Shown here piece after piece: positions 1-64,000 of a stretch of DNA of 64,000 nucleotides. The DNA lies in assembly GCA_041440805.1 (NCBI GenBank), contig JASDVF010000050.1, forward strand, positions 77,012 to 141,011, given 5' to 3'. How positions within the stretch are numbered: position 1 is the stretch's first letter; every line of letters starts with the position of its first letter. Both the position numbers and the translations under genes were made by a program. The notes beneath the pieces were generated by a model, which worked only from the letters and a program-made list of their open reading frames with translations, had not been told where the DNA came from and did no database searches. This DNA is from Myxococcota bacterium. Its GTDB lineage: Bacteria; Myxococcota_A; UBA9160; UBA4427.

Positions 1-1
1 C

Positions 2-2008
2 GCCTGGCTTCCGGACGGGCGTCTCGGCGTGTCGACTTGGGATCCCGACGGCGCGGTCTTCGCCATCGATGGCTGGGCAGACCTGAAAGCGTCCCCGAGC
101 ATCGTTCGAATAGCAGAAGGTCTCCACGAGCCGCTCGGGCTCGCGGTCGTCGACGACGGCATCTACGTCATGCAAAAGCACGAGGTGACTCGCCTCCTCG
201 ATCACAACGGAGACGATTGGATCGATGAGTACCGAACCGTCGCGAACGATTGGCCCGTCACGTCCAACTTTCACGAATTTGGCTTCGGTCTAGAAGCCTG
301 GGACGGAGCACTCTACGGCTCCCTTTCGGCCTGTGTCCTAAACGGCGGCAAGAGCTGCCGTGAACAGACCTCGTCGCGGGGTCGCGTTTTTCGCGTGGCG
401 CTCGACGAAGATGAGAATCGACCTAACGCGATCGAGTATCTCGCCTCGGGCTTTCGCACGCCCAATGGCCTCGGCTTCTCGCCAGACGGGGAACTCTTCG
501 TGACCGACAATCAGGGCGACTGGTTACCTTCGAGCAAACTCATTCATGTCGAAAAAGGTCGGCACTACGGATGGCGCGGACCCGGCGTCGAGATCCCCGA
601 CGAAGAAGTCTCGCCCCCAGCACTCTGGCTGCCTCAAAGTGAAATCGGCAACTCCCCAACCGAGCCCCTCTTCCTCACCCGAGGCCCCTACGAGGGACAG
701 GTCATCTTCGGCGACATCTACAATGGTGGCCTTAAGCGTGCCGCTCTCGAACGAATCGACGATACTATGCAAGGAGCCGCATTCCACTTTTCTGGTGGAC
801 TCTTAGGCCCTGTCAATCGCCTGCTCGCGAAGCCCGAGGGCGACGGCTTCGTCGTCGGCCAGGTCGGCAGCCATGGCAATTGGGGCGAACCGGACAAACG
901 CCATTTCGGGATCGAAGTCGTCGACATGGGCGAAGACAAAGCCTTCGAGCCCCTCCGTATGTCGATCCGGTCGGACGGTTTTGAGATCGAATTCACAAGG
1001 CCTCTCGCAAAGGGTTTTGAACTCGCGGGTTCGGACATCGTCTTGCGCGATTGGTTCTATATCCCGTCCCAGATCTACGGCGGACCCAAATACGATCTCC
1101 GAGATCTCCCAATTACGCATGTGCGGCTTTCCGAAGATAGGAAGCAGCTCCGCCTCGTTGTGCCAGACCTGAAAATGGATCGCATCGTCTACCTGCGACT
1201 CCCCGAGTCCATTCGGTCCGAATCGGGAGAGACGCTCTGGGTTCGTGAGGCCTGGTACACCGTCAACGCCATTCCGCCTAACGATGTCTCCTCGGACCTG
1301 AATGACGAACTGCCTGCGACTGCCAACCAGCTCAGCGACGAGGAGCGAAACTCCGGTTGGCGCCTGCTATTTAATGGCAATAACTTCGAAGGGTGGAAAA
1401 TTTACGGCGCCAAGGACGATGCGACCCCGTATTGGGAGATCGACGACGAAGCGTTTCACTTCACGCGGGATGTTTCGTTCGCGGGTCTTATCTGGAACCA
1501 CATCAATCCCTTTACGCCGGGCGCGATCGATCTCATGACCCGCGAAAAATTCAGCGACTTCGAACTCGCGATCGATTGGCGCATCTCTGCTGGCGGCAAT
1601 AGCGGCATCTTCTACCTGGTCCCCAACGAGGAGAGTTCGCTCTCCTGGGATTATGCAGTCGAGATGCAGGTCTTGGATGACGACGCACATCCCGATGGTC
1701 AGATCGATTTGCATCGCGCGGGCGATCTATACGATCTGCAATCCTTAGCGCAGGCTGCGGCGCGACCAGTAGGTGAATGGAATACCGCGCGTATCCGAGT
1801 CGAAGGCGAACGCCTGCAGCATTGGCTGAATGACGTCCCCCTCGCCGACATCGTACGCGGCAGCTCAGCCTGGGACGAAGCCATAGCCGCGAGCAAATTC
1901 GATGGCACCGAAGGATTCGGACGCGCCCGGTCGGGCCACATCGTGTTGCAAGACCACGGCGACCCCGTTTGGTTTCGGAACATCAAGATTCGCGAGATCG
2001 GAAAATAG
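2..2008 (+). CDS. PQQ-dependent sugar (glucose/sorbosone) dehydrogenase-like beta-propeller fused to a C-terminal DUF1080 (3-keto-disaccharide hydrolase-like) domain; 5' end outside window
   Basis: The frame is open from nt 2, so the listed GTG at 29 is probably internal. The N-terminal part has GSDH-type propeller motifs (FRTPNGLGFSPDGELFVTDNQGDWLP, HYGWRGPG). The C-terminal ~200 aa (WKIYG..WEIDDEAFHF..GNSGIFY..EMQVLDD..GHIVLQDHGDPVWFRNIKIREI) matches the DUF1080 signature as I remember it. Confidence 0.7.
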   Translation, partial: AWLPDGRLGVSTWDPDGAVFAIDGWADLKASPSIVRIAEGLHEPLGLAVVDDGIYVMQKHEVTRLLDHNGDDWIDEYRTVANDWPVTSNFHEFGFGLEAWDGALYGSLSACVLNGGKSCREQTSSRGRVFRVALDEDENRPNAIEYLASGFRTPNGLGFSPDGELFVTDNQGDWLPSSKLIHVEKGRHYGWRGPGVEIPDEEVSPPALWLPQSEIGNSPTEPLFLTRGPYEGQVIFGDIYNGGLKRAALERIDDTMQGAAFHFSGGLLGPVNRLLAKPEGDGFVVGQVGSHGNWGEPDKRHFGIEVVDMGEDKAFEPLRMSIRSDGFEIEFTRPLAKGFELAGSDIVLRDWFYIPSQIYGGPKYDLRDLPITHVRLSEDRKQLRLVVPDLKMDRIVYLRLPESIRSESGETLWVREAWYTVNAIPPNDVSSDLNDELPATANQLSDEERNSGWRLLFNGNNFEGWKIYGAKDDATPYWEIDDEAFHFTRDVSFAGLIWNHINPFTPGAIDLMTREKFSDFELAIDWRISAGGNSGIFYLVPNEESSLSWDYAVEMQVLDDDAHPDGQIDLHRAGDLYDLQSLAQAAARPVGEWNTARIRVEGERLQHWLNDVPLADIVRGSSAWDEAIAASKFDGTEGFGRARSGHIVLQDHGDPVWFRNIKIREIGK

Positions 2009-2153
2009 CAGCCTCCGATAGACGTTGTGACCGTTTGTGAGCTCTGTCATTTCCGGTGCGAACGAGCCACTTAGTATCGAAAGAAGGTCGAAGCGAAGAA
2101 GAAGTAGGCCCAGCCTGGTCGCGGGGCCGAGTTCGCTAGACTGGTGGCCCACT

Positions 2154-3212
2154 ATGCAAGCACACTCACCCTCGATCACGACACCCACTCTCGACCTGGT
2201 CATTACCGGGGGCCTATCGATCTTCGCGATGGGAGGACTTCTGCTTTGGTCGGCAGTTTGGGACGGGTCCCTCGACTTCGTGGATGGCGACTGGATTGTG
2301 TTGATGGTGCTCATCAATGCGACCCATTTCATGGCGTCCTACCGGCTCCTCTACGTCTCTCGTGAAGAGGTGTTGGCCAATCGCTGGTCCGCAATCTTTG
2401 TCCCGGCCGGGCTGCTAGGCCTCCTCGCTATCGCGGCAGTAGGTTTCGCCCGCAACGAAATCATCCAGAATCTCGTCTTCGCGAGCTCCGTCTATCTGGC
2501 CTGGCACTACACGGGTCAGGCCTGGGGCATGGTCTCCGCCTTCAGTCGGATTCTTGGCGTCGAGTTCACCCAAATCGAGCGTTATGCGATTCGCGGCGGC
2601 CTGCGGGTCCTGCTCGCGCTGCACGTGCTCTTTTCGCTATCCGGTCGGCTTCCACCTGCAGAGTGGATCGAGCCCGCCCGCTATATCGCCGCCTACGGGG
2701 TCGTTTTCCAAGGGGTTGTCGGCATGGCCGTACTCAGCCTCTTCGCGGGGGGCTGGGCCTTTGTCTCCGCCGCACGACGGGGGCAGAGCATGTCCCCTCG
2801 CATCATCTTCCCCTGGCTCGCACTCTATATCTGGTATCCGTTCTGGTATTTCGTCCCGGGCGGATTTCTCTGGGTGCAGATCTCGCATGCGCTGCAATAC
2901 CTAACGTTCCCTCTGCGGATCGAAGCGAATCGATATTCAGCGTCAGCGGCTAACGCGCGCACGCCCTCGCAGATTGGCCGCCATGTAGCGCTCACCTTCG
3001 CTGGGATCGCTCTGGCCGGCGGGGTATTTCTTCACGGACCGCCACTCGCAGCTATGGCCCTCGGTGAAGGCTGGTATTCGAACGATACGGCACGCGTTCT
3101 GTTTCAGGGATTCATCTCCTGCGTCGCGATTCATCACTACTTCATCGACGGTGCAATCTGGAAGCTCAGCAACCCAAAGGTGCGGGGCGAACTCTTCAGC
3201 CATCTTCGCTAG
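2154..3212 (+). CDS. Multi-pass integral membrane protein, unknown function
   Basis: Repeated hydrophobic helices (LVITGGLSIFAMGGLLLW, IFVPAGLLGLLAIAAVGF, LALYIWYPFWYFVPGGFLWVQISHALQYL). ATG 2154 is preferred over the listed 2037 because the first 39 codons are Arg/Ser-rich. No family recognised. Confidence 0.5.
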   Translation: MQAHSPSITTPTLDLVITGGLSIFAMGGLLLWSAVWDGSLDFVDGDWIVLMVLINATHFMASYRLLYVSREEVLANRWSAIFVPAGLLGLLAIAAVGFARNEIIQNLVFASSVYLAWHYTGQAWGMVSAFSRILGVEFTQIERYAIRGGLRVLLALHVLFSLSGRLPPAEWIEPARYIAAYGVVFQGVVGMAVLSLFAGGWAFVSAARRGQSMSPRIIFPWLALYIWYPFWYFVPGGFLWVQISHALQYLTFPLRIEANRYSASAANARTPSQIGRHVALTFAGIALAGGVFLHGPPLAAMALGEGWYSNDTARVLFQGFISCVAIHHYFIDGAIWKLSNPKVRGELFSHLR

Positions 3213-3250
3213 CCCATAAACCCAATCATTCCAGAACTCGAGGGACCCCC

Positions 3251-4129
3251 ATGAATATCAAAGGCGAACCGGCACTCGTCGGCAAACACTGCGGCTCGAG
3301 CGTCTACACCATCGATAAAGAGACTGTCGCCTTTTATCAAAGTGCTCTCGGTGACGAACATCCGCTTCATGAGCGTTATGCGCCGCCGCTGCTTCATCAT
3401 TCTGAATGCTACGAGTTTGTCGGCGACTGGTATCTCGCGAATCTCTTCGGAAACCTCCACGGCCAGCAGGACTGGTCGATGTTCGCACCGATCCCCATAG
3501 GCTCTCGCGTCCGGACACGATCCACGATCATCGACCGTTATTCACGGCGCGGTCGCGATTGGGTTGTCAATGAAACAGACCTCATGAGCGCCGAACCCGG
3601 CGAAGAGGGAAAGCTGCTCGTGCGCGGCCGCACCTTTCAGTCCTTCCTTCCTCCGAAGGATGATCAGGAGGTCGGAGGATTCGTTGTCGACGAAAAGAGT
3701 GCCGCCAAGAAGCCCCCTCGACCGCCCTTCCCGACCACCGAAGGCCCCGACCTAGGCTCCGTCGAGAAAGTCATCGACGATCGACGCTGTTGGATGTTCT
3801 CAGGACCGGCCAAGAACTATCACACGGACCGAGAAGAGGCGAAGAAGCTTGGCTTCCCGACCATCGTCGTCCAAGGCATGATGTCTACCTGCTTCGTCTC
3901 CCAAGTCATGCAGGATCACTTCGGAATGGGCTGGCTCGCAGGCGGGCGGATGTCCGTCAAGCTCACCAACGTTCTTTGGGTCGATGAAACCGTGACGGCC
4001 CGCGCCCGCGTGCGGGACGAAACTCGCGAAGGCACCGAGACCCGTGTCCATTGTGATGTATGGGTCGAAAAGACCGATGGCACCCGCGTGATTTTAGGGG
4101 ACGCCTCAGCAATCAAGGATTCGGACTAA
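3251..4129 (+). CDS. MaoC-like (R)-hydratase/dehydratase, double hot-dog
   Basis: The C-terminal half carries a MaoC-type motif (YHTDREEAKKLGFPTIVVQGMMSTCF). The N-terminal half looks like a second hot-dog repeat. Confidence 0.7.
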   Translation: MNIKGEPALVGKHCGSSVYTIDKETVAFYQSALGDEHPLHERYAPPLLHHSECYEFVGDWYLANLFGNLHGQQDWSMFAPIPIGSRVRTRSTIIDRYSRRGRDWVVNETDLMSAEPGEEGKLLVRGRTFQSFLPPKDDQEVGGFVVDEKSAAKKPPRPPFPTTEGPDLGSVEKVIDDRRCWMFSGPAKNYHTDREEAKKLGFPTIVVQGMMSTCFVSQVMQDHFGMGWLAGGRMSVKLTNVLWVDETVTARARVRDETREGTETRVHCDVWVEKTDGTRVILGDASAIKDSD

Positions 4130-4160
4130 CAACTCGCGATCCCATCCGGCCCAAACTCAA

Positions 4161-5429
4161 TCACATTTTGCGCAAGGTCTTCCATCCAAAGACGAGTATG
4201 CAGGAGAGCAGGATCGTCGGAATCGCTCCAAAGATGCCAACCGCAACCTGATCGCCGAGCTGGTCTGCCAGGCCACCTACTATAAACCCACCCACGAAGC
4301 CAAGCTGAGCGAGGGTGAACACCATGCTCAATACACGGCCCCGCATTTCCTCGGGGACCGCGAGCTGGAACCCGATCAGGGCGCAGATATGCCACGCCTG
4401 TCCGGAAATGCCGAGCCAGAACTCGACTGCCAGGATGTATTCGAACGAGAACGCGAAGGAATACATCAGGACGCCGATCGCGTAGAGCAGCATCGTCCCC
4501 GTGATCAGCACGCCGAAATTTCGACTCGGCGGCCGCAGTGTCAGGAAAAGAGCCGCGAGCATAGTGCCGCCTCCGTGAAACACGGACATCATGCCGAACG
4601 CATCCGCACCCGCCCCAAAGACGTGCCGAGCATAGATCACTCGCATCGGGCTGATCGCTCCGTTGAAGAGCGCCATCGCACAGGCCGCGAGCGCCAATAG
4701 CAGATGCGGGCGTGCCCTAACATACGCGAGCCCCTCAACCAGATCCGATCGCAGCGAGGTGCGCTCCTTCCGTTCCGCATGCCCCGGAATCGGAATCGTG
4801 AGCAGCAATAGTGCCGCCAGAACGACGCCGACCGCGGCCGCGAAATACGTCGATACGACGCCGAGCTCCTTGATCAAGAGCCCTGCAAGCGCGGCGCCGC
4901 CTATCGTCCCAACGGAGCCTCCGATCGCGTTCAGCGAAATTGCGTGATCGGTTCGGTTGCGGCCCACAACGTCCACGACATAGGTCTGCGCCGCCGGACC
5001 TAAGAGCGCCGCCAAGGTGCCCCCAACGATCGCCATCACGAGCAAATGCCAGTATTCGATCACACCTCCATAGGCCAGCAGTCCCATGGATATTGCAACC
5101 ACGGCGACGCCTAACCGGCCGAAGATCATTAGGTTTCGCTTTGGATGGCGATCGACGATCACGCCTGCAAAGGGCGATGCGAGCGCGATCGTTCCGCCTT
5201 GCACAAACGCTAAGAAGCCGACCGCTATACGCAGATCGGTTAGCGAGGTCACCAACCACTGCATCGCCAAGAAGAGCACGTGGAAACAAATGAACTGGAT
5301 TAGGTTCGAGGACCAGAGCATCCCGTAATGCGGCAACCGGAAAGTCGCTATTGCTTGCGCGGCCCCACTTGCGGACACCTCCGTCTCGGAGACATTTTGG
5401 TCATCATTCGAATTCGGGGACAAGAACAC
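4161..5429 (-). CDS. MFS transporter
   Basis: 422 aa with a roughly 12-helix hydrophobic profile and an MFS-type cytoplasmic loop (GVIVDRHPKRNLMIFG). Confidence 0.8.
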   Translation of the reverse strand: MFLSPNSNDDQNVSETEVSASGAAQAIATFRLPHYGMLWSSNLIQFICFHVLFLAMQWLVTSLTDLRIAVGFLAFVQGGTIALASPFAGVIVDRHPKRNLMIFGRLGVAVVAISMGLLAYGGVIEYWHLLVMAIVGGTLAALLGPAAQTYVVDVVGRNRTDHAISLNAIGGSVGTIGGAALAGLLIKELGVVSTYFAAAVGVVLAALLLLTIPIPGHAERKERTSLRSDLVEGLAYVRARPHLLLALAACAMALFNGAISPMRVIYARHVFGAGADAFGMMSVFHGGGTMLAALFLTLRPPSRNFGVLITGTMLLYAIGVLMYSFAFSFEYILAVEFWLGISGQAWHICALIGFQLAVPEEMRGRVLSMVFTLAQLGFVGGFIVGGLADQLGDQVAVGIFGAIPTILLSCILVFGWKTLRKM

Positions 5430-5465
5430 TCCGGCGCAGGGGAGGCGTGAGCATAGACGCTTCGA

Positions 5466-6365
5466 CTAGCTCTCAGTAGAGCCTTCCATCGCCCGCCGAA
5501 GAGCCGGGTAGTCCTCGCATCCCGTCGCCGGAGTCACGATTTCGTTCCATCGCGACGTCCACGCCTCTCGAACGGCCGGCGTCATCTCGGCCCGGGGTCC
5601 CAAGGTTTTTCCCTCGCGAACCTTCGTGCTGCCTGCACCTTCGGGCAGGTTCATCGCGGAGTTGCGGTGCCTCTTAAGAAGGACATCCTCCCAGAGCGTC
5701 GGGTACCCCTTCATGAAATCGAGCTCGGCTTGGCGCGTCGCAAGTTCGATTCTCTCTTCATCACGAGCAAGATCCAAGAAATCGCTCACTCGTCTGACCG
5801 CAACAGTAAGATTCTCAACCACCGTCTCGTAACAAAGTGGAAGCACCTCGGGATCGTCCTTGTGCGCCCACCACGAGACGAGATGGTCCCAATAGTGATG
5901 CCGGCCATCGCGGGACAGAACGAAGTCCAGCGCGAACTCTTCGAACCCAATACTGCCGGGTTCAAAGAACCAGCCCGAAAAGAAGTGGTAGTGCGAGACG
6001 ATCACGGATTCAGGATCTCGGACAACCCAAATCGCGCGGCCTCCCTTAGGCAAAGCACCCCAGTCGAGATGGGTCTTGAAGGCACGCGGCTCGGCGCGCT
6101 GTGCAGCCGTCGCATCGATCCCTGTATCGACGGCCAACTCGATCCAAGGAACGACTTCCGAGATGTCTTCGAAGTCCATATCACCCCCCGTGCGCAGCCC
6201 ATGCACGATCTGCTGCAAGAGCGTCGTTCCGCTTTTCGCGAAGGTGGCTATGAACACATCCGTCGGCCGCGGCTGAAACGAAAGCCCCGCGAGCATGCCC
6301 TCACGCGTTGCGAAGCCCGCGAGTGCTTTCAGGAGTCCATCTACTGTTGTCGGTAAGCGGTACAT
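5466..6365 (-). CDS. PAPS-dependent sulfotransferase (Sulfotransfer_1-like)
   Basis: 5'-PSB-like motif TFAKSGTTLLQQIV and 3'-PB-like motif RDPESVIVSHYHF. Confidence 0.8.
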   Translation of the reverse strand: MYRLPTTVDGLLKALAGFATREGMLAGLSFQPRPTDVFIATFAKSGTTLLQQIVHGLRTGGDMDFEDISEVVPWIELAVDTGIDATAAQRAEPRAFKTHLDWGALPKGGRAIWVVRDPESVIVSHYHFFSGWFFEPGSIGFEEFALDFVLSRDGRHHYWDHLVSWWAHKDDPEVLPLCYETVVENLTVAVRRVSDFLDLARDEERIELATRQAELDFMKGYPTLWEDVLLKRHRNSAMNLPEGAGSTKVREGKTLGPRAEMTPAVREAWTSRWNEIVTPATGCEDYPALRRAMEGSTES

Positions 6366-6401
6366 CGAGAGATCTGGCCCTTTCGCGAATGAGTCTGCGA
6401 A

Positions 6402-7763
6402 TCAGTGGAACTCGATGCTGTCGGGAAGCGCCGATCCTGTAGCTTGATCGGCCAGAGGCTCGATCATGAAATAGGGGCGTTCAAAGACACTCCGGTCGCC
6501 ATTAGGCGCGAAGGTCGACGAGAAGGAACGAAAGACGAGGCCCTCAACGATCCCCTGGGCCAGATGCGGCGAGTAGCTGTTATTGAAAAGAATGTCGCCA
6601 GGCATGCTCTCATGCTGTTCGCCATCGACTCCGTAGATTACAGGGCCGCTTAACACATAGTAGAATTCGGGAATCACGTGACTATGCTCGACATAGGTCG
6701 ACCGCGCGCCCCACGCAGATTCAGAGAAGTTAAAATCCCAACGCCCATCGGGCCGGCTTGCTCGGAAGATCGCCTTGTGACGCGCGATCTGAATCATCTG
6801 CTCCGCGACTTCCAAGAGCGAGCCAAGATCATCCGAGAAAAAGAATCCGCCCTCCTTTAGAGTCTCGGCCGAAAGCCAAGAAATTTTGCTGTCGTGCCCA
6901 AATACGGAAACGCCGGGATAGAGCGGCTCATCCACATTGAAGGCCGCTTTCGCTGCGCGAAGACCGAAGGCCGCATCAGCGTATACCGGAACCGCTGCCG
7001 AAGGCGTGGAGTTCACAGCAGCCTCGACCGGACCATAGGCCTCGTCCACTCCGCCCCAGAAAAGATAGCCGTCTTCGAATTTCGCCTGCTCGGGCTGAAC
7101 ATGCTGATTCGCGCCTGTTAGGTAGTAGCCGGCATCAATATACGACTGGTCGCCTCCCGGAGCCCAACGGATCCACAACAAACGAAGAGGTTCCTCCGCC
7201 GAGGCTTCCAAACTTCGCACGACATAAGGCTCGAGCTTCACTGTAGATCCCGTCGTCACGCGAGCGTTTTCGTTCCCGACACGAATCTCTCCGCGTCCCG
7301 AGATCACGATATACGCACCCGGCGCACCATCGGCATGCCCCGGTAGGACGGCCTCTGGTCCAAGCACCAGCTGACTGATTTTGAGATCGGGATGATCGAA
7401 GGCCAGCCGCAAACGCATCGCGCCTTTAAGCTGCTCGACACGGTCCGGTGTCGACTCTCGAAGCCCGTCCCAATCGATTGGGAACAGATTTTCCAGATCG
7501 CCCCATGGCGTTCCCGTCGTTTGATGACGCGCGCCGTAGCGCGGAAGGGGCCGCGGCGAATCAGGATCAGCCATGTCGCGTTCGCGGCGCTCCCTGAATT
7601 CCGCGTACTTGTAGCCGTAGGGGTCATTTGGGTCATCGATCGCTGTGTAGATCGCGGGGTCCACTTCATCGGCCGCGACCCCCGCCGACATCTCAGCCTC
7701 GTCGCCAGGCTGACCGAGCATCGCGCAGCCTCCGAGAAGAAACAGAAGCGATCCGGAAGCCAT
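6402..7763 (-). CDS. Bicupin-domain lipoprotein, unknown substrate
   Basis: Lipobox LLFLLGGC directly after ATG 7763; the listed start 7859 is an alternative. Two cupin-like barrels (GHADGAPGAYIVISGRGEIRV; HSHVIPEFYYVLSGPVIYGVDGE). Confidence 0.6.
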   Translation of the reverse strand: MASGSLLFLLGGCAMLGQPGDEAEMSAGVAADEVDPAIYTAIDDPNDPYGYKYAEFRERRERDMADPDSPRPLPRYGARHQTTGTPWGDLENLFPIDWDGLRESTPDRVEQLKGAMRLRLAFDHPDLKISQLVLGPEAVLPGHADGAPGAYIVISGRGEIRVGNENARVTTGSTVKLEPYVVRSLEASAEEPLRLLWIRWAPGGDQSYIDAGYYLTGANQHVQPEQAKFEDGYLFWGGVDEAYGPVEAAVNSTPSAAVPVYADAAFGLRAAKAAFNVDEPLYPGVSVFGHDSKISWLSAETLKEGGFFFSDDLGSLLEVAEQMIQIARHKAIFRASRPDGRWDFNFSESAWGARSTYVEHSHVIPEFYYVLSGPVIYGVDGEQHESMPGDILFNNSYSPHLAQGIVEGLVFRSFSSTFAPNGDRSVFERPYFMIEPLADQATGSALPDSIEFH

Positions 7764-7942
7764 AAAGTTCGGAAATCGGCTCGTAAACGAAGTTAATGAG
7801 ATCACTAGGGCCCCGGCACCGCGGGATGCGGTCTTCGCGTCGCATCGTCGCACGAGCATCCTCTTATGTCATGCCACGACTCCCAATCCGGTACCGCTGG
7901 TCAGCTTCGCCATTTTGTGGAAAGGTCATTGATGGAGGGCCT

Positions 7943-8944
7943 ATGTCATCGACCGCACTCGCTGCACCCAGCCATAGCTACCGCAGCGAAGAAGATCTCC
8001 AAGAGCAGTACCACGCACAGGGTTGGACCGACGGTCTCCCGATCGTCGCCCCTACGCCGGATCGCGTCGAAGCCTTCCTCGCGGAAGCGGGCCTGGCCCC
8101 AGATCTCCTCCTGGGTGAAGTCCCAACCCGCGAAGTTCGGGTCACGGCTGAACACGCCGCCATCAATGCAGTGATGGCGGGTTGCCGCCCCGAATATTTC
8201 CCCGTCGTCGTGGCCGCCCTTCGCGCGCACCTCCACGAGAAGGGCAACTGCCATAGCACGACCGGCACGCTATCCGGCGCAGTACAGACCGTGTTAGTCA
8301 ATGGCCCCATTAGAACAAGAATTGGCATCGAATGCGGTGCTGGATGCATGGGCCCGGGCTTCCGCGCCAACGCCACAATCGGACGCGCACTCCGCCTCGT
8401 GATTCGCAACGTGTGTCGCGCCATCCCCGGTGTACTGGACCGCGCAAGTTTCTCGAGTCCCCATCGCTTCAGCTTCTGTTTTGGTGAGAACGAAGAAGAG
8501 AGCAACTGGACGCCTCTCCACGTCGAACGTGGCTATCAGCTTGCTCAGAGCACAGTCACTGTTCACTCCGTCATGACCGTGACTTCCACGATCGACTTCA
8601 CCTCGCGCACCCCGGAAGCCCTGCTCGATTCGATGCTCCACACTCTTAGACAAAACGGAATTGCAGGGGACGATTTCGTCGGCGACGACGCCAACGTGAT
8701 GCTCGTCGTCGGCCCCGAACATCGCCGCTATTTCGACCGCGCCGGTTGGTCCAAGGAAGACATGCGCGACTACCTCTTCCCCCGGTTCGCAGAAGACCCG
8801 GGTCCGACTGGACGAATCGTCGGGCTCCCGCGCAAGGACGGAATTCTGATTGCTGCAGCCGGCGGCGACGGCATGGCTCAGACTTGGGTGTTGTTGCCGC
8901 ATCTCGCTGTCGCCATAACAGAAGCGATCGACGTACCGAACTAA
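7943..8944 (+). CDS. Uncharacterised conserved protein, partner of UGSC selenoprotein (copy 1)
   Basis: 333 codons from ATG 7943, with GGAGG 5-9 nt upstream. Paralog of 31294-32415, sharing the blocks GW(T/G)DGLP(I/L)V.PT..RVEAFL, A(I/V)NAVMAGCRP, GPG(F/C)RANA..GRALRLV and GPEH. No family name recognised. Confidence 0.7.
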   Translation: MSSTALAAPSHSYRSEEDLQEQYHAQGWTDGLPIVAPTPDRVEAFLAEAGLAPDLLLGEVPTREVRVTAEHAAINAVMAGCRPEYFPVVVAALRAHLHEKGNCHSTTGTLSGAVQTVLVNGPIRTRIGIECGAGCMGPGFRANATIGRALRLVIRNVCRAIPGVLDRASFSSPHRFSFCFGENEEESNWTPLHVERGYQLAQSTVTVHSVMTVTSTIDFTSRTPEALLDSMLHTLRQNGIAGDDFVGDDANVMLVVGPEHRRYFDRAGWSKEDMRDYLFPRFAEDPGPTGRIVGLPRKDGILIAAAGGDGMAQTWVLLPHLAVAITEAIDVPN

Positions 8945-9005
8945 TACGCACATCAGCCGCCGCCGGAAAGCCAATATTCCCGTCAACTTCATGAAGGAAT
9001 TAGCC

Positions 9006-9554
9006 ATGGACGAAAAAACACTGATCGCCCTCGATCCTACGAGCGGCCCCCTTGAGCGCAAAGACGATCGGGCGCTTCCCGCCCGCGTCGCTTCGCTTTC
9101 GGGGCATGTACTCGGCCTCGTGGCCAATGGACTCGGTGAATCCAAGTCCTTCCTGGACGCCGTGTACGGGGAGCTCACGAGCGCAGACGACACCCTCGCC
9201 GCGGTGCGTGTCCTAAAGCCGAGTGTCTCCGTCGCGCCGGAGCGACCGGATTGGGCTCGGCTCACCTCGGAGACCTCGCTGGCGATTGCCGGCTTCGGGG
9301 GTTGAGGCAGCTGCTCTGCGCGCAGTTTGCGCGACGCGATCGAGCTCGAGTGGGCGGGAATTCCGACCGCCGCCATCATCCACAAAGCCGTCGAGGGCTC
9401 TGCCCAAGCGATGGCTCGACTATCGGGAGTGCCCGATTTCGAGTTCATCCTGATCGACTACCCGGCCATCCCGACGGCCATCTGGAATCAAGATGAAATT
9501 CGCGATCTGGCACGAGAGGTCGCTCCCAAAGTGCGTGCCCGTCTGACGAGCTGA
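9006..9554 (+). CDS. UGSC-motif selenoprotein (copy 1); TGA 9303-9305 read as selenocysteine (residue 100 of 182)
   Basis: Listed ORFs 8991-9305 and 9327-9554 are in the same frame, separated only by TGA plus 7 sense codons. Read-through gives ..GFGG-U-GSCSARSLRD... The paralog at 32484-33011 has TGA at the homologous column in the same U-G-S-C context. A SECIS-like hairpin lies downstream. AAGGA is 6 nt upstream of ATG 9006. Confidence 0.8.
9319..9333 (+). promoter_or_regulatory. SECIS-like recoding hairpin for UGA 9303-9305
   Basis: CGCGCA-GUU-UGCGCG: a 5-6 bp GC-rich stem with G-U in the apical loop, starting 13 nt after the UGA. Confidence 0.6.
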
Positions 9555-9612
9555 ACCTCCAGAAACTCCGTCTACCATTGTTCCGAGCTCCAAATAAAAT
9601 ACAGGAAGAGCC

Positions 9613-9858
9613 ATGTCAGAAGCCGTGCAACAAGTTGTCGAGCAATTCAACGAGATCGTTAAACCCGATGGCGGACAGGTTCGTCTCTGCGAATTCGACA
9701 GCGGCGTGCTGCGCGTGAGCTATCGACCTGGCGTGAACGAAGAATGCGCGGAGTGCGTAATGGAGCCGGAAGCACTCGGCGCCATGATGCATGACATGCT
9801 CAAAGGACTGAGCGACGACGTATTGCGCGTCGAAGTCGAAACTGAAAAGGAATCATGA
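9613..9858 (+). CDS. NifU/Nfu-like small CxxC protein
   Basis: 81 aa. The pattern ..VKPDGGQVRL..FDSGVLRVSY....CAEC......LGAMMHDML resembles the NifU C-terminal (Nfu) domain with one CxxC pair. AGGAAGAG precedes the ATG. Confidence 0.65.
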   Translation: MSEAVQQVVEQFNEIVKPDGGQVRLCEFDSGVLRVSYRPGVNEECAECVMEPEALGAMMHDMLKGLSDDVLRVEVETEKES

Positions 9859-10652
9859 TGCCGATCCCATCTCCGACCATCGATCTCACCGACCGCGTCG
9901 CGCTCGTCACAGGAGCGGCCTCCGGTATTGGCCGTGCGGCCGCGCGCCGTTATGCCGAAGCGGGAGCCCGCGTCATGTGCGCGGACATCGACGCCGACGG
10001 CGCAAAGCAAACAAGCGAGTCGATTCTTGCCGATGGCGGGAACGCCGCCTCCCTAGGACTCGACGTGACCGACGAAAGCGCGGTCGAGAAGAGCCTCACA
10101 CAAACCATCGACGCCCTCGGTGGGTTCGACATCCTCTTCAATAATGCGGGCGTCGGCGGCGGCGACTATCAACAGACCATCGAAGTCAATCAGAACGGCG
10201 TCTACTACGGCCTCAAGCACGGAGCGGCTCTCTTAGCGGAGCGTGGCGGAGGTGCGATCGTCAACACCGCCTCGATCGCCGGCTTACAGGGCCTCGTCTC
10301 ACCCCTTTCCGACCATTCAGGAGGCGGACCCGCTTCTATGACCGAAGGCGGGGGCATCGCTTATGTCGCCTCAAAGCATGCTGTCGTCGGCATGACGGCT
10401 CAGTTCGCGATTTCGTACGCCAAGCTTGGCGTTCGCGTAAACGCCGTCGCCCCCGGCTATATCGAAACGCCTATGACCTCATTGTTGCGCGAGGATCTGC
10501 AGGTCCAGCACGAATACGAGCAGCTCCATCCGATGGGGCGTCTCGGCCAAGCGGATGAAATCGCAACGGCAGCGGTATTCCTATCGAGCGATGCCGCATC
10601 CTTCATCACGGGACACACGCTTCCCGTCGACGGCGGGTACTCGTGCCGTTAG
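9855..10652 (+). CDS. SDR family oxidoreductase
   Basis: TGAASGIGRA Rossmann motif and YxxxK (YVASKHAV). ATG 9855 overlaps the stop of the upstream gene (ATGA). Confidence 0.85.
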   Translation: MMPIPSPTIDLTDRVALVTGAASGIGRAAARRYAEAGARVMCADIDADGAKQTSESILADGGNAASLGLDVTDESAVEKSLTQTIDALGGFDILFNNAGVGGGDYQQTIEVNQNGVYYGLKHGAALLAERGGGAIVNTASIAGLQGLVSPLSDHSGGGPASMTEGGGIAYVASKHAVVGMTAQFAISYAKLGVRVNAVAPGYIETPMTSLLREDLQVQHEYEQLHPMGRLGQADEIATAAVFLSSDAASFITGHTLPVDGGYSCR

Positions 10653-10972
10653 GCGCGTCGAGCTAGAAGACTCGCACGCGCGCGCACAATCATGATCTCA
10701 AGCGCAAGCCAGCTCGCAAACAATAGTGAAAAGCACACCATCACGATATCGCCGGTCGCTTGCACACAGGAATGAGTGATCCGTAACAGCGTGAATGCCC
10801 ATGCGCAGGTAACGAAGAGCGAATCAGCTTCGCCGAGCACAGCAATCATCAAGACAACCACGTAGAAGAGCGTCGGTTATTCAAAGAGATGATTGTAAGT
10901 GTTGGCAACTCTCTCGATCTCTCCCGGAAGAAGATCGCGCAAGCGTGATAGGATCGAGCCGGAGGTACAAAC

Positions 10973-11893
10973 ATGTCCCGCGCCCATGAACTGCTCCCGA
11001 TTCCCGACCGCAGCTTGCCCGAAGAGCCTATGCCTGGCCTCGAGCTCACGGATAGGCACCGCTCCGAGCTCGAAATCGGCGAACGCTTCGTCCCGGGTCC
11101 TGCGGGCGAGCCCGACGTACGCGTCGTCGTCTATCGACCTCGCGCCCTCGAAGGGCGACTACCGATCCTGCTTCACATTCACGGCGGCGCGTTCTGCATC
11201 CTGCACCCCGAGTCCTTTGCTGGCATGGAAGCCAACTGGGCTCTGGGCCATGGCTGCGTTGTCGTTTCCGTCGACTATCGATTGGCGCCAGAACATCCCT
11301 TCCCCGCGGCACCGGACGATTGTTATGCCGCTCTGCAATGGGTCGGGAAGAACGCGGATGACCTAGGCATCGACCTCAACCGCCTGGTCGTCACCGGAGG
11401 CAGTGCCGGAGGTGCCCTCACCGCCGCACTCGCCATGATGGTGCGCGATCGCGGGGGCCCCAAAATTGCCTACCAAGCGCTTCTTATCCCGGTGACCGAC
11501 GACCGCATGACGACGCCTTCTATGGCCCAAGCCGGTGCGGAAACGCCGGGCTTCAATTCCGTGGGCGCGGTAGGGATGTGGCTTCACTATCTCGGCGAGG
11601 ACTACGATCGGTCTTCAACTTCGCCCTATGCCGCCCCGGCGAGGGCGGAGAACTTCGCGGATCTCCCCCCGGCCTTCATCCAGACGAACGGTCTCGATCC
11701 GCTTCGAGACGAAGGGATCGAGTACGGTTTGAAGCTGCTTGCCGCGGGCATCCCCGTCGAGCTCTACAACTGCCCGGGCGCCTATCATGGTGCGCCGCCC
11801 CTGGATTCACGCACAGCGGGTCTCTCCTTCCAGATCTACAACGCAGCACTCGGAGCCGCGCTTAATCCCGACGAACCCACAAGCGGGCTCTAA
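10973..11893 (+). CDS. Alpha/beta hydrolase, hormone-sensitive-lipase-like esterase
   Basis: Oxyanion motif LLHIHGGAF and nucleophile elbow GGSAGG. Confidence 0.85.
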   Translation: MSRAHELLPIPDRSLPEEPMPGLELTDRHRSELEIGERFVPGPAGEPDVRVVVYRPRALEGRLPILLHIHGGAFCILHPESFAGMEANWALGHGCVVVSVDYRLAPEHPFPAAPDDCYAALQWVGKNADDLGIDLNRLVVTGGSAGGALTAALAMMVRDRGGPKIAYQALLIPVTDDRMTTPSMAQAGAETPGFNSVGAVGMWLHYLGEDYDRSSTSPYAAPARAENFADLPPAFIQTNGLDPLRDEGIEYGLKLLAAGIPVELYNCPGAYHGAPPLDSRTAGLSFQIYNAALGAALNPDEPTSGL

Positions 11894-11975
11894 GAACCGC
11901 GCCTCGACCTACAACACCGTAACGCCCCATCGCCAATTTAATCCACAAAATAATGGCTACCACGAAAGACAAGAC

Positions 11976-13025
11976 ATGACCGAACTCAGAGGTCTCGACG
12001 CCCCTTCCGTCACAGACTGGCTCCACACAAATGTTCCTCAAGCCCAAGGTCCACTCACCTTCGAGTTAGTCGCCGCCGGCGGCTCTAATCTCACTTATAT
12101 CGTGACGCGGGAAGACGGCACGCGATGGGCCCTGCGGCGACCGCCTGAACGAGCGCGAATTGCGACCGCCCACGAGATGAGTCGCGAATGGAAAATCATC
12201 TCGGCGCTCGCCGCGCATCCAGAATGCGGCATTCCCGTTCCGGAAGCGGTTGCGTTCTGCGACGACGACGCGGTCAATGGGGCCGAATTCTACGTGATGG
12301 GCTTTGCGGACGGACTCATCTTACGCGGCCCCGAGGAAGCAAAGGGACTCGACGAGTCTCAGTGTCGACGCGCCGCCGAATCCTTGATCGATGTTCAGGT
12401 CGCGATGGCAAAGCTCGACGTAGATGCCGTGGGACTCGGCGACCTCGGTCGCAAGGAAGCCTATGTAGAGCGGCAACTCGCGCGCTGGCTCAGGCAATTC
12501 GAAGCGTCGATTCCTGAAGGCCAAGCGGGAACACCGCAAATCTACGAACTCCACGAACAGCTCTTGAAATCCGTACCCCCGCAACAAGCCTGCGGCCTGG
12601 TCCACGGCGACTACCGCTTCGACAATACGGTCCTCGGACCCGACCAGCGAATCATCGCCGTGCTCGACTGGGAACTTTGCACCTTAGGAGATCCCGTCGC
12701 CGACTTCGTATGGTCTGTCCTCTACTGGACGAATCCCGACGAAGAACACGATTTCGGCTCGCCCTCCCCGACTCGCCACCCCGCCTTCCCCCGACGAGAA
12801 GAGGCGATCGCACTCTACACGGAGCGGTCAGGCTTCGATCTTTCGACCCTCGCCTACTACGAAACGTTCAGCTGGTGGAAGATGGCGTGTCTCCTAGAAG
12901 GCGTCGCCGCGCGGCTTCGAGCAGGTGCGGGCGGAGGACTTGCCGGCGGAGGCCAGGGCGACATCGTTCGCCAGCGAATCGACACCATGCTCAAACAGGC
13001 CACAGCCCGCGCAAGAGATCTTTAG
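11976..13025 (+). CDS. Phosphotransferase family protein (APH/ChoK-like kinase)
   Basis: Catalytic loop VHGDYRFDN and VLDWELCTLGDP. ATG 11976 is chosen because the listed upstream codons overlap the esterase gene and are low complexity. Confidence 0.8.
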   Translation: MTELRGLDAPSVTDWLHTNVPQAQGPLTFELVAAGGSNLTYIVTREDGTRWALRRPPERARIATAHEMSREWKIISALAAHPECGIPVPEAVAFCDDDAVNGAEFYVMGFADGLILRGPEEAKGLDESQCRRAAESLIDVQVAMAKLDVDAVGLGDLGRKEAYVERQLARWLRQFEASIPEGQAGTPQIYELHEQLLKSVPPQQACGLVHGDYRFDNTVLGPDQRIIAVLDWELCTLGDPVADFVWSVLYWTNPDEEHDFGSPSPTRHPAFPRREEAIALYTERSGFDLSTLAYYETFSWWKMACLLEGVAARLRAGAGGGLAGGGQGDIVRQRIDTMLKQATARARDL

Positions 13026-13052
13026 CTATCTATTAGGCCACTCATGAGGTGC

Positions 13053-13493
13053 CTATCGAACGGGGCCCGAACGATCTTCCGGATCGAGCAGGATTTCGAT
13101 CAACGTTCCGAATCCAGGAACCGCATCGGGGCGGAGTCTCGTGAAGACATCCTTCGTGTAAGTCGAGTCGTCGAGCACGGCGCGAGCGCGCCCCGCGAAC
13201 GACTCTCCCAAGACGAAAACTTTGACCGTATGTGGCCCGCCTTCGAGTTCTTTCCACCATCGCCCGTCGGCCCCCGCGTAAACGCGACCGTCCTCGAGCA
13301 AGAAATTGACAGGGATCATCCGAGCGCTCGGCAGGGTTAACAACATGACCTTCGCCGCGCGCTCTCCCGTAGGATTCGCACGCACTTCCTGCGCCACGTC
13401 GGGATTCGTCATTCGCGCATGAACCGACATCAGTAGCGGCAGGCCGAGAGCAAGGCCGACTACGACAGCTACAGCAATCCCAAGTCTCTTCAT
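13053..13493 (-). CDS. Signal-anchored hypothetical protein (weak split-barrel/DUF385-like resemblance)
   Basis: ATG 13493 is preceded by AAGGAG. N-terminal MKRLGIAVAVVVGLALGLPLLM. The longer listed ORF (to 13904) is Arg-rich and overlaps the next gene. Confidence 0.5.
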   Translation of the reverse strand: MKRLGIAVAVVVGLALGLPLLMSVHARMTNPDVAQEVRANPTGERAAKVMLLTLPSARMIPVNFLLEDGRVYAGADGRWWKELEGGPHTVKVFVLGESFAGRARAVLDDSTYTKDVFTRLRPDAVPGFGTLIEILLDPEDRSGPVR

Positions 13494-13603
13494 TTGCTCT
13501 CCTTCGCCGGCTCCATAGACACGGAACTGGCGGATGCAGTCAAGTCTGACGCCCGTCTCGCGAGAAGCCAGCCTTGGCCCGCAAGCGCCTTCGCCGAAGT
13601 GGC

Positions 13604-13975
13604 CTAATACCAGGCCCTGAGACTTTCGATTTTCCCATCCGCAGCAAAGCGGATGACATAAATCACGTCCATCGCTGGAGGACTCCCCGGCGCGTCCAAC
13701 GAAGCACGCACATGTGCGACTAATTCGTCGCCGCCTACGAGCGCTGGGCCTACAGGATCGACCCGCATCGTCCCGTTTCGGAGATAGGTCCCCGAATAGA
13801 AAGACCGGATTGCCGCAAGACCCGTCCAGGCCGGCGTGCCCACGGGATCTTCGACCACGGCGGATGATGAGAAAAGCTCGAGGACGCCCTCCAGATCGTT
13901 GCATGCATGGCGCTTCCGATAGGCTGCGAACGCTGCCTCAGACGCATCTCTCAGATCTCTGCTGTCCACACCCAA
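13604..13975 (-). CDS. SnoaL/NTF2-like (ketosteroid-isomerase-like) protein
   Basis: 123 aa with the typical pattern ..DLEGVLELFSSSAVVEDPVG...IRSFY.. of the NTF2-like fold. Confidence 0.7.
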   Translation of the reverse strand: MGVDSRDLRDASEAAFAAYRKRHACNDLEGVLELFSSSAVVEDPVGTPAWTGLAAIRSFYSGTYLRNGTMRVDPVGPALVGGDELVAHVRASLDAPGSPPAMDVIYVIRFAADGKIESLRAWY

Positions 13976-14092
13976 ACTCCCTGCGGATTGACTTCCGGAA
14001 TGCCACTCGATCGGTCTAGAATAGAAGACCGGAGCCCTTTGGCGGGATCCTGTTTCGCTTTTCAGTCAATCCCATTAGGAGATCATCGAATC

Positions 14093-15907
14093 ATGGACGC
14101 CAGGACCTTCGGACGCGACATCGCTCATATCAATCTCTCCGCGGGAACCGTCGAGAATCGGCCCGCCCCGCCTGAGTGGGTTGAGAAATATATCGGCGCA
14201 CGCGGGCTCGGTGTACGTTATGTCCTCGAGAACGGCCCCAACGTCGAGCCGCTCTCCCCGGAAAATATTCTCTGCTTCATGAACGGCCCGCTCTCCGGAA
14301 GCGAGATGAGCATGAGTGGCCGATGGGCCGCGGTCACCAAGAGTCCGCTCACGAATACAGTGACGGATAGCCATCAGGGTGGCTGGAGCGCGGCGCGGGT
14401 CCGCTGGGCTGGATTCGATGGCCTCATTTTTGAAGGTCGAGCCGATGCACCCGTCTATGTGTTCATCGAAGACGGCGAAATTTCGATTCGTGATGCCAGT
14501 GACACCTGGGGCATGGGCATTCATGAAACTGTTGCCTTCTATCAGGAGCGCTACGGGAAAAAGAATCTCTCCGTCAACGCCATAGGTCAGGCCGGCGAAA
14601 ATCTCTCCCGCTTCGCCGTTTGGGTCAACGAAGATGATCGCGCCTTCGGTCGCGGCGGCACCGGTGCCGTCGGTGGCAGCAAGAACCTCAAGGCGATCAT
14701 CGTTCGCGCAGCCAACAAGAAGAGCGATGTCCCGGACAAAGATGCCTGGCAGGCCGCTCGAAAATTGGCACTCAACACAATCCGCGACGAGAAAAATATC
14801 ACGAGCCCCAAAAAAGGCGGGCTTTCGGTCTACGGCACGAATGTGCTCATGAACGTAACGAATAGTATCGGCGCGTTAGGCGTCCGAAATAGCCAGCTCA
14901 CTTCTTTCGGCGAGCGCGCAGAGTCCCTCTCCGGCGAGTACGTCGAGGAAAATATTCTTGTAGGAAACCCGACGTGTCACGCCTGCCCCGTCGCCTGCAA
15001 GAAGGAAGTCGAAATCAAGGACGGCCCGTGGAAGGGCCTGAAGATGGAAAGTGTCGAATACGAGCCGGCCTGGGCGCTGGGCTCGAATTGCGACGTCGAC
15101 GATATTCGCTCGGTCGCGAAGCTGATCGATCAATGCAACGACTACGGCCTCGACCCGATCGAACTCGGCAATGTCTACTCCGTCTTCATGGAATGCACCG
15201 AAGAAGGCCTAACGAACGGGGAATCTCTCGCTTGGGGCGACGATGCGGCTATGGTGGCGCTGACTGAAAAACTCGCGCTCCGAGAAGGCATCGGGGACAA
15301 GCTCGCGGACGGGGCCGTCATCACGGCTCAGAATTTCGGACGTCCCGAAGCGGCGATGGCCTGCAAGGGCCAAGCGGTCGCGGCCTATGATCCGCGGGGA
15401 CTCAAGGGTATGGGACTGGGTTATGCGACGAGTAATCGCGGCGCCTGCCATCTGCGGGCGTATGTCGCGGCGGCGGAACTCGGGGTGATCGGCATCGAAG
15501 CGGACCCGCTTGAATGGAGAGGCAAAGGAGAACTAGTCATGACCTTCCAGGATCTCGCAGCCTTCTCCGACAGCCTAGACCTCTGCAAGTTCAGCGCATT
15601 CGCGCAGGGCGCGGACGAGTATGCCGCTCAGTGGAGCGGCGCCATGGGGATTGAGTGCACCGCCGAAGACGTCATGAAGGCGGGGGAGCGCGTCTACAAT
15701 CTCGAGCGCTACTACAACAACTTGGCTGGCTTCGGCGAAGGCAGCGACACCTTGCCAAAGCGCTTCACCGAGGAAGCTTCGACGCTCTCCGGCTCCAAGG
15801 GCCATGTTTCGGAGCTCGACCAGATGCTCGTCGAGTACTACGACGTCCGCGGCTGGAAGAACGGCGTCGTTCCCCAGGCGAAACTCGATGAGCTTCAAAT
15901 TCCCTAA
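14093..15907 (+). CDS. aor: Aldehyde:ferredoxin oxidoreductase family (tungsto-/molybdopterin enzyme)
   Basis: 604 aa from ATG 14093. 4Fe-4S ligand motif CHACPVAC plus a distal Cys in GLGYATSNRGACHLR, and a pterin-binding-type DSLDLCKF motif. The N-terminal MDARTFGRDIAHINLSAGTVE is typical of AOR. Confidence 0.9.
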   Translation: MDARTFGRDIAHINLSAGTVENRPAPPEWVEKYIGARGLGVRYVLENGPNVEPLSPENILCFMNGPLSGSEMSMSGRWAAVTKSPLTNTVTDSHQGGWSAARVRWAGFDGLIFEGRADAPVYVFIEDGEISIRDASDTWGMGIHETVAFYQERYGKKNLSVNAIGQAGENLSRFAVWVNEDDRAFGRGGTGAVGGSKNLKAIIVRAANKKSDVPDKDAWQAARKLALNTIRDEKNITSPKKGGLSVYGTNVLMNVTNSIGALGVRNSQLTSFGERAESLSGEYVEENILVGNPTCHACPVACKKEVEIKDGPWKGLKMESVEYEPAWALGSNCDVDDIRSVAKLIDQCNDYGLDPIELGNVYSVFMECTEEGLTNGESLAWGDDAAMVALTEKLALREGIGDKLADGAVITAQNFGRPEAAMACKGQAVAAYDPRGLKGMGLGYATSNRGACHLRAYVAAAELGVIGIEADPLEWRGKGELVMTFQDLAAFSDSLDLCKFSAFAQGADEYAAQWSGAMGIECTAEDVMKAGERVYNLERYYNNLAGFGEGSDTLPKRFTEEASTLSGSKGHVSELDQMLVEYYDVRGWKNGVVPQAKLDELQIP

Positions 15908-15922
15908 CGTCGTCGCGATCGC

Positions 15923-16201
15923 CTAACCACCTGCGACAGCGGGGAAGAACTCGATCGTACGGGATGCGTCGACTTGGGTCGCCATTCCATCCGGAAGAAA
16001 CTTCGAACTACGCCCATCCACAAAAAGATGGATGTAGCGGTCGAGCTTTCCATCCTCGTCGAGGACCTCTTCTCGCAGGTCTGGATAGGCTGCGACCACA
16101 GCCTCGAGAATCTGCTCAAGCGTGCACGTTTCGGGTAAATCGATCTCGACATGTTTCTGTCCGACGATTTTTCGGAGCGTCGCGTAGAAGCTGATCCGCA
16201 T
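15923..16201 (-). CDS. MoaD/ThiS-family beta-grasp protein with C-terminal Gly-Gly
   Basis: 92 aa ending ..IEFFPAVAGG, with MoaD-like sequence. Start at ATG 16201 (alternative 16222). The listed 163-aa ORF has an implausible N-terminal extension. Confidence 0.7.
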   Translation of the reverse strand: MRISFYATLRKIVGQKHVEIDLPETCTLEQILEAVVAAYPDLREEVLDEDGKLDRYIHLFVDGRSSKFLPDGMATQVDASRTIEFFPAVAGG

Positions 16202-16258
16202 CGAGGAAGTGTAGAGTCTCATCCGAGAGCAAGCGAACCCCAGCACACAGGAGCTCCT

Positions 16259-17110
16259 ATGAAGGTCGGTATGAATCTTTTCCTCTGGACCGATGACCCG
16301 GTCGATGAGGCCCATCTGCCGCTCTACGCTCGTTTGAAGGATATGGGCTTCGATGGCATCGAGTTGCCGATCTTCAATCCGGATCCAGAGAAATTCGCGC
16401 AGCTCGGCGCACAACTAGACAACCTCGGACTCGAGCGAACCGCGATCACCATCTGCAATCCCGAGAACGATCCAATTTCCCCAGACGCCTCCATCCGGAA
16501 AGCTGCGAGCGAGCGACTCGAGCGCGTCGTCGACAGCTGCGAAGCCGTCGGATCCTCGCTCCTTGGCGGGCCACTTTACGCCGCGATCGGGCAATTCAGT
16601 GGCGCCGGCGCAACGGAAGCTGAATGGGAGCGCAGCCTCTCCGTGATACGCGGCGTCGCCGATTACGCTGCCCGCGCGAACATTAAGCTGAGTTTCGAAT
16701 TCCTCAATCGATTCGAGATCTATCTGCTCAATTCAACCGAAGACACCGCTAAGTACGTGAAGGAGTTGGACCGGCCTAACGTCGGGATCCACTATGACAC
16801 GTTCCACGCCCACATCGAAGAAAAAGATTCACCCCACGCAATCCGCGCTCATGCGGACGCGATCACACACGTACACATTTCAGAGAATGATCGAAGTACC
16901 CCCGGGCGTGGCCAGGTTGCCTGGGACAGCACCTTCGACGCCCTCGCCCAGAGCGGCTACGACGGCTGGCTGACCATCGAAGCATTTGGCGGCACCCTGC
17001 CCTCCCTGGCCGCTGCGACCAAAATTTGGCGTAAGATGTTCGAAGACGAAGAGACGCTTGCCCGCGAGGGCCACGATTTCATTCGCCGCGAATGGGCGAA
17101 GCGCACCTGA
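16259..17110 (+). CDS. Sugar phosphate isomerase/epimerase (xylose-isomerase-like TIM barrel)
   Basis: MKVGMNLFLW.., FEFLNRFE and HVHISENDR..PGRG motifs. CAGGAG precedes ATG 16259. Confidence 0.85.
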   Translation: MKVGMNLFLWTDDPVDEAHLPLYARLKDMGFDGIELPIFNPDPEKFAQLGAQLDNLGLERTAITICNPENDPISPDASIRKAASERLERVVDSCEAVGSSLLGGPLYAAIGQFSGAGATEAEWERSLSVIRGVADYAARANIKLSFEFLNRFEIYLLNSTEDTAKYVKELDRPNVGIHYDTFHAHIEEKDSPHAIRAHADAITHVHISENDRSTPGRGQVAWDSTFDALAQSGYDGWLTIEAFGGTLPSLAAATKIWRKMFEDEETLAREGHDFIRREWAKRT

Positions 17111-17197
17111 TCGCGGGTCCTAAACGACACCCCGGAGCCTAACCCGCGCTACCCAGGCCGACTTCGATCGGCACGCGCGCGAAAGGAAGATGAATTC

Positions 17198-18400
17198 ATG
17201 TCCGGCTTCATCCGAAAAGCGCCCGTTGGCTCTGCCGTGTCCGAGCTCGACTTCTACGGGCAGCCTGCCGTCGACACGCCCCATCTCGCGTACCGCGAAC
17301 TCTTAGATGCCGGGCCCGTCGTCTGGCTTCCGCGCCACAAAGTGCTCGCAGTCGCCCGCTTTGCCCCCCTCCGCGCGATGCTCAAAGCGGACAAGGACTT
17401 TGTTAGTTCACAGGGCGTGACTATGAATCCGATCTTCAACTGGGCTGCGAAAAAATCGGACACCGTGCTCGTAAGCGACGGCGATAAACATGATCGCTTG
17501 CGACGCATACTCATGGCCCCCATGCGCCCCCGCGCCCTCGAGAGCCTGCGCGACAGAATCCGCGAACAAGCACAGGAATGCGTCGATGACGTCGTCGGTC
17601 GCGGAAAATTCGAGGCGATGGAATCCCTGGCCAGCCATCTCCCCGTTTCAATCGTGGCGGATCTCGTGGGACTACCGGACGCCCAGCGAGAAAAAATGAT
17701 CTCGTGGTCGAAGGCGACCTTCAACTTGATCGGACCGATCAATCGACGATCCGTCGGCTCGCTGCCTGCGGTCGCGAACATGTTCAAGGCACAGCGCGGC
17801 CTGGACATCGACCGCGTTCGCCCAGGAACCTGGGCTCATCGCCTCTTCCAGCTGCGAGACGAGGGCGAGATCCGACATAGCGAAGCCCTCGGTATGATGA
17901 TCGACTACATAGCCCCGAGCCTCGATACGACCATCTTCGCGACCGGACATTTGCTTCGCCGCCTCGCCGACCATCCCGATCAATGGCGGATTCTTCGCGA
18001 CGATCCGAGATTGATTCCGAATGCCGTAAATGAATCACTCCGAATCGATTCGGTGATTCGCGCCTTTACGCGAGTCGCGGCACGTGACATCGAATTTGAG
18101 GGGACACCGATTCCAAAGGGACAGCGCATTTTGGCCGTCTACGGCGCGGCGAACCGAGATAACCGTCACTTTGAAAACCCCGACGTTTTCGACATCACCC
18201 GTGATGCGCGAGATCATATGGCCTTTGGGCACGGACCTCACGCTTGTGCCGGAACGCGGCTCGCAAAGGTCGAGATGGAGGCACTCCTCGAGGCCATCCT
18301 CGAGCGGGTCGATCGAATCGACGTTGGCAAGCCCATCATTTCAAACAACAACACGCTTTACGGATTCGATGCACTTCCCGCAGAACTTCATCCCAGTTAG
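17198..18400 (+). CDS. Cytochrome P450
   Basis: Heme loop FGHGPHACAGTRLA and ExxR (ESLRIDS). Confidence 0.9.
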   Translation: MSGFIRKAPVGSAVSELDFYGQPAVDTPHLAYRELLDAGPVVWLPRHKVLAVARFAPLRAMLKADKDFVSSQGVTMNPIFNWAAKKSDTVLVSDGDKHDRLRRILMAPMRPRALESLRDRIREQAQECVDDVVGRGKFEAMESLASHLPVSIVADLVGLPDAQREKMISWSKATFNLIGPINRRSVGSLPAVANMFKAQRGLDIDRVRPGTWAHRLFQLRDEGEIRHSEALGMMIDYIAPSLDTTIFATGHLLRRLADHPDQWRILRDDPRLIPNAVNESLRIDSVIRAFTRVAARDIEFEGTPIPKGQRILAVYGAANRDNRHFENPDVFDITRDARDHMAFGHGPHACAGTRLAKVEMEALLEAILERVDRIDVGKPIISNNNTLYGFDALPAELHPS

Positions 18401-18416
18401 ACGCTAGGCGGAACGA

Positions 18417-18698
18417 CTACTCGTAGGTGCAGAGATAGGCGGTCGCCGTCGCGACTCGAAGCTGAAAGCTCTGATTGGCTTCCACTTCAAAGCTGGCCCC
18501 AGCGCCGTAGGCCCGAAACTCAGATTCGCCGGGCAAGCAAACTACGAGCTCGCCTGCGACAACGGTCATCACTTCCTTCTGGCTCGTTCCGAATTCGTAT
18601 TCCCCCGGCGCCATAACACCGACCGAGGAAGCGAGGGCGGCACCTTGGAAGCCGATCGACTTGACGTTGCCGTCGAAATATTCGTTGACCTTAAGCAT
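18417..18698 (-). CDS. ppnP: Pyrimidine/purine nucleoside phosphorylase PpnP (YaiE/DUF1255)
   Basis: 93 aa, collinear with E. coli PpnP as I remember it ([17 protein letters not shown]...GVM.PGEY.F.T...E.MTVV.G.L...LP......Y.AG..F.V....F.L.V....YLC.Y). Confidence 0.85.
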
Positions 18699-18784
18699 GT
18701 TGTTTTTCCTTGATCGATCAGCTGAAGGGAGCGATCAGTTAGAAGGAGCAATCAGGTAGAGATGATGAGAGAGACGGGGAGCGA

Positions 18785-19864
18785 TCAGTTAGGCGCGGTC
18801 GGGAATCGACCCTCTGCACGCACAATCGGGAGATCGAGGGAGGTTCGAATTCCGGGTTCCGCCATGCACACCGGGCGCAGCGCATTTACGCAATTCATTG
18901 CGGTCCACACAAGCCCCGGCTCTGACGTATCCGAGCCGATCGGGGACAAAGTGCAGCGTACCGACGGGTCACCTTCAACGTCGACGGTGTATTCGAGCGG
19001 CGCATCGTAAGGCCAGTCCTGATCGATGTCACGAGTCATCTTCCAGTAGGTCTGAAACTCGATGACGCGGCGATCACCGACCTTCCCGATGTACTCGAAA
19101 TGCTGTCCAGCGACGTGATCTTTCTTGATCGTGCCCGCGTGGATCTCGACATCACGCGTCGCGAGTGCGAATTCGTGATGATGCTCGTAGCCGTCGAGTT
19201 CGAAACCGAGACCCGCCGCGATCATGTCCATCGATTCGTTGAAAATCGTGCTCATCACTTCCATGAGCGCCGGCGGCGACGCGGACGCGTCTTCGGCAGA
19301 CATCCCAAATCCGAGCTGATCCATCACCATCTCAGGGCTCTCGCTGCCCTGCGAAAGATCGCAGACCTCGGTCACGGTCACCTTGTCGATTCGCCGACAC
19401 AGGGCGCTCACCACGAGCGGCAATCGATCTCCGGCGAAACCCGGATGGATTCCACTTCCGTGGAAAGAGCTACCGCCCTTTTTACAGGCCGCATCAATCC
19501 GTCCTGCGAGCGAGGGGTCCTTCACGAAAGAGAATCCCGTCGGCGTCACTACATTTTTTCCCGACTCAAGAATGCGGCACATCTCATCAACGTCGGAAAG
19601 CAGCGGCGCATAGAGCACGCAATCCGCGTCGCACTCAAGAATTTCATTCACGTCCGTTGTCGCAGCCACGCCTAGCTTCTCGATTCCTGCGAGCGTCCCG
19701 GCATCGATCCCATGCTTCGTGGCACTATGAACCCAAACGCCTGCCAGCTCGAGGGCAGGATCCTCGGCGATCGCTCCGATCGCATAACGACCGATGCTGC
19801 CCGTTGCCCACTGTACGATTCGGAGTGGACGAGATGAACCCGTCGCCTTTGCACTCGATGTCAT
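18785..19864 (-). CDS. DapB-like NAD(P)-binding oxidoreductase (dihydrodipicolinate-reductase/amine-dehydrogenase-like)
   Basis: N-terminal LRIVQWATGSIGRYAIGAI..LELAGVWV dinucleotide fold. Start at ATG 19864. Confidence 0.7.
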   Translation of the reverse strand: MTSSAKATGSSRPLRIVQWATGSIGRYAIGAIAEDPALELAGVWVHSATKHGIDAGTLAGIEKLGVAATTDVNEILECDADCVLYAPLLSDVDEMCRILESGKNVVTPTGFSFVKDPSLAGRIDAACKKGGSSFHGSGIHPGFAGDRLPLVVSALCRRIDKVTVTEVCDLSQGSESPEMVMDQLGFGMSAEDASASPPALMEVMSTIFNESMDMIAAGLGFELDGYEHHHEFALATRDVEIHAGTIKKDHVAGQHFEYIGKVGDRRVIEFQTYWKMTRDIDQDWPYDAPLEYTVDVEGDPSVRCTLSPIGSDTSEPGLVWTAMNCVNALRPVCMAEPGIRTSLDLPIVRAEGRFPTAPN

Positions 19865-19987
19865 GTCGAATTCAACCTCTCTTGTTCTCGGGCTCTGAAT
19901 ACCGCGAGCAGCACTCACGAGCCAGCAAGCCTAGACTCTCACGTCATCCCTCGCATCGATGGATCGATCGAAAAAGCCGGAGCCCCG

Positions 19988-20581
19988 ATGACCCTCCCGT
20001 ATCGCTTCTGCGCCGCGAAACGCCCGCCCGAGATACCAGGGGGGCGACGTCCGAGCGCCCGCCGCTTCGTAGTCTTTTTATTGACGAGCGCGTTCGCTTT
20101 CTCGCTTGGATGCGTCGAACAAAATACCGAAGCCACCACAGCCACATCTACATCCGTCCGGCAGCCGTACGCCGTTCCGCTTCGTTCGAATGCAGAGCTC
20201 GCCAACGAGCTCCAGAACCTCTGCACCAAGGCAGAAGCAAGCGAACGTGGACTCGCCCTTGTGGAGTTCTCAGCCTCGTGGTGCAGCGACTGCCAAAAGC
20301 TCCACGGCATGAAACAAACGTCGCCTCTCTCTGAAACACTCGACGCGCTGCCGCACCTCACAGTTAATGTCGGCCGCTTCGACCAACATCGCTCTCTGCT
20401 CGACGCACTCCAAATCGAGAAAATTGCGCACTGGTCTATCTTTGCGCCTACGAACTGCACAGAACCGATTACGCGGTGGACCCGCCTTTCACGTCGCACT
20501 CTCGAAGTCTCGAGCGGCGCGGCACGCAATCTCTCTCCCGCGGATCTAGCGGCCTGGCTGGCGCCACTGCGGAAGTCCTAG
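19988..20581 (+). CDS. Thioredoxin-fold lipoprotein
   Basis: Lipobox LTSAFAFSLGC and active-site-like ALVEFSASWCSDCQKL (CxxC). Confidence 0.65.
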   Translation: MTLPYRFCAAKRPPEIPGGRRPSARRFVVFLLTSAFAFSLGCVEQNTEATTATSTSVRQPYAVPLRSNAELANELQNLCTKAEASERGLALVEFSASWCSDCQKLHGMKQTSPLSETLDALPHLTVNVGRFDQHRSLLDALQIEKIAHWSIFAPTNCTEPITRWTRLSRRTLEVSSGAARNLSPADLAAWLAPLRKS

Positions 20582-20583
20582 CT

Positions 20584-21375
20584 CTACCAGAGCTGATCCG
20601 CGTATTTGTCCGTACCGACGACGGTCTTATGAAAGGGACCGACGAAGCAGACCCGACCGAGACCCGAAGCGTCGATCGCGTCCGCATAACGCGACACGTC
20701 CGACCACGCCGCCTCGACATCCCCTTCGAGAAACGCGAGCTGCATGGTGCGCTCCGGACCTCCGGTTCCAGTCCCCAGATCCATCGGGGCATTCGCCGTA
20801 ATTTCGTCGCGCGGCTGCGCGCGCCATGTCGAGATATTGGCCATCGCACTTCCCGCCAGGACGTCGCACGTTTCCGTCCAGTCCGAGAAATCGTCTTCGC
20901 TGACGCCGGCCGCTCGATCTGTCGCAATCATCGCCACCCCCACATAGCCATGATCAAGTGCGAGCTGGATCGGCACCGGGTCGGCATCGCGATACGCGGT
21001 TGTCAGATAATCGAAGAGCACCGTGTGCACGTGGCGCCGCTCGGAGAACCCGCGGCCCTTTTCGTAGAGCCAATGAACCTGCTCCCCAGCCCATGCCCAA
21101 TGCTCGCGATCCTTGCCCGCATGCACCCAATAGATTGCAACATAAGACCCCGCATCAACAGGATTCGCGACTTCCCCGCGACCATCGGAGCGCCGAAGCG
21201 ATTTGAGCGCTCGCGTCGCGACGAAACGTCCCCCCGAAAAGAGCCACGGCCCAACCATGCAGCCGGCATAGAAGTGGTCGCGCTCGTACCAACGGTTATA
21301 GGCAACCTCGTGCCCGGGCTCGGGGTCGACCAAAGTCAGCAACATGCTTCCAATTTCGATCGGGACATCTTTCAT
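20584..21375 (-). CDS. Hypothetical protein (ferredoxin-like/EthD-like N-terminus?)
   Basis: 263 aa with normal composition. Its N-terminus (LLTLVDPEPGHEVAYNRWYERDH) resembles that of 40849-41190. The overlapping plus-strand ORF is Arg-rich antisense noise. Confidence 0.6.
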   Translation of the reverse strand: MKDVPIEIGSMLLTLVDPEPGHEVAYNRWYERDHFYAGCMVGPWLFSGGRFVATRALKSLRRSDGRGEVANPVDAGSYVAIYWVHAGKDREHWAWAGEQVHWLYEKGRGFSERRHVHTVLFDYLTTAYRDADPVPIQLALDHGYVGVAMIATDRAAGVSEDDFSDWTETCDVLAGSAMANISTWRAQPRDEITANAPMDLGTGTGGPERTMQLAFLEGDVEAAWSDVSRYADAIDASGLGRVCFVGPFHKTVVGTDKYADQLW

Positions 21376-21572
21376 CGCTCGTGCTCCCTATTCATGCTTC
21401 CCGGACGACCGTAGCAACCGAATTGCTCTTTAGAGACGGGCATATTTTTAGAACTTTTTGCGCCTCGCCCCACGCGTCGGCGGGGCTAGAATCAAAGGCT
21501 CAACTTCACGCCGATTGGGCGTTTGCCGCCCACCACTTATTCAACCCGCCCGTATCCTGGAGATCCAGACAC

Positions 21573-22655
21573 ATGAAGGCAGCCGTACTTCGCGAATACA
21601 ACGCCCCGCTCGAAATCGAAGAGATCCAAATCGACAAACCTGGGCCCTACGAAGTACTGACCCGGACCGCCGCCTCGGGCATCTGTCACAGCGACCTTCA
21701 CGTCATCGAAGGCGGAATTCCGATGCCGACGCCCTGCGTGCTAGGCCACGAGCCCGCCGGAATCGTCGAAGCCGTTGGATCCGAGGTGACGGATTTCAAG
21801 CCCGGTGATCATGTGATCGGCTGTTTGAATGCATGGTGCGGGAAGTGCAACTACTGCCTAACAGGACGGCCACATCTCTGCATGCCTCCCGAAATGCTGG
21901 CACGCCTCGACGGAAGTTCTCGACTCACCAAAGATGGCGATCCTATCATGCAGTTCGCACTGTCTTCCTTCGCAGAGCAAATGCTCACGCATGAGCGCTC
22001 GCTCGTGAAAATTCGCGACGATATGCCGCTGGACCGCGCATCACTGATCGGCTGTGGCGTAACAACCGGCATCGGCGCGGTGCTTCGAACGGCCAAGGTA
22101 GAGCCCGGTGCGGTCTGTGCCGTCATAGGCTGTGGCGGCGTTGGTCTGTCGGCGCTTCAGGGATGCCGAATCGCGGGTGCCAGTCGGATCATCGCAGTTG
22201 ATACGATGGACTGGAAGCTCGAGCTCGCCCGAGAGCTCGGTGCCACCGACGTCATTAATGCATCGAATGGAGATCCCGTCGCGCAAGTCCAGGAACTAAC
22301 GGGCGGCGGAGTCGACTACGCGTTCGAATGCATTGGGCTTAAGCCGACGATCCAGCAAGCAGTTGGAATGGCCGCCAAAGGGGGGGCTGCGGTCCTCGTC
22401 GGCGTCCTAGCAGTGACCGAGACCGTCGAGCTCAGCGCAGCCGACATCACGCTGCAAGAAAAGCGCATCCTTGGATCGTTCATGGGCTCGAACGCGTTCC
22501 GACGCGACATGCCCCAATACGTCGACTACTACCTCGACGGTCGCTTGCGGCTCGACGAAATGATCTCCAAGCGCATTCCGCTCGAGGAAATCAATCCGGC
22601 CTTCGATGCGATGAAGGCGGGCGAGGTGGCTCGCTCAGTCATCGTCTTCGACTGA
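21573..22655 (+). CDS. Zinc-dependent alcohol dehydrogenase
   Basis: GICHSDLH, GHEPAGIVEAVG and Rossmann GCGGVGLSA motifs. Start at ATG 21573 (MKAAVLREY). Confidence 0.9.
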   Translation: MKAAVLREYNAPLEIEEIQIDKPGPYEVLTRTAASGICHSDLHVIEGGIPMPTPCVLGHEPAGIVEAVGSEVTDFKPGDHVIGCLNAWCGKCNYCLTGRPHLCMPPEMLARLDGSSRLTKDGDPIMQFALSSFAEQMLTHERSLVKIRDDMPLDRASLIGCGVTTGIGAVLRTAKVEPGAVCAVIGCGGVGLSALQGCRIAGASRIIAVDTMDWKLELARELGATDVINASNGDPVAQVQELTGGGVDYAFECIGLKPTIQQAVGMAAKGGAAVLVGVLAVTETVELSAADITLQEKRILGSFMGSNAFRRDMPQYVDYYLDGRLRLDEMISKRIPLEEINPAFDAMKAGEVARSVIVFD

Positions 22656-22777
22656 TCGCCGGCGATCGCCAAAGCGCAATTGCGAAGACTCTCGTCCCTT
22701 ACGGCTGCGAAGCGCAGCCGTAAGGGCCGTCTTCGCGCGGCGATCGACCTCGCACCGCTCGGCGCTAGACTGTTTCG

Positions 22778-23389
22778 ATGCTCACGATTTACCATTCGAA
22801 ACAGTCGCGCTCCATGCGCGTGGTTTGGCTCTGCGAAGAGCTCCGTCTCGATTACACGCTTTCGCATCTCGCGATGTTCACGCCCGAGATGAAGACGAAG
22901 GACTACCTACAAATTCACCCGCTCGGGAAAGTTCCGGCGATCGACGACGACGGTTTCATTCTATGGGAGACCCATGCGATCTTCGAATATCTCGTCGGCA
23001 AACACGGCGACCCTGAACTCATCCCCCCGCGTGAGACGAAGCAGGGAGCACGAGCCTCCCAGTGGATGGCCTACGGCGAGAACCCGCTGACAATCATCAT
23101 GGGCGAAGTCGCAGCACACGGCGGACCTATGCCCGAAGAAATGCGGATCCCGGCCCTCGTAGATCGAGGGAAAGAAATCGCTCCGGCCCTGGTCAGCGTC
23201 GTAGAGCGCGCACTCGGAGACGAACCGTATATCCTCGGCAGTAAATTCAGCGCCGCCGACATCATGCTCGCCTTTGGCTTGAATATCGGACGCTATCTTG
23301 GCTTTGTCGGACCAGACACACCGAGGTGCGATGCCTATCTCGACCGGCTCGCCGCACGTCCCGCCTATCAAAAGGCGGCATCGGCCTAG
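22778..23389 (+). CDS. Glutathione S-transferase
   Basis: N-terminal GST fold HPLGKVPAIDDDGFILWETHAIFEYL and a helical C-terminal domain. Confidence 0.85.
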   Translation: MLTIYHSKQSRSMRVVWLCEELRLDYTLSHLAMFTPEMKTKDYLQIHPLGKVPAIDDDGFILWETHAIFEYLVGKHGDPELIPPRETKQGARASQWMAYGENPLTIIMGEVAAHGGPMPEEMRIPALVDRGKEIAPALVSVVERALGDEPYILGSKFSAADIMLAFGLNIGRYLGFVGPDTPRCDAYLDRLAARPAYQKAASA

Positions 23390-23401
23390 CCTAGACTTCG
23401 C

Positions 23402-24007
23402 CTAACGAGCCCGGTACAGCGAAGTATCTACGGCCGCGGCCATGCCTGCGAGCGCGTCGGTCTCACTGGATGTTCCGAGAAATTCGGCGACGCGACGAGC
23501 GACTTGAAGAGGCTCGCAGAGCGCTTCGCCATGCTCGATTTCGAGACCGAGCGTATTCGGATCGTTTTCAATCCAAGCGCGTGCCTGTGCCATCGACTTC
23601 GTGAATGCCGCGCGGAGAATGCCGTCCTCTCCTTCGCGCTCGGCAGGGGAGTTCGCCGCGGCGCCCCCCATCATCCGCGCCTGCGAACGCAGCACCTCAT
23701 CCAGATCTCGTTTCATCAGGACAATGCGGTAATGCGGCCCGGAGGGCAGCCTCGGAAGCAGGGGCGAGACAACCTTGAGCGCCATGCCACTCGCGCTGCT
23801 TACGAAACCGCTCTCCCGCGCAAGACGCTTCACCGCTTCGTGCTCGAAGTAGCCCCGCGGATTACTTCGATCCGGCACGCGCGCGTCGTCCGTGAGAATC
23901 GGCAGCCCCGAAGCCGCGATCATCTGCATCATCATCGACGTACCGGAACGCGGCAGTCCCGAAACAACCGTCACGAAGGCCGGCTCGCTCGCTGATCCCG
24001 TAGTCAC
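23402..24007 (-). CDS. Sulfotransferase family protein (P-loop type)
   Basis: PAPS-binding-like P-loop VVSGLPRSGTSMMMQM; size and layout fit small bacterial sulfotransferases. Confidence 0.7.
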   Translation of the reverse strand: MTTGSASEPAFVTVVSGLPRSGTSMMMQMIAASGLPILTDDARVPDRSNPRGYFEHEAVKRLARESGFVSSASGMALKVVSPLLPRLPSGPHYRIVLMKRDLDEVLRSQARMMGGAAANSPAEREGEDGILRAAFTKSMAQARAWIENDPNTLGLEIEHGEALCEPLQVARRVAEFLGTSSETDALAGMAAAVDTSLYRAR

Positions 24008-24058
24008 GACTCAGTACTCACAACTCGGTACCACGATTCAGTACTCACGATTCCGCAC

Positions 24059-24910
24059 TCACGCAGTCGATTCGACATCCGCAGCCAAGAACGCGTCTCC
24101 CAGCACTTCCTTTCCGTCGAGGCTATGAACTTTGCGAGCCGCATAATGAACGATGTCGCGACTCGCGATCACGCGTCCCACGTGGCGACCGCTGCAGAGT
24201 TCCAGCGCTCCCTCCGCCATCATTTCGACCGGCTCGACCCAATCGGGGTTCTTGCGCGCGATATCTCTCACATAATCGGCGCCGCTCGTGAGCACGATCG
24301 CAGTGGGCATCATGCAATTCACGAAGATCTCGTACTCCTGGACTTCGTGCGCCAGGGCTTCCGTGTAGCGGTCGAGCGCAGCTTTGGTCGCACCGTAGGC
24401 GCCGATGACCCAGGCAGACATCTTCGAATCGCGGTACGGGATTTCAGGCTGCGATGACGTCGCGCTGCCGATATTTAGAATCCACCCCCCGCCGTTTTCC
24501 TTCATGGCGGGAATGCATTGCTGTGCCAGGTCGACCGGGGCATTCACATTCAGCTCGAACATGAAGGAGCGGTCGGCGTTCGTCGTTTGGCTCGGGAGTT
24601 TCATGATCCCTGAGGCGGCGTTATTCACGAGGATGTCGATCGGTCCGAAAAACTCGCTCGCGCGCTCAACTAACCCTTCGCGCGCCGCCGGGTCTGCGAG
24701 ATCACATGCGATCGCTGCAGCATCCCCCCCTGCCGCCTGAATATCTGCAGCGACTGCTTCAAGCGTTCCGGGCAGTGGCCCGTGCGCGCCCATGCGCGAA
24801 GCGTTTACGATGACCGAAGCCCCTTCGGAAACCAAGCGCTGTGCGATTGCTTTTCCAATTCCGCGGCTCGCGCCCGTTACTAGAGCCACCTTGCCTTCAC
24901 ATCGACCCAT
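24059..24910 (-). CDS. SDR family oxidoreductase
   Basis: TGASRGIGKAIA and YGATKAAL motifs. Confidence 0.85.
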   Translation of the reverse strand: MGRCEGKVALVTGASRGIGKAIAQRLVSEGASVIVNASRMGAHGPLPGTLEAVAADIQAAGGDAAAIACDLADPAAREGLVERASEFFGPIDILVNNAASGIMKLPSQTTNADRSFMFELNVNAPVDLAQQCIPAMKENGGGWILNIGSATSSQPEIPYRDSKMSAWVIGAYGATKAALDRYTEALAHEVQEYEIFVNCMMPTAIVLTSGADYVRDIARKNPDWVEPVEMMAEGALELCSGRHVGRVIASRDIVHYAARKVHSLDGKEVLGDAFLAADVESTA

Positions 24911-25010
24911 TCATCCGTCCTCCTAGAGAGGCCGCACTAGAAAATCGCGCGGCCGAGTTCTTCAGGTATACACCCGCGCGCCCGCAGGATCCATCTCCAG
25001 AAGTTCGCCC

Positions 25011-25874
25011 TCAGGTGCAGCGAATCCCTTCGAGCCCCAGTGTCCTATGTGCATCCTGCATCAGATCGAGCTGTTCACGAGCGGAAAGCGCCCCGCCCAG
25101 GGTGCGCAGACAAAGATGGGAGGCGCCAGCAGATTCCCAATCGCGCAGCCGCCCCAACCACTCTCCCGTCGACTTCCCAGCCATGCCACAGCCGCCTTCC
25201 ATCCCAATGACGTCGGGATCGCGATTAATAGCGCGGGCATAACCTTCAATTTCTTCTCGCATCGCGAAGGTCGCTTCAATCGGAACAACCGCGAACCATC
25301 CATCGGAGCGCTCCCCTATTCGACGCAGCAAAGCGTCCTTCGAGCGCGCCTTCATGAATCCCGAGCCCCCGCCAATCCAAATCGGAATGGGGCGCTGGAT
25401 CGGAAGCGGATCGAGACCGAATCCCGACACGGAATCGAAGCGGCCTTCGAATACCGGCGCCTCTTCCGTCCAAAGCGCGCGTAAGAGATCGATCTGTTCA
25501 TCGCATCGTGCGCCTCGCTGATGATAGTCGTGGCCCTGGACCTGATATTCCTCACGACTCCCTCCGACCCCTACACCGATTCGAACACGCCCACCGGAGA
25601 GCAAATCGAGCTCCGCCGCCTGCTTCGCAAAGAGTGGCGTCTGACGCGAAGGCAGGACAATCACTGAAGGAACGAGCTCGATCCGTTTCGTGAATCCCGC
25701 AACCCAAGAAAGCAACGTCATCGGCTCGTGCAAATGGCCACTCTTCGGCCGCATCACGAGATCCGGCACCCGGAGATGCGCGAGACCCAGGTCGTCCGCC
25801 GCCTCCGCGAATTCTCGGATCGCCCCGAGATCATTCGCAAGCTCTCGTACGGGTAGCGAGATTCCGATTCGCAT
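25011..25874 (-). CDS. LLM-class (luciferase-like) flavin/F420-dependent oxidoreductase
   Basis: 287 aa luciferase-like TIM-barrel sequence (MRIGISLPVRE..., ..GGRVRIGVGVGG..). Confidence 0.85.
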   Translation of the reverse strand: MRIGISLPVRELANDLGAIREFAEAADDLGLAHLRVPDLVMRPKSGHLHEPMTLLSWVAGFTKRIELVPSVIVLPSRQTPLFAKQAAELDLLSGGRVRIGVGVGGSREEYQVQGHDYHQRGARCDEQIDLLRALWTEEAPVFEGRFDSVSGFGLDPLPIQRPIPIWIGGGSGFMKARSKDALLRRIGERSDGWFAVVPIEATFAMREEIEGYARAINRDPDVIGMEGGCGMAGKSTGEWLGRLRDWESAGASHLCLRTLGGALSAREQLDLMQDAHRTLGLEGIRCT

Positions 25875-26015
25875 TGTTTCCGTTCCTTACCTCACCCGCA
25901 TTGCGCAAACGCGAGTCGAAATGAGTGTTCTCGATCGCCCGACGGACTCGGCCTTGGCCGACGCGGACGCCCGAGCAATTGGTTAGCGTTTGGACTCTAG
26001 ACTAGGAGGCATGAC

Positions 26016-26762
26016 ATGTTCGATCTCACAGGCCGATCGGCCCTGATTACCGGCGCTGGCCAAGGCGTTGGAGCAGGAATCGCTCGCGCGCTCGCAGATC
26101 TCGGTGCGAGTGTGGCAATCAATGATCTTCGCGAGGAGCGCGCAGCGGAAACCGTCGCCGCAATCGAGGCGGCCGGCGGCAAAGCCGTCACAGCCGCTTT
26201 CGATGTCTGTGATTATGACGCGACTGTCGCAGGAATCGCCCGCGCCGAAGCGACCCTCGGCCCACTCGATATTTTGGTCAATAACGCGGGTGTGCCGCCG
26301 GGCATGGGCGTGACACAGTTTCGTGACACAAAGCCCGAAGACTGGCGGCCCTTCATCGACCTTAACACCTACGGCGTGATGAACTGCGTGCATGCCGTTG
26401 TCGACGGGATGTGCAACCGCGGCAAGGGGCGAATCATAACGATTTCCTCCGGCGCTGGAACGGTTGGCATTCCTCTTGGCATCTCCGCCTATGGCGCAGG
26501 CAAGGGCGGCGGCATCGCCTTCATGCGCCATCTTGCGATGGAAGTCGCAAAGACGGGCGTCACTGCGAATACGATCGCGATCGGCCTCATCGACAATCAT
26601 TCCGAGCCCGAAATCACGGCCCATATGGCGAAGACGGTTCCCGTCGGTGCACTCGGACAACCCGAAGACATCGCGGCCCTTGTCGTCTACCTCGCCTCGG
26701 ATGAAGCCAAGTGGATGACTGGCCAAACGCTGCAGCTGAATGGCGGCAACGTCACGACCTAA
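26016..26762 (+). CDS. SDR family oxidoreductase (FabG-like)
   Basis: TGAGQGVGAGIA, NNAG and YGAGKGG motifs. Confidence 0.9.
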   Translation: MFDLTGRSALITGAGQGVGAGIARALADLGASVAINDLREERAAETVAAIEAAGGKAVTAAFDVCDYDATVAGIARAEATLGPLDILVNNAGVPPGMGVTQFRDTKPEDWRPFIDLNTYGVMNCVHAVVDGMCNRGKGRIITISSGAGTVGIPLGISAYGAGKGGGIAFMRHLAMEVAKTGVTANTIAIGLIDNHSEPEITAHMAKTVPVGALGQPEDIAALVVYLASDEAKWMTGQTLQLNGGNVTT

Positions 26763-26853
26763 GGCTGGGCTCGCCCACAGGCGAGCCCCCGTTTCGTTCG
26801 GCCGGACACCGATCCGCTAACAACACTCAGCCCCTAGCAGCAAAGGAAATGCC

Positions 26854-28191
26854 ATGAGCCTGGCCGATGTCGGTGGTACCCGGGAAGATCTTCTCGGAAC
26901 CGCAATTAGCTCAGTCGGAAATTCACAGGGAACCCCCTTTCGAATTCCCGCGGACCGCTATCGCAGCGAAGCCTTCGCCGAACGCGAACACGAGCATGTA
27001 TGGCAGAAAGCGTGGGTCGTCGCGTGCAGCATCGACCATGTCGCTGCGCCCGGCGATCTCTATGAAGTGCGGATCGGCCGCTATTCAGTGCTCGTCGTGC
27101 GCGGGCGCGACGGAGAGCTGCGTGCGTTCCAAAACGCCTGTAAACACCGCGGAATAGCGCTCTGCAGCGGATCGGCTCAGGGACTTAAACATCTCCGATG
27201 TCCCTATCACGGCTGGATGTACGATTTACGGGGCCAGCTCACGGGGATGCCCTCACATAAGGGCCTTGGCAAGAACGTCGACAAATCCGAGCTCGGCCTC
27301 ACCCCCGTCCAAGTCGACACCTGGGGACCGATCGTCTTCGTGAACCTCGATCCCGAAGCGATGCCCCTCTCCGAATTTCTAGAAGTGGTTCCGGAAGATG
27401 CGAAGGCTCTGCAAGTCGACGACTTTCGATGTTATGCAAAGATCCGAACTGAGATGCCGGCCAATTGGAAACTCGTCGCCGACAGTTTCTCTGAGACCTA
27501 CCACGTCCAGACCTTGCATCGCGAAATGCTCGGATCGATTGATGACATCAACTCGGGCCAGGAAATATGGGGTCGTACCGGCGTCTCCCGACAGCTCTAC
27601 GGTGTTGCCAGCCCGCGTCTCATTAAGAGTGACAATCAACTGATCTGGGACTCGTTCATAGTCACCCAGGGTGAGCGAATGGGGATTACGGAAAGTTGCC
27701 CGGCGCCTATGCCCGCCGAAGGCGAGACCATGGTCGACGTGATCGGCGAACGAATTCGCGCCTACCAAAAGGATGAGAAGGGAATCGATCTCTCGGGCTT
27801 CAGCAACCATGAGATGTTGCTCCTTCATCAATACAACATCTTCCCGAACCTCACGGTGCTCATCTCCGCAGACCTACTCCAAGTGTTATCCGCACGCCCC
27901 GGCGCGACCGCTGACACTTCGGAGTTGATCGGGATGAGTTTCGAGAGAGAGATCAAAGATGTTCCAAGGGCGAGACCCTTCGATCTCGATATGCCTGCGG
28001 ATCAAGCTGGCTTTGGCTTCGTACTCAACCAGGACGTCGACATCCTTAAAAATGCACAGCGCGGCGTAAATCAGCCGGGCCTCACACATATCAACTTGTC
28101 ATGCGAAGAAGCGCGTGTCGTGAATACCCACAGAAATCTCGAGCACTACCTAGGAATCGAGCCCAGCGAAATAACTGGCGGACCCGCCTAA
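26854..28191 (+). CDS. Rieske [2Fe-2S] aromatic-ring-hydroxylating oxygenase, alpha subunit
   Basis: Rieske motif CKHRGIALC...CPYHGW. The C-terminal catalytic domain has ETYHVQTLH. Confidence 0.85.
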   Translation: MSLADVGGTREDLLGTAISSVGNSQGTPFRIPADRYRSEAFAEREHEHVWQKAWVVACSIDHVAAPGDLYEVRIGRYSVLVVRGRDGELRAFQNACKHRGIALCSGSAQGLKHLRCPYHGWMYDLRGQLTGMPSHKGLGKNVDKSELGLTPVQVDTWGPIVFVNLDPEAMPLSEFLEVVPEDAKALQVDDFRCYAKIRTEMPANWKLVADSFSETYHVQTLHREMLGSIDDINSGQEIWGRTGVSRQLYGVASPRLIKSDNQLIWDSFIVTQGERMGITESCPAPMPAEGETMVDVIGERIRAYQKDEKGIDLSGFSNHEMLLLHQYNIFPNLTVLISADLLQVLSARPGATADTSELIGMSFEREIKDVPRARPFDLDMPADQAGFGFVLNQDVDILKNAQRGVNQPGLTHINLSCEEARVVNTHRNLEHYLGIEPSEITGGPA

Positions 28192-28216
28192 CATGGTCGA
28201 GTGAGAGGGAAACGGA

Positions 28217-29143
28217 ATGATCGAGATAGAGCCCCTCACGAACGGCATCGCCGCTCGGGTACATGGCATTGACCTGGCCTCGGAGCTAGCGGGCAGCCTC
28301 GAGAAGCAAGCCGGCGCACAGATCGAGGCTGCGTGGCAACAACATCCGATCCTCGTCTTCGGGGATCAAAATGCACTCACCACGGAAGCCCAGGTCGCGT
28401 TCGTCGAGGGTTTTGCGAAGGTGATCGAAGAGCGCCTCCCCGGGGACCAGCATTCCTTCGTGTCGAATCAAGATGGCCACGGTCTCGATAACATGACCGA
28501 GGGCTACCGCGAGGGCCCTCTCACGCCGCATATGGACTACACCTACACGCCCTTTCCGGCAGACGTGATTTCGCTCTTCGCCGTCGACGTCCCCGAGAAC
28601 GGAACGGCGACGCGTTTCTATGACAACGCCCGGCCTCTCAAAGTAATGCCGCGGGCACTCAGGGCTCAGATCGAGGCCTACACGATCTTTTGCGCCCATG
28701 ATCTGGCCGCCATGAAACCCGACGCTCGCCCGGCCTTCGAAGGCCGAACGAATCCGGCGGCGCCAACGCAAAGCCACATCTGGCCGATGGTCCGCTCACA
28801 CCCGAAGCGCCGCGACTACGAGACCCTTGTGTGCACGCTGCAACAGACAGAACGCATCATGGAACTCTCGGACGAAGAGCGCGGCGATCCGAAAAGTCGG
28901 GCGATGCTCACGAGAATCTTCGACGAATATTTGTATGTCCCTGAGAACGAATACGTCCACCAATGGGAAGTGGGCGACTTGGTTGTATGGGACAACCTCG
29001 GCGTCCAGCACGCGCGCGACGCATGTCCTCCGTCCGAAGGCGCACGAAATTTCAGGCGCGTCGCGGGCTGCGATGCCGGAAATGCAATCGAAGATACGGT
29101 TGCATTTCTCGGCCTCGCAGCCGCGTCCGACGCGTTCTCTTAG
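28217..29143 (+). CDS. TauD/TfdA-family Fe(II)/2-oxoglutarate dioxygenase
   Basis: TauD-like layout with HMDYTY (HxD) and a distal His region (VVWDNLGVQHAR). Confidence 0.8.
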   Translation: MIEIEPLTNGIAARVHGIDLASELAGSLEKQAGAQIEAAWQQHPILVFGDQNALTTEAQVAFVEGFAKVIEERLPGDQHSFVSNQDGHGLDNMTEGYREGPLTPHMDYTYTPFPADVISLFAVDVPENGTATRFYDNARPLKVMPRALRAQIEAYTIFCAHDLAAMKPDARPAFEGRTNPAAPTQSHIWPMVRSHPKRRDYETLVCTLQQTERIMELSDEERGDPKSRAMLTRIFDEYLYVPENEYVHQWEVGDLVVWDNLGVQHARDACPPSEGARNFRRVAGCDAGNAIEDTVAFLGLAAASDAFS

Positions 29144-29197
29144 CAGTACAGGGGCGGTACGAGCGTAGTGCTCGGCAACCGCGTACCTGTTAGGCTG

Positions 29198-29644
29198 CTA
29201 TTCGACAGGCTCGAGGACCACGACGGGGATCACCCGATCCCCCGCGCTCACCTTGTAAGCCGCGTAGGGCGGATAGATTTCTTGGAGTTCTGCCCAAAGT
29301 CGTTCGCGCTCGTCGCCCTCGGCGATTCGCGCACGAGCAGAGACGGGCTTCGCCCCAACCATCAATTCGCAAGCGGGATTCGCTTCGAGGTTTAGGAACC
29401 AGATCGGGTGGTTCGGCATGCCGCCCTTCGAGGCGATGATCACGTAATTGCCGTCGATCGCTTTGTAGATCAACGGAATCGACCGCGGCTCGCCACTCTT
29501 CCGTCCGGTTGTGGTGATCAGAAGCGTGGGCAGCATTCCCTCGCCCCCGGCCTCCGCCGAATCCCACATATGCGCCTTTTCCGGGTCTGTGCGATAGAGC
29601 TCGATGTGCTTTGCGATCCAAGGTACTTCGGCGAAAGTGGCCAT
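29198..29644 (-). CDS. Nitroreductase-family deazaflavin (F420)-dependent oxidoreductase (DUF385)
   Basis: LLITTTGRKSGEPRSIPLIY..GNYVIIASKGGMPNHPIWFLNLEANP is the family signature as I remember it. Confidence 0.8.
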   Translation of the reverse strand: MATFAEVPWIAKHIELYRTDPEKAHMWDSAEAGGEGMLPTLLITTTGRKSGEPRSIPLIYKAIDGNYVIIASKGGMPNHPIWFLNLEANPACELMVGAKPVSARARIAEGDERERLWAELQEIYPPYAAYKVSAGDRVIPVVVLEPVE

Positions 29645-29962
29645 TTTGTCGGGGTCCTTTTGGGATTGATGAGAGGGTTAGCTGGGCGCCTAGGTTCGCC
29701 GGCCCAGAGCGATCGCGCCAGCCTTGAGAATCGCTTCGCGAAGGGCTCCGAAGGGCGCATTTTCCCGTCCTGCGAATGACGACAATCGGAGCTGACTAAG
29801 TGCTCTGAATTTGACACAATCGGCTCAGCCGATTGCGGTTCAGCCCCGGCAGCCCCATCCCAAATGCCGGCGCGTCGGGTGCATCCGAGAGCACCCACCA
29901 TCATTCGAAGGAACTCTTCGAACTCAACCGCAAGCGCATACTTACGAAACGAAAGGCATTTC

Positions 29963-31168
29963 ATGAGCGATCCGATCATCGTCATTTCCTCCGACACCCA
30001 CGCCGGCAACTCCGTCGAGGGCTACCGCGAATACCTCGACACAAAACATCAGGCGCTCTTCGACGAATGGCGCGGTTCGTACAAGAACCCGCAGAAGAAG
30101 CACATAGGATCCAAGAAGCACAAGAACTGGGACGATGCCGAGCGCATGGGCGACATGCAGACCGAAGGCGTCGTCGGCGAGATCGTCTTCCCGAATACGG
30201 TTCCGCCCTTCTTCCGCTCGAGCGTGCTCATCTGCGGCAACCCCCGCCCCGAAGACTATTTGATGCGCCTCGAAGGTATTCGCGCGCATAACAGATGGCT
30301 CAGCGAATGGTGCGGCGAATTCCCAGCCCAGCGCGCCGGCATCGGCCTCGTCTATCTGAACGACATCGACGAAGCGATTAAAGACATCGAGTGGATCGCC
30401 AAGAACAACTTGCGCGGCGGTGTCCTGCTCCCGCACGTTCCCGACGACTGCACGGGCTACATCAAGCCGCTCTATCACCCCGACTACGACCCTATGTGGG
30501 CACTTCTCGAAGAGACGGGCCTCGTCGTGAATCACCACGGCGGCACGGGCTCCCCAGACTACGGACGCCTCCCCGTCTCCCTTCCGATTCGACTGATCGA
30601 AACCGGCTTCTTCTCAACCCGAAGCTATAGCCAGCTACTTCTGTCCGGCGTCTTCCACCGCTTCCCGAAGCTCAAGTACATCATCACCGAGTCCGGATGC
30701 GCCTGGGTACCGGAAACCCTGCAGCGCCTCGACATGGCCTGGAAGCGCATCTCTTCAGGCGCGGTCGGCGAGTTCCAGTTCGCGGAGGGTGTCACGACGC
30801 CCGAGCCGCCGAGCTTCTACGCAAAGCAGAACTGCTACTACGGTGCGAGTTCGGCCTCCCCGCCGGAGCTCAAGGATCGCGACGTGATCGGCACAGAGCG
30901 TATTCTCTGGGGCAGCGATTATCCCCACTACGAAGGCACCTACCCCGATACCCGCTTGGCGTTGCGGCACACGTTCAACACGTGCGGCGAGGACGATACG
31001 CGGGCGATGCTCGGGCTGAATGCCGCCAAGCTCTACGATTTCGATCTCGAAGCCCTCAAGCCAATCTCGGATAAGTGCGGACCGACTTGGGACGAACTGA
31101 GCGTGCCGCTCGCGCCCGAAGAGTTTCCCACGGACACCCACACGAACGCGTTCCGCACACTCGACTGA
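29963..31168 (+). CDS. Amidohydrolase-2 (ACMSD-like metal-dependent hydrolase/decarboxylase)
   Basis: VISSDTHAG metal motif near the N-terminus and ILWGSDYPHYEG near the C-terminus. Start at ATG 29963. Confidence 0.85.
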   Translation: MSDPIIVISSDTHAGNSVEGYREYLDTKHQALFDEWRGSYKNPQKKHIGSKKHKNWDDAERMGDMQTEGVVGEIVFPNTVPPFFRSSVLICGNPRPEDYLMRLEGIRAHNRWLSEWCGEFPAQRAGIGLVYLNDIDEAIKDIEWIAKNNLRGGVLLPHVPDDCTGYIKPLYHPDYDPMWALLEETGLVVNHHGGTGSPDYGRLPVSLPIRLIETGFFSTRSYSQLLLSGVFHRFPKLKYIITESGCAWVPETLQRLDMAWKRISSGAVGEFQFAEGVTTPEPPSFYAKQNCYYGASSASPPELKDRDVIGTERILWGSDYPHYEGTYPDTRLALRHTFNTCGEDDTRAMLGLNAAKLYDFDLEALKPISDKCGPTWDELSVPLAPEEFPTDTHTNAFRTLD

Positions 31169-31293
31169 GGTCTCTCGCCTCTTTTTTTAGGGGCGGTGCC
31201 TCAACTGAGGACGCACAGTAGTAAAATGTTAGGCGGTCGCGTCGACGTGAATGCACGTCGGCGCGCATGCACATAGTCGACCAAGGAGATGGC

Positions 31294-32415
31294 ATGGCCG
31301 ATTCGGGCGAAATCGAATGTGAAGACGATGTTTGCGCCCTTCCGGGTGCGACCCTCGAATCCTTCGAATCGGCGCGGGTCTCGCCGGACGTTAAAATTCC
31401 CGAAGGTGATTTCGAGGCGTGGATGGATCTCGCCGACACACGCGGCTGGGGGGACGGCCTTCCGCTCGTGCCTCCGACCGAGGCTCGGGTCGAAGCCTTC
31501 CTCGAAAAGCTGCCCCGTCAGATTGATCCTGATGCAGTCGTCGCAGTCCTGCCGCCCCGCGGCGGACTCGTCACGCGACGACTCCTCGCAGTCAACGCCG
31601 TAATGGCTGGCTGTCGCCCCAACATGCTCCCAGTTCTCACGACCGCCGTCCGCGGACTCGCCTTCCCGGAAATCAATCTTCGCGGCATCAACGCGACGAC
31701 TCATCCGGTGGCTCCCCTCATCCTGGTTCATGGCGCCGCGACGGACGAGCTCGGCTTCAATGCCGGGCTAGGCGCCTTCGGCCCCGGCTGTCGCGCGAAT
31801 GCCTCCGTCGGCCGAGCTCTTAGACTCGTCCTCATGAACATCGCGGGCGCGCGCCCAGGAGCCGGCGATGCCGCAACTCAAGGACAGCCCTCGAAATACA
31901 GCTACTGCGCCGCCGAGAATTGCGCCGAGAGCCCCTGGGAAAGCTATCCGGAAAGCCTCGGCCTTCGAGCCCCGAGCGCTGTCACCGTCGCTTGCGGTGA
32001 GAATCCGCATAACGTCCAGGATCACGATGTTCGCTCGCCAATTCATACGCTCGAGCAAATCGCGAGCACGATGCTGACCCTGGGCTCGAATAACGCTCCG
32101 GTCTCGAGTGCCGAATGGTTCGTTTTTCTCGGCCCCGAGCACGCCGAGGCAATCGCAGCCGACGGCTTTTCACGAAAAGACGTGCAGGATTTCCTCTTCG
32201 AAAATGCGCGGCTTCCCATGTCGCGATTCCGGCGCGCCTTCGAAGTCACTCAATACGCTGAATGGGAAGACGCGCTCCCGGATGACGGTATGAAGCCGAT
32301 CATGCGCGATCGCGACCTCATCAAAGTGATGGTCGTAGGCGGCGCTGGAAAACACTCTTGCGTAGTGCCGAGCTGGGGCATGACCGAAAGCGCCACACTG
32401 CCCCTAGAGCCCTAA
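31294..32415 (+). CDS. Uncharacterised conserved protein, partner of UGSC selenoprotein (copy 2)
   Basis: 373 codons from ATG 31294, with AAGGAG 6 nt upstream. Paralog of 7943-8944 (GWGDGLPLVPPTEARVEAFL, AVNAVMAGCRP, GPGCRANASVGRALRLV, GPEHA). Confidence 0.7.
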   Translation: MADSGEIECEDDVCALPGATLESFESARVSPDVKIPEGDFEAWMDLADTRGWGDGLPLVPPTEARVEAFLEKLPRQIDPDAVVAVLPPRGGLVTRRLLAVNAVMAGCRPNMLPVLTTAVRGLAFPEINLRGINATTHPVAPLILVHGAATDELGFNAGLGAFGPGCRANASVGRALRLVLMNIAGARPGAGDAATQGQPSKYSYCAAENCAESPWESYPESLGLRAPSAVTVACGENPHNVQDHDVRSPIHTLEQIASTMLTLGSNNAPVSSAEWFVFLGPEHAEAIAADGFSRKDVQDFLFENARLPMSRFRRAFEVTQYAEWEDALPDDGMKPIMRDRDLIKVMVVGGAGKHSCVVPSWGMTESATLPLEP

Positions 32416-32483
32416 AAGGGCGCTACATCCTCCCCGTCCCGGGCACCGGCACCCGGCGCGTGGGCGAAGAAAGAGACCAAAGC

Positions 32484-33011
32484 ATGTCGTCGACCTTGAT
32501 CTACTCTCCCGAGGGACATACGGACGCACTCCTCGAACGCACACCGCGAACCTCTATCAAAAAGCTCGCAGGTCTTCGCATTGGCGTCCTCGACAACGGC
32601 AAGGCAGGCGCGGATCACCTGCTAGGCAGGATGGGCGCAGAGCTCGCAAAGAAGACCGGTGGAATTTACGTTGGCTGCTTCCGCAAGCAGACCGCCGCCA
32701 CGCCCTGTGAGACCGAGCTGATCGATCGCCTCGCCAAGGAAGTCGAGGTCGTCCTCACGGGTACCGCTGATTGAGGGAGCTGCACGTCGTGGAGTCTCCA
32801 CGACACGAAATCCCTTGAAGCCCGAGGCGTCGCCACGGTCGTCGTCGCGAGCGAAGCCTTTCGCGATCTCGCAGATCAGATGGCGAGGGAGCTACTCTTT
32901 CCTGATGCGCGCCGAATCATCGTCCCGCACCCGATCGGCGGCACACCCGGCGCAACCCTGGATGCATGGGCAGACGCGGCACTGGACGCGATCCTCGAAC
33001 AGCTCCGTTAG
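32484..33011 (+). CDS. UGSC-motif selenoprotein (copy 2); TGA 32772-32774 read as selenocysteine (residue 97 of 175)
   Basis: ORF 32358-32774 ends ..LTGTAD at the TGA. The same frame stays open to TAG 33009-33011 and encodes GSCTSWSLHDTKSLEARGVATVVVASEAF...ILEQLR, which is homologous to the C-terminal half of copy 1. That half is absent from the ORF track because it has no Met. A SECIS-like hairpin starts 11 nt after the UGA. Confidence 0.8.
32786..32804 (+). promoter_or_regulatory. SECIS-like recoding hairpin for UGA 32772-32774
   Basis: GUCGUGG-AGUCU-CCACGAC: a perfect 7-bp stem and 5-nt loop containing G-U, with an 11-nt spacer after the UGA. Confidence 0.65.
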
Positions 33012-33096
33012 TTCGCCCTCGCCCAAAACCAAAATCCCTAAGCAGCCCCAAAACTCCCGTGGCAGCGCCCCGGAATGCTCGAAGCCCAAAACGCGA

Positions 33097-33138
33097 AAGG
33101 GCCGCTCTCTCTTACGAGAAAGCGGCCCTTCGATTTTT
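33097..33138. terminator. Rho-independent terminator between convergent genes
   Basis: 10-bp stem AAGGGCCGCT / AGCGGCCCTT (33097-33106 / 33121-33130) followed by CGATTTTT. Confidence 0.6.
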
Positions 33139-33210
33139 GACGGGCTCGGGCTCTATTACAGTTACAGAAGCCGAAAAGGATCCCGTGCCCGTCTGCCGTG
33201 CTAGTCAGGT

Positions 33211-33918
33211 CTAGCGTCGGCGAACCGTGGCCAGGCCAGCGAGACCGAGGCCCATCAGCAGGGCGGTGCCCGGCTCCGGGACGACCGTCAGCGCGAAGGT
33301 GTCGCCGGTTGAGGCGATCTCGTTTCCCTGGAAGTCCAGAGCGAGAACCGAGAACTGCAGGTTCGCGACGGCGCCTTGGTCCGCATACGCGAACACGTTT
33401 TGGAGCGTGATCTGGAAGTGGATGTCGCCACCCGTGACGAGGCTGCCACCGATACCGTAGTCGGTCAGGCCATCGCCATCCGCACCGGAAGGACTAATCC
33501 CGTCGAACATGTTGACGGTGTACGCCTGCGGGTTGAGGTGGTTGATGGAGAAGCGTTCAACCGCATTCGTACCATTGTTATTGTCGATCGAGCCAGAGAT
33601 GATAGTTCCGTCGCTAAGGGGATCAATACCGAGAGACTCTGCGACAACGTTGCTGGCCCCCAGTTGAAGGCCAAAATCGCGGACGCCGGTCGCGTCCGCC
33701 AGGTCCATACCCGTCAAGTCGGCCGAGAGGCCGAAGATCTGGGGCTCCGTTCCGTCGAAGGTCATGCGAAGGTCGAACGTGACCGTGTCGCCGACGGCAA
33801 GAGTGCCACCAGCACCGCCACCGGTTGCCTGGACGACTTCAATGCCTAGAGCGGATGCCATTGACGGTATGGCCAAGAGGGTCGCGGCCAGCGCGAGTGC
33901 CTTGGTGAATCGAATCAT
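33211..33918 (-). CDS. PEP-CTERM sorting-domain secreted protein
   Basis: Signal peptide MIRFTKALALAATLLAIPSMASA and C-terminal VPEPGTALLMGLGLAGLATVRRR (PEP motif, TM helix, Arg cluster). Confidence 0.85.
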   Translation of the reverse strand: MIRFTKALALAATLLAIPSMASALGIEVVQATGGGAGGTLAVGDTVTFDLRMTFDGTEPQIFGLSADLTGMDLADATGVRDFGLQLGASNVVAESLGIDPLSDGTIISGSIDNNNGTNAVERFSINHLNPQAYTVNMFDGISPSGADGDGLTDYGIGGSLVTGGDIHFQITLQNVFAYADQGAVANLQFSVLALDFQGNEIASTGDTFALTVVPEPGTALLMGLGLAGLATVRRR

Positions 33919-35240
33919 TTTAATCTACCTCTACTTCAGTAGTGCCACAGCGAAAATGCCGAGCGTCGCCACCGCTATTGCGAGGCGCAGCACTCCCGAG
34001 TCACCACTACTTGTGGTCCACTCGATTCGTGCCAACTGTCTGATCTGGTAGAGGGAAAAGGCGTCAATCCAAGAACGAACTATGCACAAGGCATGTTGCA
34101 GTCCGTGTTCGAAATTCGTGTTTGCTGACAATGATTCAGACTCAGCTGCGAATCTGAAATACTGCAGCGACTAGAGCGCTTCCCAACGCTCCGCGATTCT
34201 CAAACTTGATTTGGATGATTTGGCTCGAACGAGCCCTGCCTTGCCGATATCCTCCCGTGCGCTCGAAGCTGCTGCCCCGGCGCGCGACCTTCCCAGATCT
34301 TGTTCACCCTACTACGAACAGCCCAATGTGTGGGGGGAAATTATCAGTTGTTTTCGTATAAAGTACAGAACCCCCATCCCCCGGGGCAAAGGGCTCGGGA
34401 TGAGAAGGCTTCAAAAACGTAGTCAGGACGCCATAATTTAGAATTCGAGCGAGCCTGCAGCGGAGCCGGAGGGAATAATGGCCGCTTGGGCTGCGTGCCT
34501 GCAATCGACGGCGAAAAGCGGTAACAGCGCGATCAGTGTGCCCCCCTGCTCAGCATCACTCTGCCGCACAGTGGATTCGACGAAGTCCGCCGGACGTCCC
34601 GTGTTCTCGACTCCGCCGCCCAGAGCCTCTAGCCGCCTGGCGGCGGCGAGCGCTTCGGAAAAGCGGCCAACTGGAGCTCCGACCGGCTCGCAGACCGCCC
34701 GGGCTCACCCGCTGCTCCCCGGTAGAAGGGGCATGTCGCAGTCCAATCATTCGCCTGCATTCTTTTGGCTGCTCGGCCTTCTCCTTGCCTGCTTCGCCGG
34801 CCCCTCCATTGCCTCAGCGGAATCCGCCGCAATAAAGGGCCGAGTAAGTCACCGAGTGGAATTGCCAAGAGCAAGTCTGCACGCGCACGAGCGATTCTGA
34901 AAGCGATAACCGCGTCGTGCTTGAGCATCGCGATGGCAACTTCTCTACTACGCACATCCTCGACACGGCGGTCGAGCCTATATCGGTCAGCCCGTTAAGT
35001 CCGGGGACCTCATTGGGCTCTCTGGCGACACAGGGGTTCCCACTGGCCCGCATCTTCACTTCTCTGTTTATAAAATTAATCGCAAGAACTAGCGAGTGCC
35101 CCTTCCCGTAAGGTTTCCCAATGAAAGCACGAGAGGCTTCACCCCTATCGCAGGGCTCGTCTATAAACCGAGATGCCCTCACAGCGGAAGCAGCATGTGT
35201 ATGGCCGGATAGATCGCATTCGTCGAGAGACTTCTCAGCC

Positions 35241-36494
35241 TTAGCTAATCGGACCGCTCGGAGTGAACCGGATCGGGAGCGTGGCGAGCCCGGCGACATT
35301 CCCCGCGTGCACAACACTCACGCCTAACTCATCAACTTCGTAGTCCGGAAGTCGCTTGTGAATCTCTTCCATCGCGACCCGCGCTTCCAACCGCGCGAGA
35401 CGAGCCCCCAGACAAAAGTGAACGCCAAAACCGAAGGCTAGGTGCTGGCTCATCACACGATTGATATCGAAGCGGCCCGGATCCTCGAAGCGCCTGGGAT
35501 CATGATTCGCAGCGCCAATCGAAAGTAAGACGCGATCCCCTTCTGGAATCGTCACACCGTGCCGCTCGACGTCACGGGTCGTTGCGCGAACCATATATTG
35601 CGTCGGGCTCCGAAAACGAAGGGACTCTTCGATCGCCCCGGGAATCTTGCTTGGGTCCAAGATGATCTCGGCGCGCTGATCGGGATGCCTCGACAGCTGG
35701 TGAATGGTGTTCGCAATCAGCTTTTCAGTTGTCTCGTTCCCGCCGGAGATCAACAGAAAACAGAAGCCCAAGATCTCGCTGTCCTCGAGTCGTCGCCCGT
35801 CGAGTTCCGCTCCGATGAGTGCTGAGACCAGATCCTCCGCCGGTTGCTTTCGCTTCGCCTTGATAAGGCCTGCGAAGTAGCGGAGAAGATTCCCCGAGGC
35901 TTCGCTCGCGGCAGGCGAAATCGCCGACACGCCGTCTTCGCGGTGCATCATGGTCTCGGTCCAAATTCGAAGCGAACTGTGATCTTCCTGCGGCACGCCT
36001 AGCAAAGTTGAAATCACATCCGAGGGAAGGAGTGCCGCGAACCGCTCGATCAAATCACATTCACCTTCCTCGACCAGTTGGTCAAGGAAGCCAGTCGTGA
36101 GGGCTCGCACTCGCGGCTCAAGCGCCCCCACACGCTTCGGATTGAAAGCACGGACGATGAGCTTGCGGAGTTTCGTTTGCCGCGGCGGATCCATTCCGAT
36201 CATAGACGGCGCGCTCCCGCGCCCAACCTCTTCCAAAGCGATTCCGCGAGTCGAAGTGAAGTTCTCCCAATCTCGGTACCCCTCGAGAACGTCGTCGAAA
36301 CGCGACAAAGTCCAGAAGCCCATCTCTTCATTGTGGTAGCAGGGTGCTTCTTCGCGAAGGCGCGCGTAGGTCGGATAGGGATCCTCATGCATCTCGTAGG
36401 CGAAAGGATTAAACGAGAGCAGCTCAGACATCGATCGAATCTCCGTATATTTCTCGAAGAGAGGGGATCCTCGAGTGTAGTCCTTCGAATCCAA
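35241..36494 (-). CDS. Cytochrome P450
   Basis: Heme loop FGFGVHFCLGARLA and ExxR (EESLRFRS). Confidence 0.9.
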   Translation of the reverse strand: MDSKDYTRGSPLFEKYTEIRSMSELLSFNPFAYEMHEDPYPTYARLREEAPCYHNEEMGFWTLSRFDDVLEGYRDWENFTSTRGIALEEVGRGSAPSMIGMDPPRQTKLRKLIVRAFNPKRVGALEPRVRALTTGFLDQLVEEGECDLIERFAALLPSDVISTLLGVPQEDHSSLRIWTETMMHREDGVSAISPAASEASGNLLRYFAGLIKAKRKQPAEDLVSALIGAELDGRRLEDSEILGFCFLLISGGNETTEKLIANTIHQLSRHPDQRAEIILDPSKIPGAIEESLRFRSPTQYMVRATTRDVERHGVTIPEGDRVLLSIGAANHDPRRFEDPGRFDINRVMSQHLAFGFGVHFCLGARLARLEARVAMEEIHKRLPDYEVDELGVSVVHAGNVAGLATLPIRFTPSGPIS

Positions 36495-36577
36495 TTCGCA
36501 GATGCCACGAGGGTTGCTTCCGTGTCTGTAATCCGCTGGACTCCATTCCTAAATCCTCATAAGGAGCGCGCTCGCCA

Positions 36578-36826
36578 ATGTCCAAACGCACCTACTGGCA
36601 GGACAATTTGCGCCTCGTCGCTTTTTGTTTGGCGATCTGGTTTCTCGTCTCCTTCGGCTTCGGAATCATCGGCCTCGATTGGCTGAACCAAATCCAGATC
36701 GGTGGATTTCAGCTCGGGTTTTTCTTCGCACAACAGGGCTCGATCTACGTCTTTGTCGCGCTGATCTTCTTCTATGCCCGCCGTATGGCCGCACTCGACC
36801 GTAAACACGGCGTGAGCGAAGACTAG
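36578..36826 (+). CDS. DUF4212 small membrane subunit of a sodium:solute symporter
   Basis: 82 aa with two TM helices. YWQDNLRL...GFQLGFFFAQQGSIYVFVALIFFYARRM is typical of DUF4212, and the gene sits directly upstream of an SSS gene. Confidence 0.85.
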   Translation: MSKRTYWQDNLRLVAFCLAIWFLVSFGFGIIGLDWLNQIQIGGFQLGFFFAQQGSIYVFVALIFFYARRMAALDRKHGVSED

Positions 36827-36842
36827 GCGCGGGAGTAAATAC

Positions 36843-38588
36843 GTGGAACTCCAGACGCTCACCTACATCGTCGTCGGCGCCTCCTTCGCCCTCTACATCG
36901 GAATCGCAATCGCCACTCGCGCCAGCAGTACGGGCGAGTTCTATGTCGCCGGCGGAGGCGTTCACCCGATCGCCAACGGCCTAGCTACTGCCGCAGATTG
37001 GATGTCCGCTGCCTCGTTTATCTCGATGGCGGGCTTGATTGCGTTCCTTGGGTACGACGGATCCGTCTATCTGATGGGCTGGACCGGCGGCTACGTGCTG
37101 CTTGCTCTGCTCCTCGCACCCTATCTTCGAAAGTTTGGGAAATTCACGGTCCCCGAGTTTATTGGCGACCGGTATGAGTCGCAGGCCGCCCGCATAGTGG
37201 CGGTGGTCTGCCTAATTCTCATCTCCTTTACCTATGTCGCAGGACAGATGCGCGGCGTAGGCATCGTCTTTTCGAGGTTCCTGAACGTCGACATTACGAC
37301 CGGCCTAATGATCGGCATGGCGGTCGTCTTCGTCTATGCAGTATTAGGCGGCATGAAAGGCATCACTTACACCCAAGTCGCGCAGTACTGCGTTCTTATC
37401 TTCGCTTATACGGTCCCTGCGGTGTTCATCTCTTTCCAGGTCACAGGCGTTCCCATTCCTCAACTCGCCATGGCGAGTACCGTCGAAGGAACGGATGGCA
37501 TTCCCCTCCTAATGCGTCTCGACCAGGTTGTGACTGAACTCGGCTTCTCTCCCTACACCGCCGGCACAAAGAGTCGTATCGACATCTTCTTCATCACGAT
37601 GGCCTTGATGATCGGAACCGCAGGACTCCCGCATGTGATCGTCCGCTTCTTCACCGTTCCGAAAGTCCGCGACGCGCGGATGTCCGCGGGATGGGCGCTG
37701 CTCTTTATTGCGCTGCTCTACACAACTGCCCCCGCGGTCGGCGCGCTCGCAAGACTCAACCTAACGAACACGATTCAACCGGGACCCGTCGGATCCGCCG
37801 AAGGTAATCTCGCCTACGCCGAACGACCGGACTGGTTTCGAACCTGGGAAGACACGGGTCTATTGCAGTTCGAGGACAAGAACGGCGACGGGCGAATCCA
37901 GTACTACAACGATGCCAATTCGGCGTTCACAAAAACTGCCGACGAATACGGATGGGCGGGCAACGAACTCTCCGTCGACCGCGACATCATTGTGCTCGCT
38001 AATCCTGAGATCGCCGGACTCCCGAATTGGGTAATTGCACTCGTGGCTGCCGGCGGCATCGCAGCTGCATTGTCGACCGCAGCGGGACTTCTCCTGGTCA
38101 TCTCCGCCGCCGTCTCTCACGACCTTCTCAAAGGCATCTTCGCCCGCGAAATCAGCGAGAAGAACGAGCTCATGGCGGGTCGCATGAGTGCAGCCTTCGC
38201 CATCCTTTGCGCCGGGTACCTTGGCTACAACCCACCCGGCTTCGTCGCGGAAGTCGTCGCATTGGCCTTCGGACTGGCCGCGGCTTCCCTCTTCCCTGTC
38301 ACGCTGCTCGGAATTTTCTCGCTACGCGTCAACAAATACGGTGCGATCGCCGGCATGCTGACCGGCCTGCTCTTCACCCTCGGCTACATAGTCTGGTTCA
38401 AGGGCATATTCTTCGAAAGCATGGCCGCCAACGTCGCAGACAACTGGCTCTTCGGCATTTCGCCCGAAGGAATCGGAACAGTCGGCGCGGGGCTCAACTT
38501 CGCGGTGGCCCTCGGCGTGAGCGCACTCACGCCGCCGCCCTCACAAGAGGTGCGAGACCTCGTCGAACGCATTCGCGTCCCCAACTAA
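36843..38588 (+). CDS. Sodium:solute symporter family transporter (VC_2705/ActP-like)
   Basis: 581 aa with about 13 TM helices and SSS-family sequence (..YVAGGGVHPIANGLATAADWMSAASFISMAG..). GTG start 16 nt after the DUF4212 stop. Confidence 0.9.
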   Translation: MELQTLTYIVVGASFALYIGIAIATRASSTGEFYVAGGGVHPIANGLATAADWMSAASFISMAGLIAFLGYDGSVYLMGWTGGYVLLALLLAPYLRKFGKFTVPEFIGDRYESQAARIVAVVCLILISFTYVAGQMRGVGIVFSRFLNVDITTGLMIGMAVVFVYAVLGGMKGITYTQVAQYCVLIFAYTVPAVFISFQVTGVPIPQLAMASTVEGTDGIPLLMRLDQVVTELGFSPYTAGTKSRIDIFFITMALMIGTAGLPHVIVRFFTVPKVRDARMSAGWALLFIALLYTTAPAVGALARLNLTNTIQPGPVGSAEGNLAYAERPDWFRTWEDTGLLQFEDKNGDGRIQYYNDANSAFTKTADEYGWAGNELSVDRDIIVLANPEIAGLPNWVIALVAAGGIAAALSTAAGLLLVISAAVSHDLLKGIFAREISEKNELMAGRMSAAFAILCAGYLGYNPPGFVAEVVALAFGLAAASLFPVTLLGIFSLRVNKYGAIAGMLTGLLFTLGYIVWFKGIFFESMAANVADNWLFGISPEGIGTVGAGLNFAVALGVSALTPPPSQEVRDLVERIRVPN

Positions 38589-38685
38589 CGTTCGGATTCC
38601 TACCCGCCGAATTCAGCCGACGCTCGGAGATCCCCCTGCTCTACGCCATTGGCCAGCGAGGCGAGGCCTCCGCCACAAGCCCACG

Positions 38686-39843
38686 TCATTGCGACACGGG
38701 CAGGGTCAAAATCGGCCCACCGGCCGGAAGCTCCCCGGCTTGGAGAGCCAGCACCAGGTTTAACATCGAAAACGTCGATTTTGAATCGAGGTCGCCATCG
38801 TCGATCGAAAACTCGTGGCCGCGGTACACCACCTTCGCGTAGGCCGGAAATTCAAGCTCGTCCGAGGTCACGCGGAGAAGCGACCCTGTGACCGCACTCC
38901 AATCGAAGACGCCGCCATCCTTGGCGATCGTCGTGGTCACGCGGCCCGCCGCAAGGTCTTCCGCGGGAACCGAGATCCCGTGCGACGCGTAAAACATGGC
39001 GGACAACACCGAGCGCAAAACGACATTGATCCGCCCCGGAGCTCGCGCTCCGATTCCTGTTACGAGCTGGAAGAGCAGTCGGCCTTGCTCCAGTCCCAGT
39101 CGCTCGCGCAGCTCGCGGTATGCCTCGGTTTCGAGAGCATCCTGTGTGAAGCGCAACAGAACTCCGTCGGCGGACTGGACGACCGTCGTCGCGGATCGCC
39201 CACGTAGAGAGCCGCGCACAAGCGAAACCTGACGCTCCGATTGCAGGGTCCGAAAGAGCTCGGCCACGCGTTGAAAATCTTCGAATACAGGTTGTTCGCG
39301 CGGCGTCGGCCCCGAAGCGGTCGGCGCGTTCGGCACGCCTCCCATCTCCTGCACAAAGAGACGAAGAAAGCGGTCCATCGACCAGCCTGCGTGAGAAAGC
39401 AGAACCAGAATTTCAGGCTCGACGGGTTCGAGGAGCTGACTCACAAAGCGATCCCCCACGAGCGGCGTATACGCGACCGTCGGCGACTCTTCGATACTGA
39501 GGCTCGCACTCACGCCTCCAAAATCCGCTCCTCGCGTGAGGAACCTGCCTTCGCCGCCGATGCCGGCGCGCCGCCGCATGTTGGTCGAGAGCGAAGCGAT
39601 CTGAAGGAAGTAGGGCGTATCGCGATACCGAAGGCGAACCAAGTTCAGCAGGAGCTCCTGTGCACTCGTCTCCTGCGCCGCCACGTTGTAGTGCGTGCGC
39701 GTCAAAGAAACCGTGGAGGGTCCTAGTCGGCCCCAGCAGCCGAGGGTGATGCTCAACAGGAAAACGAGCGTGGCCGCAGCGAGACCGCGTGACGGCGAAC
39801 CGCTTCGAGCTGTCCGCGCGCGGAGTGGGTTCAGCAACTGCAT
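38686..39843 (-). CDS. Hypothetical lipoprotein
   Basis: Lipobox FLLSITLGC after ATG 39843. No family recognised. Confidence 0.55.
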   Translation of the reverse strand: MQLLNPLRARTARSGSPSRGLAAATLVFLLSITLGCWGRLGPSTVSLTRTHYNVAAQETSAQELLLNLVRLRYRDTPYFLQIASLSTNMRRRAGIGGEGRFLTRGADFGGVSASLSIEESPTVAYTPLVGDRFVSQLLEPVEPEILVLLSHAGWSMDRFLRLFVQEMGGVPNAPTASGPTPREQPVFEDFQRVAELFRTLQSERQVSLVRGSLRGRSATTVVQSADGVLLRFTQDALETEAYRELRERLGLEQGRLLFQLVTGIGARAPGRINVVLRSVLSAMFYASHGISVPAEDLAAGRVTTTIAKDGGVFDWSAVTGSLLRVTSDELEFPAYAKVVYRGHEFSIDDGDLDSKSTFSMLNLVLALQAGELPAGGPILTLPVSQ

Positions 39844-40028
39844 GCGTAAAACGATCCCCTCAGAATCTGGATCGCAACCATAACCCATCACCAAGACCGC
39901 CCCACCTCGCGCGCCGCGCCTCATCAGAATCCGCAAAATCCAGGCCAAGCGGGAAGCTTTCGATTGCGTCATGCTCGGATAGATCAAAGCAAAGAGCGCC
40001 CTAGAAAGGGACTCGTTAGGAGTGATCG

Positions 40029-40835
40029 ATGACTCGACTATCGGGAAATGTTGCCATCGTCACGGGTGCATCCCGCGGCACCGGCGAAGCGATTGCGCGG
40101 CGACTCGTCGAAGACGGATCCTCTGTGATCCTAGTGGATATCCTCGATGAACTCGGCGAGGCCGTTGCGAAGGATCTCGGCGAGCGCGCCCGTTATGTCC
40201 GCTGCGACATCACGAGCGAAGTCGATTGGATAAGCGCGATCGACATAGCGCGGTCCATCTTCGGTCCGCTTACGACCCTCGTAAACAACGCAGCCATCCT
40301 TCATATCGCCCCAATCGAGCACACCTCCGCCGAGGACTATCTGCGCGTCTCGCGTGTGAACGAACTAGGCACCTTTCTCGGCATTCGGTCCGCGATCGCA
40401 CCACTTCGAGAAGCGGGCGGCGGGTCCATCATCAATATCGCTTCCATCGACGCACATCATGCCGCGGGCGGAACCTCGGCCTACTGCGCCAGTAAATTCG
40501 CGGTCCGAGGACTCACGAAGGTGGCCGCTCTCGAACTTGGCCGGTACGGCATTCGCGTCAACTGTGTGAATCCCGCAGCCGGGAGCAACGAGATGGTCGA
40601 ACCGCTCTTGCCCGGGATCGACATCGCCGCGATGCGCGCCGCACAAGACAAGCACGATCCCCCGCCCATCGGTCGTCGTGGCCGGGTGGAAGATGTCGCC
40701 GCGACAATTTCATTTCTCGCGTCGGACGACAGCGCCTTCTACACCGGTGCCGACTTCAATTTGGATGGTGGAATCACCGCCGGTATGAAGATCAAAGGGC
40801 CCATTCCCGGCGACCCGACCGTCGGATCCAACTAA
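40029..40835 (+). CDS. SDR family oxidoreductase (hydroxysteroid-dehydrogenase-like)
   Basis: TGASRGTGEAIA, NNAA and YCASKFAV motifs. Confidence 0.9.
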   Translation: MTRLSGNVAIVTGASRGTGEAIARRLVEDGSSVILVDILDELGEAVAKDLGERARYVRCDITSEVDWISAIDIARSIFGPLTTLVNNAAILHIAPIEHTSAEDYLRVSRVNELGTFLGIRSAIAPLREAGGGSIINIASIDAHHAAGGTSAYCASKFAVRGLTKVAALELGRYGIRVNCVNPAAGSNEMVEPLLPGIDIAAMRAAQDKHDPPPIGRRGRVEDVAATISFLASDDSAFYTGADFNLDGGITAGMKIKGPIPGDPTVGSN

Positions 40836-40848
40836 ACAAGGAGTCCCC

Positions 40849-41190
40849 ATGCCTCGAGCCATAATGTTAGTCGTCGCGAACGCGACGGATGAAGCACGCG
40901 TCGACGAATTCAACGCTTGGTACGCGCAGCACGTTCAGGAGCTCCTTTCCCTCGAAGGCATCGTGTCTGCCTCTCGCTGGCATGCTTCGCCCCACACTCT
41001 GATTCCCGGACTCGATTCGATCGATGGACGCCGATTCCTCGCCATCTATCAAATTGAATGCGATGACCTCGAAGCCATGCGAGATCGCATCAACCAGACC
41101 TCTGGCGAGCGGACCCATAGCGACACCCTTGAGCTTTCCCCTCTCCCGATCACACTCCTTTTTGAACACATCGGAGAATGGACCGCATGA
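40849..41190 (+). CDS. Small hypothetical protein (ferredoxin-like/EthD-like?)
   Basis: 113 aa. The N-terminal AIMLVVANATDEARVDEFNAWYAQHV resembles the N-terminus of 20584-21375. Confidence 0.5.
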   Translation: MPRAIMLVVANATDEARVDEFNAWYAQHVQELLSLEGIVSASRWHASPHTLIPGLDSIDGRRFLAIYQIECDDLEAMRDRINQTSGERTHSDTLELSPLPITLLFEHIGEWTA

Positions 41191-42845
41191 TATCCAGCAA
41201 GCCCACCAGCCACGAATCCAATTCCATGCTCACCGCCTATTCAAGAACGTCTCATGGCCCCTCGTCGCGACACTTCATCCTCGCCGCTCTGGCCCTCTGC
41301 GCGCTTGTTACGCTGGCTTGCCATGCGGGCACGTTCGGCGGAGCGACTAACGAAGACGAAGGGGATCCCGGTCGAGACGCATGGGTCCTTCCCGATGAAA
41401 TGGGCGGCATCTACAAGGCGCAATGCGGGGTCTGCCACGGCGCAAATCAGGAAGGCTCCTCGCTCGGTCCGGCGCTCGTCGGCCGCCCGCTCGAACATGG
41501 AGAAGGCGTCGATGATCTCATCAGCACCCTTGAACGAGGAGTCCCCGATAAGGGGATGCCAGGCTGGAAAGGCATCCTCCCAGATCACGAAATCCGGGGC
41601 CTCGTCATCTATCTCCTCGAAAAACGCGAAGGCGACCGTGGCGCCGACGGGCAAGGCGTCGGCGATCCCCCGACGATTCCCACCGAGCCGATTGAGACCA
41701 AGCATCACGCGTTCTTGATCGAGCCGGTCTACACAGGCCTCGTCGAACCCTATTCGATCGCACCCCTTCCCGACGGGCGATTCCTCGTTACAGAAAAGAT
41801 GCGCGGCGTATCTTTGATCGAAGCAGATGGGAGCGCGGCCACACTCATCACGGGAACGCCTCGATTCTGGGATGACAGCGTGCTGCGCGGCACGGCCTAT
41901 ACGGGATCGGGGTGGGCGCACGAAGTCGCCTTACATCCGAACTACGAAGAGAACGGCTGGATCTATCTCTCCTTCGGCGACCGATGCAGCGACTGCAACT
42001 CCGAGAGTCGCGCAACGAGCTCTCCAGTCACCATGTTGAAGCTCGTGCGGGGCCGACTCGATGAGGGGACCACGTGGGTCGACGAGGAATTAATTTGGGA
42101 AGCGCCTAAGGAAACCTACTTAGTCGGAGCCGAAAATGGCGCCTCCGCGCGCATCGCTTTCGACGACGCGGGATACGTCTACATGACCATCGGCTCCTTT
42201 GCCGAGTACCGCTTTGTTCAAGACCTAAGTCGGCCCGATGGCAAGACGATTCGCATGCACGATGACGGACGCGTTCCGGCGGACAACCCATTCGTCGATG
42301 TCGAAAATGCACTGCCGGGGATTTGGACTCTCGGACATCGCAACGCTCAGGGCCTCGACTTCGATCCCTCAAGCGGCCAGCTCTGGGCGAGCGAACACGG
42401 GCCACGCGGCGGCGACGAGGCAAATCTCCTGCTGCCCGGGCGGAACTACGGATGGCCACTCGTGAGTCTTGGTGTCGACTACGATGGTCGTCCCGTTCCA
42501 TATGCGAAGAAATACGGCATCGAGTTCGATCCCGAGGAGCTCACTCCGACAGCCATCGATTGGACCCCTTCCCCGGGCGTCTCGAGTATCGTCTTCTATC
42601 GCGGCGACGCCTTCCCCGCTTGGCGCGATCACATGATCGTCGCAACCCTCGCCAAGAATGAGTTGTGGCGATACGTCGTCGATGCCACGGGAGAACTCGA
42701 ACGTGAGACTCTGATCAAGGCCCTCGGCCGGTTCCGTGACGTAGAGGTCGGTTCGAATGGGGAACTGATCGTGCTCCTCGAGCATCGTTCAGGAAGTCAG
42801 ATTCTTCGCCTCATTCCCGCGAGCGACGAATCGCCTACGCTTTGA
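41178..42845 (+). CDS. PQQ-dependent sugar dehydrogenase with N-terminal cytochrome c domain
   Basis: Heme-c motif CGVCHG and GSDH-type propeller (HRNAQGLDFDPSSGQLWASEHGPRGGDEANLLLPGRNYGWP). The start could instead be ATG 41226, giving a VTLAC lipobox. Confidence 0.8.
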   Translation: MDRMISSKPTSHESNSMLTAYSRTSHGPSSRHFILAALALCALVTLACHAGTFGGATNEDEGDPGRDAWVLPDEMGGIYKAQCGVCHGANQEGSSLGPALVGRPLEHGEGVDDLISTLERGVPDKGMPGWKGILPDHEIRGLVIYLLEKREGDRGADGQGVGDPPTIPTEPIETKHHAFLIEPVYTGLVEPYSIAPLPDGRFLVTEKMRGVSLIEADGSAATLITGTPRFWDDSVLRGTAYTGSGWAHEVALHPNYEENGWIYLSFGDRCSDCNSESRATSSPVTMLKLVRGRLDEGTTWVDEELIWEAPKETYLVGAENGASARIAFDDAGYVYMTIGSFAEYRFVQDLSRPDGKTIRMHDDGRVPADNPFVDVENALPGIWTLGHRNAQGLDFDPSSGQLWASEHGPRGGDEANLLLPGRNYGWPLVSLGVDYDGRPVPYAKKYGIEFDPEELTPTAIDWTPSPGVSSIVFYRGDAFPAWRDHMIVATLAKNELWRYVVDATGELERETLIKALGRFRDVEVGSNGELIVLLEHRSGSQILRLIPASDESPTL

Positions 42846-42967
42846 TCCCCCTCACCCATCTATCCCCGAGCATGCTGTGCTGAATCGTTGATTTCGTTGA
42901 ACCGTTCCATCACGAACGAACATGAGATCCGCTGTCCCCTGCCTTAGTCAAACCCGAGGTACCTTGA

Positions 42968-43396
42968 ATGTCCCTGCGAATGATCATTCTCCTGATCGCC
43001 ATTTCTTTCCCAGCCTTCGCCTCCATCGCTACCGCTGATGATCTTCGCATAGCGAACGGTCGCATCAGCATGCCTATCGGCGGAGAAGACCCGACGGTCT
43101 TTTTCGTCATTCAAAGCAAAAGCAAAGAGACAAGGACGATCGTCGGCGCGAGCAGCCCCCGTTCTGAATCCGTTGCGATCCGGCGGACAGCGATCGTCGA
43201 GGGCCAATGGGGTTCAGAGGCCATGCCCGACGGCATGGCGATCCCGCCTGGTGGCGCCGTCGCCTTTGCACCTCGCGGTCTCTTCCTTCGAATGATGTCC
43301 GCGGAGAAACTCGCCGCAGGCGACGTCGTTCCGATCACCCTTCAGTTCGCGAACGGCGAGAGCGTTTCCTTCGACGCTGTGGCCACAGACGAGTAG
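42968..43396 (+). CDS. PCu(A)C-like (DUF461) periplasmic protein, divergent
   Basis: Signal peptide present. Collinear with PCuAC (..FFVIQSKS..IVGASSP.SESV.....IVEG...M..DGMAIPPGGAVAF.P.G..L.MM....L..GD.VPITL.F.NGESV), but the canonical His ligand positions are not His. Confidence 0.65.
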   Translation: MSLRMIILLIAISFPAFASIATADDLRIANGRISMPIGGEDPTVFFVIQSKSKETRTIVGASSPRSESVAIRRTAIVEGQWGSEAMPDGMAIPPGGAVAFAPRGLFLRMMSAEKLAAGDVVPITLQFANGESVSFDAVATDE

Positions 43397-43442
43397 TCCG
43401 CGCCTGCCCCGCTCCCTTCAAAAAAGGAAATGGGCGCCAAGA

Positions 43443-44588
43443 CTAACGACCACCTTCGAGACTCACGCTCTTCACCAACACGAAGACACGTCGCCCCGGC
43501 GCGAGGCCGAGTTCTTCCACCGCAGCCAACGTCAGCCGCGCACGGACATGGGCGGACCTGAGCTGCACTCGGGCTTCGACTTCACCACTTCCGGGGGTGC
43601 GGATTAAGTCTGTGATTTCGCCCGGCAATATATTTCGAATACTGAGCCCTGAGGGCCGCTCCGTCGCCAGTGCCACGTCACGCGCGCGCACACGCAGGCG
43701 CAACGTATCTCCGATCGACGAACCTTCGGCCAATGGAATCGTGAGCGCATCGCCGTCGAGATCAACGGTCGTGAGATGAAGCCGCGTGTCGTGGCGCAAA
43801 ACTCTTCCTTCGACGAGCACCCCAGCCTCAAAGCGACCCGCTATCGGTTCAAGGTCAAGACGTTCGAGAATCTCCGCCGTCCCGCCGTACATCTGAACCT
43901 GCCCTTCGGAAAGCACCATCATTCTATCCGCGAGGCGGGCCACTTCATCAAGGTCGTGGCTCACGAAGAGCGTCGGAATCATAAAGCGCCGGGTCACGTC
44001 TTCTAGATAGGGAAGAATCTCCGCCTTCCTCTCGCGATCCAACGCCGCAAGAGGCTCGTCTAGCAGCAGGAGGTCCGGGCTCGTAAGCAGCGTTCGCGCC
44101 AGCGCGACCCTCTGCTGCTCGCCACCTGATAGCGAAGTAACGTTTCGGCCTAACATCATGCCTAGGTCGAGCGCCTCGATGACTTCATCACGCGCGATGC
44201 CCTGCTGCATTCCCGCCTTCGCCGCCCGCGTATTTCGCCGCTTCCACGCAAAGTCTAGATTTCCGCGTACGTCGAGGTGCGGAAAGAGTCGAACGTCCTG
44301 AAAGAGCATTCCAATCGAACGTCGATTCGGGGGCTCAAAGATCCCGGCCTCCGCGTCGAACCAAACCTGGTTGCCTAAGGCGATGCGGCCTCGAACGGGC
44401 TTCTCGAATCCAGCAATCGCGCGCAGGAGAGTCGTCTTCCCACTCCCACTTCTTCCGAAAACTGCGGTGACACCGCTCGGCGTCAGACTTTCGTCGAGCT
44501 CAAGGGTAAATTCGGCCAGTACGACGCGTAGACACAGCGCAAACGCCTCGCCATCCTCTCTCTCTTCGATGCGATCGCTATCCGACAC
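43443..44588 (-). CDS. modC: Molybdate ABC transporter ATP-binding protein
   Basis: Walker A GRSGSGKTT, signature LSGGEQQRV, Walker B LLLLDEP, and a C-terminal TOBE/Mop-like domain. GTG 44588 overlaps the modB stop (GTGTCGGATAG). Confidence 0.85.
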   Translation of the reverse strand: MSDSDRIEEREDGEAFALCLRVVLAEFTLELDESLTPSGVTAVFGRSGSGKTTLLRAIAGFEKPVRGRIALGNQVWFDAEAGIFEPPNRRSIGMLFQDVRLFPHLDVRGNLDFAWKRRNTRAAKAGMQQGIARDEVIEALDLGMMLGRNVTSLSGGEQQRVALARTLLTSPDLLLLDEPLAALDRERKAEILPYLEDVTRRFMIPTLFVSHDLDEVARLADRMMVLSEGQVQMYGGTAEILERLDLEPIAGRFEAGVLVEGRVLRHDTRLHLTTVDLDGDALTIPLAEGSSIGDTLRLRVRARDVALATERPSGLSIRNILPGEITDLIRTPGSGEVEARVQLRSAHVRARLTLAAVEELGLAPGRRVFVLVKSVSLEGGR

Positions 44589-45255
44589 GTACGCGCGCCT
44601 TTCGATCGAAGGTGTATACGAGCAGTAGAACGATGAAAGAAAAGGCGAGCAGCCCAGCAGACAAAGCGTGCGCCTCCGCATATTGAAGCGTTTCGACATG
44701 GTCGTAGATCGCGATGGAAAGCACGCGGGTTTCGCCCGGGATATTCCCACCAACCATCAGCACCACGCCGAATTCGCCGAGGGTGTGGGCGAAGGTCAGA
44801 ACGCCGGCCGTAATAAAGCCACGCGCAGAGAGCGGCGCCACGACCCGAAAGAACGCGTCGACCGGCGAGGCCCCCAAACTTGCTGCCGCTTCGATCGGTC
44901 CTCTACCGACGGCCTCGAACGCACTCGTGAGCGGCTGCACCATGAACGGCAGCGAGTAGAGAATCGACGCAAAAACCAGACCCGTAAATGAGAAGGTCAG
45001 CGTCTCGCCGGAGACTTTTACCCAAAAGGCGCCCAGGGGAGAGCGGGGACTCATCACTAACAAGAGATAGAAACCCAAGACGGTCGGAGGGAGTACTAGG
45101 GGCAAGGCCGTCACGGCTTCCACAAAAGGCCTGAGCCTTGACTTCGTACTCGTCAGCCACCACGCGAGCGGCGTTCCGACGACGAACAAAATCACCGTCG
45201 TCAGGCTCGCGAGTTTGATCGTCAGCCAGATCGGGGAAGCATCAGCCATCGTCAT
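44578..45255 (-). CDS. modB: Molybdate ABC transporter permease
   Basis: 225 aa MetI-type permease with EAA-like loop EAAASLGASPVDAFFRVVAP. Overlaps the modA stop by 4 nt. Confidence 0.9.
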   Translation of the reverse strand: MTMADASPIWLTIKLASLTTVILFVVGTPLAWWLTSTKSRLRPFVEAVTALPLVLPPTVLGFYLLLVMSPRSPLGAFWVKVSGETLTFSFTGLVFASILYSLPFMVQPLTSAFEAVGRGPIEAAASLGASPVDAFFRVVAPLSARGFITAGVLTFAHTLGEFGVVLMVGGNIPGETRVLSIAIYDHVETLQYAEAHALSAGLLAFSFIVLLLVYTFDRKARVRVG

Positions 45256-46040
45256 TCGACTTCGTACCCCGCCTTCCTAATAAATTCCTTCGCAACGTCA
45301 CTCGCTAAATAGGCGACGAATGCCGTGGCGGCTGCATTCTCTTTTGCGCGCGAGAGCTGGACGACACCTTGCTCAATCGGTGAATGGAGCGCCAACGGGA
45401 TCTCCCAAACCGTTCCGTCCAGCGGGTCCGAAGCAGGTAGCTGCGCCCTCGCTATGAATCCAACCGTCGCATTGCCCGTGGCGACCATCGCGTAGGTCTG
45501 TCCGATATTTTCGCCGAACACCATTCGAGCTCGGACCTCATCCATTAGGTTGAGGCCCTCGAGCACTTCACGCGAAGCCTGACCGTAGGGTGCTAGTTCC
45601 GGGTTCGCGAGAGCCACGTGGCGAGACCGGTTTTTGCTCAGCCATCCGGGCCCCGGGGACGAGTTCAGCTCTGATCGCCCGCCGGCTGCCCCCACCTCCG
45701 GCCGCCACAAAAGAAGTCTCCCAAGGGCATAGACCCGAAGCGTTTCTCCCAAGGCGACCGACTCGGCCACCAGCCGTTCCGGGCGCGCCATATCCGCAGA
45801 GAGAAAAACATCAAAGGGCGCACCGTTTTGAATCTGCGCGTAGAGCTTGCCGCTTGAGCCCGTCGCCACTCGAATCTCGTGAATATTCTGCGCTTCGAAG
45901 ACTTCGACGAGTCCTCTCGCTGTCGCCGCGAAGTTGGTGGAGACGGCGACCGTGGCGGACTCGGCGAATGCGATACCGGGCAACGTCCCAAGGAACGCGA
46001 CCGCTGCCCAAATCCATCTCTTTGAATGCGCTCTAGCCAC
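45252..46040 (-). CDS. modA: Molybdate ABC transporter periplasmic binding protein
   Basis: ModA-like sequence (VAVSTNFAA...GSSGKLYAQIQNGAPFDVFLSAD...ANPELAPYG). GTG 46040 gives a normal signal peptide (ARAHSKRWIWAAVAFLGTLPGIAFA). The listed ATG 46175 would add about 45 atypical residues and overlap the divergent gene, so the start is uncertain. Confidence 0.75.
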   Translation of the reverse strand: MARAHSKRWIWAAVAFLGTLPGIAFAESATVAVSTNFAATARGLVEVFEAQNIHEIRVATGSSGKLYAQIQNGAPFDVFLSADMARPERLVAESVALGETLRVYALGRLLLWRPEVGAAGGRSELNSSPGPGWLSKNRSRHVALANPELAPYGQASREVLEGLNLMDEVRARMVFGENIGQTYAMVATGNATVGFIARAQLPASDPLDGTVWEIPLALHSPIEQGVVQLSRAKENAAATAFVAYLASDVAKEFIRKAGYEVE

Positions 46041-46173
46041 AAGCGAGAAGCTAGCAGCGAAGAAGATCGTGGTGCGGCTCAGGGAAGTTTCAGCGTTAGA
46101 GTATGGACTCTTACTGACCGGGCCAGCCACGGCCCGGTGGATGCGATTCATGCCCGAATCGTTGGAGTTGCCC

Positions 46174-46530
46174 ATGCCCCTATCTCATCTCGAGCGGAGC
46201 GAACTCTCAGCTGCACTAGGCGACCTCATACAAGACCTTGAAACGTCTTTGGCGGAGACCGCGGCGGCGGCGCGGCCCGTCGAACTCGACCAACCTGCTA
46301 TGGGACGCGTCTCTCGGATCGATGCAATCCAGCAGCAGAAAATGCTCGAAGCAAATCGCTTAGCCCAACAAGCACAACTTCAGCTGGCACGCTCTGCACG
46401 CCACCGATTCGGCGAAGACGAGTACGGAGACTGCATGGCCTGCGGTGAAGAAATCGGGGTCGCGCGACTCCGCGCCCGCCCCGAGTCTCTCTACTGCATA
46501 GAGTGTCAGACTGCGCGCGAGCGATCCTGA
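46174..46530 (+). CDS. DksA/TraR-family C4 zinc-finger protein
   Basis: 118 aa from ATG 46174 with GGAG upstream. Coiled-coil region plus CMACGEEI...YCIECQ zinc finger. Confidence 0.75.
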   Translation: MPLSHLERSELSAALGDLIQDLETSLAETAAAARPVELDQPAMGRVSRIDAIQQQKMLEANRLAQQAQLQLARSARHRFGEDEYGDCMACGEEIGVARLRARPESLYCIECQTARERS

Positions 46531-46648
46531 GAGCATCGACGCTTGGTGCGTCGCAACCGAATGAGTCTGCTCTCGCCTCAGCTCGGTCCCTCTCACCCGC
46601 AAGCCAATTCGAACGCATCGCGACAGCAGTCTGCGACACGTCCCCGGG

Positions 46649-47023
46649 CTACCAGCCAGGCGCGCGGAGTGCGTAGGCGATCGATTCGTGGAGCGAAGAT
46701 GCGTTTCGCATGTCGTGGAGCAGCTCAACAAATTCTCCGAAATGCACATCACAGAAGCTCCCGTCGTCGACGGGACGCGTGATGCCAAACTCGACGGGCT
46801 CATCCGCCCGAAGCGGCTCCAGCGTTCCAAAGACTGCGTCCAAGAAGAGCGTGATCGAGTTGTAATTGCGATCCATGTATCGCGGGTTCTTCGCGTGATG
46901 GATTCGGTGATGTGCGGGGGTCTGCATGAAGCGACCGATTATTTCGTAGCGCCCTCTACTCACATAACGATTACTAATGTGCTGAAAACTTCCCCAACAG
47001 CTGTCGATCACGTTAATCGCCAC
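46649..47023 (-). pseudogene. C-terminal remnant of a fatty-acid hydroxylase/sterol desaturase family gene
   Basis: Only the last histidine-box region is present (WGSFQHISN...TPAHHRIHHAKN). The frame is closed by a TAG just upstream, and the N-terminal TM and His-box region is absent. Confidence 0.5.
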
Positions 47024-47353
47024 AGCAACTAGCGGATCGACCTAGGATGCGGCGAACCCCAAGTTGCACTCGGCGAAGGAAAGGTCGATCTCCCCGCTTG
47101 CATTAGAGCCGCCCGGGCCACGGAATGGCATCTCGTAGAACTAGACGAATGCGCCACTGACATCTTCGAAGCACTAGAAAAAAGTGCGGCTTACCTCACT
47201 GAAGGCGGTTTCGCGCAAGGCCGATAGGGTGTGCGACATTCGTCCCACGCGGTTCCGGTAGCGACTTGTTATCATTTAGCCTCGGTCGCGAATACGCTCT
47301 TTGCGCTTTGCGACACGCCCACACTCCGTGGCAGTTGGAGCCTGTCACTCTCC

Positions 47354-48154
47354 ATGACGAATTCGAACTCAATGCACGACGTGGATCACAAGACCGAAAC
47401 AGTACGCGCCGGACGGCGAGTCGCCGCCCTGATGCGGCACGGTCATTTCCCACGGCCAGAGAACACAGCCAGTGCACACCTCGCCCTGTCTCTGAGCGAC
47501 GAGGGACGCGAGCAATCCGAAGCAGCTGCGGATGTACTGCTTGGATTTGCATCCGCAAACGGCCTAGTCATCGATCCCTACGTCGAGTCATCTCCGCTCT
47601 TGCGCGCGTACGAAACCGCAACGGTCGTCGTGGATGCGCTCAAGCGCCGAACCGATACGGCGTTCGACATTACGAATCGGGACGAACTCATTGAACGCGG
47701 GCTCGGCAGTTGCGCAAATCTACGCTTCGACGAAATAGAGTCGCTCCTGGCACGGGATCCCCGGATCGGGCCACTCCCCTCTGGATGGTGGCGGATTCCA
47801 GACTTCCAACTTCCCGTTCCAGGCGCAGAATCTCTCCGAATGGCTGGCGAACGAACGGCGGCCCGTATCGACGAAAGCCTAGCCTCGATTGATCTAAACG
47901 AACCCACCAGTCGCCTAAGGCTCTTCGTCGCTCACGCCGGCTGCCTGCGCCACGCCGCCTTTGTACGCGGAGTGTTGTCCCTCGAAAATGCAGTGAACGT
48001 CTCTATGGAATTCGCACAGATCGTACTCTTCGAAATCAACAGCGACGGCCAATGGGTTCAGCTCGCGGGTAACTGGAAGAAGCGCATTACAGCGGCGCAG
48101 GACCCGAAATCGAAAGCCCCAATCGACCGGGCGAATCAGGAACCGGCTCTTTAA
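47354..48154 (+). CDS. Histidine phosphatase (phosphoglycerate-mutase-like) family protein
   Basis: Catalytic RHG motif (AALMRHGHFPRP) and SSPLLRAYETA. Start uncertain (ATG 47354 vs listed 47231). Confidence 0.6.
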   Translation: MTNSNSMHDVDHKTETVRAGRRVAALMRHGHFPRPENTASAHLALSLSDEGREQSEAAADVLLGFASANGLVIDPYVESSPLLRAYETATVVVDALKRRTDTAFDITNRDELIERGLGSCANLRFDEIESLLARDPRIGPLPSGWWRIPDFQLPVPGAESLRMAGERTAARIDESLASIDLNEPTSRLRLFVAHAGCLRHAAFVRGVLSLENAVNVSMEFAQIVLFEINSDGQWVQLAGNWKKRITAAQDPKSKAPIDRANQEPAL

Positions 48155-48293
48155 GCCGCGCTCTTGGCCGGTCTCTTGCCCAGGCTTAAGCCTCCCTTGT
48201 CCCTCCCTTAGTCCGCCCCTGAGCCGCGGACCTCAACACTCTTCGGGCGGGGATGAGAGTGATCAAGCCAAGGACTGGCCTTTCGCGAGCATG

Positions 48294-49169
48294 TTAGGGA
48301 CGCGCCTTTTCCCACTCTCGCAAAACTTCGTCATGACGGCTGATGTCCGTCTCCCCGCCTCCCGAGGCAAAGGCGGGCCAGCGCGGCTCGGATGCCCCTT
48401 CGACGCGGTCCCCCATCACCGTGACTCTCTGAATCACGCGCTCCTCATCAAAATCGTTCAACACGAAATGTTGCGTCACGCGGTTGTCCCAAATCGCCAG
48501 CGTGCCCTCCGCCCATCGGTAGCGAACCGTAAATCGCGGCTCTGACACCCAACTCGTCAAATGCGCCAATAGGAGTGCGCTCTCCTTATAGGAAAGTTCA
48601 ACGATTCGGCGAGTGAAATGTTCATTCACGTAGAGAATGCGGCGTCCAGTGACGGGATGTAGCCGTACCACGGGATGAACCATCTGTTCATCGGGCACAT
48701 CATTCGCCGCTCCGTCATGAAGCGCGCTCAACCCCTCGCATAACGCCTGGATTGGTGGGGAAAGTTCGTCATAGGCCATCGCCAGATTCGACCACATCGT
48801 GTCGCCACCCACCGAAGGCACCCGCTTCATATGCAAAATCGAGTACAGCGCAGGGCGTTCTAGATAGGTGAGGTCCGTGTGCCACTCATCCGCCACACCG
48901 CCATGCGTCGCTGAGAGCTCGAAGAGTTTGTCGGGCAATCCAGGCGTGGGATTTTCGAGATGCGGGTGGCTTTCGAGCGTCCCGAAATGCTCTCCGAATT
49001 TGATGTGCGTTTCCGCGCTCGGGTGCTGGTCGGGGAAAAAGAGCACGTGATGCTCGATCAAAAGTGCTTCGATCTGACTCGCCGCTTCTGCATCCACGTC
49101 AGCCAGGTCAAGACCGCGAACCTCCGCGCCAAGCGCACCCGCGATCCGTGTCACCTTCCATTCGCCCAT
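48294..49169 (-). CDS. TauD/TfdA-family Fe(II)/2-oxoglutarate dioxygenase
   Basis: 291 aa with WHTDLTY (HxD), a distal His (LYVNEHFTRRI) and WDNRVTQH, consistent with a taurine-dioxygenase-like protein. Confidence 0.85.
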   Translation of the reverse strand: MGEWKVTRIAGALGAEVRGLDLADVDAEAASQIEALLIEHHVLFFPDQHPSAETHIKFGEHFGTLESHPHLENPTPGLPDKLFELSATHGGVADEWHTDLTYLERPALYSILHMKRVPSVGGDTMWSNLAMAYDELSPPIQALCEGLSALHDGAANDVPDEQMVHPVVRLHPVTGRRILYVNEHFTRRIVELSYKESALLLAHLTSWVSEPRFTVRYRWAEGTLAIWDNRVTQHFVLNDFDEERVIQRVTVMGDRVEGASEPRWPAFASGGGETDISRHDEVLREWEKARP

Positions 49170-49336
49170 TGCTCGACTCCTGATTCCCCTATGACTCGCC
49201 GTCTAGTATGGCCCATCGGGCTACCCAATCACCAATTCGTCGGTGGTATGCCCCAGCTAGAGCGGCCCCAATCCGGGCTTCACTTGAACTGTCTTACCTA
49301 CGCCGTCTCCGCATGACTGCGGATCAGGAGCCTCTC

Positions 49337-49637
49337 ATGAAGGTCGATGTCCTCCAATTTTTCGGTTGGCGAGATCGCACGCAAAGAAGCGCTCTACGAA
49401 TCCCGCTATGCGGCGGCCCAAAGCCACCGTTGCTGGCTGCCGCGCGGACAAGAAACCGACCGAAGCCGCGGCCATTATATGGATGGCGTGATCATTCACG
49501 GCTCTCCTGCACGCGTCGTCGATGAACTCAAGCGGCTCGAGGAAGAGCTGCCCCTCGACTATCTATTGCTCTCGCCCTTGAGCGAGAAGACCTTCGATCT
49601 CTTCACCGAGCACGTGCTTCCTAAGGTTCTCGGCTGA
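49337..49637 (+). pseudogene. Remnant of an LLM-class oxidoreductase gene (N-terminal tip plus C-terminal tail, frame-shifted)
   Basis: CAGGAG then ATG 49337 encodes an LLM-like MKVDVLQFFGW, after which that frame degenerates. Another frame (ORF 49347-49637) ends with a typical LLM C-terminus (IHGSPARVVDELKRLEEELPLDYLLLSP...FTEHVLPKV). The total of about 100 codons compares with about 330 expected. Confidence 0.45.
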
Positions 49638-49721
49638 ACCAAAACCGTGCTCGCGCGAAGCCTCGTGGATTCGTTACGCTTCGCAGTCCTTTCCAACCAC
49701 TAAACTGCCGGAGCCCCACCC

Positions 49722-50759
49722 ATGCCCGATGTAAATCACGAACTGGGCTTCTATGCCCTCGCCGGCCAACCGAAGTCGCCACGGGACCTGATAGAAGAGC
49801 TTCAGCAGGGCGAGGCTATGGGCCTGGGGACCGCTTTCCTCTCCGAGCGGTACAACTCAAAAGAGATCTGCACTTTGAGTGGTGCTGCCGGCGCTGTTAC
49901 CGATTCGATTCGTATCGCTACGGCAGCCACGAATCACAATACGCGGCACCCTATCGTCACGGCTGGCTACGCGCTGACGATGCATGGCCTAACGGGTGGT
50001 CGGTTCGTTCTCGGGATCGGGCGCGGCATCGTCCCCATGCAAAAGGCTTATGGCATCCCGCCGATCACGACGGCCCAGATGGAGGATTTCGTAGGCGTCA
50101 CGCGGAGACTCCTCGCCGGCGAAGCGGTCATGGGACACGAGGGTCCGATCGGGTCGTACCCCTTTCTTCATCTCGGACCGAACGTGATCGATGACATCCC
50201 CATGATGCTCGTTGCCTTTGGCCCAAACTCGCTCGCATTAGGTGGACGTGCTTTCGACGAAGTTGTACTGCACACTTATTTCAGCGACGAAACGACCGAG
50301 AATGCGGTCAAGACCGTCAAGCGGGCGGCTCTCGAAGCCGGCCGAAACCCCGATGACGTCAAAGTCTGGTCGTGCTTCGCAACGATCGGCGACCACCTCT
50401 CCGAAGAGAAGCAACTCATGAAAAGCGTGGGGCGTCTTGCCACATACCTTCAAGGCTACGGAGATCTCCTGGTCGACACCAATGGCTGGGACAAGAGCGT
50501 CCTCGAACGCTTCCGGGCCGACGACCTCGTATCGAACTTTCGAGGCGGCATCGATACCGCTGCGAGCCCCAGCGAACTCGAACATATCGCCACGCTGATT
50601 CCCGACGAATGGCTGTCCTACTCGGCAACGGGCTCCCCCGACCGATGCGTCGATTCGATCCGACATCAGCTCGACCTCGGGTGTGACGGCGTCATCATGC
50701 ACGGCGCCACGCCCACAGAACTCGAACCAATCGTCTCGGCCTACAGAAAACGGGCCTAA
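49722..50759 (+). CDS. LLM-class (luciferase-like) flavin/F420-dependent oxidoreductase
   Basis: 345 aa luciferase-like TIM-barrel sequence (..LGFYALAG....GLGTAFLSERYN..GRFVLGIGRG..). Confidence 0.85.
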   Translation: MPDVNHELGFYALAGQPKSPRDLIEELQQGEAMGLGTAFLSERYNSKEICTLSGAAGAVTDSIRIATAATNHNTRHPIVTAGYALTMHGLTGGRFVLGIGRGIVPMQKAYGIPPITTAQMEDFVGVTRRLLAGEAVMGHEGPIGSYPFLHLGPNVIDDIPMMLVAFGPNSLALGGRAFDEVVLHTYFSDETTENAVKTVKRAALEAGRNPDDVKVWSCFATIGDHLSEEKQLMKSVGRLATYLQGYGDLLVDTNGWDKSVLERFRADDLVSNFRGGIDTAASPSELEHIATLIPDEWLSYSATGSPDRCVDSIRHQLDLGCDGVIMHGATPTELEPIVSAYRKRA

Positions 50760-50785
50760 GCCCGAGCGTTCCCTATCTTCACAGT

Positions 50786-51493
50786 ATGATGAGCTTTCTA
50801 CGAACAATCGCGCACCGTGACGAAGGGACCGGTGCGCTCGGACGCCATGGCACCCTCCTCACCTCGTTGATCCTCCTGCTCGTGGCGCTTCCAATCGCCC
50901 AAATGTTCTCGGGCTCGACCCCGCGGTTCACAATTTTGCTCACGCTCGTCTTGGTTTCGGCGATCGTTGTGAACAGCCACCAGCGGTGGATTTTTACCGT
51001 CGCTGGAGTCGTGGGCGTCGCAGCGATCGCTGTGATCTTCGTTGCCGAGCTTACGAATTCCGCGCCTGCGCGGATTGCCTCAGACGTCCTGGCGCTCGGC
51101 CTACTCTCTTTCACGACGCTTGTTATGCTGAATAGCCTGATCCAGACGGAGGAGGTCTCGAACGACACCATCGTCGGAGGGATCTGCGTCTATCTCCTCT
51201 TCGGAATGTGCTTTACGATGGTCTTTGTCCTGCTCACTGAGATCCAGCCGGGCACATTTATCGACGTCGGAGAAGCCATCGCGCGCTCCGATGCAGATCC
51301 AAGCCTCCACTCGACACGCCTGCTCTATTTCAGCTTCGTCACGCTCACGACTTTAGGCTACGGGGACATCACGCCGAACTCTGACATCGCGCAAATGTTT
51401 GTAGTGGCCGAAGCGCTCATAGGTCAGCTCTACTTGACGATTTTCGTCGCGCGGCTCGTCGGGCTCTACGTAGGAAAACGTCACATCGCCTAG
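50786..51493 (+). CDS. Two-TM-type potassium channel family protein
   Basis: Selectivity filter TLTTLGYGDI flanked by hydrophobic helices. Confidence 0.8.
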   Translation: MMSFLRTIAHRDEGTGALGRHGTLLTSLILLLVALPIAQMFSGSTPRFTILLTLVLVSAIVVNSHQRWIFTVAGVVGVAAIAVIFVAELTNSAPARIASDVLALGLLSFTTLVMLNSLIQTEEVSNDTIVGGICVYLLFGMCFTMVFVLLTEIQPGTFIDVGEAIARSDADPSLHSTRLLYFSFVTLTTLGYGDITPNSDIAQMFVVAEALIGQLYLTIFVARLVGLYVGKRHIA

Positions 51494-51967
51494 CATCTAC
51501 TCACCCACCGCCCCCAGTCATGGTCCACGGCCGATGCCAGCACGCCCGCTAGTTGGCTCAGACTTTCGAGTCATCCTCGAGAAATGCGGCGAGCGAAGTT
51601 CCTAACGATTCTAATGCATCGATCATGAGCGACGACGCCGATCCCCAGGACAGCCGGATCAAGAACAAGTTCATAGAGTCCATCCAGCCGCTTGTAATTC
51701 GAACGCATCGAGTCGCCAGGACCCGACCAAAGCAGTTTGATCAATCATTGCCCCCCATTGAATGCGAAGCGCAGCCTATGAAGGCGTCGTGCAGGATTCA
51801 AAGCCAGTCGTCGCACTGAGCGGGACCTAAGGTCCGAGATCTGACTTCGAATTGCTTGGCATCGATCTCTTTCCATGCGAAGTGCACTCCATCGCGATTC
51901 TTTCCGATCTCATCCCAAAGTCGCAAGCAAGCCGCGAGCCACTCCAACAAGCGACTACGATCTCGTC

Positions 51968-53311
51968 ATGCTCCAATCAAGACCCCTCGAACATTCGCCC
52001 GTTATGGCCGCGATCCTGTTGGTGATCGCCGGCACATTGACCGGATGCTTTGCGCACAGCACGCGGCCGACCGATTCGACGACGACCGAAAAAGGCCCTC
52101 TCTTTTCGCCTCTCTTTTCGCCTCCCTCGTCGCCCCTCGGATCCCCCGCGTGCCAGGTTCACTTCCCCGATCAAGACGGCTGGTACGGTGGCGATGCGGC
52201 GTACTCAGTTCCTCTTCCTCAGTCATCCGCCCCCGAAAGCCGCAGTCGAAGCGTCTGGCTGTTCGGCGATACGTTCGTCGAACGAGTGGATCAGCCGGGG
52301 CGGAGGGCATACCCATACGTTCATAATTCGATGGGTATCTCTCGATGTGCTGCAAACGGAGATTGGTCACTGGAAACGTTCTGGAAATCTGAAGACGGAG
52401 CAACTGCAAGGTCGTTCTTCGAGCCAAACCCTGAATCCGGCTGGGCAACGGAAGCGCGCGCGAAAACGGGGAGACCGCCCTACTACTGGCCCATGGACGG
52501 CTTCGTCGTCAATGGCACCTTATTCATTGGCCTTCTCCGTGTCGCACACAGCGAGCCGCGCGGCCCATTCTCTTTGCCGTTCCGCATCATCGGAACGGAC
52601 CTAGCACGCATTGAAAATCCGAATGACTCGCCCCAGAACTGGCGTGTCCGCATCTCAATGCTGTCCGAAGATCCAGTATTTTTCCCGGGCACGGCTTTCG
52701 CGGTCCAAGGCGAACACGTCTATGCATTCGCATTCTTCGACCGTGATGACGGGCATGCACCGCGCGGACTGATTCGTCTTCCAATCGAAGCGCTATTGGA
52801 CTCCGAAAACGTGTTGTCCGAACGGATCGAAACCTTCGAAGTGAACGGGTCGTGGAAACGGGGCCTCCACGCGCAATCGGCGGCGATCGTGATCCCATCG
52901 GACGCATCTGAAATGAGCGTTCATTGGAACTCAGGCCGCAATCGATGGATCGCCGTAGAAACGAGCCCGTCCCATACTGCGAGCGACCCCGGGGAGCGCG
53001 GACTCATCCGTTTTCGCGAGTCTGAGAAACTCGAGGGACCTTGGTCAACGGCACGCCCTCTGCTCCAAATCCCTGAGCTGCAGCAGAGCCGCCGCGATAC
53101 GACCGCCACCAACACCTTCTGCTACGCGGCCAAAGCCCACTCTCAATACTCGAAGACGGATGAACTCATCATCACTTACGTCTGCAATCTATATGCTCGA
53201 TCACCAGAAGAAGGATATATGGTGCTCGAAGAACTCACTCATCGACCAGATCTTTATCGCCCAAGAGTGGTCCGAGTGTCCCTACCACCAGTCGATCGTG
53301 GAAGTCACTAG
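51968..53311 (+). CDS. Hypothetical lipoprotein (possible beta-propeller)
   Basis: Lipobox IAGTLTGC followed by a Pro/Ser-rich linker containing a 12-bp tandem duplication. No family confidently recognised. Confidence 0.6.
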   Translation: MLQSRPLEHSPVMAAILLVIAGTLTGCFAHSTRPTDSTTTEKGPLFSPLFSPPSSPLGSPACQVHFPDQDGWYGGDAAYSVPLPQSSAPESRSRSVWLFGDTFVERVDQPGRRAYPYVHNSMGISRCAANGDWSLETFWKSEDGATARSFFEPNPESGWATEARAKTGRPPYYWPMDGFVVNGTLFIGLLRVAHSEPRGPFSLPFRIIGTDLARIENPNDSPQNWRVRISMLSEDPVFFPGTAFAVQGEHVYAFAFFDRDDGHAPRGLIRLPIEALLDSENVLSERIETFEVNGSWKRGLHAQSAAIVIPSDASEMSVHWNSGRNRWIAVETSPSHTASDPGERGLIRFRESEKLEGPWSTARPLLQIPELQQSRRDTTATNTFCYAAKAHSQYSKTDELIITYVCNLYARSPEEGYMVLEELTHRPDLYRPRVVRVSLPPVDRGSH

Positions 53312-53365
53312 ACAAATCAGAGCCTCACCCAGCGCCACCCATTGCGCCGGAGAAATCGGACAGTG

Positions 53366-54358
53366 TTATGCGTGATTTCGCAACATCATCTCTCGTGGAT
53401 GCGGCTCCAAGTAAAGTTGCCCCTGAACATATTCGACTTCTTTCGATTCAACGAGAAAGCGTAGAATCGAGATAGGAACGACGAGAGGAACTCGTCCGGC
53501 CCGATAGTCGTCGATCGCAAGGCCGATCTGTTTCTTCTCAGCTGGCCCTATCATTCGCTTCAAGTGCCCGAACAAGTGCTCCAGCACATTGATGTGTCGG
53601 TTTCGGGCCGTGGGCCGGTTAAAGGCAGCGATGAAGCCCTCTTTATAACGAGAAAAGATTCCCGCATCGTCTTCACGCCCGAAGCTCGCGACGATGCGAC
53701 CCAATTTTCGGTAGATGGGTTCATCGTGCGACAGAATCAACATTTTGTGGGCTTCATGAAATGCGACGAGGCCAGAGCGAGTGAGCCCGCGCCGCTCAAA
53801 GACCCGCCAACGATTGTGACAAAAGATCGCTTCAATAAACTGCTCCCGAAGCCCCGCGTCATTCAGCCTCCCCTCCTCTTCGACTGGAAGTCCAGGGAAC
53901 TCATTGACTACACGACGAGAAAAATGTCCGATGCCGGATCGAAGGGGCATCTCTCCTTCATCGGGGTACACGCGAACCCGAGCCAAACCGCAAGAAGGAG
54001 AGCCCTTCTTGAAAATGAAGCCATCAAGCCCCATCGCTTTGAGCTCAGACACCCTGGACTGGCTGTAGTCGGCCATTTGCGCCGAGAGGTCTGTTCCAGC
54101 TTCCCGTAGCACGAAACGGTCTCCCGAAGTTCCCCCTCGAAGCTGAATCACGGGGCGAGGAATCCCTAGACCGATTTCCAACTCGGGACAAACCGGGAGC
54201 CATTCGACGTCCCCTGCCAACACATCCGTCAAGTAGCGGTCCCGTTTGTGACCGCCATCGAAACGGACTTCCGCGCCGAGCAGGCATGCGGAAACGCCTA
54301 TCCGAATCGGCTCAGCGGGATCATGCCAGCGTTGCCACACAGGCTTTGCTTCATTCAT
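53366..54358 (-). CDS. ybgA: YbgA family protein (DUF523 + DUF1722)
   Basis: N-terminal IGVSACLLGAEVRFDGGHK...PVCPE (DUF523) and a C-terminal DUF1722-like half. As in E. coli ybgA-phr, it lies beside a photolyase gene. Confidence 0.85.
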   Translation of the reverse strand: MNEAKPVWQRWHDPAEPIRIGVSACLLGAEVRFDGGHKRDRYLTDVLAGDVEWLPVCPELEIGLGIPRPVIQLRGGTSGDRFVLREAGTDLSAQMADYSQSRVSELKAMGLDGFIFKKGSPSCGLARVRVYPDEGEMPLRSGIGHFSRRVVNEFPGLPVEEEGRLNDAGLREQFIEAIFCHNRWRVFERRGLTRSGLVAFHEAHKMLILSHDEPIYRKLGRIVASFGREDDAGIFSRYKEGFIAAFNRPTARNRHINVLEHLFGHLKRMIGPAEKKQIGLAIDDYRAGRVPLVVPISILRFLVESKEVEYVQGQLYLEPHPREMMLRNHA

Positions 54359-54494
54359 GTCAAGATCCGTTTCTTGGAGAACTTCGTTCGAGAAGCTGCG
54401 CTGAAGGGGAATTCTTTTGCGTTGGATTGCCTCGGTGATCTCGAAACCTAAGGTTCAGAGAACCTAATAATCAAATCTGCCCCCGGGACTTCCT

Positions 54495-54944
54495 ATGACC
54501 TATAAAATATCCACAGACCTAACAATCCCCAGGCCACTCGATGAGGTTTTCGAGTTCTTCGCCGACGCATCGAACCTCGAGGCGATCACACCCCCAGAGC
54601 TTAAATTCCGCATCGTCACCCCTATGCCCATCGAAATGCGAACCGGGGCGCTCATCGAATATCGACTGAGCCTATTCGGCATACCTTTTTCGTGGCTTAC
54701 CGAGATTTCGGTGTGGGAGGAAGGGCGGCGATTCGTCGACCGTCAAATTAGCGGCCCCTTTCGGGTTTGGCATCATGAGCATTGTTTCCAAGCGATCGAT
54801 GAGCGCACATCGAGAATCACCGATTCGGTCCACTACTCCTTGCCGCTTCCCCCAGTTGGCAGGCTGGTTCATCCGATCGTTCGCCCTCAACTCAACCGGA
54901 TCTTTTCCTATCGAAGCGAATGCGTTCGCGAGTTGTTGGCATAA
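54495..54944 (+). CDS. SRPBCC (START/cyclase-dehydrase-like) family protein
   Basis: 149 aa. The pattern ..PRPLDEVFEFFADASNLEAITP...F...SGPFRVWHHEH.F is typical of the SRPBCC fold. Confidence 0.75.
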   Translation: MTYKISTDLTIPRPLDEVFEFFADASNLEAITPPELKFRIVTPMPIEMRTGALIEYRLSLFGIPFSWLTEISVWEEGRRFVDRQISGPFRVWHHEHCFQAIDERTSRITDSVHYSLPLPPVGRLVHPIVRPQLNRIFSYRSECVRELLA

Positions 54945-55010
54945 ACCTCATTGGCAGATCGTTCATGGTCTACTCGCCCTCTAAATCGGGGCGCACACGA
55001 GGCCCTGCGA

Positions 55011-56435
55011 CTATCCACTCTTCGCACGTGCCGAACGGTATGCATCAAGTGCCCGTTCGCGTTGAATCGAATGATCGACAATCGGGCTCGGGTAGTCGAT
55101 CGGAGGCTCTTTAGCCTTCCACGGCACGTGGATAAAACGGGTCTCAACCCCTCGAAGCTCGGGAATAAACCGGCGAACGTAAATACCCTCAGGGTCCCAT
55201 TTCTGGCCTTGAAGCGTCGGATTGAAAATTCGGAAATAGGGCTGGCTATCCGTCCCCGTCGATGCTGCCCACTGCCAGCCACCGCTATTCGAGGCGGGGT
55301 CTCCATCGACCAGCAAATCAAAGAAGTGCCGGGCCCCTCTCCGCCAATCGATCAGAAGATCTTTCGTAAGAAAGCTCGCAACGATCATGCGAACGCGATT
55401 GTGCATCCAGCCTGTCTGCGCGAGTTGCCGCATACCCGCATCAACGATCGGGTACCCCGTCTTCCCCAAACGCCATGCTTCGAATTCGGCATCGCTCCCG
55501 GACCATTCCAGTTGATCGTATTCACGCCGGAAATTTTGCGTCAGTACCCGTGGCGAATTCGCCAGTACCATCGCGTAGAACTCACGCCAGACAAGCTCGT
55601 CGAGCCATTTCCGAACCCCCCCCATCGCAGCTGGCTGCGCTTCACCTAACGCGAGTGCCTCGTCGAAGCATCTTCGAGGCGAGATGACGCCAAATCTCAA
55701 ATACGGAGAGAGCCTCGAAGTTCCGTCAACGTCCGGGAAGTCGCGACTCACCTCATAGCCCGAAACGCTATCCGTGAGGAATGATTTCAGTCGACGAGCG
55801 GCCGCTGTCTCACCTCCTGCCGGGAGTCCAACCTTCGATGTCGAAGATGTCGAAGACAAGAGAGCAATCTCCTGATTGTCGGACTTGAGTTCGAGAGGGG
55901 TCGCGGGGAGACGAACGCGCTTCGCCGCATGACGAGGAGCCTCGAACCATCGGGTCCACCATGCATTTTTGTAAGGCGTATAGACGGAATAAACACCGTC
56001 CTGCTTCGTGCGAATCTCGTCGGGACCGAAGACCGTGTGATCCCGGATCACGAGTGCGCGCGCCCCAACCTTTTTAATTGCAGCTCCGACCGCTTCGTCC
56101 CTGCGCCGTGCAAGCGGAGTATCCGCTTCCCCGAACGACACGATTTCAGATCGAGTTTCTTCGACGAGCCTCGCAAGAACCTCAGCCGGATCACCCTCTC
56201 GAATGCAAAGAGAGACGCCTCTGCTGTCCAGATCATCTCTAAGTCGTGAAACGCAGTCCTTCAGAAAACGAACTCTCGGCAGATCAGGGTCGTCGCCGAG
56301 GAAATCGGGATCGAAAATAAAGACGGGAAGCCACTCATCTACTCGATCAGCGAGTGCCAAGAGGGTGGTGTTGTCACGAAGCCGGAGATCATTCCGGAAC
56401 CAATGCAGACCGCGGACAGGACTCACGAGGCACAC
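55011..56435 (-). CDS. phrB: Deoxyribodipyrimidine photolyase (class I CPD type)
   Basis: N-terminal LHWFRNDLRLRDN. FAD-binding C-terminus TGYPIVDAGMRQL..TGWMHNRVRMIVASFL..GDPASNSGGWQWAASTG. Confidence 0.9.
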   Translation of the reverse strand: MCLVSPVRGLHWFRNDLRLRDNTTLLALADRVDEWLPVFIFDPDFLGDDPDLPRVRFLKDCVSRLRDDLDSRGVSLCIREGDPAEVLARLVEETRSEIVSFGEADTPLARRRDEAVGAAIKKVGARALVIRDHTVFGPDEIRTKQDGVYSVYTPYKNAWWTRWFEAPRHAAKRVRLPATPLELKSDNQEIALLSSTSSTSKVGLPAGGETAAARRLKSFLTDSVSGYEVSRDFPDVDGTSRLSPYLRFGVISPRRCFDEALALGEAQPAAMGGVRKWLDELVWREFYAMVLANSPRVLTQNFRREYDQLEWSGSDAEFEAWRLGKTGYPIVDAGMRQLAQTGWMHNRVRMIVASFLTKDLLIDWRRGARHFFDLLVDGDPASNSGGWQWAASTGTDSQPYFRIFNPTLQGQKWDPEGIYVRRFIPELRGVETRFIHVPWKAKEPPIDYPSPIVDHSIQRERALDAYRSARAKSG

Positions 56436-57427
56436 TTATCGTCGAGGATTCGACGCACGAGTCGAGACGCGCTCATATATCCATCTTCTACGCGATCGCC
56501 GAGGGTCCAATCGCCACACACTCCCAAGCTTTGTTCGGCATCCCAGAGCGGACCCGATCGCAGGGGGTGCAAAGCGCGGGACAAAAGCCATCGATGCATC
56601 GCGGAAAAATCAGTCGGAGGGAGCGCGCTTCCGACGGCCTCTTGGAACGTCAACAGCAGTGATCTCGTCACGTCACTTGCATCGGCGTCAAGATTCGAGG
56701 CGCTCCATTCGACGGTTGAATGCAGTACCCAGCAAGCCTCCGGCCCTCGCCCCGGCTTCGAGCTATTTCGCGCGACCCAAGACAAGGTGTCAGAATCAAC
56801 GAAGGCCGCGTCGAATTCTGGATCATAGGATTCCTTGAATCGAACCATCACCGCGTGACAAGGTGCCATGTTCACGAGCCGCACCTCGCGATCGAACTCC
56901 GGAACGCTCGAGAGAAACGGTACAGCCTGTGGTGCTGGGACGGCAATAACAAGCAAATCGAAATCAGGAAATTCAGATCCATCGTGAGCAGTCAGAGTCC
57001 ACCGCTCCCCAACCCGCTTCACTGATTCGATACGCACTCCGAGCGATATATTGAGATCACCGCGAAGGTCTCGCGCAACCGCGCTCATACCGGGACACCC
57101 AACATAACGTTCGACCGGCGATCTTTCAGTTGACTCTCCTCCTCCCGAGAGGCGAACGATTCGACCGGCCCATTTCTCCACAACCCCGTCGGCAAGCCAT
57201 GCTTCAACTTGGTTGCGGAATTCTTCATCGCGTGCCGTGAAGTACTGGGCGCCGTGGTCGAATGCACCGAAATCAGAACGGCGCGTTGAGAGTCGTCCGG
57301 AGGCCCCACGCGCCTTTTCGAATAGCACGACCTCCATCCCTGCGGCTTCGAGTTGTCGTCCGGCGTTTAGGCCGGCTATTCCCGCGCCAATCACCGCGAC
57401 CCTCATGACGTGCCTCCCTTCACCCAT
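56423..57427 (-). CDS. NAD(P)/FAD-dependent oxidoreductase (renalase/amine-oxidase-like)
   Basis: Dinucleotide fold VAVIGAGIAGLNAG..EVVLFEK. Overlaps both neighbouring genes, indicating an operon. Confidence 0.8.
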   Translation of the reverse strand: MGEGRHVMRVAVIGAGIAGLNAGRQLEAAGMEVVLFEKARGASGRLSTRRSDFGAFDHGAQYFTARDEEFRNQVEAWLADGVVEKWAGRIVRLSGGGESTERSPVERYVGCPGMSAVARDLRGDLNISLGVRIESVKRVGERWTLTAHDGSEFPDFDLLVIAVPAPQAVPFLSSVPEFDREVRLVNMAPCHAVMVRFKESYDPEFDAAFVDSDTLSWVARNSSKPGRGPEACWVLHSTVEWSASNLDADASDVTRSLLLTFQEAVGSALPPTDFSAMHRWLLSRALHPLRSGPLWDAEQSLGVCGDWTLGDRVEDGYMSASRLVRRILDDKCAS

Positions 57428-58353
57428 GGCTGCTGGGTAGACGCGTAGTCGTTTCCTCGTAGCTCAAGCACAAGCCCCTGAAGGCGATCAACATATTCGA
57501 TGCGGTCACCGCACGAAATGGATTCAACCCTCGTCATCCCGCGGCTCCCGCCCCAGAGAGTAACTCGCTGGTCGCGCCTTTGCCTAACATTCTTTAAGCA
57601 GCCCGCTACATCGTTCGAATCTTCGGTCACGAATCCCAAATCAAGCACGTTTGCTCGGCTTCCTTCCACTGCGAGAGTCAAGTCTTCTAACGGAACTTCA
57701 GCACCCATGAAAACCACTTCGGCTCCTTTGCTTGCCGCGACCAGGCTCGCGACGAGAAGCCCCAGATCGTGACGCTCGCCACTCGGCGTCGCGAAAATAA
57801 TCCGAGGTCCAACGCCATCCGAACTCCGGATTGAGTCGAGTCGATCAAGGAGTAGAGACCTAAGTATTCCCGTGGCCATATACTCGGAGGAGATCGGCAG
57901 CAGCCCAGCCTCCCAGCGGGAGCCAATCTCATGCGCGAGAGCCATCGCATCATTGCGGGCGAAGGTCATCGTCCCCATGCGTTCGACAAGTTCGGCAAAT
58001 AGGGATCGAACTTTTGAGGCGTCGAGAGCCTCGATCGCTGCTCGAGCCACCATAAAGAGCGACGAATCCGCATCCCAGTCGTGCTCGGATCCTTCCCTTA
58101 ACAGATCCGTCAACGCCGCATCATCCAGCGTCGCGATGTCTCCAATACGATGACCAGACGCAACTGCTCTCCCGAGCAGTCGGAGGCGCTCTAGATCGGC
58201 GGCTGAACACTGACTAGTTCCTCCGCCGCTGCGAGCGGGCAAGACGGCAGCGTGACGCGTCTCCCAGGACCGAATCCTCTCTGCCGCGATCCCTGAGAGC
58301 CGAGCGGCGACGCGAATGGGGAACCGTCCTTGTTCATCTTGCTCATCGCTCAT
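57403..58353 (-). CDS. MerR-family regulator with C-terminal B12-binding domain (LitR/CarH-like photoreceptor regulator)
   Basis: MerR HTH (FPIRVAARLSGIAAERIRSWE). The C-terminal PSGERHDLGLLVASLVAASKGAEVVFMGAEVPLEDL carries an ExHxxG-type cobalamin-binding motif. ATG 58353 is preceded by GGGAGG at 6 nt. Confidence 0.75.
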   Translation of the reverse strand: MSDEQDEQGRFPIRVAARLSGIAAERIRSWETRHAAVLPARSGGGTSQCSAADLERLRLLGRAVASGHRIGDIATLDDAALTDLLREGSEHDWDADSSLFMVARAAIEALDASKVRSLFAELVERMGTMTFARNDAMALAHEIGSRWEAGLLPISSEYMATGILRSLLLDRLDSIRSSDGVGPRIIFATPSGERHDLGLLVASLVAASKGAEVVFMGAEVPLEDLTLAVEGSRANVLDLGFVTEDSNDVAGCLKNVRQRRDQRVTLWGGSRGMTRVESISCGDRIEYVDRLQGLVLELRGNDYASTQQPWVKGGTS

Positions 58354-58439
58354 TGCTCGCCTCCCTCTGCGGATATTCGGGCCGCCGACTCTAGGGTCTC
58401 GTTCATCAGTGTGAAGTTCTCCTGGGCCATCGAGATTGG

Positions 58440-58545
58440 ACAAATTAATAATTACCCGGGGGGATTAATTATCTCGACAATATATAGACTTTGTACAGAT
58501 TTTATCTTTACATAATTACTTTTATAGACCATTATACTGAAACGC
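58440..58545. promoter_or_regulatory. AT-rich divergent promoter/operator region between the LitR-like operon and the sigma factor gene
   Basis: Sharp local AT enrichment in a GC-rich genome (AATTAATAATTACCCGGGGGGATTAATTAT...TTGTACAGATTTTATCTTTACATAATTACTTTTATAGACCATTATACT), with several -10/-35-like hexamers and a TGTACA palindrome. Confidence 0.4.
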
Positions 58546-58567
58546 TGACCACACGGAGACAGAAACT

Positions 58568-59836
58568 ATGTCCGCGAAGAACTCCACGAAAGCCCAAGCC
58601 GCCCACCTCGAGCCCAGGGACCGGCAGATCCTCCAGAACTACCTCGACGATATTTACGACACCCCGGTCCTTGAGACAGAAGAGCAAAACCGCCTCTTCG
58701 TGAATATGGAAGTTGCGGAAGTCAGTCTGCGCGAGGCGCTCGCCCAAATTCCAGCTGTCGCGCAACACCTCATCGAGCGCTGGAACGACCGCCGGGGTCG
58801 CGGACTCGTCACAGGAGCCCTTTCAAAGTTCCACCGAGACGGAACGACGAAGAACATCAACGAACGAGTCGATGCAGACCTGGGACGGATAGAGGTCCTC
58901 CTCCGCCGACTTTCGGCAGCCAGACAAGGTAAATCCGAACGCCAGCGCAAAGCGCTTGCTCAGGAACTTTTGGCTGCGGACATTTCGCTTCCGATTTTCC
59001 TCGCCATCCAGGACGAACTCAACGTTTCCAACCGGAGACGACGTGGACGCCTGCCTCTAGAAGACCAACCTCATCTTCGAGCCGCGAACGAAGCACTCGC
59101 TCGCCTAACCGATTCCAAGAATCGTTTTATCCAGCACAATCTTCGGCTCGTCGTTGTCTGTGCCAAGGATTTCCGAAATCGAGGCGTTGCCTTCATCGAT
59201 CTGATCCAAGAAGGCAATGTCGGGCTTATCCGAGCCGTGGAAAAGTTTGACTTTCGGCGTGGTTACACATTTTCGACTTACGCCATCTGGTGGATCGAAC
59301 AAGCACTCGTACGAGCGGTCGCAAACGACTCTCGAACGATTCGAATCCCGAGTCCGATTCAGGATCAGCAACGAGCATTCCGACGGCTTGAAGAGTTGCA
59401 TCGCACTACATCCTCCTCGGAACCCACCCCATTCGAGCTCATCGAAACAATGGGGCTTGATGACGCACTGGGAGACGATCTTCGACGCAGCTTAAGTCCC
59501 GAAATTTCCAGCCACAGTATTGTCGGCGGAACCGAAAACCTCACGATTGAGGACACTTTCGCAGCGGAGGCCGACCCCGATCCCGACGCAAAATTCGACA
59601 ACGAAGCGATTGGCCGACGAGTGGAGGAAATGCTTCCCATCCTCGATGACCGTGCGAAGCTGGTCATAAGAGCCCGTTTTGGTCTTAACGGCGAAGAACC
59701 CGCGTCACTTGCCCAAATAGGGGATCGGATTGGCGTCAGCCGAGAACGCATCCGACAGATCGAGCGCCGTGCGCTAGAAGACCTGCACCAGTCCGAGGTT
59801 GCACTAGACCTCGGCCGCGAGCTCGGCTGTTGTTAG
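58568..59836 (+). CDS. Sigma-70 family RNA polymerase sigma factor (RpoD/RpoS-like, regions 1.2-4)
   Basis: Region 2 DLIQEGNVGLIRAVEKFDFRRGYTFSTYAIWWIEQAL and region 4 LAQIGDRIGVSRERIRQIERRAL. Confidence 0.85.
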   Translation: MSAKNSTKAQAAHLEPRDRQILQNYLDDIYDTPVLETEEQNRLFVNMEVAEVSLREALAQIPAVAQHLIERWNDRRGRGLVTGALSKFHRDGTTKNINERVDADLGRIEVLLRRLSAARQGKSERQRKALAQELLAADISLPIFLAIQDELNVSNRRRRGRLPLEDQPHLRAANEALARLTDSKNRFIQHNLRLVVVCAKDFRNRGVAFIDLIQEGNVGLIRAVEKFDFRRGYTFSTYAIWWIEQALVRAVANDSRTIRIPSPIQDQQRAFRRLEELHRTTSSSEPTPFELIETMGLDDALGDDLRRSLSPEISSHSIVGGTENLTIEDTFAAEADPDPDAKFDNEAIGRRVEEMLPILDDRAKLVIRARFGLNGEEPASLAQIGDRIGVSRERIRQIERRALEDLHQSEVALDLGRELGCC

Positions 59837-59849
59837 GAAGGAAATGTAA

Positions 59850-60263
59850 ATGTCGTCCAGCGATAATCATTGGGATTTTCGAGTCTTCTATGACGCCGAA
59901 TGCCCGCTTTGCGCCCGCGAAATCCAGCTGATTAGGCGCCTGGATCGTAAAAACGGCCGTGTCGACCTGATCGATCTATCCGCACCAGACTTCGACGCCT
60001 CTATCTTCGGACTCGAACAAGCTGCCATCGAAGCGAGAATCCACGGCCAGCTTCCGAGCGGCGAAATCATCGAAGGAGTGGATGTGTTCATCCATTTATA
60101 TCGAGCGGTCGGACTCGGTTGGCTCGCGGCGCCGGCTGGCTGGCCCGGATTCCGAACGCTCATCGACCTAGCCTACGTCTGGTTCGCAAATAATCGATTG
60201 CGACTCACCGGGCGTGCCCCGAAGGTTTGCGCGCTGCCCCAAGAGCCCCCGAAGGCCAACTAA
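59850..60263 (+). CDS. DCC-family (DUF393) thiol-disulfide oxidoreductase
   Basis: N-terminal FYDAECPLCAREI motif. Confidence 0.8.
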   Translation: MSSSDNHWDFRVFYDAECPLCAREIQLIRRLDRKNGRVDLIDLSAPDFDASIFGLEQAAIEARIHGQLPSGEIIEGVDVFIHLYRAVGLGWLAAPAGWPGFRTLIDLAYVWFANNRLRLTGRAPKVCALPQEPPKAN

Positions 60264-60309
60264 TCACGCGGCCCGGTTTATTAGCACGCTCGGCTGTCGC
60301 CGAACCCGT

Positions 60310-60870
60310 TCAGGTCTCGCGGCTGAACACCTCTCGCAGCCCTGCGAAATCGGGGTGATCCGCAGCATGAGATGGCGAGTGAGACCAGACGATATCCAAG
60401 CTCTCTACCGCGAAGATTCCGGGCATGCGCCAAATATCCCCGGACCGAGGTCCGTTAGAATGCCCTTTGGACTTTGCCCGGCGAGTCGCGCGAAGCACTT
60501 GGGGGCCGAGCCCTTCGAGCAAACTGGCACGCCCGACACCGAAGGCGTCGTACAATTCGAGCTCTGGGTCGGCGACCGCGCGAGCTCTCGGCCAATAGCG
60601 CCGCAAAAAAACACGCCCCTCCGTGGCGCTCCCCTGAAAGAAGAAGAGTACGTCGGGATAATCTGGATCAGCCTCCTCGGCGGCCCGGATATCAGCAATC
60701 GCCTCTCGGCAGAAAATGCATCCAAAATGGCGAAGAAATACGAATAGCGTGCGCTCAGAAACGATTTGGTCCGCCAGCGTCCCGGGGCTTAAACCGACTC
60801 CAAACACGGGCCGAACAAGCACGGCCTCTGGAATTCTGGTTCGCTCGTCTGATTCTGAAATTCTGGACAA
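60310..60870 (-). CDS. Peroxiredoxin-like (AhpC/TSA-related) thioredoxin-fold protein
   Basis: TLFVFLRHFGCIFCRE (CxxC) in a thioredoxin-fold context. Confidence 0.75.
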   Translation of the reverse strand: MSRISESDERTRIPEAVLVRPVFGVGLSPGTLADQIVSERTLFVFLRHFGCIFCREAIADIRAAEEADPDYPDVLFFFQGSATEGRVFLRRYWPRARAVADPELELYDAFGVGRASLLEGLGPQVLRATRRAKSKGHSNGPRSGDIWRMPGIFAVESLDIVWSHSPSHAADHPDFAGLREVFSRET

Positions 60871-61057
60871 TCAAGACCTCGGTCTACGGGATGATAGATG
60901 CTAGCGCCTGATCACTTGGCGCCCATCGCGGAGATACGTTCTATCGTCTGCCGCGAGCCGCAACGCCCGGGCATTGCTCCGCGTCCACGCTCCACGAAGG
61001 CTCGCTCGCCTTCATCAACCCGCGACACATGTCGCTAAATAATTCAGGAAGAACAAC

Positions 61058-62503
61058 ATGTCGACGGCTGACAACACACCCGATGCGATCGTCATCGGCT
61101 CAGGTCCCAACGGCCTCGCCGCAGCAATCGAGCTTGCGCGAAATGGCGTCTCCGTTCGGGTTATCGAAGCCGCTGATGAAATCGGTGGAGGAACGAGAAG
61201 TGCGGAGCTCACGCTTCCGGGCTTCGTTCACGATATCTGCTCCGCAGTTCATCCTATGGGCATACTCTCGCCGTTCTATCGACAACTTCCGCTCGATGAA
61301 TTCGGGCTCGAATGGGTCGTGCCCCCGGCCTCCGTCGCTCATCCCCTCGATGATGGGGATGCAATCATGCTCTACAAATCGCTTGAGCGGACAGCGGAAG
61401 GCCTCGGCAGGGACGAACGAAACTATATCCGGCTCATTAAGCCACTCATGCATGACGTGCACGGGTTACTCGCCGACGCCCTGGCGCCGCTCGGAATTCC
61501 CAAACATCCGATTCAGATGGCGCGCTTCGGTCTTCGTGCCGCATTCTCGGCCAATCGACTCGCAAAGATCATCTTCAGAGAAGAACGAGCGCGCGCCCTA
61601 TTAGGCGGATGCGGCGGACATTCAGTCCTGCCCCTGAGTCAGCCGCTCACCGCGGCTCTCGGAACGCTATTCCTACTCACGGCCCACGTCGAGAATTGGC
61701 CGGTCGCTCGCGGCGGTTCTCAATCGATCGCGCTCGCACTCGGCCGATATTTCGAAAGCCTCGGCGGCACGATCGAAACAGGGAACCGCGTCGACCGACT
61801 GGATGCTTTGCCTAACGCCCCAGTCGTGATATTCGACACGTCTCCTGAACAGCTCTCGACGATCGCCGGTGACGCACTTCCCGCAGGCTATCGGCGCCGA
61901 CTCGGCCGCTATCGCTACGGCCCAGGGGTCTTCAAGATCGACTGGGCACTCGATGGTCCGATTCCTTGGCGGGATCCGAACTGCCTCGAAGCCTCCACAG
62001 TTCATGTCGGCGGCACACTCGATGAAATAGCCGCCTCCGAACGAGCCATGTATCGCGGCCAACATAGCGACCGGCCCTATCTCATCTTGTGCCAACAAAG
62101 TCAGTTTGATTCGACGCGCGCGCCGGAAGGGAAACATACAGGGTACGCCTACTGCCATGTTCCCCATGGATCGACGGTCGACCGAACCGAAGCGATCGAA
62201 GCGCAAGTCGAGCGATTCGCGCCGGGCTTCCGAGACCTCATTTTGGCTAGACATACTATGAATACGGTCGAATTCGAAGCTCACAATCCGAACTACAAAG
62301 GTGGCGCGATCACCGGCGGCGTCGCCGATGCGCTGCAGCTCTTCAATCGCCCGGTCACGCGAATCGACCCGTACGCCACGCCAAACCCAAGGCTCTTCAT
62401 ATGCTCAGCCGCTACGCCACCAGGCGGAGGCGTACACGGACAAGGCGGCTATCACGCTGCGCAGTCCGCTCTCAAGCGTCTCGGACGGAACTCCCGCACA
62501 TGA
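61058..62503 (+). CDS. Phytoene-desaturase-family (CrtI-like) NAD(P)/FAD-dependent oxidoreductase
   Basis: AIVIGSGPNGLAAAIELARNGVSVRVIEA dinucleotide fold. 481 aa with a C-terminal ..PPGGGVHG.. region typical of the family. Confidence 0.8.
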   Translation: MSTADNTPDAIVIGSGPNGLAAAIELARNGVSVRVIEAADEIGGGTRSAELTLPGFVHDICSAVHPMGILSPFYRQLPLDEFGLEWVVPPASVAHPLDDGDAIMLYKSLERTAEGLGRDERNYIRLIKPLMHDVHGLLADALAPLGIPKHPIQMARFGLRAAFSANRLAKIIFREERARALLGGCGGHSVLPLSQPLTAALGTLFLLTAHVENWPVARGGSQSIALALGRYFESLGGTIETGNRVDRLDALPNAPVVIFDTSPEQLSTIAGDALPAGYRRRLGRYRYGPGVFKIDWALDGPIPWRDPNCLEASTVHVGGTLDEIAASERAMYRGQHSDRPYLILCQQSQFDSTRAPEGKHTGYAYCHVPHGSTVDRTEAIEAQVERFAPGFRDLILARHTMNTVEFEAHNPNYKGGAITGGVADALQLFNRPVTRIDPYATPNPRLFICSAATPPGGGVHGQGGYHAAQSALKRLGRNSRT

Positions 62504-62732
62504 ACCCGTTCGGCCCTCGACGAATCTGCGCGACGGGGCAAGAGTCTCAGCGAGAAAAGAAGCTCACGCATCGTCCCTATTTGCACCACCACGGAAATCG
62601 AGCTCGCTTGCGAAACGCCGTAACTCGACCGCTGGAAGCGAACCCGAACGGCTCCTAAACTTCGTAAATATTTCGAATGCGCTTCTTCGACAATGCAAAG
62701 CCCCGTCACTCCTTAAAAGGAACCTTGGAACC

Positions 62733-63605
62733 ATGCGGATCGTACTCTTCCTTCTGACGAACCTCGCGGTCGTCCTTGTGGTCTCGGTCGTTTTTTCCGT
62801 CTTCGGAATCGGCGGCGTGCTCGACGAACAAGGAATCGATCTCGACCTTCAGGGATTGATGGCCTACTCCGCCGTTATCGGCTTCACGGGCTCCTTCATT
62901 TCCCTCGCCATGTCCAAGTTCATGGCGAAGCGTTCGACGCGCTGTCAAAACATCGAGGATTCACGCGACCCCGAGGCGCAGTGGATCGTAAGCCGAGTGC
63001 GGGCGCACTCCGAAGCCGCCGGCATCAGTATGCCTGAGGTCTGCATCTTTCCGGCGAGCGGGCCTAATGCCTTTGCGACAGGAATGCGACGCAACGCAGC
63101 GCTCGTCGCCGTCTCGAGCGGCCTTCTCGAAAGCATGAGCCGCAACGAAGTCGATGCGGTCATCGGCCATGAGATCGCCCACATCGCAAACGGCGACATG
63201 ATCACCCTCACGCTAATCCAAGGCGTCCTGAACACCTTCGTCGTCTTTTTCTCCCGAGTCATCGGTCATTTCGTTGACCGCCTCATATTCAAGACCGAAC
63301 GTGGTCATGGACCGGGCTATTGGATCGTCTCTATCCTTGCCCAAATCATGCTAGGCGTCCTCGCCTCCATCATCGTCGCGTGGTTTTCGCGGCGCCGCGA
63401 GTTCCGAGCCGATATCGGCGGAGCACTATACGCCGGCAGTGAAAACATGATCGCAGCGCTCGAACGCCTAAAGGGCGGAACTGCGGAGCTCCCGGACGGC
63501 ATGGCAGCCTTTGGCATCGCGGGCGGCGGCGTGGCCGCGCTCTTCTCGACGCACCCGCCACTTGATGAACGCATCGCGGCCTTACGCGCCCACCGGGCCG
63601 GTTAG
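62733..63605 (+). CDS. htpX: Zinc metalloprotease HtpX (M48)
   Basis: N-terminal TM helices (MRIVLFLLTNLAVVLVV), HEIAHIANGDM (HExxH) and C-terminal ..THPPLDERIAAL. The listed ORF start 62301 is an out-of-context extension. Confidence 0.9.
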   Translation: MRIVLFLLTNLAVVLVVSVVFSVFGIGGVLDEQGIDLDLQGLMAYSAVIGFTGSFISLAMSKFMAKRSTRCQNIEDSRDPEAQWIVSRVRAHSEAAGISMPEVCIFPASGPNAFATGMRRNAALVAVSSGLLESMSRNEVDAVIGHEIAHIANGDMITLTLIQGVLNTFVVFFSRVIGHFVDRLIFKTERGHGPGYWIVSILAQIMLGVLASIIVAWFSRRREFRADIGGALYAGSENMIAALERLKGGTAELPDGMAAFGIAGGGVAALFSTHPPLDERIAALRAHRAG

Positions 63606-63659
63606 ATCACCAGCCCTTAAAACTTTCTCATCGCATTCCGAAATCCGAAGGAGCACTCC

Positions 63660-64000
63660 ATGCCTGCCCACTACTCGGGAACGTCATTCGCTAAACAGTT
63701 CGGAGCCTGGGCGGTCATAGCGGGCGGATCCGATGGCATCGGTGGGGCTTTCGCAAAAGACGCGGCAGCACGTGGGTTGAACGTCGCCATTATTGCGAGG
63801 CGGGCTGAGCCCCTTGAAAAGCTGGCAAGCCAAATTGCTTCAGAGTACGCCGTTGAAACCCGAACGATTCAAGCAGATCTCACTAGCCAAGACATGGTTG
63901 CGCAGATCGCCGCCGCAACAGACGATCTCGACGTCGGCCTCTTCGTCTACAACGCAGGTTCGAGCCTACACACCGCGGGCTTCCTTGATCAATCGGTTGA
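63660..64000 (+). CDS. SDR family oxidoreductase, 3' end outside window
   Basis: GAAGGAG then ATG 63660. Translation MPAHYSGTSFAKQFGAWAVIAGGSDGIGGAFAKDAAARGLNVAIIARR... contains the GGSDGIG Rossmann motif and ..YNAG... The frame is open to the window end. Confidence 0.75.
   Translation, partial: MPAHYSGTSFAKQFGAWAVIAGGSDGIGGAFAKDAAARGLNVAIIARRAEPLEKLASQIASEYAVETRTIQADLTSQDMVAQIAAATDDLDVGLFVYNAGSSLHTAGFLDQSV

Follow-up and report, generated by a model that had tools for sequence, protein, structure and literature searches.

The closest described counterparts of the genes considered here are the Stickland reductases of amino-acid fermenters. Both PrdA/PrdB (with PrdH) and the Grd systems that combine GrdE with GrdB, GrdF, or GrdH are two-gene units in which a selenocysteine (Sec) subunit is encoded beside a larger, substrate-binding subunit. 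The larger subunits, PrdA and GrdE, are pyruvoyl proproteins, the Sec forms of the smaller subunits strongly outnumber the Cys forms, and a thioredoxin system is encoded within grd clusters. A second point of reference is the UGSC-containing selenoprotein family (Zhang & Gladyshev 2007/2008; Pfam PF24696, NCBIfam NF041046), which earlier papers treat as a stand-alone protein. The 2008 GOS survey counted UGSC among the selenoproteins most abundant in marine samples, with 255 Sec versus 21 Cys forms, described it as "likely Trx-like," and noted that it can be fused to a conserved domain termed "Unknown_1" (PMC2398784); a 2026 review still terms its function unknown (PMC13188914). In our analysis, by contrast, UGSC is one half of an obligate pair, the other half being a larger protein from a family that has no name. 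Two such pairs occur in the window, the 64,000-nt stretch of Myxococcota DNA analyzed here, and comprise the following features:

7943..8944, + strand: large1, 333 aa, clade 1 of the unnamed partner family
9006..9554, + strand: UGSC1, 182-aa UGSC-family selenoprotein, Sec at codon 100 (TGA 9303-9305, GFGG-U-GSC)
9303..9340, + strand: UGSC1 UGA(Sec) and SECIS-like hairpin, core stem 9319-9324/9328-9333 with a GUU loop
9613..9858, + strand: NifU-like CxxC protein, 81 aa (PF01106, E 1.5e-5, slightly under the gathering cut-off)
31294..32415, + strand: large2, 373-aa partner protein, clade 2
32484..33011, + strand: UGSC2, 175-aa UGSC-family selenoprotein, Sec at codon 97 (TGA 32772-32774, GTAD-U-GSC)
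32772..32804, + strand: UGSC2 UGA(Sec) and SECIS-like hairpin, 8-bp stem 32786-32793/32797-32804

The initial annotation had described two large–UGSC pairs in the same order and orientation, and the open reading frames and translations agree with it; the spacers measure 61 and 68 nt. Its estimate that both pairs of proteins are identical at well under half of their positions is likewise borne out, at 36% over 273 residues for the large proteins (E 1e-47) and 27% over 126 residues for the UGSC proteins (E 2e-12), values that put the likeness between the two modules far beyond chance. Pairs from other phyla (65% and 61% identity, at Dehalococcoidia and Acidimicrobiales loci) are closer to each window pair than its own paralog is, and the modules are therefore not a recent repeat. 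Orthologs of both lie ≈29 genes apart in one related genome (GY910_07805 and GY910_07950), which supports the old duplication that had been offered as one explanation; judged by sequence comparison, the two copies are paralogs that diverged long ago. Each belongs to a different catabolic operon, and their substrates therefore probably differ.

Both small proteins are members of PF24696, with scores of 132.7 bits for UGSC1 (E 2e-38) and 141.3 bits for UGSC2 (E 4e-41) against a cut-off of 25; by the 125-bit equivalog cut-off of NF041046, UGSC2 lies above (127.1) and UGSC1 below (87.5). Each gene has a single in-frame TGA, located in the U-G-S-C motif and followed by a conserved SECIS-like hairpin, and TGA occupies the U position in 67 of 70 UGSC partners of the large protein. 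The hairpin begins ≈13 nt 3′ of the UGA, a distance shared by the hairpins of 66 homologous loci, in which compensatory changes also occur. The UGSC2 hairpin is more stable than its shuffled counterparts (z −3.3), and that of UGSC1 is no more stable than shuffles (z +0.46). An Rfam scan of the window returned no SECIS family or other RNA at threshold, and no tRNA-Sec was found in the window. The cysteine of the U-x-x-C motif never varies among the separate-gene partners sampled (A3 and 66 pairs) but is replaced by serine (CGTS) in 33 of 45 Cys-form fusions. A third cysteine, forming UxxCxxC, is present in 58% of partners and missing from both window proteins and 42% of the family. Although the family had been considered likely thioredoxin-like, its predicted fold appears closer to flavodoxin-like α/β domains. 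A Foldseek search of the PDB for UGSC retrieved only flavodoxin-like or Rossmann-like α/β domains (lumazine synthase, PTS IIB, B12-binding), all at E>1e-3, with no thioredoxin-fold protein among these matches, and a PDB profile search with UGSC gave matches at chance level only.

That the two products work together, as the retention of gene order had been taken to indicate, is strongly supported by gene neighborhoods in both directions. Searches with the large protein led to 82 loci, which span many phyla; at 70 of them a UGSC gene lies on the same strand, in the order large–UGSC at 59 and the reverse at 11, with gaps from −4 to about 400 nt. For the reciprocal test, metagenome loci were picked by the pattern G-D-TGA-G-S-C; all 120 proved to be true UGSC genes, and an adjacent large gene is present on the same strand at 89 of the 92 that could be assessed. 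The shared strand is constant, and 4-nt overlaps are frequent. The distance matrices of the two families correlate as well (mirror-tree r 0.85; the highest value among permutations was 0.14). Adjacent or fused pairs extend across bacteria and haloarchaea, the latter having the Cys form. Fusions occur in both orders: at least 45 full-length Cys-form proteins have UGSC followed by the large domain, P0256, P0282, and P0287 have the large domain first, and Sec is present in two in-frame fusions, L060 and L078. An AF2 model of a natural fusion is predicted with confidence (pLDDT 92.2, pTM 0.91) and has the UGSC motif at the N-terminus of a helix. Because the fusions and the high pTM support it, the separate proteins would be expected to form a physical complex. 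In some fusions the UGSC domain has lost its redox residues, with Met at the U position in Vibrio europaeus and Ile in P0266, which shows that a redox-active UGSC is not required for the large domain to function. The "Unknown_1" domain of the 2008 survey is probably the large protein of this pairing; a motif search of part of the supplement text of that paper found no UGSC-family or large-domain sequence there (PMC2398784). The earlier statement that the pairing has no described function is thus correct, yet with the fusion in print since 2008 the association itself had not gone wholly unnoticed.

The large partner belongs to a large family. Homolog searches returned 7958 proteins for large1, every one annotated as hypothetical, and 4163 for large2, and the family comprises 7188 clusters at 50% identity. 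Single proteins have no match in Pfam, NCBIfam, or PDB sequence searches, and 48 members have none in Pfam or NCBIfam at E<=1, the GrdE and PrdA models included. The AF2 model of large1 (pLDDT 87.5, pTM 0.89) has no PDB match in Foldseek at E<=1e-3; weak matches include Toblerone-fold hydrolases, class I fumarase, and cis-aconitate decarboxylase (E >= 8e-3, TM about 0.2). The weak AF2-model matches to Toblerone-fold hydrolases, class I fumarase, and RidA were not taken as homology. Invariant residues of the family include D30, N143, R148, E182, and W189, and G80 is invariant across 158 domains from 150 family representatives. The neighboring Cys81, in the AVMAGC motif, is predicted to lie in a helix–helix loop at a helix N-cap. 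This cysteine had been called strictly conserved, which overstates the case: it is Cys in 151 of the 158 domains (96%), Ala in 6, and Val in 1, and the natural Ala variants are still paired with an intact U-G-S-C partner. The suggestion that it forms a selenenylsulfide with the Sec is weakened, because the residue is not strictly conserved and the Ala variants retain their Sec partner; UGSC, moreover, brings a putative resolving cysteine of its own in U-x-x-C. We also considered whether the large protein is occasionally itself a selenoprotein at Cys81 and rejected the idea; the candidate, P0247, which starts at "MAGC," is merely a gene call from an internal Met.

The UGSC proteins bear a faint likeness to selenoprotein B. 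Among 23 members, five match profiles of this group, namely TIGR01917 GrdB (best E 8e-6), GrdF (6e-5), TIGR01918 (2e-4), PrdB, and GrdH; UGSC2 itself has weak PrdB and GrdH matches around the Sec. All of the matches share one register, over the Sec region, and the UxxCxxC motif of 58% of partners is counted toward the same link. They miss the family cut-offs by far (25 bits at best versus 602 for GrdB, 20.4 versus 65.45 for TIGR01918), and Pfam GRDB has no match at E<=1 among the 23. The register, which is not a residue-level alignment, sets the UGSC U near position 347 of 431 in the GrdB profile, where we take the GrdB Sec to be at about position 350, and near position 148 of 238 in the PrdB profile. 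In Clostridioides difficile PrdB, the Sec is U151, and the U151C variant is inactive (PMC11229817). Taken at the level of profile matches, UGSC is a remote homolog of the C-terminal, Sec-bearing 80-90 residues only of GrdB, GrdF, GrdH, and PrdB. The resemblance to the Stickland systems then extends to the organization of a Sec subunit with a larger adjacent partner, for which substrate binding may likewise be supposed, to the predominance of Sec over Cys forms, and, in some members, to thioredoxin genes in the operon. The differences are nonetheless considerable. PrdB, at about 240 aa, and GrdB, at about 435 aa, are both longer than UGSC proteins, which span about 175-185 aa; the adjacent partner has no detectable likeness to GrdE or PrdA; no GrdA, GrdC, or GrdD genes are present; and the modules occur mostly in aerobic heterotrophs and haloarchaea rather than in amino-acid fermenters.

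Several operons connect the pair to thioredoxin reductase and thioredoxin. Arthrobacter has the order trxB-trxA-large-UGSC with a 4-nt overlap, Roseovarius has large-UGSC-trxB, and Variovorax has trxB upstream of large-UGSC at some remove. Cultured carriers of the pair include Arthrobacter sp. ERGS1:01, Roseovarius sp. THAF8, Variovorax sp. SRS16, and Sheuella amnicola. P0267 joins the large domain to a TrxR-like, low-Mr flavoprotein domain that has a CAVC motif, and P0302 joins it to FeThRed_B, a domain like the catalytic subunit of ferredoxin:thioredoxin reductase (FTR). Pyr_redox_2 is one of the three commonest domains in a Pfam scan of 146 immediate neighbors, with a reductase nearby at a minority of loci (2 of 88 by tblastn, 6 of the 146 immediate neighbors). 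Thiol oxidoreductases that are fused or coupled to their own reductase are known from AhpC/AhpF, TrxR fusions, and ferredoxin:thioredoxin reductase; unlike in such systems, the reductase fusions of the large domain are rare, with one representative each among 150, and the domain is unrelated to peroxiredoxins or any known thioredoxin target family. The redox part of the redox pair proposed in the initial annotation thus gains indirect support from the selenoprotein B homology, the trxB/trxA operons, and the TrxR-like and FTR-like fusions. A third gene, for the NifU-like CxxC protein, is specific to clade 1, where it lies 3′ of UGSC at L001, L084, and, weakly, L006; the Arthrobacter UGSC protein has a NifU-like domain fused at its C-terminus. 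PrdH is likewise a small third protein co-encoded with PrdA/PrdB (PMC11229817), but the 81-aa protein of the window is NifU-like rather than PrdH-like, and a comparison with PrdH in PDB sequences found no relation.

Our favored reading, which we consider reasonably probable, is that the two proteins of a module are the subunits of a single Sec enzyme with thioredoxin-type recycling, in which the large subunit holds the substrate. UGSC, a flavodoxin-like α/β domain and a miniature relative of the C-terminal part of selenoprotein B, would contribute the Sec, placed at a helix N-terminus, and the large subunit would supply the substrate pocket through D30, N143, R148, E182, W189, and the helix-capping Cys81. 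The selenolate would attack the bound substrate, and the cycle would close in an Se–S bond whose sulfur comes from Cys81 or from the Cys of U-x-x-C; a thioredoxin-type system would reduce this bond again, in clade 1 possibly by way of the small NifU-like protein. The substrates are probably small organic acids. Genes in the neighborhood, among them TRAP/TctC transporters, CoA-transferase III, amidohydrolase-2, TauD, and a phosphosulfolactate-synthase-like gene, point to organic acids and sulfonates. Against this reading stand the profile scores far under the selenoprotein B cut-offs, the lack of likeness between the large protein and GrdE or PrdA, the small share of loci with a nearby reductase, the fusions whose UGSC domain has lost its redox residues, and the Cys81-to-Ala variants with a Sec partner.

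The same observations can be assembled differently. The large protein could be the true enzyme, with Cys81 as its catalytic residue, and UGSC a dedicated redoxin that re-reduces a sulfenate or disulfide without contacting the substrate. The 96% conservation of Cys81 at a helix N-cap, its persistence in fusions whose UGSC motif is fully degenerate, and the trxB and trxA genes upstream in Arthrobacter are all consistent with such a division of labor, as are the 33 CGTS fusions, in which Cys81 and Cys179 are always kept, a pattern that fits an inter-domain disulfide. We nevertheless think this arrangement rather unlikely. The Sec in 67 of 70 separate-gene partners, like the Sec excess in the GOS data (PMC2398784), is unusual for a protein that only shuttles electrons and characteristic of Sec in catalysis, PrdB being an example (PMC11229817), and the Cys81-to-Ala variants retain a Sec partner. 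A carrier role for the Sec had been one of the two suggested in the initial annotation, and the dedicated-redoxin arrangement is close to it.

Gene context also brings to mind a non-redox enzyme, an isomerase, racemase, or hydratase acting on di- or tricarboxylates with Sec or Cys as acid/base or covalent catalysts. Cys-form fusions adjoin PrpD, aconitase, and a citrate symporter, as well as aconitase X/DUF126 and enolase; TRAP/TctC carboxylate transporters and CoA-transferases recur nearby; and class I fumarase, cis-aconitate decarboxylase, and Toblerone-fold hydrolases are among the fold matches of large1. Those matches lack significance, however, U-x-x-C is a classic redox motif, and an enzyme with no redox turnover would hardly account for the trxB/trxA operons or for the fusions to TrxR-like and FTR-like domains, so that we regard this explanation as improbable. 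Even less credence, and very little overall, attaches to the idea that the Sec and Cys bind a metal, metalloid, or Fe–S cluster for handling or sensing rather than catalysis, with the NifU-like protein as donor. The NifU-like gene or domain of clade 1, including its fusion to UGSC in Arthrobacter, and the UxxCxxC motif of many partners would suit it, but that gene is confined to one clade, the third cysteine is absent from both window proteins and a large part of the family, and the 146 immediate neighbors contain no recurrent metal transporters or regulators.

If the favored two-subunit enzyme is taken further, UGSC and its partner would be the founding example of a large, unrecognized class of Sec-dependent, thioredoxin-driven reductases beyond Stickland fermentation, with a substrate-binding subunit of new fold. 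We offer this extension tentatively and hold it to be doubtful, although not outlandish. Its boldest version invokes pyruvoyl maturation at Gly80-Cys81, as in PrdA and GrdE; of the residues of such a cleavage site, the glycine is invariant in the large family, but 7 of the 158 domains lack the cysteine.

In practice, gene callers cut UGSC genes at the UGA, leaving them split or truncated, and pipelines label the partner a hypothetical protein. With the partner, the kinship to selenoprotein B, and the trxB/trxA operons in cultured, tractable strains, an orphan selenoprotein becomes a testable two-subunit enzyme, and the Cys-form operons of Arthrobacter, Roseovarius, Variovorax, and haloarchaea can be expressed without Sec machinery. 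Were the new reductase class real, its hosts would be aerobic marine and soil bacteria together with haloarchaea in the Cys form, it would account for the abundance of UGSC among ocean selenoproteins, and reductive C–X bond cleavage would join the catabolism of SAR202, Myxococcota, Binatia, and related groups.

Each module couples a gene of an unnamed ~340-aa protein family (large1 in module 1, large2 in module 2) to a gene for a small selenocysteine (Sec, U) protein with a U-G-S-C motif (UGSC1 and UGSC2). All four ORFs of the initial annotation were found, and the shared order, strand and similar spacers that it described for the two pairs are borne out, the spacers being 61 and 68 nt.

7943-8944, + strand: large1, ORF of 333 aa
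9006-9554, + strand: UGSC1, one in-frame TGA at codon 100 (...AIAGFGG-U-GSCSARS...)
9613-9858, + strand: NifU-like CxxC protein, 81-aa ORF directly 3' of UGSC1, with a conserved E-C-A-x-C-V-M motif
31294-32415, + strand: large2, ORF of 373 aa
32484-33011, + strand: UGSC2, TGA at codon 97 (...LTGTAD-U-GSCTSWS...)

As had also been claimed, the paralogs are identical at well under half of their positions (36% for the large proteins, E 1e-47; 27% for the UGSC proteins, E 2e-12). By sequence, UGSC1 and UGSC2 are clear UGSC-family members, and they match PF24696 (E 2e-38 and 4e-41, respectively) and NF041046 (87.5 and 127 bits). In neither module is the large gene separated from its UGSC gene by a + strand terminator-like site, and an RBS-like purine-rich sequence precedes both UGSC starts, which fits putative co-transcription of the two genes in both modules.

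Module 1 is surrounded by - strand genes for a bicupin, a sulfotransferase and an MFS transporter and by + strand NifU-like, SDR and esterase genes. The bicupin (6402-7859, - strand, 485 aa) is divergent from the module; its N-terminus (LLGGC) resembles that of a lipoprotein, and it weakly matches a DMSP-lyase-type cupin. Upstream of module 2, at 26854-31168 (+ strand), are genes for a Rieske ring-hydroxylating oxygenase alpha subunit, a TauD-family dioxygenase and an amidohydrolase-2, and a PEP-CTERM gene follows downstream (33211-33918, - strand). The locus of a relative with 73% identity (L083) keeps the order TauD...amidohydrolase-2, large2, UGSC2, PEP-CTERM; no Rieske gene was seen there.

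The UGA codons of the UGSC genes are decoded as Sec. Of 70 partner genes from other genomes, 67 have TGA at the U position and the remaining 3 encode Cys there; the motif of the 67 TGA partners reads UGSC (55), UGGC (8) or UGAC (4). A hairpin with a small loop containing G/U starts ~13 nt 3' of the UGA, at the same position in 66 loci, and its stems carry many compensatory changes (e.g. GCGCGCA/UGCGCG, GCCCGCA/UGCGGG and UCGUGCA/UGCACGA). Against shuffled sequence, the hairpin of UGSC2 stands out as clearly more stable (z -3.3); that of UGSC1 has the conserved form, yet its stability is not above shuffles. An Rfam search of the window gave no match, and tRNA-Sec and sel genes are absent from the window.

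The partnership of the large and UGSC proteins is very well supported: reciprocal synteny, fusions in both orders and correlated distances uphold the earlier argument that the two products work together. At least 596 relatives of the large protein came out of a profile-derived scan that took one genome per species, and synteny was counted at the 80 best of these loci together with two from metagenomes. At 70 of these 82 loci the flank contains a UGSC gene, always on the strand of the large gene, downstream in 59 and upstream in 11; the gap is usually 0-400 nt, and a 4-nt overlap (ATGA) is frequent. Three large-protein loci without a detected UGSC gene come from Poribacteria. In the reciprocal direction, the DNA pattern G-D-TGA-G-S-C-[ST]...D, run over metagenome contigs, gave 120 loci, all 120 of them true UGSC genes. 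A same-strand large gene adjoins 89 of these, 3 assessable loci have none and 28 contigs are too short, so that 97% of assessable loci are paired and the two families are syntenic both ways. At one of the three exceptions (L159, contig Ga0126369_10041637), a large-family fragment lies ~200 nt away on the opposite strand. The two families have also diversified together: across 66 pairs their distance matrices correlate with r=0.85 (maximum of 2000 permutations, 0.14), and for 54 of the 66, going from the nearest large protein to its partner leads to one of the three nearest UGSC proteins.

The overlap of the large stop with the UGSC start, seen in L018, L034, L036, L037, L039, L056, L057 and other loci, would imply translational coupling; the window copies, with spacers of 61 and 68 nt, differ from these loci. 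Bacterial hosts of the pair span Chloroflexota/Dehalococcoidia, Acidimicrobiia, Binatia, Rokubacteria/Methylomirabilota, Myxococcota, Nitrospirales, Vicinamibacterales and the Alpha-, Beta-, Gamma- and Deltaproteobacteria. Each window module is closer to modules of other phyla than to its window paralog. Because orthologues of both modules share contigs in relatives (e.g. GY910_07805 and GY910_07950, ~29 genes apart), the two-module arrangement is old, in agreement with the old duplication that had been offered as one option. Local multiplication is seen elsewhere: L048 has one large gene between two UGSC genes, Halalkalicoccus jeotgali (L210) has one UGSC gene between two large genes, and tandem modules are found at L059 and L060 (two modules within about 5 kb).

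Fusions in the order UGSC-then-large are common (~525-580 aa); full-length Cys forms number at least 45, and one of them bears the NCBI name 'UGSC family (seleno)protein'. Large-then-UGSC fusions, which gene callers cut at the Sec codon, were also found. Sec forms of the UGSC-then-large order occur as single frames with an in-frame TGA (L060:2367-3959 and L078:5389-6993). Gene callers would split or shorten these two at the TGA, and many of the 'large' entries of 410-450 aa in databases (e.g. P0253 and P0257) start just 3' of such a TGA. The AlphaFold2 model of a natural fusion, P0407, built from a 70-sequence alignment, reaches a pLDDT of 92.2 and a pTM of 0.91; since that pTM would otherwise be unreachable, the two domains are confidently packed in the model. 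Tandem large-large fusions suggest that the large protein may act as a dimer. In two fusions, L214:4362-6047 on a Vibrio europaeus plasmid and P0266, the U/C of the UGSC domain is replaced by Met or Ile; both keep Cys81 and Cys179 in the large domain, adjoin aconitase X/DUF126 and enolase genes, and possibly represent a side branch that has given up redox chemistry.

The large-subunit family is previously undescribed. It is large: a profile search recovered 7188 cluster representatives (50% clusters) at E<=1e-3 and 2023 at E<=1e-30. Sequence searches of Pfam, NCBIfam and PDB gave no match, including in a scan of 48 members, and the best PDB fold match to the large1 AF2 model (pLDDT 87.5, pTM 0.89) has only E 8e-3 and TM 0.2. 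UGSC itself appears in the literature as an abundant selenoprotein without an assigned function (PMC1976440, PMC2398784, PMC9312934, PMC13188914), and one sentence of a 2008 paper reports its fusion to a conserved 'Unknown_1' domain (PMC2398784), which is probably the large protein.

The Cys of the AVMAGC motif, Cys81, is a candidate selenenylsulfide partner of the Sec, as had been proposed. An unbiased sample of 158 large domains has Cys81 in 96% and Cys179 in 85%; further (near-)invariant residues are D30, G31, P33, G80, G121, G137, N143, G147, R148, E182 and W189. Cys81, which had been called strictly conserved, is thus highly conserved, 7 of the 158 domains being without it. In the large1 model it sits at a helix N-cap, in a short loop capping helix 83-96, a predicted position typical of a reactive thiolate. 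The bond would also suit the Cys-form fusions, 33 of 45 of which lack the second UGSC-motif Cys (C-G-T-S) yet always keep Cys81 and Cys179. Against it, the natural variants P0154 and P0024 lack Cys81 but retain an intact adjacent U-G-S-C selenoprotein, UGSC carries its own resolving Cys, and some fusions without U/C still keep Cys81. The conserved large1 loops 101-110 and 161-170 have a pLDDT of 58-59 alone versus 75-88 in the fusion model, the two alignments being different, which weakly hints that these loops may lie near the UGSC domain.

Invariant UGSC residues are P11, U/C100, G101, C103, D110 and E115 (UGSC1 numbering); a third Cys (UxxCxxC) occurs in 58% of partners and is absent from both window proteins. 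The UGSC domain of the P0407 model is an alpha/beta/alpha sandwich with the Sec/Cys position immediately N-terminal to a helix, for which the Foldseek hits were limited to generic flavodoxin-like domains, all short of significance, with no thioredoxin fold among them. Besides their own family, UGSC sequences repeatedly match only selenoprotein-B models (best E 8e-6 for GrdB, 6e-5 for GrdF, 2e-4 for TIGR01918, 0.012 for PrdB and 0.013 for GrdH). These matches come from 5 of 23 members scanned and share one register, the Sec region plus the next 60-80 residues; all scores are far below family cut-offs, and none of the 23 matches Pfam GRDB. On these profile matches, UGSC is a remote homologue of part of selenoprotein B and not a member.

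The redox pair that had been suggested remains plausible and gains independent support from operons of trxB-trxA-large-UGSC (Arthrobacter sp. ERGS1:01, with a 4-nt trxA/large overlap), large-UGSC-trxB (Roseovarius sp. THAF8) and trxB-TctC-SDR-large-UGSC (Variovorax sp. SRS16). The large domain is also fused to a TrxR-like domain with a CAVC motif (P0267) and to a ferredoxin:thioredoxin-reductase catalytic-chain-like domain (P0302), and Pyr_redox_2, at 6 of 146 immediate same-strand neighbours, is among the three commonest. Against this, tblastn placed a TrxR-like gene near the pair at only 2 of 88 loci; as the association is not universal, a housekeeping thioredoxin would serve most genomes, including this one. 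The NifU-like gene, whose stop overlaps the SDR start at 9855, is a third gene of clade 1, to which module 1 belongs: it also lies 3' of UGSC in L001, L084 and, weakly, L006, and its domain is fused to the UGSC C-terminus in Arthrobacter sp. ERGS1:01. Module 2 and most clades lack it.

Among the 146 immediate neighbours, 106 Pfam families are represented, led by amidohydrolase-2, thiolase, Pyr_redox_2, alpha/beta hydrolase, CoA-transferase III and luciferase-like monooxygenase. Other clades variously offer CoA ligase and thiolase; PrpD, aconitase and a citrate symporter; aconitase X/DUF126; or TRAP or TctC transporters with CoA-transferase III. With such varied sets and no universal third gene, the pair looks like a unit that slots into many organic-acid catabolic operons, and the many contexts and paralogs suggest that its substrates may be clade-specific. 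A ComA-like 'phosphosulfolactate synthase' gene lies <3 kb from the pair on an actinobacterial Arthrobacter plasmid (L208) and a haloarchaeal Natrinema plasmid (L209), and TauD-family and sulfotransferase genes lie close to the window modules. A role in organosulfonate metabolism may be hinted at.

The closest analogues are PrdA/PrdB(/PrdH) and GrdE/GrdB. As in these, the gene for the Sec subunit adjoins that for a larger subunit, which is substrate-binding in Prd and Grd; the Sec subunit shows remote homology to selenoprotein B, Sec is strongly preferred, and the thioredoxin link recalls the thioredoxin-recycled grd system. Among the differences, the large subunit bears no relation to the pyruvoyl proproteins PrdA and GrdE, UGSC falls far short of selenoprotein B in size, none of GrdA, GrdC and GrdD is present, and aerobes and haloarchaea make up most of the hosts. 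Prd requires a small co-encoded maturation factor (PMC11229817). By analogy, the UGSC pair plausibly works like the selenoprotein-B reductases, and its two proteins would plausibly form a Sec-dependent, thioredoxin-linked two-subunit reductase of a known general kind.

Follow-up and report, generated by a model that had tools for sequence, protein, structure and literature searches.

Two UGSC genes and their gene context

Two loci on the forward strand of the 64-kb window, i.e. the whole stretch of Myxococcota DNA analysed in this work, can be assigned with a probability of roughly 0.9 to the known UGSC (seleno)protein family, with one UGA codon in each decoded as selenocysteine (Sec). Copy 1 (9006..9554, + strand) comprises 182 codons, with Sec at codon 100 and a TGA stop at 9552-9554. 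Mechanical ORF calling divides this gene: the first ORF (8991/9006..9305) ends with ..AIAGFGG-TGA, and a second ORF in the same frame runs from a TTG at 9327, 21 nt past the UGA, to the TGA at 9552-9554. Reading through 9006-9554 yields 182 codons and a stop, the sole internal TGA being at 9303-9305 (+ strand, GFGG-U-GSC) and followed by GSCSARSLRD. Copy 2 (32484..33011, + strand) has 175 codons, with Sec at codon 97 and a TAG stop; its UGA (32772-32774) stands in the context ..TGTAD-U-GSCTSW. The two copies are ~26% identical in a 126-residue local alignment. The initial annotation, made from the sequence of the window, had taken the split ORF for a single 182-codon frame across the UGA, with which both coordinates and translation agree, and had pointed to the paralogue at 32484-33011, where the TGA at the homologous column, the UGSC context and a separate hairpin are all present.

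Each copy is preceded by a gene for a larger protein, termed here the partner. Partner gene 1 (7943..8944, + strand) encodes 333 aa of a large unnamed family, contains the motifs GWTDGLPIVAPT, NAVMAGC, GPGFRANATIGRALRL and FCFGENEE, and ends 61 nt before UGSC copy 1; its gene call is confirmed in locus L117. Partner gene 2 (31294..32415, + strand; 373 aa, gene call in locus L119) has 35% identity to partner 1 and ends 68 nt before UGSC copy 2. Copy 1 is followed by a small NifU-like (Nfu-type) CxxC protein of 81 aa (9613..9858, + strand; ..NEECAECVMEPE..), which scores 25.5 bits against PF01106, just under the gathering score of 27, and is probably encoded in one operon with UGSC copy 1. The start of the next gene, a short-chain dehydrogenase/reductase (SDR; 9855..10652, + strand; PF13561/PF00106, gene call in L117), overlaps the NifU-like stop (ATGA), and we infer that it belongs to the same operon.

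Family assignment

With U replaced by C, copy 1 matches Pfam PF24696 (gathering score 25) at 2e-38 and 132.7 bits over profile positions 3-171 of 172, and copy 2 at 4.3e-41 and 141.3 bits over its full length. Against the NCBIfam model NF041046, with an equivalog cutoff of 125 bits, copy 2 scores 127.1 bits; copy 1 departs from the family model by scoring below this curated cutoff (87.5 bits, E 8e-25). The 'UGSC-containing' family to which the initial annotation had referred does exist. It has been known since the marine metagenome survey reported in the GOS selenoproteome paper (PLoS Genet 2008; PMC2398784), is further treated in the literature (PMC13188914), and is represented by PF24696 ('UGSC family') and NF041046 ('UGSC family (seleno)protein'), the latter being a name that some homologues bear at NCBI. 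Both the family and its recoding are thus already described, and their detection here is a re-discovery.

All 94 distinct sequences, 45 with Sec and 49 with Cys, have the [U/C]-G-S-C motif (100% conservation), and the family-wide invariant residues are N41, K71, [U/C]GSC, D110 and E115. The GOS survey counted 255 Sec against 21 Cys forms of UGSC (PMC2398784), and Sec forms likewise outnumber Cys forms in the clade of copy 1. Also in common with the GOS family are the fusion to an unnamed domain (the paper's 'Unknown_1', which may be the partner) and the absence of an assigned function (PMC2398784). Copy 2 differs in having Sec inside a sub-clade that otherwise, among the members detected, consists of Cys forms: its Sec-truncated relatives appear only at identities of at least 82%, and remoter ones are full-length Cys proteins. 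This distribution is taken from the protein search and not from the metagenome scan, which was skewed to Cys forms by one of its patterns, DCGSCTSW, that had Cys in place of Sec.

SECIS-like hairpins

A SECIS-like hairpin follows each UGA; positions within it are numbered from the U of UGA. The copy 1 element (9316..9337, + strand) has a core stem of 9319-9324 with 9328-9333 around the loop G9325-U9326-U9327 (CGCGCA-GUU-UGCGCG, 9319-9333), starting 13 nt past the UGA, with a possible 3-bp extension (9316-9318 with 9335-9337) that leaves A9334 bulged. In copy 2 the UGA and the element together occupy 32772..32816 (+ strand), where an upper helix (32786-32793 with 32797-32804) closes the loop G32794-U32795-C32796 and a lower helix pairs 32773-32778 with 32811-32816. 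The copy 2 hairpin (32786-32804) is the stronger of the two; the folding of copy 2 has a minimum free energy of -20.7 kcal/mol (z = -3.45), and 0/200 shuffles were as stable. The folding energy of the copy 1 hairpin alone is unexceptional (z = +1.9) in its GC-rich context. Both paralogues nevertheless share a common register, with pairs 17-31 to 22-26 and the loop G23-U24-N25. The position 13 nt past the UGA and the apical G-U, which had been noticed in copy 1 at the outset, were borne out by this comparison, G23-U24 falling at the positions that they occupy in E. coli fdhF.

The hairpin is conserved and covaries, in line with its initial reading as SECIS-like. Among 26 distinct Sec-form sequences the core stem is paired in 99.4% of cells, with compensatory changes in synonymous sites at three of the six pairs (18-30, 19-29 and 21-27); pair 18-30, for example, is G-C in 17, C-G in 5 and A-U in 4 sequences via synonymous changes. 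None of 500 shuffles reached the observed pairing and compensation, and the values were far below those observed when the register was slid as a control. The loop Ser codon is AGU in 27/27 distinct Sec forms versus AGC in 27/27 Cys forms that have Ser there, a contrast partly confounded by clade; the AGU:AGC ratio in the window's own genes is 55:134. The 39 nt past the UGA of copy 2 do not vary among orthologues whose proteins share only 82-88% identity. No Rfam family was matched at gathering thresholds anywhere in the window, nor any relevant one near the site at E<=10.

The closest parallel is the E. coli fdhF SECIS, which, like both UGSC hairpins, lies within the coding sequence directly past the UGA. 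Shared with fdhF are an upper stem-loop inside nt 15-33, an apical G23 and U24, and a 3' arm from U26, as well as, in copy 2, a lower helix that takes in the UGA. In the E. coli-type SECIS, U17 bulges out of the upper stem on its 5' side (PMC8659212); the UGSC hairpins have no such bulge, position 17 being a paired C throughout the 26 aligned Sec forms. Their loop is 3 nt long (5 if the A-U closing pair opens) versus 4 in fdhF, and the copy 1 stem, unlike that of fdhF, begins at +17, or at +14 with a bulged A32. By analogy to fdhF, the intragenic hairpin 11-13 nt past the UGA, with G23-U24 in its apical loop, is predicted to bind SelB and would thereby recruit it with Sec-tRNA(Sec); the ribosome would then insert Sec and proceed to the real stop, which in copy 1 would be another TGA, one that has no such hairpin.

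It is improbable that the UGA is instead read through without Sec, by near-cognate Cys or Trp insertion or by suppression, the hairpin being a by-product of conserved amino acids or a device for slowing the ribosome. Conserved amino acids do favour part of the stem: in some Cys-form genes most of the stem persists, which is attributable to conserved codons that are partly self-complementary. Genes for the Sec machinery were also not found in the window: the 64 kb contain none of selA, selB, selC and selD, nor any tRNA gene, and the annotated neighbourhoods contain no Pfam families of the Sec machinery. Against such a by-product stand the maintenance of the Sec-form stem by compensatory synonymous changes, the fixation of U24 only in company with the UGA codon, and a geometry that is that of the SelB-binding fdhF element. 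The Sec/Cys pair in U-x-x-C is, moreover, the classical selenoprotein signature (PMC2398784).

Conservation across the UGA

The closest database relatives of copy 1 are ~100-aa products cut right after GFGG, a truncation that reflects gene callers stopping at the TGA. As had been anticipated, homologues do not simply end at this position, and the full-length ones carry Cys (TGC/TGT) in its place (GFGG-C-GSC). The column holds TGA in 33/33 related genome loci, which represent Myxococcota, Dehalococcoidia, Acidimicrobiia and one alphaproteobacterium (at least 4 phyla or classes); the compared sequences are related, and these counts are not independent events. Among the carriers of orthologues are closed Dehalococcoidia chromosomes (e.g. 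OZ253453.1). The sequence 3' of the TGA is kept as coding, its substitutions being biased to third positions (e.g. 6/5/35 by codon position) and its amino-acid identity (0.80-0.90) equalling or exceeding that before the TGA.

This pattern makes it most improbable that the TGA is a true stop, with two small genes or a broken (pseudo)gene on the spot and the downstream ORF an accident. Gene callers in public assemblies do end the genes at the TGA (99-aa and 96-aa products), and the lack of Sec machinery in the window would suit this explanation too. Such a stop would, however, have been retained at one column in every genome locus across several phyla, in front of a part that is third-position biased and conserved more than the upstream part, whereas Cys homologues are continuous and the PF24696 model covers both halves. 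Real decay looks otherwise, as in L034, one of the 33 loci, which appears to be a decaying copy with an extra stop, GNC and a frameshift.

Nothing but the two in-frame TGAs speaks for a reassigned code with TGA as sense everywhere (Trp or Gly), and this is scarcely credible given that the column holds Cys in homologues, not Trp or Gly, and that TGA is otherwise the ordinary stop it was first taken for, ending 14 of the window's 41 long ORFs, UGSC copy 1 itself included (TAG 14, TAA 13), which points to site-specific recoding. When the window was searched for further frames interrupted by TGA, 112 candidates emerged, most of them spurious in so GC-rich a sequence; a long frame on both sides, a G23-U24 hairpin and homology came together at none but the two UGSC sites. 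Sec decoding at both UGAs is very probable on comparative sequence evidence.

The partner family and gene neighbourhoods

The partner matches no Pfam or NCBIfam model, even at E<=10. It has at least 7958 database homologues and, at 50% clustering, 6405 representatives. It adjoins UGSC in 31/33 genome loci and in 72/72 informative metagenome loci, and fusions of the two proteins occur in both orders and in both Sec and Cys forms; the UGSC-partner link is near-obligate. Exactly two cysteines are highly conserved in the family, Cys81 and Cys179 (97% and 95%). Foldseek returned no match to the partner model at E<=1e-3; the best structural match, a [4Fe-4S] class I fumarate hydratase (E 3e-3, TM 0.28), is non-significant.

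Further components are found less regularly. A NifU-like ORF lies 3' of UGSC in ~15 loci, labelled Myxococcota/deltaproteobacteria apart from a few, and directly upstream of UGSC in distant loci (L097, L098, L101 and L116); many UGSC loci have no NifU-like ORF within the flanks examined. One partner homologue (P0415) is fused to a NifU-like CxxC domain with the same C-x-x-C-[IV]-M-P motif, and another (P0361) to an entire low-Mr thioredoxin reductase that contains CAVCD. Separate thioredoxin-reductase genes occur near UGSC in only 3 of ~125 loci and are not general neighbours. Amidohydrolases, SDRs and oxygenases dominate the UGSC gene neighbourhoods, a richness that points to organic-matter catabolism.

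Predicted fold and proposed function

AlphaFold models UGSC (pLDDT 89.5) as five parallel beta-alpha units and places the Sec column immediately past strand 3; the top Foldseek matches of this model are generic flavodoxin-like domains (TM 0.36-0.47). On this prediction, the ~180-aa product would be an alpha/beta domain of flavodoxin type in which helix 3 opens with U-G-S-C, in contrast to the 'likely Trx-like fold' suggested in the 2008 GOS paper (PMC2398784). The model argues against a thioredoxin fold, in which the redox motif would follow strand 1, since here it follows strand 3. Profile searches of PDB sequences with the UGSC and partner alignments gave no meaningful match, and Pfam searches of 18 UGSC and 20 partner sequences at E<=10 gave nothing further.

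From the predicted structure, the synteny and the rare fusions, we propose at about even odds that UGSC is the redox subunit of the partner in a thiol/selenol relay. The U-x-x-C motif would make a selenenylsulfide redox centre, and UGSC would serve the adjacent ~330-aa protein, which has two conserved cysteines, as its dedicated subunit and hand reducing equivalents to it. The ultimate electron source would be a thioredoxin-reductase-type flavoprotein, with the small NifU-like CxxC protein as a possible intermediary; it is the rare partner fusions to thioredoxin reductase and to the NifU-like CxxC domain that suggest such an electron relay.

An unlikely alternative is that U100/C103 of UGSC and Cys81/Cys179 of the partner ligate an inter-subunit Fe-S cluster obtained from the NifU-like protein, the module being an Fe-S enzyme and not a relay. 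A NifU-like ORF does recur beside the module, and one partner homologue carries such a domain as a fusion; the two conserved cysteines of the partner would complement the two candidate ligands in UGSC, and the weak best structural match of the partner is a [4Fe-4S] enzyme. This match is, however, non-significant, the NifU-like match in the window is under the Pfam threshold, many loci have no such ORF in the examined flanks, and the partner-thioredoxin reductase fusion favours thiol redox chemistry. Sec as a ligand of an Fe-S cluster would also be unusual.

The proposed thiol/selenol relay can be compared with two known types of redox systems. In glycine and D-proline reductases, the U-x-x-C selenoprotein B (GrdB/PrdB) has a partner proprotein (GrdE/PrdA) and receives electrons from a thioredoxin-type system. 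By analogy, UGSC may be likened to GrdB/PrdB as a U-x-x-C selenoprotein encoded beside a larger non-seleno subunit, its presumed co-worker. Membership in GrdB/PrdB itself was rejected, with no Pfam GRDB (PF07355) match at E<=10 and no structural match. The Asn-Cys (C103) of the partner could resemble a pyruvoyl cleavage site, but, unlike in GrdE/PrdA, it is not conserved: the Cys is absent from partner 2 and is not kept family-wide, and a pyruvoyl proprotein cleaved at this site was likewise rejected. In common with thioredoxin/thioredoxin reductase and AhpF-AhpC relays, UGSC has C/U-x-x-C at a helix N-terminus, and the P0361 thioredoxin reductase fusion and the small CxxC protein nearby are further likenesses. 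It differs from these relays in i) the lack of a predicted thioredoxin fold, ii) the rare adjacency of reductase genes, and iii) an acceptor enzyme, the partner, that has no known relatives.

More tentatively, and with less confidence than in the relay, we suggest that UGSC and the ~330-aa partner make up a seleno/thiol enzyme of an undescribed class, widespread and built of two subunits or at times of a single chain, in which the NifU-like CxxC protein and the thioredoxin-reductase-type donor would be optional and the partner fold would have no solved relative. If so, the enzyme would be hosted by lineages that abound in marine and soil habitats (Myxococcota, SAR202-type Dehalococcoidia, Acidimicrobiia).

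This work mainly confirms that genuine Sec recoding is detectable by a reader of the sequence alone. UGSC is among the most abundant marine selenoprotein families, without an assigned function, and what is added to prior knowledge comprises the flavodoxin-like predicted fold, the near-constant adjacency or fusion of the partner, and its rare fusions to thioredoxin reductase and a NifU-like CxxC domain. These features, including the 6405 clusters of the partner family, provide handles for experiments. Public gene calls still cut UGSC at the UGA, leaving 96-104-aa fragments in ENA, Logan and JGI records, and where UGSC is fused, the gene call ends or begins anew at the UGA.

Two UGSC family genes with an in-frame UGA

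The reading frame that opens at ATG 9006, which is also the start in public gene calls (related locus L117), terminates at TGA 9303-9305 after ..AIAGFGG, and the next entry of this frame in the mechanical ORF list opens at TTG 9327. As proposed in the initial annotation, 9006-9554 (+) forms a single frame of 182 codons with one internal TGA, followed by GSCSARSLRD and a second TGA (9552-9554) as the terminal stop. The hairpin CGCGCA-GUU-UGCGCG was confirmed at 9319-9333, and the paralogue at 32484-33011 (+, copy 2) indeed has TGA 32772-32774 within TGTAD-U-GSCTSW, with its own 8-bp hairpin (loop GUC) behind. TGA also closes 14 of the 41 long ORFs in the window (TAG 14, TAA 13), in agreement with its described role as an ordinary stop; the genetic code is thus the standard one, with recoding as a site-specific event.

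Profile searches with products in which U was replaced by C matched both copies to Pfam PF24696 'UGSC family' (2e-38 and 4.3e-41, profile positions 3-171 of 172). NCBIfam NF041046 'UGSC family (seleno)protein' recognizes copy 2 at 127.1 bits, above its 125-bit cutoff, and copy 1 at 87.5 bits, under this cutoff. We regard membership of the UGSC family as established. The family name given in the initial annotation proved right: the 2008 Global Ocean Sampling selenoproteome ranks a 'UGSC-containing protein' with the most abundant selenoprotein families of the sea, counts 255 Sec forms versus 21 Cys homologues, assigns no domain, suggests a 'likely Trx-like fold', and describes a fusion to a domain named Unknown_1 (PMC2398784). 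It was still uncharacterized according to a 2026 review (PMC13188914).

Searching 5.8 billion proteins with copy 1 yielded matches of two types. Proteins of about 180 aa with GFGG-C-GSC are the anticipated homologues with Cys (CGSC) aligned at the TGA column, while closer matches (up to 76% identity) of about 100 aa break off precisely after GFGG, the point at which gene callers take TGA for the stop. All 33 related genome loci, fetched with search patterns that omit the Sec column (residue U100 of copy 1), carry TGA at this column, including one that is otherwise decaying. Their labels are Myxococcota/'Deltaproteobacteria', Dehalococcoidia and Acidimicrobiia, together with one alphaproteobacterium and some bins named 'Spirochaetaceae'. 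Identity to the window is 99% in the best of them, DGPZ01000195.1 ('Deltaproteobacteria bacterium UBA4427'). When copy 1 is compared with eight orthologues, most substitutions 3' of the TGA are third-position changes (6/5/35 by codon position in one example), and amino acid identity in the six closest orthologues is at least as high downstream of the TGA (0.80-0.90) as upstream (0.76-0.81). We assign a probability of roughly 0.9 to the recoding and UGSC family assignment of the window genes. Sec insertion at the UGA is presumably SelB-dependent; no tRNA genes were found in the 64-kb window, and no selA, selB or selD in the annotation, which extends over most of it. A described selenoprotein family has thus been correctly re-discovered, which will be no surprise to a specialist.

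The exceptional locus (L034 4001-4503; PBFW01000028.1), a second UGSC copy of a 'Deltaproteobacteria' MAG, appears to be a gene in decay, with an extra TGA replacing a conserved Trp, GNC in place of GSC, a frameshift, and the upstream partner gene absent. Two neighbouring gene pairs in the window likewise share a frame on either side of a TGA stop, 16151-17110/17198-18400 (+) and 6402-7859/5466-6365 (-); having neither hairpin nor homology continuity, both were rejected as selenoprotein candidates and are coincidences.

A conserved hairpin behind the UGA

Numbered from the U of UGA, both window copies share six core pairs (17-31, 18-30, 19-29, 20-28, 21-27 and 22-26) closing a G23-U24-N25 loop; in copy 2 the stem is extended by 15-33 and 16-32, and a lower helix contains the UGA. 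The covariation analysis suggested in the initial annotation found the core 99.4% paired among 26 distinct Sec-form sequences, with two-sided changes in three of the six pairs: 18-30 (G-C 17, C-G 5, A-U 4), 19-29 (C-G 24, U-A 2) and 21-27 (C-G 22, G-C 2, U-A 1), the sequences being related and the counts thus of non-independent events. None of 500 shuffles matched the observed pairing or covariation, and sliding the partner columns out of register lowered pairing to 8-77%. The changes at 18-30 are synonymous (Ala GCG/GCA/GCC with Arg CGC/CGU/CGG) and therefore reflect selection at the RNA rather than the protein level. In the loop, Ser is encoded by AGU in 27/27 distinct Sec forms and by AGC in 27/27 distinct Cys forms having Ser there, a comparison partly split by clade, as Cys forms are mostly from the copy-2 clade and Sec forms mostly from the copy-1 clade; Ser codons in the window's own genes are AGC 134 versus AGU 55. 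Among copy-2 orthologues with only 82-88% protein identity, the 39 nt behind the UGA are identical.

The conserved peptide itself favours part of the stem, and some Cys genes retain it: the stem is whole in L122 and lost from L125 and L126, all three copy-1-clade Cys loci. The stability of the copy 1 hairpin is not unusual for its GC-rich context (z = +1.9), a 3-bp extension with bulged A32 is common but without covariation, and no Rfam model matches. The E. coli fdhF sequence taken for comparison was 100% identical to fdhF in the records listed and at least 99% identical in 5413 of 5420 matching records. The E. coli element spans nt 15-31, with conserved positions U17, G23 and U24 (PMC8659212). 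Loop residues G23 and U24 and the start of the 3' arm at U26 coincide with those of the window hairpins, whereas the bulged U17 is absent from the latter. We take the conserved in-frame UGA and the conserved, covarying hairpin of fdhF-like geometry as direct observations.

Sec and Cys forms in the two clades

The great majority of copy 1 relatives are Sec forms. In the copy 2 search, Sec-truncated products occurred solely among relatives at least 82% identical, and matches at 52% identity or less were all full-length forms, many from Acidimicrobiia. In Cys forms of this clade, self-complementarity of the T-S-W...H-D codons already provides seven of the eight upper-stem pairs, so that only about three substitutions would be needed for a working G23-U24 hairpin. 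These observations fit a recent Cys-to-Sec switch in copy 2; they also fit a Sec ancestor from which the Cys forms kept relic stems.

A near-obligate partner gene

Each UGSC gene is preceded on the same strand by an ORF of one unnamed protein family, 333 aa at 7943-8944 (+) and 373 aa at 31294-32415 (+), sharing the motifs GW[TG]DGLP[IL]V[AP]PT, NAVMAGC, GPG.RANA..GRALRL and [FY]C..EN. This partner family matches no Pfam or NCBIfam model even at E<=10 and has no sequence relative in PDB; its structural model is confident (pLDDT 82.8, pTM 0.86) and has no structural match at E<=1e-3. The family is large: clustering at 90% identity gives at least 7958 clusters, and clustering at 50% identity gives 6405 representatives, 1785 of them with E<=1e-30. 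Conserved cysteines among 88 sequences are C81 (97%) and C179 (95%), and N143, R148 and E182 are invariant.

The linkage is near-obligate. Of the 33 genome loci, 31 have the partner directly beside UGSC. Of 80 metagenome loci, 8 have a flank too short on at least one side to judge; the 72 informative ones all have an adjacent partner, which is downstream of UGSC in 45 cases, upstream in 26 and on both sides in 1. Adjacency extends to copy-1-clade Cys forms: the UGSC stop overlaps the partner start in L122 and L125, and partner genes flank UGSC on both sides in L126. The module is also duplicated in tandem or flanking arrangement, as two partners, or two complete pairs, one after the other (L021 711-4531, L029 2-4531, L036, L126), and partner-partner fusions of about 710-740 aa occur (P0300, P0308). 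A 384-aa ORF at 8294-9448 (-), on the strand opposite the partner and UGSC genes, is most probably an artefact of GC-rich sequence rather than a gene.

Gene fusions and systematic mis-annotation

Fusions were sought among the best 150 of the 6405 partner representatives by Pfam scans and sequence inspection. Complete UGSC(Cys)-partner fusions measure 553-561 aa, with a further example of 573 aa in L001. Proteins of 414-443 aa (P0317, P0322, P0327, P0329) start with only the last ~60 UGSC-profile residues and are Sec-form fusions restarted by gene callers after the UGA; those of 460-461 aa (P0324, P0328, P0389) have the partner first, after which the UGSC profile breaks off at position 92, the Sec column, and they represent the reverse order cut at the UGA. 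UGSC genes, fused forms included, are thus systematically mis-annotated at the UGA, an artefact that leaves half a UGSC domain on the partner.

Two further fusions join the partner to a complete low-Mr thioredoxin reductase (P0361, 695 aa; Pyr_redox_2 6e-41, GSGPAG, CAVCD) and to a NifU-like domain (P0415) with the C-x-x-C-[IV]-M-P motif also present in the 81-aa ORF 9613-9858. A small NifU-like CxxC ORF lies 3' of UGSC in some 15 loci, the majority of them labelled Myxococcota/deltaproteobacteria, and 5' in several distant ones (L097, L098, L101, L116). Thioredoxin reductase genes occur near UGSC in 3 of about 125 loci; in L126 a Pyr_redox_2 gene (9760-10719, -) lies 3 kb away.

Predicted fold and proposed function

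The AlphaFold model of a Cys homologue 61% identical (pLDDT 89.5, pTM 0.84) has five beta-alpha units with [U/C]GSC between strand 3 and helix 3. Foldseek matched it to flavodoxin-like domains with high probability and low TM (0.36-0.47), and to nothing thioredoxin-like; this prediction differs from the earlier Trx-like guess and is worth keeping. Residues N41, K71, [U/C]100-G-S-C103, D110, E115 and P153 are invariant or near-invariant among 94 distinct family members and, judging from secondary-structure order, would cluster at the C-terminal sheet edge, as in many enzymes of such architecture.

Partner linkage and the fusion partners together provide a testable functional hypothesis. U100 and C103 would form a selenenylsulfide redox centre, making UGSC the redox subunit of a partner-UGSC enzyme that would receive reducing equivalents from a thioredoxin-reductase-type donor, possibly via the NifU-like CxxC protein. 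We give this relay about even odds. Its main rival, an improbable one in our estimate, places an inter-subunit Fe-S cluster on the four conserved Cys/Sec residues; the NifU-like protein could be either a redox carrier or an Fe-S carrier.

Genomic neighbourhood

An Amidohydro_2 gene (29963-31168) directly precedes the second partner-UGSC pair (31294-33011), an order kept in L119, L120 and L127, and the UGSC neighbourhood of L001 is likewise rich in Amidohydro_2 and SDR genes. Such neighbourhoods may hint at the pathway served. An aldehyde:ferredoxin oxidoreductase-type gene (14093-15907, +; AFOR_N/AFOR_C, a tungsten/molybdopterin enzyme family), adjoined by a ThiS-like gene (15923-16246, -), is unusual within an otherwise oxygenase-rich neighbourhood (P450, TauD, Rieske).

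Follow-up and report, generated by a model that had tools for sequence, protein, structure and literature searches.

Introduction

Reductases in which a small-molecule-binding subunit with an essential cysteine is paired with a U-x-x-C selenoprotein are found in amino-acid-fermenting anaerobes, in the Prd and Grd systems (PrdA/PrdB, GrdE/GrdB, GrdG/GrdF and GrdI/GrdH). In clostridial grd operons, trxB and trxA are embedded as well. In the Prd system, PrdA with its Cys-derived pyruvoyl group and PrdB with its selenocysteine (Sec), which is residue 151 in the C. difficile protein, are jointly catalytically competent (PMC11229817). A different arrangement is that of AhpF/AhpC and the Trx-dependent reductases Msr and ArsC, where a small redox domain relays electrons from a flavoprotein disulfide reductase to the Cys enzyme at the end of the chain.

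The selenoprotein UGSC is among the most abundant selenoproteins of ocean metagenomes and has been listed since 2007-2008 (PMC2398784). A 2026 review places it among the prokaryotic selenoproteins with biological functions that are largely uncharacterised (PMC13188914). In ocean metagenome reads, a conserved domain called 'Unknown_1' was found fused to UGSC; some aquatic organisms have this domain unfused (Zhang and Gladyshev 2008, PMC2398784). Here we analyse a gene, referred to below as the target, that neighbours a UGSC gene in a 64-kb stretch of DNA (the window, 64,000 nucleotides in all). We lean towards the view that the two proteins form a cytoplasmic Sec/Cys-dependent reductase, in which the target is the larger subunit and binds the substrate or is catalytic, with UGSC as the small subunit. 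This offers a concrete, testable model for UGSC, with a partner of about 340 aa that always accompanies it or is fused to it, a wiring to the thioredoxin system and a probable remote kinship with selenoprotein B.

Results and Discussion

The target gene, its paralog and their UGSC neighbours

The features of the window that are relevant to this analysis are collected in Table 1. The target reading frame is open at 31267/31294-32415, and 31294 is the start used in the first-pass annotation. This start (MADSGEIECEDDVCALPG...) has the sequence AAGGAG five bases upstream as a ribosome binding site, and the length of a database protein that is 99% identical to the target (P0001, 373 aa) agrees with it. 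The mean Kyte-Doolittle hydropathy over 19 residues peaks at only 1.28, and therefore neither a transmembrane helix nor a signal peptide is indicated. The target sequence contains no P-loop, and its two GxGxx[GA] strings both fall in segments that are modelled without helix or strand. The earlier description of a protein lacking signal peptide, transmembrane helix, Rossmann and P-loop motifs thus holds.

A tblastn search of the window returned a single other copy of the family, preceded by a GGAGG ribosome binding site ahead of 7943. The two proteins share 35.5% identity over 273 aa (97 of 273 positions in the local alignment). All four sequence blocks that the first reading had quoted as common to the paralogs were recovered in both copies: the first reads GWGDGLPLVPPTEARVEAFL in the target and GWTDGLPIVAPTPDRVEAFL in copy 1, the second AVNAVMAGCRPNMLPV and AINAVMAGCRPEYFPV, the third GPGCRANASVGRALRLV and GPGFRANATIGRALRLV, while the fourth, GPEH, is found in both alike. 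To these we can add a second conserved cysteine, C205, in a C-x-x-E208 motif common to both paralogs. The acidic, Cys-bearing N-terminal tail that had been noted as an extra of copy 2 is indeed absent from copy 1 in the alignment. It is predicted to be disordered by AlphaFold2, and its motif, C-x-[DE]-D-[VI]-C-x-L-P-G-A, is conserved and clade-specific: the full motif is present in nearly all of the roughly 38 closest relatives, and a relaxed version, C-x(3-5)-C-x-L-P-G, is found in 41 of the 120 database proteins closest to the target. The presence of two paralogs within 64 kb, among variable catabolic genes, is a pattern typical of substrate-specialised catabolic enzymes.

Table 1. Coordinates of the target gene, its paralog and associated features in the window.
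Feature	Coordinates	Strand	Remarks
Paralog (copy 1)	7943..8944	+	333 aa; same conserved blocks, no Cys tail; tblastn E 7.5e-43
UGSC copy 1	9006..9554	+	3' of paralog; alternative start 8991; in-frame TGA 9303-9305, motif G-U-G-S-C
Amidohydro_2 family gene	29966..31168	+	upstream of target; PF04909 E 6.5e-27
Target gene (copy 2)	31294..32415	+	373 aa + stop; uncurated family partnering UGSC selenoprotein
N-terminal acidic tail	31294..31350	+	residues 1-19; motif C9-E-D-D-V-C14-A-L-P-G-A; pLDDT <50 at residues 1-8 and 10-19
Cys107 codon	31612..31614	+	motif NAVMAG-C-RP; 3-residue loop between helices 95-105 and 109-122 (model)
Cys205 codon	31906..31908	+	Y-C-A-A-E-N; three residues ahead of near-invariant Glu208
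UGSC copy 2	32484..33011	+	68-nt gap 3' of target; in-frame TGA 32772-32774 = Sec, motif D-U-G-S-C
SECIS-like hairpin	32773..32816	+	directly 3' of UGSC copy 2 Sec codon; predicted from folding

Both paralogs are followed by a UGSC gene. The read-through product of UGSC copy 2, in which the Sec is residue 97, matches Pfam PF24696 (E 4.3e-41) and NCBIfam NF041046 (E 5.3e-37, above the cut-off). UGSC copy 1 matches PF24696 with E 7.9e-34 and scores 76.9 bits with NF041046, under the cut-off of that model. The putative SECIS hairpin of copy 2 has a minimum free energy of -23.4 kcal/mol (z -2.28 against shuffled sequences), with an 8-bp inner stem beginning 14 nt past the UGA. For copy 1, folding of the whole segment 3' of the TGA gave no SECIS better than shuffled sequences (z +1.61); a short GC hairpin after this TGA is visible by eye only.

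A large family without a convincing match to known families or folds

The first-pass annotation could not name a family for these proteins and suggested profile searches and structure prediction followed by fold comparison. These have now been carried out, and no family or fold was identified. With the target and copy 1 as queries, Pfam and NCBIfam gave no significant match, only noise (ComJ and a 2Fe-2S ferredoxin model, E >0.02), and 83 diverse members scanned singly against the same two collections revealed no recurrent family. Sequence and profile searches of the PDB with the target gave chance matches only (NSE3 and DnaB, E >=0.24), and a literature search with the motif strings of the family found nothing. 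The AlphaFold2 model of the target is confident (pLDDT 92.8, pTM 0.91), and Foldseek comparison of this model with the PDB returned nothing convincing (best E 2.7e-3, TM <=0.33), which suggests that the modelled fold has no counterpart among PDB structures. When clustered at 50% identity, the family yields more than 4,500 clusters, spread over many bacterial phyla and some archaea, yet it matches no model in the searched Pfam and NCBIfam releases. This therefore represents a sizeable annotation gap.

Several candidate assignments were considered and dropped. Class I fumarate hydratases, Toblerone-fold hydrolases, YjgF, PurM-like proteins and CyuA all appeared among the Foldseek matches and were rejected as fold assignments at TM <=0.33. 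For the Toblerone-fold cyclic amide hydrolases (AtzD/barbiturase), which have a YjgF-like fold repeated three times and Ser-Lys dyads, the values were E >=4.9e-3 and TM 0.17-0.24, with no Pfam match; they and the class I (Fe-S) fumarate hydratases are the best, though weak, structural matches, and neither the catalytic Cys triad nor the Ser-Lys sets of these enzymes are conserved in the target. A thioredoxin-fold thiol oxidoreductase was rejected since no such fold was matched in the PDB and the target has no core CxxC; its only closely spaced Cys pair is a CX4C in the disordered tail. Finally, none of the 83 members gave a sequence match to the Gly_reductase (GrdE/PrdA proprotein) family PF09338 at E <=1 in Pfam or NCBIfam. 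Among all these searches, there was no confident match to a family outside redox chemistry, the finding that would have spoken against the first reading.

The fumarate hydratases deserve a closer look, because they bear on the idea that a metal or Fe-S centre lies between the two subunits, ligated by Cys107 and Cys205 on the target side and by the Sec and Cys on the UGSC side. The target would then be a hydro-lyase-type or metallo-redox enzyme, and the weak resemblances to fumarate hydratase and CyuA would be echoes of distant ancestry. The two proteins do offer four potential ligands between them, and class I fumarate hydratases are the top Foldseek matches (prob 0.54-0.57), with CyuA further down. 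The superpositions themselves are poor, at TM 0.25-0.33 and RMSD 14-19 Å. Alignment of the family profile with E. coli FumA by hhalign gave a probability of 0.14%, and the sole aligned piece places the MAGC-P of the target family on 'TAACPPYH' of FumA. Membership in the class I fumarate hydratase or Fe-S hydro-lyase families was rejected at TM <0.5, the target having only two conserved cysteines against the three cluster ligands of those families. Many fused UGSC-like domains lack both of their potential ligands, and the fusions with thioredoxin-system modules described below point to dithiol/selenol chemistry. We therefore regard such a centre as very improbable.

Residue conservation suggests an active site

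The hallmark blocks of the family (DGLPxVPPT, NAVMAGC-P, RANAxxGRAxRL, C-x-x-E-N and PEH) extend across a domain of about 330 aa, are present in both paralogs, and are near-invariant in samples of 83, 99 and 150 sequences. Among 150 representatives at 50% identity, conservation in target numbering was 100% for R174, 99% for E208 and D54, 97% for N169, 96% for W215, 95% for D192, 93% for T136, 91% for C107 and 87% for C205, and it was similar in 99 genomic copies, of which 98 have Cys at position 107. The neighbouring G106 is invariant in an alignment of 83 sequences. C107 and C205 are both present in 121 of the 150 representatives, while 10 have C107 without C205, a loose co-variation. In the model, the polar residues D54, T62, C107, T136, N169, R174, D192, C205, E208 and E282/H283 are located at helix N-termini, strand ends and loops.

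The initial reading of the family was that of an enzyme, probably redox, as opposed to a structural protein. The placement of the polar residues, together with the UGSC pairing and the recurrence of TrxR, Trx and FTR modules described below, is indirectly consistent with it, and nothing was found to show that the conserved blocks are purely a structural core. One could also imagine that the target has a stabilising role for UGSC, as its scaffold, chaperone or regulator, all activity residing on UGSC; pairing and fusion by themselves are no proof of catalysis. Such a role would leave it hard to see why D54, R174 and E208 are kept at 99-100% across bacteria and archaea although overall identity is just 35-40%. 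The target domain is, moreover, twice as large as UGSC; in fusions it is conserved more strongly than the UGSC redox motif, and in one protein (P0227) it is tandemly duplicated. We consider a non-catalytic target to have hardly any likelihood.

The target is an obligate gene neighbour or fusion partner of UGSC

Genomic loci encoding the target family were fetched from many phyla, and in 78 of the 82 a UGSC gene was found on the same strand. In most cases it is the direct neighbour of the target gene, and in none is it more than about 2 kb from it. All four loci without a UGSC gene are cut by contig ends. Most of the UGSC genes contain an in-frame TGA, natural Cys forms being those of Embleya, Sphingomonas and Candidimonas, and the order of the two genes varies, UGSC-target or target-UGSC. 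In addition, 55 of the 150 representatives are fused to UGSC: the UGSC domain is N-terminal and full in 22, starts just past the Sec codon in 30, and is C-terminal and ends at the Sec codon in 3. The target is thus an obligate gene neighbour or fusion partner of UGSC. The abundance of these fusions fits the description of 'Unknown_1', and the target family is probably the same as that domain; the earlier report gave no fold, operon analysis or link to TrxR, FTR or GrdB (PMC2398784).

A natural fusion of 560 aa (P0138) was modelled with high confidence (pLDDT 93.2, pTM 0.93), and the model suggests that the target and UGSC domains are packed in a fixed arrangement. Only the UGSC half of this fusion was matched by Foldseek, to generic flavodoxin-like folds. 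In the model, UGSC has a flavodoxin-like alpha/beta fold with the Sec at a strand-to-helix junction. Of 24 long forms with an N-terminal extension, about 10 have lost the U/C-x-x-C motif with the target Cys retained; the target may therefore need no redox-active domain fused to it, or rely on a separate one.

Association with the thioredoxin system

The target/UGSC pair is associated with the thioredoxin system. In one protein (P0127) the target is fused to a thioredoxin reductase (TrxR) with a CAVC redox motif, and in another (P0195) to the catalytic beta domain of ferredoxin:thioredoxin reductase (FTR). In about 9-10 of the 82 loci, the pair has a TrxR-like gene next to it in the same orientation. 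According to the RefSeq annotation, Arthrobacter has the order trxB-trxA-target-UGSC with a 4-nt overlap, and Variovorax has trxB-SBP-SDR-target-UGSC-like. The embedding of trxB and trxA in some target operons recalls the grd operons, while the fusion of TrxR-like modules to pathway partners recalls AhpF/AhpC and the Trx-dependent reductases. Unlike these latter enzymes, the target lacks a core CxxC as well as a thioredoxin or peroxiredoxin fold, and the mediator would be flavodoxin-like and not Trx-fold.

In an alternative scheme, like that of a thiol peroxidase or sulfoxide reductase, the redox chemistry would take place on the target: the substrate, which might be a disulfide, a peroxide or an oxidised S, N or O compound, would oxidise Cys107, alone or jointly with Cys205, and UGSC would be only a dedicated thioredoxin-like recycler, as in AhpF/AhpC or Trx/Msr. 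The TrxR, Trx and FTR associations fit a relay from TrxR via UGSC to the target. Two cysteines of the target are conserved, C107 being situated just ahead of a helix N-terminus, and the target Cys is more conserved than the fused UGSC motif; the generic flavodoxin-like fold of UGSC, with the position of its Sec, is also compatible with a recycling role. Against this stand the loose co-variation of C107 and C205, the lack of fold similarity between the target and known thiol oxidoreductases, and the fact that the sole recurrent remote similarity of UGSC is to selenoprotein B of substrate-cleaving reductases. On balance, we find it rather unlikely that the target alone reacts with the substrate.

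UGSC as a probable remote relative of selenoprotein B

When 22 UGSC members were compared with NCBIfam, weak matches recurred to the GrdB model TIGR01917 (11 members, best E 1e-5), GrdF (10), TIGR01918 (10), GrdH (8) and PrdB (4). No other NCBIfam family was recurrent among these members, including Trx, Grx and Prx. All scores against the GrdB, GrdF, GrdH and PrdB models are far under the family cut-offs, and the link is seen with NCBIfam models only, the Pfam GRDB model giving no match to UGSC. The similarity covers the Sec-containing stretch: compared as ranges, residues 78-123 of the UGSC of the window, spanning Sec 97, align with positions 129-174 of the PrdB profile. These recurrent weak matches suggest that UGSC is a remote relative of selenoprotein B. 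There are evident differences. UGSC has about 170 aa, compared to about 240 aa for PrdB and 430 aa for GrdB; no GrdA, GrdC or GrdD genes were seen with target/UGSC; and, in contrast to Grd and Prd with their anaerobic hosts, the target is encoded mainly in aerobic or marine/soil lineages and in haloarchaea. No sequence similarity between the target and GrdE or PrdA could be detected, and therefore the analogy with the Grd and Prd systems comes from the UGSC side only.

If the analogy were taken literally, the target might be expected to carry a pyruvoyl group. Self-processing between Gly106 and Cys107 by cysteinolysis, as at T420-C421 of PrdA, would leave an N-terminal pyruvoyl on the C-terminal fragment. 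An amine substrate would form a Schiff base with this group and then be attacked by the UGSC Sec. Pyruvoyl enzymes of the reductase class rely on a Cys and have selenoprotein B as their partner subunit (PMC11229817), to which UGSC is remotely similar. The invariance of G106 and the 91-99% conservation of C107 would be in keeping with such a site. A Gly-Ser pair is the processing site in PanD and PSD, which also counts in favour. What makes this variant improbable in our view is the missing homology to GrdE/PrdA, the modelled position of C107 between two helices as opposed to the usual strand-turn-strand site, and the second conserved Cys and the Arg/Glu/Asp set, which it leaves unexplained; also, among the larger ORFs around the pair no gene for a PrdH-like maturation protein was noticed.

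For the two-subunit reductase that we favour, the following mechanism can be proposed. A pocket formed by D54, T62, N101, C107, T136, N169, R174, D192, C205, E208, W215 and E282/H283 of the target would bind a small-molecule substrate. The Sec of the U-G-S-C motif would be the nucleophile or reductant, acting on the substrate in this pocket or on an intermediate attached to Cys107/Cys205, and the Cys of U-x-x-C would resolve the product, giving a selenenylsulfide. The latter could be re-reduced by NADPH via TrxR and Trx where these are present, or by an FTR-like Fe-S module in some lineages. The logic would be that of D-proline reductase (PrdA/PrdB) and of glycine reductase protein B (GrdE/GrdB), with a different fold of the partner subunit. 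We infer the contact between the Sec and the Cys pocket of the target, the direction of electron flow and the type of reaction.

It is tempting to speculate further, if only tentatively, that the target is the catalytic subunit of an unrecognised and globally abundant class of Se-dependent reductases, with a fold absent from the PDB, a miniaturised selenoprotein-B-like UGSC and direct recycling by the thioredoxin system. If so, a selenoprotein family that ranks among the most abundant in the ocean would gain a function, and Stickland-type Sec chemistry (reductive C-N, C-S or C-O cleavage beside a carboxyl or carbonyl group) would reach aerobic bacteria and haloarchaea. The cultured and sequenced hosts in which genetics or biochemistry could be attempted are Arthrobacter sp. 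ERGS1:01, Variovorax sp. SRS16, Paracoccus versutus, Natrinema, Embleya, Robertmurraya and Candidimonas.

Other neighbours of the pair

No third universally conserved neighbour was found among the 82 loci, and the neighbours conserved across the surveyed loci gave no consistent clue to the substrate. The commonest were SDR (16 loci), luciferase-like (14) and CaiB-type CoA-transferase (14) genes, followed by Bug/TTT binding protein (13), acyl-CoA dehydrogenase (12) and TrxR (about 10). Phosphosulfolactate synthase adjoins the pair in two plasmids; it was not recurrent and was dropped. Amidohydrolase-superfamily or DUF6282 genes recur beside the pair in other genomes. In the window, a terminator-like hairpin (31167-31181) lies between the Amidohydro_2 gene and the target, and this gene is possibly a pathway neighbour outside the core pair.

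The target gene, its tail and its paralog

The target (copy 2) is an open reading frame of 373 codons preceded, at 5 bases, by an AAGGAG Shine-Dalgarno sequence; the start chosen in the first-pass annotation is also where P0001, a database protein with 99% identity, begins. Its sole paralog in the window (copy 1) shares 35.5% identity with it over 273 residues (tblastn, E 7.5e-43). The first-pass annotation had described four blocks common to both copies (GW(T/G)DGLP..., A(I/V)NAVMAGC..., GPG(F/C)RANA... and GPEH), a tail peculiar to copy 2, and a protein with no signal peptide, TM helix or P-loop. Local alignment recovered all four blocks, the tail MADSGEIECEDDVCALPG is absent from copy 1, nothing in the target is hydrophobic enough for a signal peptide or TM helix (maximum 19-residue hydropathy 1.28), and no P-loop was found in it; the description is accurate and the feature real. 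The tail is disordered and acidic. Its motif, C-x-[DE]-D-[VI]-C-x-L-P-G-A, is clade-specific and strongly conserved, and remoter relatives retain just C-D-L-P-G-A of it. The tail could serve in docking, or as a mobile redox arm.

Coordinates of the features discussed (L-numbers are loci fetched from other genomes)
Feature	Source	Position	Strand	Detail
Target, copy 2	window	31294-32415	+	
Tail of copy 2	window	31294-31350	+	
Paralog, copy 1	window	7943-8944	+	
UGSC copy 2	window	32484-33011	+	TGA 32772-32774, ...GTAD-U-GSCTSWS...
UGSC copy 1	window	9006-9554	+	TGA 9303-9305, ...GFGG-U-GSCSARS...
Terminator-like hairpin	window	31167-31181	+	with T-run
Sulfotransferase and bicupin	window	5466-7859	-	PF00685; 485 aa
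TauD-family dioxygenase	window	28217-29143		
F420H2-dependent quinone-reductase-like gene	window	29198-29644	-	
PEP-CTERM-anchored secreted protein	window	33211-33918	-	
Cytochrome P450	window	35241-36494	-	
UGSC gene	L029	7402-7917		in-frame TGA
DUF6282 gene	L011	5833-6666		
DUF6282 gene	L021	1091-1900		
DUF6282 gene	L027	3037-3852		
DUF6282 gene	L085	7054-7887		
DUF6282 gene	L061	10983-11807		
Candidate operon	L086	6335-9504		574-aa ORF

The target is paired with, or fused to, a UGSC selenoprotein

At 46-68 nt 3' of each window paralog lies an open reading frame that runs through an in-frame TGA, and which standard ORF calling cuts short (ends 32774 and 9305). Both match the Pfam 'UGSC family' PF24696 (E 4e-41 for copy 2, 8e-34 for copy 1), and copy 2 also scores above the NCBIfam NF041046 cut-off. 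A SECIS-like hairpin follows the TGA of UGSC copy 2 (z -2.28); at the copy 1 TGA the whole segment folds no better than shuffles, and a short GC hairpin is seen by eye only. A tblastn survey placed a same-strand UGSC gene in 78 of 82 other loci, directly adjacent to the target in most, up- or downstream, and at the farthest about 2 kb away; in the four loci without one (L018, L049, L069, L082) the target is at or near a contig end. The U position is TGA in most UGSC genes, with Cys in place of Sec in Embleya, Sphingomonas, Methanobacteriaceae, Parapusillimonas and Candidimonas. One UGSC gene with an in-frame TGA adjoins a target homolog on a contig labelled Candidatus Nitrosocosmicus (L029), which may be mis-binned, since this thaumarchaeal group is not known to use selenocysteine.

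Local HMM searches located a UGSC domain in the same chain in 55 of 150 representatives of the target family (50% identity). It is N-terminal and full-length in 22; in 30 it begins just past the Sec codon, and these are Sec-containing fusions shortened by gene callers; in the remaining 3 it is C-terminal and ends at the Sec codon. Compared by description, they fit the 'UGSC/Unknown_1 fusion' that Zhang and Gladyshev reported but did not analyse further (PMC2398784). The AlphaFold2 model of a natural fusion, P0138 (560 aa; pLDDT 93.2, pTM 0.93), suggests that its two domains pack in a defined way. Another family protein, P0227, carries the target domain duplicated in tandem.

Probable remote kinship of UGSC with selenoprotein B

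The UGSC half of the P0138 model is a five-stranded beta-alpha unit, with the Cys at the Sec place predicted where strand 3 ends and helix 3 starts; its Foldseek matches are generic flavodoxin-like folds only (MdaB, NQO1, flavodiiron flavodoxin domains). When 22 UGSC proteins were scanned against NCBIfam, recurrent matches were to one family group only, all sub-threshold: glycine reductase selenoprotein B (TIGR01917, 11 of 22, best E 1e-5), GrdF (NF040794, 10, 1e-4), the selenoprotein B family (TIGR01918, 10, 3.4e-4), GrdH (NF040795, 8, 5.6e-4) and PrdB (TIGR04483, 4, 0.012). The Pfam GRDB model found no match in UGSC. Residues 78-123 of the window UGSC, Sec97 among them, align with positions 129-174 of the PrdB profile at the level of the stretch only; the Sec of C. 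difficile PrdB is residue 151 (PMC11229817). We regard UGSC as probably a miniaturised and distant relative of that part of selenoprotein B which bears the Sec.

A two-subunit reductase as the best-supported reading

Links to the thioredoxin system were found in both fusions and gene neighbourhoods. P0127 joins the target to a thioredoxin reductase (Pyr_redox_2, E 6e-41, redox motif CAVC), and P0195 to a ferredoxin:thioredoxin reductase catalytic domain (PF02943, E 2e-21). Clustering of neighbouring ORFs gave a TrxR-like gene (CALCDG motif) in about 10 of the 82 loci, on the same strand every time and mostly just upstream. RefSeq annotation reads trxB-trxA-[target]-[UGSC family (seleno)protein] in Arthrobacter sp. 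ERGS1:01, where trxA and the target overlap by 4 nt, and trxB-SBP-SDR-[target]-[169-aa hypothetical protein in the usual UGSC place] in Variovorax sp. SRS16.

The best-supported reading makes the target the subunit that binds the substrate or performs catalysis in a two-subunit Sec/Cys-dependent reductase. UGSC would be its selenol/thiol subunit, and recycling of the selenenylsulfide would fall to TrxR, acting with or without Trx, or to an FTR-like module. Among known systems the nearest are D-proline reductase (PrdA+PrdB) and protein B of the glycine, sarcosine and betaine reductases. There the partner subunit holds the substrate that Sec attacks, and the partner's essential Cys becomes a pyruvoyl group (PMC11229817). 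The target is like the GrdE/PrdA partner subunit in gene context, but fails membership of that family because there is no sequence match. The pair would belong among selenoprotein-B-type reductases, with a non-homologous partner subunit. Three sub-models are considered. By analogy with Grd and Prd, the Sec of UGSC may attack a substrate bound in the target. By analogy with AhpF/AhpC, Cys107/Cys205 (copy 2 numbering) may be the redox centre and UGSC a mere dedicated reductant. In the third, self-processing at Gly106-Cys107 may yield a pyruvoyl group. Among 24 representatives with long N-terminal extensions, some not confirmed as UGSC domains, CxxC is kept in 12, reduced to its first Cys in 2 and lost in about 10 (P0168, P0208, P0222, P0239 and P0249 included); Cys107 is retained in 23, and P0208 has neither the U/C-x-x-C motif nor Cys107.

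Conserved residues and fold of the target

Conservation was scored in the 150 representatives and in 99 genomic copies, respectively: R174 (100% and 100%), E208 and D54 (99% and 100% each), W215 (96% and 86%), D192 (95% and 94%), T136 (93% and 94%), C107 (91% and 99%) and H283 (86% and 88%), with N169 (97%) and C205 (87%) scored in the representatives. In the DSSP string of the target model, DGLPxVPPT is a loop whose end N-caps helix 63-70. G106-C107-R108 is a three-residue connection from helix 95-105 to helix 109-122, which would set the C107 thiol at a helix N-terminus. RANAxxGRAxRL begins helix 167-182, C205-x-x-E208 lies on strand 205-207 and just past it, and PEH begins helix 281-289. 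Alpha/beta enzymes usually have their catalytic residues at such positions. A purely structural role of the target is less likely than the reductase reading, as is a metal or Fe-S centre at the subunit interface.

That no family could be named for the target was borne out: Pfam-A and NCBIfam gave no significant match for either paralog, 83 diverse members scanned singly at E up to 1 gave no recurrent family, and single-sequence and profile searches of PDB sequences returned chance matches only. The AlphaFold2 model (83-sequence alignment; pLDDT 92.8, pTM 0.91) is very confident, with disorder confined to residues 1-19, and Foldseek found nothing in the PDB at E 1e-3 or better. Its best matches, class I fumarate hydratases and Toblerone-fold cyclic amide hydrolases (TM 0.17-0.33, RMSD 11-19 Å), were rejected, as was kinship with E. 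coli FumA (hhalign probability 0.14% with the target family profile). The predicted fold is so far new, as far as the PDB shows, and the family is uncurated and without a solved structure. A reservation on the new fold is that PrdA and GrdE themselves apparently had no solved structure in 2024, when AlphaFold models were used (PMC11229817).

Spread of the family

The target gene is an ordinary family member with numerous close relatives. For the family as a whole, upwards of 4,163 clusters were found at the 90% identity level, and an exhaustive HMMER search gave 4,563 representatives at the 50% level (E 1e-3 or better), of which 945 had E below 1e-30. At least 595 loci matched in GTDB species genomes. 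Eighty loci fetched from that scan included MAGs of Myxococcota, Methylomirabilota/Rokubacteria, Acidobacteriota and Dehalococcoidia, as well as Actinomycetota (Acidimicrobiales, Embleya), Beta-, Alpha- and Gammaproteobacteria (Candidimonas, Parapusillimonas, Sphingomonas, Reyranella), Bacillota (Robertmurraya) and Archaea (Methanobacteriaceae). Annotated plasmids of Natrinema, Halalkalicoccus, Haladaptatus, Paracoccus, Variovorax, Arthrobacter, Roseovarius and Sporomusa carry it too; there, and wherever source names are given, members are called 'hypothetical protein'. The family has a functional tie to UGSC, which ranks among the most abundant selenoproteins of the ocean, and a 2026 review lists UGSC among selenoproteins whose biological functions are largely uncharacterised (PMC13188914). 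The model for the pair is clear and testable, and cultured hosts exist.

Other neighbours

Besides UGSC, no general neighbour was found among the 82 loci. SDRs, luciferase-like monooxygenases, CaiB-type CoA-transferases, acyl-CoA dehydrogenases, enoyl-CoA hydratases, transporters and amidohydrolase-superfamily proteins (DUF6282 included) occur in 5-16 loci each. In the window, copy 2 neighbours an SDR, a Rieske oxygenase, a TauD-family dioxygenase and an Amidohydro_2 protein, and copy 1 a sulfotransferase, a bicupin and an SDR. Such catabolic neighbourhoods are variable, and the substrate cannot be inferred from them. An amidohydrolase-like DUF6282 gene separates UGSC from the target at three loci and adjoins the pair at two others, as a third component that occurs now and then.

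A terminator-like hairpin stands straight after the Amidohydro_2 gene upstream of copy 2, so the target-UGSC pair may be transcribed on its own; the gap 5' of the target yielded no sigma-70-like promoter. The 26-36 kb stretch of the window is rich in oxygenases and reductases (SDR, Rieske, TauD, P450) and includes an F420H2-dependent quinone-reductase-like gene; 3' of the copy 2 pair are genes for a PEP-CTERM-anchored secreted protein and the P450. The sulfotransferase, the bicupin (a marginal DMSP-lyase-like match), TauD and the phosphosulfolactate synthase genes near the pair on Arthrobacter and Natrinema plasmids (L084, L085) give a weak hint of organosulfur metabolism, a pattern without recurrence in the 82 loci. 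On a Sporomusa termitida plasmid (L086), a 'hypothetical' ORF combines the target domain with about 220 further residues at its N-terminus. Genes for an FAD-dependent oxidoreductase and an MFS transporter come directly after it, under a divergent LysR regulator, which makes a candidate compact operon in an anaerobe.
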